Below, in pieces: positions 1 to 8,687 of a stretch of 8,687 nt of DNA. A program made the translations under genes and the position numbers. Numbering within the stretch: position 1 is the stretch's first letter; every line of letters begins with the position of its first letter. This stretch comes from a virus. Its lineage: Duplodnaviria; Heunggongvirae; Uroviricota; Caudoviricetes. The notes below the pieces were generated by a model. That model made no database searches. It saw nothing but the letters and a program-made list of their open reading frames with translations, and was not told the origin of the DNA. Location of the stretch: the IMG/VR virus record IMGVR_UViG_2896595138_000004; one strand, 5' to 3'.

Positions 1-375
<375 letters not shown>

Positions 376-600
376 ATTTAACGCCTTACGCAGTTGCAGA
401 ATTTCAGATTCCAGTTCAGCCACCGTGCGGGAACCAGGAGTACCGAGCCCTTTTCTGGCGGCGGTAACCCATTGTCCTAAAGTGCCTTCAGGAAGGGATA
501 ATCGGGAAGCGCCTTCACTGATCGAAAGTTGATTTTCAAGAACCGTTCTGACAGCTTCGGCTTTGAACTCTTTAGAGTAACGTTGGGTTTTTCTGCTCAT
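376..600 (-). pseudogene. IS600-like orfA, truncated after about 75 codons by the IS911 insertion
   Basis: Product MSRKTQRYSKEFKAEAVRTVLENQLSISEGASRLSLPEGTLGQWVTAARKGLGTPGSRTVAELESEILQLRKALN ends at a stop codon supplied by the terminal TGA of the IS911 inverted repeat (373-375), i.e. the reading frame is cut by the inserted element. Confidence 0.6.
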
Positions 601-664
601 TATTAGCTCCTTCTGATGCCATTCTATTTCAGGAAGGAGTGTCCGTTAAACTCAGGCTACCTCA
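376..664 (-). mobile_element. IS600-like IS3-family element, left-end fragment interrupted by the IS911 insertion
   Basis: Reverse complement of the 664 end reads TGAGGTAGCCTGAGTTTAACGGACACTCCTTCC... (TG terminus), then a strong SD (AAGGAG, 6-nt spacer) and an orfA start at 600; the orfA product resembles IS600 OrfA. Lambda-T/H-like sequence resumes at 665. The 664 boundary is inferred from the TG terminus and where phage sequence resumes. Confidence 0.6.
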
Positions 665-766
665 GAGAACGGGATACCGGAGCGAACGGACGAAGAACTG
701 ATGCATCTTGGGGAAGGTATTTCCGGAGGTGTGCGTTATGGACCAGATAGCCAACCTGGTCATTGA
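665..766 (+). pseudogene. 3' remnant of tail assembly chaperone gene (lambda T-like), 5' part removed or displaced by the IS insertion
   Basis: Frame 2 is open from the IS boundary (665) to TGA at 764-766, reading ENGIPERTDEELMHLGEGISGGVRYGPDSQPGH, and overlaps the H start as the T stop overlaps H in lambda. Assignment to T rests on position and gene order only; I cannot verify the residues from memory. Confidence 0.3.
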
Positions 767-3700
767 TTTGGGGATTGATGCGGCAGAGTTTAAAAATGAA
801 ATTCCCCGTATCAAAAACCTTCTGAATGGTGCAGCCGGTGATGCAGAACGGTCTTCTGCCCGTATGCAGCGTTTTATGGAGCGTCAGACTCAGGCGGCCC
901 GGCAGACAATGCAGGCGGCTTCTTCGGCTGCAACAGCAGCATCAGCCCATGCGCAGACGGTGGAGAAGAATGCACGGGCTCATGAACGCATGGCCCGTGA
1001 GGTGGAACAAACCCGTCTGCGCGTGGATGCCCTGAATCAGAAAATGCGCGAGGAACAGGCGCAGGCCAGGGCACTGGCGGAGGCGCAGGATAAAGCGGCT
1101 GCCGCCTTTTATCGCCAGATTGACAGTGTGAAACAGGCCGGTGCGGGGCTTCAGGAATTACAGCGTATTCAGCAGCAGATCCGACAGGCCAGAAACAGTG
1201 GCGGGGTTGGTCAGCAGGATTATCTGGCGCTGATTTCGGAGATCACGGCGAAAACCCGTGCCCTGACGCAGGCAGAGGAACAGGCCACCCGGCAGAAAGC
1301 GGCGTTTATCCGCCAGCTTAAAGAGCAGGCAACCCGCCAGAATCTGTCGTCTTCTGAGTTGCTTCGCGCCAGGGCGGCTCAGCTGGGGGTAAGCAGTGCT
1401 GCAGAAGTGTATATCCGCAAAATGGAGCGGGCAGGAAAAGCCACACATTCGCTGGGGCTGAAAAGTGCGGCAGCCCGGCGGGAGCTGGGGGTGTTAATCA
1501 GTCAGATGGCGCGCGGCAATTTTGGTGCGCTGAGGGGAGCCGGGATAACGCTGGCTAACCGTGCCGGATGGACAGGCGCACTGATGTCGCCGAAAGGCAT
1601 GATGACTGGCGGCGTTATTGGCGGACTTGTCGCGGCGGTCCTGGGTCTGGGTAAAGCCTGGCATGACGGCCGGAAGGAGGGCGAGGAATTTAACCGTCAG
1701 CTGGCGCTGACGGGACATTATGCCGGTGTCACTGTCGGGCAGTTGTGGAAACTCAGCCGGGCCATATCCGGGAATGGTATCACGCAACATGCGGCAGCCG
1801 GTGCGCTGGCACAGGTGGTGGGCAGTGGGGCATTTCATGGAAACGATATTGGTATGGTGGCGAAAGCTGCCGCACAGATGGAGCGATCGGTTGGCCAGTC
1901 GGTCAGCGATACCATAAATCAGTTTAAGCGGCTGAAGGATGATCCTGTAAATGCCGCGAAGGCGCTGGACAATGCGCTGCATTTTTTGACTGCCACTCAG
2001 CTTGAGCAGATACGCGTCCTTGGGAGCAGGGGCGGTCCAGTGATGCGGCCCGGATCGCCATGTCTGCGCTGGCAGAGGAAACCGGTAAACGCACATCTGA
2101 TATTGATAATAATCTCAATGCGCTGGGTAGTACGCTGCAAACCTTGTCTGACTGGTGGAAGCAGTTCTGGGATGCGGCCATGAATATTGGTCGTGAAGAC
2201 TCGCTGGATGCGCAGATTGATGCGTTACAGGAAAAAATTCAGCGCGCGAAAAAATATCCGTGGACAAACGCCTCCACACAGGTGGAGTACGATCAGCAGC
2301 GTCTTAACGATCTTCAGGAGAAAAAACGCCGGAAGGATTTGCAGGATGCAAAAGCGCAGGCAGAACGGAATTACCAGGAGCAACAGAAACGCCGGAATGC
2401 TGAAAATGCCGCGCTGAACCGGATGAATGAAACGGAAGCTGCACGACATCAGCGGGAAATTGCGCGTATTAATGCCATGCAGTACGCCGACCAGGCTGTC
2501 AGGGATGCGGCGATACAGCGTGAAAATGAACGTTACGAAAAAGCCATTAAGAAAAATACACGGGCAACCCGTAATGATGAGGCCACCCGGTTATTGCTGC
2601 AGTACAGTCAGCAACAGGCACAGGTGGAAGGGCAGATTGCTGCTGCCAGACAGTCAGCAGGCATTGCCACTGAAAGGATGACTGAAGCGCATAAACAGCT
2701 TCTGGCCCTGCAGCAGCGCATCAGCGACCTGGACGGGAAAAAGCTGACGGCAGATGAAAAGAGTGTGCTGGCCCGTAAGAATGAGCTGATTCAGGCGCTG
2801 ACGCTGCTGGATGTGAAACAGCAGGAGCTGCAGAAACAGACAGCGCTTAACGACCTGAGAAAAAAAACGGTTCAGCTGACCAGCCAGCTGGCAGACAAAG
2901 AACGTGCACTGCGTGAGCAGCACAATCTGGATATTGCCACTGCAGGTATGGGGGATAAGCAGCGGCAGCGCTACCAGGCACAGTTGCGCATCCGGCAGGA
3001 ATACCGGCAACAGTTGCAACAGCTTGAGAATGACAGTCGCCAGAAAGGCACTTACGGGACGGAGGACTACCGGAGGGCTGAGGAGGTGCTGAAGGGGAGC
3101 CTGAAGCGACAACTGAATGAAAACAAACGCTACTGGCAGGAACTGGAAGTGGCGCAGGGCGACTGGAAAAACGGTGCCATGCGGGCGTTTCAGAATTTTA
3201 CGGCGGATGCGGATAATGCGGCGGGAACGGCAGAACAGATGTTTACAGTGGCATTCAGCAGTGCCGGTAATGCACTGGCGACATTCTGTACCACCGGTAA
3301 GCTGAATTTTAAATCCTTCACCTCTTCCCTGTTGTCAGATATGGCCAGAATTATGGCACAGATGGCCATGATGCAGGCGGTAAAGGGCGTCGGTTCTTTA
3401 TTCGGCTCCACGACTAATGCTGATGGCGGTGTTTACCAGTCTGCTGATTTGAGTCGCTACAGTGGCACGGTGGTTAACCGTCCGACGTTTTTTGCTTTTA
3501 CAAAAGGCGCGGGTGTGATGGGGAAGCGGGACCTGAAGCCATTCTGCCACTGCGTCGCGGTGCTGATGGTAAGCTGGGGGTTGTGGCGGATACTGGTGGT
3601 TCAGGCATGGTGATGTTTGCCCCGCAGTACAACATCGGGATCAATAACGACGGCACGAACGGGCAGATAGGTCCGGCAGCACTGAAGGTGGTTTATGACC

Positions 3701-3777
3701 TCGGGAAAAAAGCGGCCGCGGACTTTATGCAACAGCCGGCCCGTGATGGTGGCCGGTTAAGTGGAGCATACCGGTAA
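738..3777 (+). pseudogene. H: Tail tape measure protein (lambda gpH family), about 1013 codons if repaired; interrupted by two -1 frameshifts
   Basis: ATG at 738 preceded by GGAGG (725-729, 8-nt spacer). N-terminus MDQIANLVIDLGIDAAEFKNE aligns with lambda H MAEPVGDLVVDLSLDAARFDEQ; C-terminus ...NIGINNDGTNGQIGPAALKVVYD matches lambda H ...VINNDGTNGQIGPAALKAVYD. The frame passes 0 -> 2 at GGG 2022-2024 (RVLG|EQGRSSDAARIAMSALAEE) and 2 -> 1 at GGGG 3520-3523 (GVMG|EAGPEAILPLRRGADGKLGVVADTGGSG). Stop TAA at 3775-3777 overlaps the M start. Confidence 0.85.
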
Positions 3778-4105
3778 TGGAGACGTTTCGCTGGAAGGTG
3801 CGCCCGGATATGAATGTGGTATCAGAGCCAAAAGTGGTGGCAGTGAAGCTGGGTGATGGTTATGAACAGCGTCGCCCGGCGGGACTGAATAATCTGCTGT
3901 CGACTTACAGCGTGACGATACGTGTTCGTAAAGGTGAACACCCACCTTTAAAAGCCTTTCTGGAACGGCACGGTGGCGTCCGCGCATTTCAGTGGACGCC
4001 ACCTTATGACTGGAAACCGATCAGGGTGGTTTGTCGTAAATGGTCGGCAAACGTGGGGCGTTATGGGTGACTGTAACGGCCGATTTTGAACAGGTGGTGA
4101 ACTGA
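3777..4105 (+). pseudogene. M: Minor tail protein M (lambda gpM family), 109 codons if repaired; -1 frameshift 16 codons before the end
   Basis: METFRWKVRPDMNVVSEPKVVAVKLGDGYEQRRPAGLNNLLSTYSVTIRV... aligns with lambda M MKTFRWKVKPGMDVASVPSVRKVRFGDGYSQRAPAGL... Frame 0 stops at 4068-4070, but frame 2 from the GGGG run at 4055-4058 reads ALWVTVTADFEQVVN-stop (TGA 4103-4105), matching the lambda M C-terminus ...VEFSAEFEQVVN and restoring the TGATG overlap with L. Confidence 0.8.
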
Positions 4106-4803
4106 TGCAGGATATCCGGCAGGAAACACTGAATGAATGCACCTGTGCGGAGCAGTCAGCCCGGGTGGAGCTCTGGGAAATCGATCTGACAGAGGTCGGT
4201 GGTGAGCGTTATTTTTTCTGTAATGAGCAGAACGAAAAAGGTGAGCCGGTTACCTGGCAGGGGCGGCAGTATCAGGCATACCCCATTCAGGGGACGGGAT
4301 TTGAACTGAACGGCAAGGGCAGTGCTGCCCGTCCGATACTGACGGTCTCTAACCTGCACGGCATGGTCACCGGGATGGCGGAAGACCTGCAGAGTCTGGT
4401 CGGCGGAACGGTGGTCAGGCGTAAGGTTTACGCCCGTTTTCTGGATGCGGTGAACTTCGTCAACGGAAACAGTGACGCCGATCCGGAGCAGGAGGTGATC
4501 AGCCGCTGGCGCATCGAGCAGTGCAGCGAACTGAGCGCGGTCAGTGCCTCTTTTGTACTGTCCACGCCGACGGAAACGGACGGTGCTGTTTTTCCGGGGC
4601 GCATCATGCTGGCTAATACCTGCACCTGGACCTATCGCGGTGATGAGTGCGGTTATCACGGTCCGGCTGTCGCTGATGAATATGACCAGCCGACGTCCGA
4701 TATCACGAAGGATAAATGCAGCAAATGCCTGAGTGGTTGTAAGTTTCGCAATAACGTCGGCAACTTTGGCGGCTTCCTTTCCATTAACAAACTTTCGCAG
4801 TAA
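4105..4803 (+). CDS. L: Minor tail protein L (lambda gpL family), 232 aa, intact
   Basis: MQDIRQETLNECTCAEQSARVELWEIDLTEVGGERYFFCNEQNEKGEPVTWQGRQYQAYPIQGTGFELNGKG... is near-identical to lambda L as I recall it; same length as lambda L (232 aa); ATG overlaps the M stop (TGATG). Confidence 0.9.
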   Translation: MQDIRQETLNECTCAEQSARVELWEIDLTEVGGERYFFCNEQNEKGEPVTWQGRQYQAYPIQGTGFELNGKGSAARPILTVSNLHGMVTGMAEDLQSLVGGTVVRRKVYARFLDAVNFVNGNSDADPEQEVISRWRIEQCSELSAVSASFVLSTPTETDGAVFPGRIMLANTCTWTYRGDECGYHGPAVADEYDQPTSDITKDKCSKCLSGCKFRNNVGNFGGFLSINKLSQ

Positions 4804-4808
4804 ATCCC

Positions 4809-5552
4809 ATGACACAGACAGAATCAGCGATTCTGGCGCACGCCCGGCGATGTGCGCCAGCGGAGTTGTGCGGCTTCGTGGTGAGAACGCCGGAGGGGGA
4901 AAGATATTTTCCCTGCGTGAATATCTCCGGTGAGCCGGAGGCGTATTTCCGGATGTCGCCGGAGGACTGGCTGCGGGCAGAGATGCAGGGTGAGATTGTG
5001 GCGCTGGTCCACAGCCACCCCGGTGGTCTGCCCTGGCTGAGTGAGGCTGACAGGCGGCTGCAGGTGCAGAGCGATTTGCCTTGGTGGCTGGTCTGCCGGG
5101 GTGAGATTCATAAATTCCGCTGTGTGCCGCATCTTACCGGGCGGCGCTTTGAGCACGGGGTGACGGACTGTTACACGCTGTTCCGGGATGCTTATCATCT
5201 GGCGGGGATTGAGATGCCGGATTTTCATCGCGGGGATGACTGGTGGCGTCACGGTCAGAATCTCTATCTGGATAATCTGGAGGCCACAGGGCTGTATCAG
5301 GTGCCGTTGTCAGCGGCGCAGCCGGGCGATGTGCTGCTGTGCTGTTTTGGTTCATCGGTGCCGAATCATGCCGCCATTTACTGTGGTGACGGCGAGCTGC
5401 TGCACCATATTCCTGAACAACTGAGCAAACGAGAGAGGTATACCGACAAATGGCAGCGACGCACACACTCCCTCTGGCGTCACCGGGCATGGCACGCATC
5501 TGCCTTTACGGGGATTTGCAACGATTTGGCCGCCGCATCGACCTTCGTGTGA
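4809..5552 (+). CDS. K: Tail assembly protein K (lambda gpK family): N-terminal JAB/MPN (JAMM) domain plus C-terminal NlpC/P60-like domain, 247 aa, intact
   Basis: Uninterrupted 247-codon ORF starting 6 nt after the L stop. Contains a canonical JAMM motif H68-S-H70-x7-S78-x2-D81 (HSHPGGLPWLSEAD, nt 5010-5051) and a Cys-containing NlpC/P60-like segment (GVTDCYTLF). Overlaps I by 103 nt, as K and I do in lambda. Confidence 0.9.
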   Translation: MTQTESAILAHARRCAPAELCGFVVRTPEGERYFPCVNISGEPEAYFRMSPEDWLRAEMQGEIVALVHSHPGGLPWLSEADRRLQVQSDLPWWLVCRGEIHKFRCVPHLTGRRFEHGVTDCYTLFRDAYHLAGIEMPDFHRGDDWWRHGQNLYLDNLEATGLYQVPLSAAQPGDVLLCCFGSSVPNHAAIYCGDGELLHHIPEQLSKRERYTDKWQRRTHSLWRHRAWHASAFTGICNDLAAASTFV

Positions 5553-6088
5553 AAACGGGGCCGAAGCCATCCGGGCGCTGGCCACACAGCTCCCGGCGTT
5601 TCGTCAGAAACTGAATGACGGCTGGTATCAGGTGCGCATTGCCGGGCGTGATGCAGGTGAAACCGAATTATCTGCCCGTCTTAATGAGCCGCTGGCAAAT
5701 GGTGCAGTGATCCACATAGTACCGCGTCTGGTGGGAGCTAAAAGTGGCGGTGTGTTTCAGGCGGTGCTGGGGGCGGCTGTTATGGCGGTTGCTATATGGA
5801 TGCCGGGGTAGGAATTATGGCGAGTAATCTGCTGTTTTCTCTCGGTGCCAGTATGACGCTTGGCGGTGTTGCACAGATGCTGGCACCGAAAGCCAGAACT
5901 CCCGTACACAGACAACGGATAACGGTAAGCAGAACACATATTTCTCGTCACTGGATAACATGGTTGCCCAGGGCAATGTTCTGCCCGTTCTGTACGGTGA
6001 AATGCGCGTGGGGTCACGTGTGGTTTCTCAGGAGATCAGCACGGCAGACGAAGGGGATGGTGGTCAGGTTGTGGTGATTGGTCGCTGA
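5450..6088 (+). pseudogene. I: Tail assembly protein I (lambda gpI family; N-terminal ubiquitin-like domain ending in GG), about 213 codons if repaired; three -1 frameshifts
   Basis: MAATHTLPLASPGMARICLYGDLQRFGRRIDLRVKTG matches the lambda I N-terminus; the C-terminus ...TDNGKQNTYFSSLDNMVAQGNVLPVLYGEMRVGSRVVSQEISTADEGDGGQVVVIGR-stop (TGA 6086-6088) matches the lambda I C-terminus. The frame passes 2 -> 1 at GGGG 5557-5560, 1 -> 0 at GGGG 5805-5808 and 0 -> 2 at CCC 5901-5903. Confidence 0.8.
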
Positions 6089-6105
6089 TGCAAAATGTTT
6101 TATGT

Positions 6106-6136
6106 GAAACCGCCTGCGGGCGGTTTTGTCGTTTAT
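6106..6136 (+). terminator. Candidate intrinsic terminator / RNA hairpin in the I-J intergenic region
   Basis: GAAACCGCC (6106-6114), loop TGCG, GGCGGTTTT (6119-6127), then a T-rich tract TTTTGTCGTTT, placed 18 nt after the I stop and before the J ribosome-binding site (GAGGA 6144-6148). Function not demonstrable from sequence. Confidence 0.35.
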
Positions 6137-6148
6137 GGAGCGTGAGGA

Positions 6149-8687
6149 ATGGGTAAAGGCAGCAGTAAGGGGCATACCCCGCGCGAAGCGAAGGACAACC
6201 TGAAATCCACGCAGTTGCTGAGTGTGATTGATGCCATCAGCGAAGGGCCGGTTGAAGGTCCGGTGGATGGATTAAAAAGCGTGCTGCTGAACGGTACGCC
6301 GGTGCTGGACAGCGAGGGGAAGACAAACTTTTCCGGTGTTACGGTGGTGTTCCGTGCAGGTGAGCAGGAGCAGACACCGCCGGAGGGTTTTGAATCCTCC
6401 GGCTCCGAGACGGTGCTGGGTACGGAAGTGAAATATGACACGCCGATCACCCGGACCATCACGTCGGCAAACATCGACCGTCTGCGCCTGACCTTCGGTG
6501 TGCAGGCACTGGTGGAAACCACCTCAAAGGGTGACCGGAATCCGTCGGAAGTCCGCCTGCTGGTTCAGATACAGCGTAACGGTGGCTGGGTGACGGAAAA
6601 AGACATCACCATTAAGGGCAAAACCACTTCGCAGTATCTGGCCTCGGTGGTGGTGGGTAACCTGCCGCCGCGCCCGTTTAATATCCGGATGCGCAGGATG
6701 ACACCGGACAGCACCACAGACCAGCTGCAGAACAAAACGCTCTGGTCGTCGTACACCGAAATCATCGATGTGAAACAGTGCTACCCGAACACGGCACTGG
6801 TCGGCGTACAGGTGGATTCGGAGCAGTTCGGCAGCCAGCAGGTGAGCCGTAATTATCATCTGCGCGGGCGTATTCTGCAGGTGCCGTCGAACTATAACCC
6901 GCAGACGCGGCAATACAGCGGTATCTGGGACGGAACGTTTAAGCCAGCATACAGCAATAACATGGCCTGGTGTCTGTGGGATATGCTGACCCATCCGCGC
7001 TACGGCATGGGGAAACGTCTTGGTGCGGCAGATGTGGACAAATGGGCGCTGTATGTCATCGGCCAGTACTGCGACCAGTCAGTGCCGGACGGATTTGGCG
7101 GCACGGAGCCGCGCATCACCTGTAACGCTTACCTGACCACACAGCGTAAGGCGTGGGATGTTCTCAGTGATTTCTGCTCGGCGATGCGCTGTATGCCGGT
7201 ATGGAACGGACAGATGCTGACGTTCGTGCAGGACCGACCGTCGGATAAGGTGTGGACCTATAACCGCAGTAATGTGGTGATGCCGGATGATGGCGCGCCG
7301 TTCCGCTACAGCTTCAGCGCCCTGAAGGACCGCCATAATGCCGTTGAGGTGAACTGGATTGACCCGGATAACGGCTGGGAGACGGCGACAGAGCTTGTTG
7401 AAGATACGCAGGCCATTGCCCGTTACGGTCGTAATGTCACGAAGATGGATGCCTTTGGCTGTACCAGCCGGGGCAGGCACACCGAGCCGGGCTGTGGCTG
7501 ATTAAAACGGAACTGCTGGAAACGCAGACCGTGGACTTCAGCGTGGGCGCAGAAGGGCTTCGCCATGTACCGGGTGATGTCATTGAAATCTGCGATGATG
7601 ATTATGCCGGTATCAGCACCGGTGGTCGCGTACTGGCGGTGAACAGCCAGACCCGGACGCTGACGCTCGACCGTGAAATCACGCTGCCGTCCTCCGGTAC
7701 CACGCTGATAAGCCTGGTTGACGGAAGTGGCAATCCGGTCAGCGTGGAGGTCCAGTCCGTCACCGACGGCGTGAAGGTGAAAGTGAGCCGGGTTCCTGAC
7801 GGCGTTGCCGGATACAGCGTGTGGGGGCTGAAGCTGCCGACGCTGCGTCAGCGCCTGTTCCGCTGCGTGAGTATCCGTGAGAACGATGACGGCACATATG
7901 CCATCACCGCCGTGCAGCATGTGCCGGAAAAAGAGGCCATTGTGGATAACGGGGCACACTTTGACAGTGACCGGCGCGGCACGGTGAATGGTGTCACGCC
8001 GCCAGCAGTGCAGCACCTGACCGCAGAAGTCATCGCAGGCAGCGGGGAATATCAGGTGCTGGCGCGCTGGGACACGCCGAAGGTGGTGAAGGGGGTGAGC
8101 TTCCTGCTTCGCCTGACCGTGGCAGCGGATGACGGCAGTGAGCGGCTGGTCAGCACAGCCCGGACGACGGAAACCACATATCGTTTCACGCAGCTTGCGT
8201 TGGGGCGTTATACGCTGACAGTCCGGGCGGTAAATGCCCGGGGCAGCAGGGCGATCCGGTGTCGGTATCGTTCCGGATTGCGGCACCGGCAGCGCCTGTC
8301 ACTATTGAACTGATACCGGGGTATTTTCAGATAACGGCGGTCCCGAAACTGGCTGTATATGACCCGACGGTGCAGTTTGAGTTCTGGTTTTCGGAAAAGC
8401 GGATTGCGGATATCAGGCAGGTTGAAACCAGCGCCCGCTATCTTGGCACGGCGCTGTACTGGATAGCCGCCAGTATCAATATCAGGCCGGGCCATGATTA
8501 TTATTTTTACGTTCGCAGTGTGAACACCGTTGGCAAATCGGCATTTGTGGAGACCATCGGTCGGGCGAGCGATGATGCGGAAGGTTATCTGAATTTTTAT
8601 AAAGGGTTGATCAATAAAACGCACCTCGGCAAGGAACTGCTGGAAAAAGTCGAGCTGACGGAAGATAACGCCAGCAGACTGGAGTAA
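6149..8687 (+). pseudogene. J: Host specificity protein J (central tail fibre, lambda gpJ family), N-terminal about 846 codons; two -1 frameshifts; reading frame reaches TAA at the window end
   Basis: MGKGSSKGHTPREAKDNLKSTQLLSVIDAISEGPVEGPVDGLKSVLLNGTPVLD... is near-identical to the lambda J N-terminus, with high similarity throughout. The frame passes 2 -> 1 at GGGG 7470-7473 (TSRG|QAHRAGLWLIKTELLETQ) and 1 -> 0 at GGGG 8240-8243 (AVNARG|[15 protein letters not shown]). In-frame TAA at 8685-8687 follows ...[10 protein letters not shown], where lambda J continues for roughly 285 more residues. Confidence 0.9.

Follow-up and report, generated by a model that had tools for sequence, protein, structure and literature searches.

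Organization of the Tail Gene Remnant

The window, by which we mean the whole stretch of 8,687 nt analyzed here, was taken from one chromosome, CP026845.1 (GCA_002950375.1), which is a single contig and in which lpxL and opgH flank the locus. It contains a remnant of a lambda-like siphovirus tail module in which the genes H-M-L-K-I-J are collinear with those of the known system and have the same sizes and Pfam domains (TMP_2/Tape_meas_lam_C, Phage_min_tail, Phage_tail_L, JAB+NLPC_P60, Lambda_tail_I, and GpJ FNIII/Phage-tail_3/Ig_J, respectively; table 1). Gene assignments follow the annotation of L002, which together with L001 is one of the best Escherichia coli relatives used for pairwise alignment (97.4% and 97.6%); the phage sequence L003 (91.7%) was aligned as well. 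The closest phages are PhiR47_1, Tritos, mEp460, and cdtI, at ~91% nucleotide identity. At least 15 other assemblies have this prophage remnant in the identical chromosomal position.

The surviving genes, H-M-L-K-I-J', are bounded by nested IS3-family elements on the left and by IS4 on the right. The outermost IS3-family element, which we take to be IS911-like, runs on leftwards beyond the window, and its 100-aa orfA protein occurs in identical form in 2602 collection blocks; it splits a second IS3-family element that is presumably IS600-like. Together they occupy window 1–663, in place of all that would precede the last ~75 bp of T. The lambda-like tail homology starts abruptly at 664, inside T, where the prophage is genuinely truncated on its left side. 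At the other end, J is cut at codon 846 by IS4, whose terminal TAA (8685–8687) serves as the stop codon, whereas J is ~1130–1165 aa long in L001 and L002. Sister strains have an additional IS between I and J.

Compared with a complete lambda-like module, the remnant thus lacks the head genes, Z/U/V/G, lom, and stf, as well as all but the end of T, and its J lacks the C-terminal ~290 residues, that is, the receptor-binding end. The upstream genes Z/U/V/G/T and a full-length J, which a complete tail-assembling module would comprise, are not found here. The first-pass annotation supposed that the tail module is probably intact if its frameshifts are artefacts, but this does not hold: because the IS elements cut T and truncate J, the remnant cannot build tails and is nonfunctional as a tail module even with all eight frameshift sites repaired.

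Table 1. Features of the Window, with Coordinates, Strand, and Supporting Evidence or Remarks
Feature	Position	Strand	Evidence or remarks
IS3-family orfA (100-aa CDS, 1–303)	1–339	−	Pfam HTH_Tnp_1, followed by rve ORF
Truncated orfA (75 aa) of second IS3-family element	373–600	−	HTH_Tnp_1; split by first IS
T, tail assembly gene, last ~75 bp	664–737	+	Alignments; L002 annotation
H, tape measure gene	738–3777	+	Split by two apparently spurious 1-base deletions; 1013 aa repaired (2 aa differences from L006)
M, minor tail protein	3777–4105	+	109 aa repaired, then identical to L006 M
L, intact, 232 aa	4105–4803	+	ORF; exact protein in other assemblies
K, intact, 247 aa, JAB and NlpC/P60 domains	4809–5552	+	ORF; exact protein elsewhere
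I, tail assembly protein	5489–6088	+	Alternative starts 5450, 5549; three apparently spurious deletions; 200/213 aa repaired
J, tail tip/host specificity protein	6149–8687	+	IS4-truncated; two apparently spurious deletions besides; 846 aa repaired
Site 1, gene H	2022–2024	+	GGG in window; GGGG in 19/19 other covering loci
Site 2, gene H	3520–3523	+	GGGG in window; GGGGG in all other loci
Site 3, gene M	4055–4058	+	GGGG in window; GGGGG elsewhere; 97-aa product on CP026845.1 only
Site 4, gene I	5557–5560	+	GGGG in window; GGGGG elsewhere
Site 5, gene I	5805–5808	+	GGGG in window; GGGGG elsewhere
Site 6, gene I	5901–5903	+	CCC in window; CCCC elsewhere
Site 7, gene J	7470–7473	+	GGGG in window; GGGGG elsewhere, GGGGA in L002 and L016
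Site 8, gene J	8240–8243	+	GGGG in window; GGGGG elsewhere

Eight Single-Base Losses in G and C Runs

In pairwise alignments with L001, L002, and L003, the only net indels in the window are eight 1-base deletions, located after positions 2021, 3519, 4054, 5556, 5804, 5900, ~7469, and 8239. Six of these shorten G5 to G4, one G4 to G3, and one C4 to C3. The first-pass annotation had described eight frameshifts in short homopolymers of the tail genes, and the alignments with relatives confirm the sites and their run lengths, as does the L002 annotation the distribution over genes (H, two; M, one; I, three; J, two). It had also predicted that one added base per site would make H, M, I, and J continuous, which is the case; the 1013 aa of the repaired H is also the length of H in L006–L013. 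L and K are intact, as had been claimed, and their exact sequences are found in other assemblies (L on 10 contigs and K on 15). Intact GGGGG runs are likewise present elsewhere in the window, at 1385, 1487, 3576, and 5769.

Runs of at least four G or C make up only ~1.9% of the bases in the corrected 21.4-kb source stretch. Since all eight deletions fall within such runs, an outcome with a chance probability of ~1e-14, the pattern is not due to chance. In the same source stretch the collapsed G/C runs comprise 3/68 of those of length 4, 9/24 of length 5, and 1/2 of length 6, whereas none of 209 A/T runs of at least four, an A8 among them, has collapsed (Fisher p ~1e-7), although the genome has a GC content of ~50%. 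CGGGGG contexts are collapsed in six of six cases and other runs in 4 of 20.

Comparison with Related Assemblies

The run lengths were compared with those in related prophages, as the first-pass annotation had proposed, and at every covered site the other assemblies carry the longer run while the window is one base short. Closely related loci make this especially clear. L006, L015, and L009 each differ from the window by three SNPs and exactly eight gaps, and L010 differs by one SNP and by six gaps within its range; at the sites covered, none of the eight deletions is shared with these near-identical relatives. In agreement with this, the truncated proteins of 450, 97, 260, and 481 aa have exact matches in CP026845.1 only, the 450-aa product resulting from site 7 and the 260-aa product from site 8. 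A J fragment of 450 aa also occurs in L007, in which an A located two bases past an intact G5 has been lost. We considered whether L007 shares the loss at site 7 and rejected this, as its G5 is intact and the event 2 nt away is a separate one.

At this locus, 12.7 kb of the neighboring accession, CP026846.1 (L016), are free of G/C-run collapse, and thus the putative artefact is not uniform across the accession series. L016 does have one private single-base loss in I that does not lie in a homopolymer. Furthermore, a 5-bp AGGCG duplication in H is common to two independent assemblies, L016 and L018, and represents real decay in sister lineages. IS-driven decay is typical of Shigella/EIEC chromosomes, and the nested IS3-family elements and the IS4 at the boundaries of the remnant conform to it. 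The real decay seen here takes the form of IS insertions and of a 5-bp duplication rather than of single-base losses in G/C runs.

The Same Error Class across the Chromosome

Across the 21.35-kb source stretch, 13 of 13 differences are single-base losses. Outside the prophage, comparison with near-identical strains revealed a C5-to-C4 and a C4-to-C3 loss in the IS4 transposase and a C5-to-C4 loss downstream of lpxL. In opgG and clsC, losses of one base (C5 to C4 and C6 to C5, respectively) are the sole indels in 7.4 kb relative to E. coli. Approximately 12 further single-base losses, with no clean single-base gains, were found in 38.6 kb from four other chromosomal places, where they break sstT, proA, ydiJ, ydiN, ydiB, ydiF, and yfaV. 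In total, CP026845.1 has ~25 single-base losses and no clean gains in ~60 kb. The first-pass annotation had proposed to check other genes of the assembly for excess homopolymer frameshifts, and such breaks are indeed present, opgG, clsC, and the IS4 transposase being examples. Because the backbone-gene indels were scored against E. coli genomes that are 98–99% identical rather than against the same strain, real pseudogene mutations of Shigella may account for a few. The density of losses is ~1 per kb in the window, ~0.3 per kb in the other sampled regions, and ~0.4 per kb over the 60 kb.

Origin of the Frameshifts

The deletions are private to CP026845.1, and the same error class extends across the assembly. 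On the basis of these sequence comparisons, the eight frameshifts are almost certainly consensus errors of a single, probably long-read-only assembly, and the locus is, separately, an IS-bounded nonfunctional remnant. The base or consensus caller would have under-called short G or C runs systematically, by one base each, and H, M, I, and what is left of J would be in frame in the actual DNA. The first-pass annotation had offered homopolymer under-calling and slipped-strand decay without ranking them; the former is strongly supported, given that the losses are private, assembly-wide, and specific to G/C runs, and the latter is at odds with the absence of all eight losses from near-identical strains and with the involvement of housekeeping genes.

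It could nevertheless be argued that all eight are pseudogenizing slippage events in a neutral cryptic prophage. Homopolymers are natural hotspots of slippage, the locus is truly defunct as a result of IS truncation, such that selection would not oppose its decay, and the AGGCG duplication shared by L016 and L018 attests to real decay in sister lineages. We consider this very improbable, however, as strains only one to three SNPs distant have none of the eight losses and the truncated products are confined to one assembly. The spectrum would also be unnatural, with an indel:SNP ratio of 8:3, exclusively 1-base losses in G/C runs, and A/T runs entirely spared. Moreover, housekeeping genes are broken in the same manner throughout the chromosome at ~0.3–0.6 losses per kb, which extrapolates to ~2000 frameshifts per genome and would not be viable. 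Also very improbable is a mixture in which artefacts at most sites are joined by one or a few real losses in the stock of this historical isolate, for example in a subpopulation or following laboratory passage with defective mismatch repair. The independent loss in L007, 2 nt from site 7, lends this some plausibility, since the surroundings of this run of G may be either fragile or error-prone on more than one platform, yet none of the eight sites recurs in another assembly. A mismatch-repair defect would be expected to yield many transitions and indels in A/T runs, neither of which is seen; a mutator of this kind was therefore rejected, there being few SNPs and untouched A/T runs. That some of the eight losses are real in this historical strain has only a very slight probability; if so, they would point to an unusual deletion process specific to G/C tracts, for instance through a defective polymerase or repair system, that acts genome-wide and does not raise substitutions to a matching degree.

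Regulation of tail gene expression by programmed ribosomal frameshifting or phase variation can be dismissed, since no relative is out of frame at any of the eight sites and the frameshifted form is thus not conserved. A single programmed −1 frameshift is indeed used by lambda-like tail modules, in G/GT, but that region is absent here as the prophage is cut inside T. Known phase-variable tracts, for their part, are far longer than G4.

Implications for the CP026845.1 Assembly

Consensus errors of this kind have precedents. Assemblies made from PacBio RS II data only have systematic single-base deletions in G/C homopolymers that truncate proteins despite high coverage (ARAMIS, PMC8574707). The losses in CP026845.1 resemble these in that they are exclusively deletions, occur in short G/C runs, affect a subset of such runs, and truncate proteins; a further resemblance is that short-read assemblies from the lineage lack them. 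Their density is, however, far higher than that of the E. coli PacBio assembly in ARAMIS, which had 37 indels per genome (PMC8574707). Passages of a later paper ascribe "numerous indels in the homopolymers" to the Shigella assemblies of Kim et al. 2018 (PMC8795385), and the dataset is described there as having been generated without short-read editing. The accessions ascribed to Kim et al. run from CP026768 to CP026878 and so bracket CP026845, and the accession was not found in the supplements of two papers citing Kim et al. 2018. CP026845.1 is very probably one of these unpolished PacBio Shigella genomes, with both platform and membership deduced from the bracketing of accessions.

The IS-bounded remnant is real but ordinary biology. 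Our findings have little biological significance, and their practical value is that of a warning about data quality. Spurious frameshifts in CP026845.1 number roughly in the hundreds to thousands, and other unpolished long-read Shigella reference genomes of the same deposit are probably affected likewise. Spurious frameshifts inflate the pseudogene counts that are much discussed in relation to genome reduction in Shigella, disrupt cgMLST alleles, and leave protein databases with split genes; polishing is advisable before CP026845.1 is used for analyses of pseudogenes or prophage integrity. Elsewhere in this chromosome there is also a second class of error, in which the base directly after a GGG run is lost.

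Single-base losses in the tail genes

The tail module is 97.6% identical to a prophage of E. coli RMDEC465 and 97.4% identical to one of FDAARGOS_944, with a nucleotide identity of about 91% to the phages PhiR47_1, Tritos, mEp460 and cdtI. Pairwise alignment to three references showed that the net length differences of the window consist of eight one-base deletions only, at exactly the positions where the first-pass annotation had placed −1 frameshifts; according to the FDAARGOS_944 annotation, H and J have two each, M has one, and I has three. All eight shorten runs of G or C, with G5 reduced to G4 six times, G4 to G3 once, and C4 to C3 once, and because G/C runs of 4 or more make up only about 1.9% of the sequence, eight deletions out of eight in such runs is far beyond chance. 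One base added per site restores continuous frames, as had been claimed, of 1013 (H), 109 (M), 200/213 (I), and 846 aa (J), and L and K, between the broken genes, are indeed intact, with exact matches in other assemblies. The earlier finding is thus confirmed as an observation. As to its cause, we are nearly certain that the frameshifts are a sequencing or assembly artefact, of a sort already known, superimposed on an ordinary IS-truncated prophage remnant.

Features of the window and of the surrounding source chromosome (L004, stretch around the window; L030, L031, and L033, stretches outside it)
Feature	Position	Remarks
Nested IS3-family orfA pieces (two)	1-663	minus strand; element with orfA 1-303 inserted in orfA 373-600
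Lambda-like tail module	664-8687	H (tape measure)-M-L-K-I-J
Shortened runs, H	2022-2024, 3520-3523	GGG, GGGG
Shortened run, M	4055-4058	GGGG
Shortened runs, I	5557-5560, 5805-5808, 5901-5903	GGGG, GGGG, CCC
Shortened runs, J	7470-7473, 8240-8243	GGGG, GGGG
Collapsed CGGGGG (G strand)	5557, 5805, 7470, 8240; L004 13067, 16948	
IS4 insertion in J	8685-8687; L004 12540 onward	
C5 to C4	downstream of lpxL	vs strains with 0-2 mismatches
C5 to C4 and C4 to C3	IS4 transposase	448 aa split into 171 + 278; vs strains with 0-2 mismatches
C5 to C4; C6 to C5	opgG; clsC	sole indels in 7.4 kb vs E. coli ATCC 8739
GGG[T]-class and run-adjacent losses	L030 9131; L031 12772; L033 5665, 8461	
G/C runs of 4, 5, and 6	21.35-kb source stretch	collapsed 3/68, 9/24, and 1/2
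A/T runs of 4 or more, A8 included	21.35-kb source stretch	collapsed 0/209

The same remnant in independent assemblies

An exact-sequence look-up with the 450-aa J fragment traced the window to one contig, the 4.93-Mb chromosome CP026845.1 of GCA_002950375.1. The intact L and K proteins, used as queries, recovered the same remnant from at least 15 other assemblies, at a common site and in the order lpxL / IS / H-M-L-K-I-J′ / IS4 / opgH. The comparison of run lengths with related prophages that the first-pass annotation had proposed gave a uniform answer, in that every locus covering a given site has the longer run. Alignment of the window with three of these loci (L006, L015, and L009) leaves 3 SNPs and exactly the eight gaps, and with another (L010) 1 SNP and the six of those gaps that L010 spans. 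In these assemblies the genes are called with lengths of 1013 aa for H, 109 aa for M, and about 846 aa for J. By exact-sequence look-ups, CP026845.1 is the only record with any of the 450-, 97-, 260-, and 481-aa truncated products; the M fragment is the sharpest test of this uniqueness, since the repaired M is identical to that of relatives.

Other small differences were seen among these loci. Window position 3737 is C, against A in each of the four close relatives compared (L006, L009, L010, and L012), reflecting either a private strain SNP or an assembly substitution error. In AFGE01000042.1 (L007 10641, gene J), an A is missing two bases past the intact G5 equivalent to the window's site at 7470; this distinct event, real or an error, likewise yields a 450-aa J fragment. 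CP026846.1 (L016 6827, gene I) has a private, non-homopolymer loss, gtg[C]gca, which splits I into 53 + 140 aa; as the C is present in L014, L018, L006, and the window, the loss may be one more assembly error, here in a record with a neighbouring accession. In RMDEC465 (L001), the closest E. coli relative, RefSeq has H (3075-6116) as a pseudogene that contains an internal stop and J (8492-11889) as frameshifted, so that annotated tail-gene defects, real or not, extend to complete E. coli genomes.

Run collapse elsewhere in the source chromosome

The distribution and context of the losses argue for the artefact and against slipped-strand decay of the prophage. The 21.35 kb around the window hold five further single-base losses, all in C runs, and those in the IS4 transposase, opgG, and clsC are homopolymer frameshifts in other genes, of the kind that the first-pass annotation had asked about. 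Four more places in the chromosome were reached via the window's IS orfA, and their backbone (38.6 kb) was compared with E. coli genomes. It carries about a dozen more single-base losses, including three G6/C6-to-5 collapses, five T losses after GGG, and a few others, which strike sstT, proA, ydiJ, ydiN, ydiB (twice), ydiF, and yfaV (twice); relative to those genomes, this backbone shows no clean gain of a single base. A few of the backbone indels may be real, since they were scored against E. coli genomes of other strains, 98-99% identical. In all, some 25 losses were counted over roughly 60 kb; scaled up, this would put the frameshifts of one genome on the order of 2000, a load that is biologically implausible as real mutation. 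The window carries about 1 loss per kb, more than the other regions sampled, which have about 0.3. At the same locus, no G/C-run collapse is present in the adjacent-accession assembly CP026846.1.

Collapse is confined to G/C runs within the 21.35-kb stretch (Fisher p ~1e-7) and varies with the preceding base: 6/6 CGGGGG runs collapsed, compared with 4/20 of the others (A or T before), and four gctGGGGG runs were kept. The under-calling is strongly dependent on sequence context, and so deterministic a pattern fits caller bias and not random mutation. Systematic single-base G/C homopolymer deletions are described for PacBio RS II-only assemblies, where they truncate proteins even at >300x coverage (ARAMIS; PMC8574707). 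For their cgMLST analysis, Yassine et al. 2022 (PMC8795385) left out the closed Shigella genomes that Kim et al. 2018 had obtained with PacBio, which they describe as having many homopolymer indels and no short-read editing. Other papers attribute accessions CP026768 to CP026878 to Kim et al., and because this span brackets CP026845, we infer that CP026845.1 belongs to that dataset and platform.

The source assembly also shows a second error class, the loss of T directly after GGG, as well as single losses beside other runs, none of which is a simple homopolymer collapse.

Decay of the remnant

The prophage is nonetheless a true remnant. Its homology starts at 664, inside gene T and directly past the nested IS elements; of T only the last ~75 bp are left, and these elements replace everything before them. 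We take the inserted element to be IS911-like and its host presumably to be IS600-like. At the other end, J is cut at codon 846 by IS4, whose terminus (TAATGCCGATCAG...) supplies the stop codon TAA with its first three bases, whereas in RMDEC465 J reads on past this point.

Reproducible, real decay at the remnant locus is exemplified by a 5-bp tandem duplication (AGGCG AGGCG) in H that shifts the frame and leaves 883 + 86 aa (L016 ~4560 and L018 ~3100). Since two independent assemblies, CP026846.1 and LPTQ01000156.1, have it, this is a real pseudogenising mutation of a sister lineage. Three loci from sister strains with the same remnant (L007, L008, and L017) carry an extra IS3-family element between I and J, absent from the window, with a 100-aa orfA and a 237-272-aa orfB.

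Follow-up and report, generated by a model that had tools for sequence, protein, structure and literature searches.

The closest described system is the tail-tip assembly block of phage lambda. The gene order L-K-I-J is well known as a lambda-type tail-tip assembly block, and the K/I pair and its domains are already in the literature. Lambda K appeared with its JAMM motif in a listing from 2003 (PMC300881). Iyer, Burroughs and Aravind reported in 2006 that TAPI, which combines a ubiquitin-like (Ubl) domain with a glycine, is flanked in lambdoid and T1-like phages by TAPK, which combines a JAB with an NlpC/P60 domain, and proposed that K processes I (PMC1779556). The idea of a protease and its ubiquitin-like substrate for K and I was thus published in 2006 and is not new. 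Lambda gpK is needed for tail assembly, yet is undetected in virions by mass spectrometry and cryo-EM (PMC10721106, PMC12617516). Lambda virions show only residues 134/135-223 of gpI, as a trimeric plug under the gpH C-terminus (PMC10721106, PMC12617516). The absence of gpI residues 1-133 in cryo-EM could be due to disorder instead of removal, and the virion mass-spectrometry supplement contains a single gpI peptide (9.9% coverage), too little to place the ubiquitin-like part. An experimental test of K cleaving I was not found in the literature searched.

The window, i.e. the whole stretch of DNA analysed here (8,687 nt), corresponds to the distal tail block in a prophage of the lambda type. 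Its main features are as follows.

About 1-700, minus strand: IS911/IS600-type transposase fragments.
From 708: tape-measure gene H.
3777-4070: gene M.
4105-4803, plus strand: gene L, minor tail/tip protein of 232 aa (Pfam Phage_tail_L, E=9.1e-99; synteny with lambda L).
4809-5552, plus strand: gene K, tail-tip assembly protein K, intact, 247 aa (RefSeq name 'C40 family peptidase').
5450-6088, plus strand: gene I, tail-tip assembly/plug protein I (Pfam Lambda_tail_I on fragments; 213 aa once repaired).
6149 onward: start of gene J.

The K-I stretch is 91-96% identical to that of many lambdoid coliphages, the records of which assign tail tip assembly proteins L, K, I and J to it. Matches with up to 97.3% identity also occur in prophages of E. 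coli, namely in 4,410 of 5,426 complete genomes. A database entry with exactly the K sequence is named 'C40 family peptidase [Shigella boydii]'. The locus occurs with the same flanks in eight other S. boydii assemblies, including IS elements directly upstream of H, and in several of these an IS4 element truncates J at about 846 codons. Because of the IS elements upstream of H and the IS4-cut J, the locus is classified as a defective, IS-truncated lambda-like prophage remnant of Shigella boydii.

K of the window and lambda gpK (TAPK of Iyer et al. 2006) are 96% identical, with the same L-K-I-J synteny, spacing to L, K/I overlap and combination of JAB and NlpC/P60 domains. The K start codon lies 5 nt after the stop codon of L, which ends at 4803, and the spacing is the same in lambda. 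When K from resequenced lambda is used, 238 of 247 residues are identical; none of the nine substitutions is catalytic. PHROG 30, 'minor tail protein', also matches K (E=2e-163). Two peptidase domains were assigned to the protein, and an internal start codon lies within the first of them.

4815-5123, plus strand: JAB/MPN+ (JAMM) metalloprotease domain of K, residues 3-105 (Pfam PF14464, Prok-JAB).
4953-4955, plus strand: internal ATG (Met49) of K, used as the start of K (199 aa) in the lambda reference and by some gene callers.
5139-5480, plus strand: NlpC/P60 (C40, papain-like) domain of K, residues 111-224 (Pfam PF00877).

Prok-JAB matches residues 3-105 of K with profile positions 3-113 of 114 (E=5.6e-14, 52.4 bits, cut-off 25), and NLPC_P60 matches with its full profile, positions 1-105 (E=1.7e-12, 47.6 bits, cut-off 23). 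An earlier note, made from the letters of the window, had predicted both domains and had tied its reading of K to a JAB domain detectable within residues 1-90; the JAB match at residues 3-105 and the scores of both profiles, which exceed the curated cut-offs, bear this out. The same holds for its claim of a complete JAMM motif with the upstream part in the first 48 codons. The motif residues are E19 (nt 4863-4865), H68, S69, H70, S78 and D81, the last five within HSHPGGLPWLSEAD, which represents K residues 68-81 (nt 5010-5051), so that the full pattern E-x(n)-H-S/T-H-x7-S-x2-D is present. E19 aligns with the Glu in the P-x-E-x-CG element of the JAB protein PDB 2KKS. The triad of the NlpC/P60 domain consists of C121 (5169-5171), H187 (5367-5369) and H199 (5403-5405).

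Conservation was scored in an alignment of 108 K sequences, comprising K of the window and 107 distant full-length homologues with 35-60% identity. In the JAMM motif, E19 is kept in 102 of 108 sequences, H68 in 104, H70 in 103, S78 in 97 (with Thr in eight more) and D81 in 104; in the triad, C121 is kept in 102 and each of H187 and H199 in 103. By this measure, both peptidase sites are under family-wide purifying selection. The conserved core ends near residue 227, and conservation in distant relatives is poor over the last approximately 20 residues, the part that overlaps the start of I.

An AF2 model of K of the window has a pLDDT of 87.4 and places a helix (residues 3-15) and two strands (21-27 and 30-36) within the core of the JAB domain. 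A Foldseek search with the N-terminal half returned P. furiosus JAMM1 (5lda/5ld9; TM 0.65, rmsd 2.5-2.7), Rpn11 and CSN5, whereas the C-terminal half returned MepS/Spr, LytE, C. difficile autolysins and other NlpC/P60 endopeptidases. The assignment of K as a protein with a JAB and an NlpC/P60 domain is thereby backed by profiles, conservation and predicted structure.

The length of K differs between records. In the window, the open reading frame 4809-5552 comprises 247 codons, and the sequence MSPEDWL starts at residue 49. Lambda K in RefSeq/GenBank spans 14276-14875 and is 199 aa long, starting at the equivalent of Met49; this is the shorter annotation to which the earlier note had referred. 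The reference records in question are J02459 and NC_001416 (the 1982 reference). They are without one G after nt 14266 (GGAGGC-TATTTCC), and the frame opening at ATG 14133 is thereby closed. The missing G and an unbroken 247-codon reading frame are found in four independently sequenced lambda derivatives, namely lambda imm21, DE3, a 2025 record and Lambda_AGU, and the 2025 record already annotates K as 247 aa. About 20 low-coverage contigs of contaminating lambda DNA in unrelated bacterial genomes differ from the reference over K by this G alone. For the lambda gt10 transgene of the MutaMouse, a published variant table contains the entry '14266 C -> CG' without comment (PMC6760142); an explicit statement that lambda K is mis-annotated was not found in the literature searched, in which this uncommented table was the only trace. 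On these three lines of evidence, the 199-aa form of lambda K is an artefact that arose because the 1982 reference lacks a single G, and K of the window is longer than the reference annotation only because of that G.

The two forms of lambda K behave differently in profile searches. The 247-aa protein matches the JAB profile at positions 3-112 with 52 bits, whereas the 199-aa form reaches 23.3 bits (cut-off 25), matches profile positions 63-112 of 114 only, and is without the catalytic Glu. Full-length homologues in Escherichia, Shigella, Salmonella and Citrobacter are 242-249 aa long, mostly 247 aa, and contain both domains. Distant relatives with 35-60% identity, retrieved in a search of 1.84 billion cluster representatives, align from about K residue 4-10. 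Large clusters of 199-aa proteins also exist and were considered as true N-terminal truncations. This was rejected, as representatives of two of these clusters keep the 48 upstream codons open and conserved; judged by these codons, the 199-aa clusters are start-codon choices.

A functional K of 199 aa that starts at Met49, with the upstream 48 codons untranslated, has some signals on its side. GGAGG is located 11 nt upstream of the ATG at 4953, while no Shine-Dalgarno sequence precedes the ATG at 4809, and the short start is chosen by gene callers and given in several curated phage records. The first 48 codons, however, account for the catalytic Glu of the JAB domain together with its helix 1 and strands 1-2 and are conserved down to 35% identity, the short form falls below the Pfam JAB cut-off, and the upstream reading frame is open in every natural copy examined. 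The 5-nt gap between L and K would moreover be compatible with translational coupling. A functional 199-aa K is therefore considered highly improbable. As read from the domain boundaries and the alignments, the true K is the 247-codon gene starting at 4809, the start that the earlier note had favoured: the upstream codons are conserved in relatives and encode the structural elements and the Glu named above. Work in which lambda K is modelled, cloned or mutated from J02459 / NC_001416 deals with a truncated enzyme, and the short start is carried over by many gene callers. Documentation of this one-base error, through which K is truncated in the lambda reference, is a useful by-product of this comparison.

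The gene downstream, I, overlaps K and encodes the putative partner of its JAB domain.

5450-5552, plus strand: K/I overlap of 103 nt, with I in the -1 frame relative to K.
5489-5751, plus strand: ubiquitin-like (MoaD/ThiS/SAMP-type beta-grasp) domain of I, residues 14-101, ending with AKSGG.

The out-of-frame overlap of 103 nt had been described as conserved relative to lambda. The same length is found in lambda (14773-14875) and also in the loci of two Citrobacter species, Edwardsiella and E. albertii. Among records, I is given as 213, 200, 191 or 176 aa depending on the start codon chosen. Met1 (5450) is supported as the start, together with the 103-nt overlap, by the conservation of Met1 in E. 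albertii, two Citrobacter species and Edwardsiella. Two other starts, which several records give, were disfavoured: Met14, since E. albertii and Edwardsiella have CTG as codon 14, and the GTG at the K stop, since its use would remove the first strands of the Pfam domain. A programmed -1 frameshift giving a K-I fusion was considered, as I is read in the -1 frame and fused K-I proteins exist in databases. It was rejected because no X_XXY_YYZ heptamer occurs in or near the overlap and because the fused proteins form clusters of at most two member sequences, mostly singletons.

In the intact I of a nearly identical S. boydii locus (L010, see below), Pfam PF06805 (Lambda_tail_I) matches residues 14-97 with 84.3 bits; the split fragments of the window score 24.1 and 21.7 bits with the same profile (cut-off 23.8). 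An AF2 model was made for an intact I homologue with 96% identity. It is of moderate confidence and based on a shallow alignment: the N-terminal domain has a pLDDT of 63-78 and the element order beta-beta-alpha-beta...beta, and the remainder is of low confidence. With this N-terminal domain, the top 50 PDB matches in Foldseek are all ubiquitin-like, led by MoaD, SAMP1 and Urm1 (TM 0.67-0.74 on the target), at E-values of about 1e-3. AKSGG is encoded by nt 5737-5751 and represents residues 97-101 of intact I, as in lambda. Among 23 I homologues, G96, A97, K98 and G101 are invariant, and G100 is kept in 21. According to these matches and the model, I starts with a beta-grasp domain of the MoaD/SAMP type, at the end of which lies a conserved Gly. 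Both the ubiquitin-like N-terminus and the di-glycine near residue 100 had been predicted in the earlier note; the former is recovered by PF06805 in the intact copy and by the beta-grasp matches in Foldseek, and the latter lies at residues 97-101 with an invariant G101. Lambda gpI (TAPI, PF06805) has the same Ubl N-domain ending with AKSGG at 97-101, a hydrophobic linker and the C-terminal plug domain. I of the window locus differs from it by a linker that is 10 residues shorter (213 versus 223 aa), and the assembled I of the window is split by three one-base contractions.

These contractions are single-base deletions that divide I of the window into three reading frames.

5557-5560, plus strand: first frameshift in I, five G reduced to four (five G in all six readable copies among the eight other S. 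boydii assemblies, and in lambda and mEp332).
5805-5808, plus strand: second frameshift in I, five G reduced to four (five G in all eight other S. boydii assemblies).
5901-5903, plus strand: third frameshift in I, four C reduced to three (four C in all eight other S. boydii assemblies).

In the sequence as given, K is intact and I carries three frameshifts, just as the earlier note had stated. For comparison, two S. boydii references were used, L010 (a 4.84-Mb contig) and L016 (an 8-kb contig of a fragmented draft), which are mutually identical over 8,018 nt. The window differs from both by three substitutions and eight one-base contractions, seven in G runs and one in a C run. Two of the contractions are located in H (2022-2024 and 3520-3523), one in M (4055-4058), three in I and two in J (7470-7473 and 8240-8243). 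Seven sites were checked directly, and the longer run was found in every other assembly with matching flanks; for the eighth site, pairwise comparisons gave the longer run in L010 and L016. Diverged natural lineages of the locus show 25 substitutions to two indel events, or 81 to four, and the ratio in the window differs from these (Fisher p=1.3e-4 and 5e-7, respectively). When the three bases are restored in I, the resulting protein is identical to the intact I of L010 at 213 of 213 residues. The frameshifts of I in the window are very probably homopolymer under-calling in the assembly and not decay, as judged from assembled sequences rather than from reads.

If the three shifts in I and the five contractions in H, M and J were real, I would be a pseudogene and K an orphan protease. 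This would suit the decaying state of the prophage, and genuine lesions of I occur in sister lineages of S. boydii: a G deletion in GCTG(G)CACC is common to four assemblies (three of these are fragmented drafts in which the locus lies on short contigs), the complete genome L011 has a different 1-nt deletion, and an IS element is inserted at the 3' end of I in L012. These lesions are part of a general erosion of the remnant, in which H and J are also damaged. Against this reading, eight out of the eleven differences that separate the window from its nearest assemblies are losses of 1 nt from G or C runs (seven G and one C, on one strand), none of the eight is common to any of the eight other assemblies, and I shows no amino-acid change besides the shifts, while natural lineages of this locus accumulate about 12-20 substitutions per indel event. 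Even with real shifts, the sparing of K among the few lesions of an 8-kb remnant would be the chance expectation. The comparison loci were retrieved by exact identity of K, so that K is intact in them by construction, and this carries no evidential weight. Real mutations in I are, on balance, unlikely. The suggestion that the protease is left without its substrate is not supported here: the shifts in I belong to a set of eight assembly-private contractions and are probably assembly errors, the repaired I is fully identical to an intact copy, and the locus is an IS-truncated remnant in any case. The window illustrates how homopolymer miscalls can pass for pseudogenisation.

As a separate observation, the closest phage record, mEp332, contains the same kind of contraction in K and I.

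How K might act on I can be described by comparison with the JAMM1/SAMP and Rpn11/ubiquitin pairs. The modelled JAB domain of K can be superposed on PfJAMM1 (5lda, solved with SAMP2), Rpn11 and CSN5; its closest structural relative is a desampylase solved with a ubiquitin-like substrate. The N-domain of I superposes on MoaD, SAMP1 and Urm1, and as in the JAMM1/SAMP-type pairs the Gly is positioned at the C-terminal end of the beta-grasp. The K/I module differs from these systems in being without an E1/E2 partner, in the Ubl of I being the N-terminal part of a larger protein, so that any cleavage would be of the peptide-bond 'pro-Ubl' type, and in the fusion of the JAB domain to a second, papain-like peptidase (predicted).

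In the favoured account, K is a non-structural assembly protein, with a predicted N-terminal JAB/JAMM zinc isopeptidase and a predicted C-terminal NlpC/P60 cysteine peptidase. I consists of the Ubl domain (about residues 14-101), a hydrophobic Gly/Ala-rich linker and a C-terminal domain equivalent to the trimeric tip plug of lambda. In the proposed mechanism, the JAB domain of K may cut I just after the C-terminal Gly of the Ubl while the tail initiator is being assembled, by analogy with JAMM1 on SAMP and Rpn11 on ubiquitin. Cleavage would free a ubiquitin-like chaperone part, the C-terminal part of I would remain in the tip, and K itself would not stay in the virion. Indirect support comes from lambda virions, in which gpI is represented by residues 134/135-223 and gpK is lacking (PMC10721106, PMC12617516), and from the desampylase and the MoaD and SAMP1 structures as nearest relatives of the two domains. 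The joint account, which combines a lambda-like L-K-I-J remnant, a 247-aa K with two peptidases, an I with a Ubl domain, cleavage of I by the JAB domain and frameshifts due to miscalls, is regarded as likely. The further claim that the lambda tail tip has in K its missing processing enzyme is given little probability; the evidence extends to two intact, strongly conserved active sites and to the absence of K from the virion.

As an alternative, the peptidases of K would not act on I, with the NlpC/P60 domain cutting peptidoglycan at infection or with K processing another tail protein such as the tape-measure gpH (gpH to gpH*). The nearest NlpC/P60 structures are indeed cell-wall D,L-endopeptidases (MepS, LytE), and no protease has been assigned to the cleavage of gpH (PMC12617516). 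E. coli MepS/Spr and B. subtilis LytE, which belong to the NlpC/P60 (MEROPS C40) D,L-endopeptidases, have the same fold and Cys-His-His triad as K. In contrast to these enzymes, K has neither a signal peptide nor a cell-wall-binding domain, lambda gpK is absent from virions (PMC10721106), and the substrate of its NlpC/P60 domain is probably a protein. As gpK was detected in virions neither by mass spectrometry nor by cryo-EM, an action on the host wall at entry is not expected, and the absence of K from the particle makes a cell-wall role of its NlpC/P60 domain at infection unlikely. The tight, conserved linkage of K and I, with a JAB domain next to a Gly-terminated Ubl, is the classical signature of an isopeptidase and its substrate (PMC1779556). 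The alternative that the peptidases of K do not act on I is given little probability, and I is retained as the preferred substrate of the JAB domain.

One further feature was noticed between I and J.

6105-6135, plus strand: terminator-like GC-rich hairpin followed by a T-rich tract, I-J intergenic (RNA fold -21 kcal/mol, z=-2.5).

The hairpin was not flagged by a consensus terminator scan but is visible on folding. In phage Ayreon, a 'terminator' is annotated at the equivalent position.

One G is absent from the lambda reference sequence (NC_001416/J02459) at nt 14266, which is position 1267 of the lambda reference locus (L002) and corresponds to about 4942 in the window. This G is present in all other lambda-derived sequences examined except OR474059 and OR974322, which match the lambda reference exactly across the region and may be reference-guided. 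Because the reference lacks this one base, annotated lambda K is truncated from 247 to 199 aa, with loss of the JAMM catalytic Glu. The shorter form starts at an internal ATG, Met49, which is preceded by the following element:

Window 4940-4955: GGAGG, 11 nt before the Met49 start codon

The true K start lies 5 nt past the L stop and is without a Shine-Dalgarno sequence. The presence of GGAGG before Met49 and its absence at the true start are probably the source of the thousands of 199-aa K entries produced by gene callers. Translation of K is likely coupled to that of L.

Short contigs consisting essentially of phage lambda DNA alone were also observed inside representative genomes of unrelated taxa, including Neobacillus, Pseudoxanthomonas, Pseudomonas, Chromatium, Enterococcus, Paenibacillus, Shewanella, Bradyrhizobium, Kitasatospora and others (genome contig loci L020-L033, L039, L040, L042, L043, L047, L049 and L051). 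Coverage is about 1x among the contigs whose name states it. These contigs are presumably spike-in or reagent contamination.

The start of I is inconsistent across public records, giving products of 213, 200, 191 or 176 aa. Met1 of I and the 103-nt K/I overlap (window 5450-5552) are kept as far as Edwardsiella; unlike the conserved Met1, codon 14 reads CTG in two genera. Distant K homologues show weak conservation of the final ~20 residues of K, the part that overlaps the I start.

Comparison with otherwise identical assemblies revealed five single-base G-run contractions in the window in addition to the three in I:

Window 2022-2024: contraction breaking H
Window 3520-3523: contraction breaking H
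Window 4055-4058: contraction breaking M
Window 7470-7473: contraction breaking J
Window 8240-8243: contraction breaking J

They are of the same type as those in I, and homopolymer miscalls therefore appear to affect the entire window. Real, independent lesions of I are carried by sister S. boydii lineages (other assemblies of the same locus):

L009, L013, L014 and L015, ~L014:5220: shared G deletion in GCTGGCACC of I
L011, ~6830: a different 1-nt deletion in I
L012, 7260-8525: IS element inserted at the 3' end of I

The record of phage mEp332 (L001, PV340541) has one-base contractions of its own, in a G run of K and a C run of I (positions ~700 and ~1730), which displace the annotated K start and I C-terminus. 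They are probably sequencing errors in the record of a viable phage.

Between I and J, inside the late operon, a hairpin is conserved (-21 kcal/mol, z = -2.5), and a terminator is annotated at the matching site in the phage Ayreon record:

Window 6105-6135: GC-rich hairpin with a T-rich tract after it

This element may be a terminator or an RNA stability element, or it may have no role.

In this prophage, a remnant, two transposase fragments (window 1-700) adjoin the start of H, in place of the upstream tail and head genes:

Window 1-339, minus strand: IS3-family orfA fragment, IS911-like
Window 373-600, minus strand: IS3-family orfA fragment, IS600-like

In relatives, J is cut by an IS4 element.

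Follow-up and report, generated by a model that had tools for sequence, protein, structure and literature searches.

The tail tip gene J of the prophage remnant described here is cut by an IS4 element whose first bases, TAA, provide an in-frame stop after codon 846. Very probably this IS4 is a hybrid joint between one copy inserted into J and another inserted between yceK and mdoH, a history that we infer from the two sequences flanking the element. The window, that is the whole stretch of 8,687 nucleotides that was analysed, corresponds to L002:1743-10429 of CP026845.1 (assembly GCA_002950375.1), the one record retrieved by an exact match to the protein of its last ORF. Its left bound, 1743, falls on the stop codon of a minus-strand IS911 orfA and its right bound, 10429, on that of the last J gene call; because the window was cut at gene-call boundaries, a stop codon at its edge is expected and no coincidence. 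The following features were assigned.

1-375, minus strand: left part of IS911 (whole element L002:869-2117), the ends TGAAGTGG... being read directly
376-663, minus strand: left-end fragment of a second IS3-family element, ISSfl11/ISEc52-like, from match annotation and a 75-aa HTH_Tnp_1 gene call
664-737, plus strand: 3' end of T; homology to E. coli prophages begins at 664
738-3777, plus strand: tape measure gene H, split in three (gene calls and Pfam)
3777-about 4105, plus strand: M (gene calls and Pfam)
4105-4803, plus strand: L (gene calls and Pfam)
4809-5552, plus strand: K (gene calls and Pfam)
about 5516-6088, plus strand: I, broken (gene calls and Pfam)
6149-8684, plus strand: J', codons 1-846 of the lambda-type tail tip protein J (tblastn against lambda J)
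7468, plus strand: J frameshift, GGGGG to GGGG, a deletion absent from L130, L132, RM10740 and lambda
8240, plus strand: second J frameshift, GGGGG to GGGG, from comparison with relatives
8672-8684, plus strand: IS4 target CAGCAGACTGGAG, 13 bp, present as a single copy abutting the IS4 left end (comparison with RM10740 and FDAARGOS_536)
8685-8687, plus strand: TAA, at once the stop of J' and nucleotides 1-3 of the IS4 left inverted repeat (downstream sequence read)
L002:10427-11850, ending at the equivalent of window position 10108: whole IS4, 1424 bp (sequence read and alignment)

Translation of positions 8625-8687 yielded 20 residues followed by a stop, in agreement with the preliminary description, in which J ended in TAA at 8685-8687. 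That description had also taken J as one continuous frame, which does not hold: three frames (6149-7501, 7531-8313 and 8259-8687) are found here. In tblastn searches with lambda J (1132 aa, NP_040600, from NC_001416), residues 1-449, 442-701 and 699-846 matched in frames 2, 1 and 3 with identities of 96%, 94% and 88%, respectively, the last segment aligning to 8241-8684. The final codon of J' matches lambda residue 846, at which point lambda goes on with EFSKEWKD...; with 286 residues absent, J is indeed far shorter than its lambda counterpart, and the earlier estimate of about 285 missing residues was close. Pfam domains of J' include FNIII-A_GpJ, Phage-tail_3 and Ig_J. The H-M-L-K-I-J gene order is the same as in lambda and residues 1-846 of J' are 88-96% identical to it, whereas lambda J residues 847-1132 have no equivalent in J'. 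These residues include the LamB-binding C-terminus of lambda J. The C-terminal receptor-binding region (lambda residues about 847-1132) was absent from both the window and the 10 kb downstream of it.

Reading the source sequence across the left junction gave ...CAGCAGACTGGAG followed directly by TAATGCCGATCAGTTAAGGATCAGTTGACCGATCC..., and the right junction, 1424 bp further on, consists of ...CTTAACTGACTGGCATTA followed by CGGCATAACGCCGGTATTTTT. The ends of the intervening element are TAATGCCGATCAG... and ...GACTGGCATTA, with terminal inverted repeats of the type TAATGCC... at both; two annotated IS4 copies have exactly these ends. End-to-end alignment with two RefSeq-annotated IS4 copies of 1426 bp returned 12-13 mismatches and 2 one-base gaps over 1426 columns. 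The two characteristic domains, PF13006 (Nterm_IS4) and PF01609 (DDE_Tnp_1), lie on two ORFs, the transposase being split here by two 1-bp deletions in C runs; in the sister assemblies described below it is a single ORF of 442-448 aa. The element shares its terminal repeats, its Pfam domains and approximately 99% identity over the full length with the known IS4 of E. coli (IS4 family, IS4 subgroup; 1426 bp, DDE transposase InsG), from which it differs in having no target-site duplication and in carrying flanks from two different IS4 targets. The genes past IS4 in the 10 kb downstream are mdoH, mdoG, mdoC, clsC, ymdB, ymdA and csgC; over the 10 kb that follow the stop, genes for tail proteins, fibres or Lom-like proteins are lacking.

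Elements of the IS4 subgroup make direct repeats of 10-13 bp upon insertion (PMC2266710, Table 1). Here, the 13-bp flanks differ, with CAGCAGACTGGAG on the left and CGGCATAACGCCG on the right, and a direct repeat of 10-13 bp around the element, looked for in both flanks, is absent. The flanks are unlike each other, and there is therefore no target duplication; this identifies the copy as a joint produced by recombination or rearrangement and is no argument against its identity as IS4. A simple insertion of IS4 into J was rejected, the sequence past the right end of the element not being J.

Each of the two flanks recurs beside a simple IS4 insertion in other genomes. In E. coli RM10740 and FDAARGOS_536, IS4 occupies the identical J nucleotide in the identical orientation, bordered by the 13-bp duplication CAGCAAACTGGAG, and J picks up again past the element (GAGTTTTCGAAAGAG...); beyond the resumed J, RM10740 has lom and tail fibre genes, whereas the tail fibre gene of FDAARGOS_536 is truncated. 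BLAST retrieved two more genomes, 21AR0173 and AREA_492, that match the J-IS4 junction. The insertion point, the orientation and the IS4-supplied TAA in these four strains are the same as in J'. They differ from the source in what follows: behind IS4 and the 13-bp duplication they continue with J, whereas the source continues with mdoH-side chromosome. On the other side, IS4 with the duplication CGGCATAACGCCG sits between yceK and mdoH in strain 789 and 13 other E. coli, so that this site is occupied in 14 of 5426 complete E. coli genomes, and the right junction is the same as that of the source. The mdoH-side target lies inside a palindromic, terminator-like sequence, and the yceK/mdoH intergenic palindrome AAAAAATACCGGCATAACGCCGGTATTTTT is a recurrent IS4 site (L002:11851-11880; L004:2764-2776 and 4203-4215). 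The J target and the mdoH target have 7 of 13 positions in common. In the source, lpxL on the left and mdoH on the right have kept their native order and orientation, and the 3' part of mdtG, msyB and yceK are absent from the locus.

Because each flank matches a simple, duplication-flanked IS4 elsewhere, the element is best read as a joint formed by recombination between two copies, the most likely history of the locus. One IS4 would have inserted into J at its preferred target and a second between yceK and mdoH; the two copies would then have recombined homologously, leaving a single hybrid IS4. The outcome would be the detachment of the J 3' end, lom and the side tail fibre genes, and the loss of the mdtG 3' end, msyB and yceK from the locus. 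If the two copies were direct repeats, all of the segment comprising the J 3' end, lom, stf and mdtG'-msyB-yceK would have been deleted; if they were inverted, the same J'-IS4-mdoH joint would have arisen together with a reciprocal yceK-IS4-J3' joint at another place. The detached DNA, which comprises lom, the side tail fibre genes and the end of J that binds the receptor, would accordingly have been either deleted or relocated. For IS copies that are devoid of target duplications, the main causes named in published work are recombination of one IS copy with another and adjacent deletion (PMC11708052). An ancestor with both IS4 copies was not found. Both J-IS4 joints were sought with the degenerate 16-mer CAGCAGACTGGAGKAR in 596 Gb of contigs, a pattern too short for this task, which returned chance matches in unrelated phyla only; likewise, no reciprocal joint was located at the five IS911 places in the source chromosome, among the matches listed by an IS911 OrfA look-up.

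A look-up with the L protein revealed the locus also in GCA_031665755.1, GCA_000211975.2 and GCA_002968245.1, as well as in several contigs from short reads, of which at least one breaks off near IS4. The J'-IS4 junction is identical base for base in all four long loci, and the comparison of these sequences indicates that the J'-IS4-mdoH junction is real and inherited. In GCA_002968245.1 (a 3.3-Mb contig), J' is a single ORF of 846 codons closed by the TAA of IS4, the tape measure protein has 1013 aa, the IS4 transposase 442 aa and the mdoH product 847 aa. In GCA_031665755.1, MdoG is intact with 511 aa, and J differs from that of the window only at the two frameshift sites, which read GGGGG instead of GGGG. 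The tape measure (1013 aa), M (109 aa), K (247 aa) and I (186-200 aa) proteins are intact in the sister assemblies.

The preliminary description had offered three origins for the stop without choosing among them, namely a nonsense change, a junction with an insertion or rearrangement, and a modular replacement. The second of these is correct, the TAA being the first triplet of IS4, and the left terminal repeat of the element continues past 8687, where it had been suggested to look for IS termini; the other two were refuted. A nonsense point mutation or sequencing error, turning GAG or GAA into TAA with J homology going on downstream, would agree with the megablast alignments to intact J, which end exactly 3 nt before the window end and are, taken alone, compatible with a terminal mismatch. 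What follows the last J codon, however, is 1424 bp of IS4 and then mdoH-side chromosome, and a resumption of J homology downstream of 8687 was looked for and not seen. Furthermore, the lambda codon at the TAA position is GAG, so that a point mutation would take two substitutions, and the junction is common to four assemblies, all of which leaves this explanation with practically no probability. An exchange of the receptor-binding part for another module, or for a separate ORF just downstream, fits the mosaic nature of J C-termini among lambdoid phages and the fact that the homology of several EIEC prophages to J' stops at window position 8635. Nevertheless, the 10 kb downstream contain IS4 and housekeeping genes only, with no tail genes, and we give such an exchange no more credence than a point mutation. 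The view that the host-range determinant is unreadable from the window proved right and can be put even more strongly, in that the receptor-binding end is not contiguous with J' at all.

A transposition-coupled deletion, in which a single IS4 at one site moved to or attacked the other without leaving a duplication, would yield the same junctions as recombination between two copies. Other IS are reported to move in this way, with large deletions but with neither duplications nor evidence for recombination between IS copies (PMC11708052). IS4 prefers the targets present in both flanks, and it could conceivably have attacked the J site intramolecularly. Against this scenario, IS4-family transposases act by cut-and-paste, and adjacent deletions caused by a single element are not normal for them. 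IS4 is, moreover, present in multiple copies in Shigella (PMC7373316), which makes substrates for recombination plentiful; a single-element origin is consequently improbable. Even less probable is an assembly artefact that misjoined J'::IS4 and IS4::mdoH over the repeated IS4. The systematic 1-bp errors in G/C runs described below do indicate an imperfect assembly, but the same join is present in three further assemblies from different projects, on contigs of 4.8 Mb and 3.3 Mb and on an older one of 260 kb, and the sequence on either side of the locus otherwise follows the E. coli backbone.

The left flank of the hybrid IS4 proposed here is a target that was used repeatedly. The J nucleotide was hit by IS4 in at least three J alleles (window 8672-8687; L003:4159-4174 and 5598-5610; L138:3159-3174), throughout in the same orientation and with an immediate TAA stop supplied. 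The IS4 copies at this site are 99.0-99.4% identical to each other, and the adjacent 1 kb of J are 90.5-93% identical; since the copies are closer to one another than the flanking J sequences are, the insertions appear younger than the alleles and, as far as these identities can tell, were probably independent in the different alleles. IS4 is strongly selective for its targets, which fits recurrent insertion into J. One may speculate, with some reserve as the idea is rather unlikely, that codon 846/847 is an IS4 hot spot at which the recurrent loss of the tail receptor-binding domain was possibly selected, seeding IS4-IS4 deletions of prophage ends.

Compared with the closest E. coli relative, the window contains eight indels, all of them 1-bp deletions in G/C runs (2025, 3520, 4055, 5557, 5805, 5901, 7468 and 8240). 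The two at 7468 and 8240 shift the J frame, and H, M and I contain the remaining six. In the source, IS4 (two indels) and mdoG (one) have likewise lost single bases from G/C runs. The frames of H, M, I, J, the IS4 transposase and mdoG are all broken by these indels. Shortened runs amounted to 6 of 13 G/C 5-mers (a manual count; the script gave 5 of 13, the sixth, at 7468, having been misplaced in the alignment) and 2 of 28 G/C 4-mers, as opposed to none of 49 A/T runs. Because the losses are one-sided, composition-specific and absent from the sister assemblies, we read the frameshifts in these six genes as probable homopolymer assembly errors and not as decay.

On its left, the remnant is bordered by another recombinant IS joint, the second at this locus. 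The IS3-family fragment at 376-663, which IS911 interrupts, lies directly against the 3' end of phage gene T. The 3-bp flanks of IS911 differ (gcg versus att), and a 3-bp duplication is lacking. The closest E. coli relative of the tail genes, at 97.6% identity, belongs to the EIEC strain RMDEC465, where they form part of a lambdoid prophage at yecE/yecD. Because this relative sits at yecE/yecD, away from mdoH, and the left border is itself recombinant, the fragment may have arrived by several rearrangements, which would suggest a multi-step history of the locus rather than one deletion. Pieces of prophage appear to have been scattered by IS recombination in the source chromosome. A complete set of head, tail, lysis, regulatory and integration genes was not encountered, the locus holding only T'-H-M-L-K-I-J' between IS elements; judged by this gene content, the remnant would be unable to produce particles and J' would have no host-range function.

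Within E. coli, the tail genes have their nearest relatives in EIEC prophages, of which the one examined carries ipaH. Together with the IS content and the ipaH-prophage relatives, these EIEC nearest neighbours point to a Shigella-like source genome. IS4 and IS911 are among the five IS that have expanded in all Shigella species (Hawkey et al., PMC7373316). The locus, bounded by IS911, the IS3-family fragment and IS4, is of the same kind as the IS-mediated decay of prophages and genomes in Shigella and EIEC. Neither the element nor the gene that it truncates is new, and IS-driven decay of prophages and genomes is familiar in this lineage; beyond annotation the locus is of slight importance, an ordinary case of a dead prophage remnant decaying through IS elements in a genome that is IS-rich and Shigella-like. 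In annotation, the short J should be labelled a pseudogene of J, truncated by IS4, and not a variant host-specificity protein, and no host range can be assigned to the remnant. By the same token, the frameshifts in H, M, I, J, IS4 and mdoG should not be annotated as pseudogenisation. The locus does offer a textbook case of mismatched IS flanks that would record recombination between two target-specific insertions.

Several further observations concern the surroundings and relatives of the remnant. In the RMDEC465 prophage (NZ_CM177019.1, 335000-392000; L001, L006 and L007), ipaHd is located past the tail fibre genes, and J and the tape measure gene are annotated as pseudogenes. Two of the sister loci, L131 and L132, contain an extra IS3-family insertion between I and J (12029-13185) that is present neither in the window nor in GCA_031665755.1. 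Elsewhere in the source chromosome (CP026845.1, 1368948-1385250; L146), a lambdoid left arm with integrase, gam, kil, cI-like and cro-like genes is cut by another IS911; this arm adjoins a pectinesterase-like gene, and unrelated chromosomal genes lie beyond its IS911. To the left of the remnant, IS911 links a truncated serine-recombinase gene to the inside of the IS3-family element (L002:869-2405), and mdtG is broken after approximately 184 bp by an island that starts with a large serine recombinase (L002:225-870; L008:20026-32463). In E. coli GN4751, the mdtG island spans approximately 11 kb and includes phage-like baseplate and tape-measure genes, and the same mdtG-island junction is found in 19 complete E. 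coli genomes.
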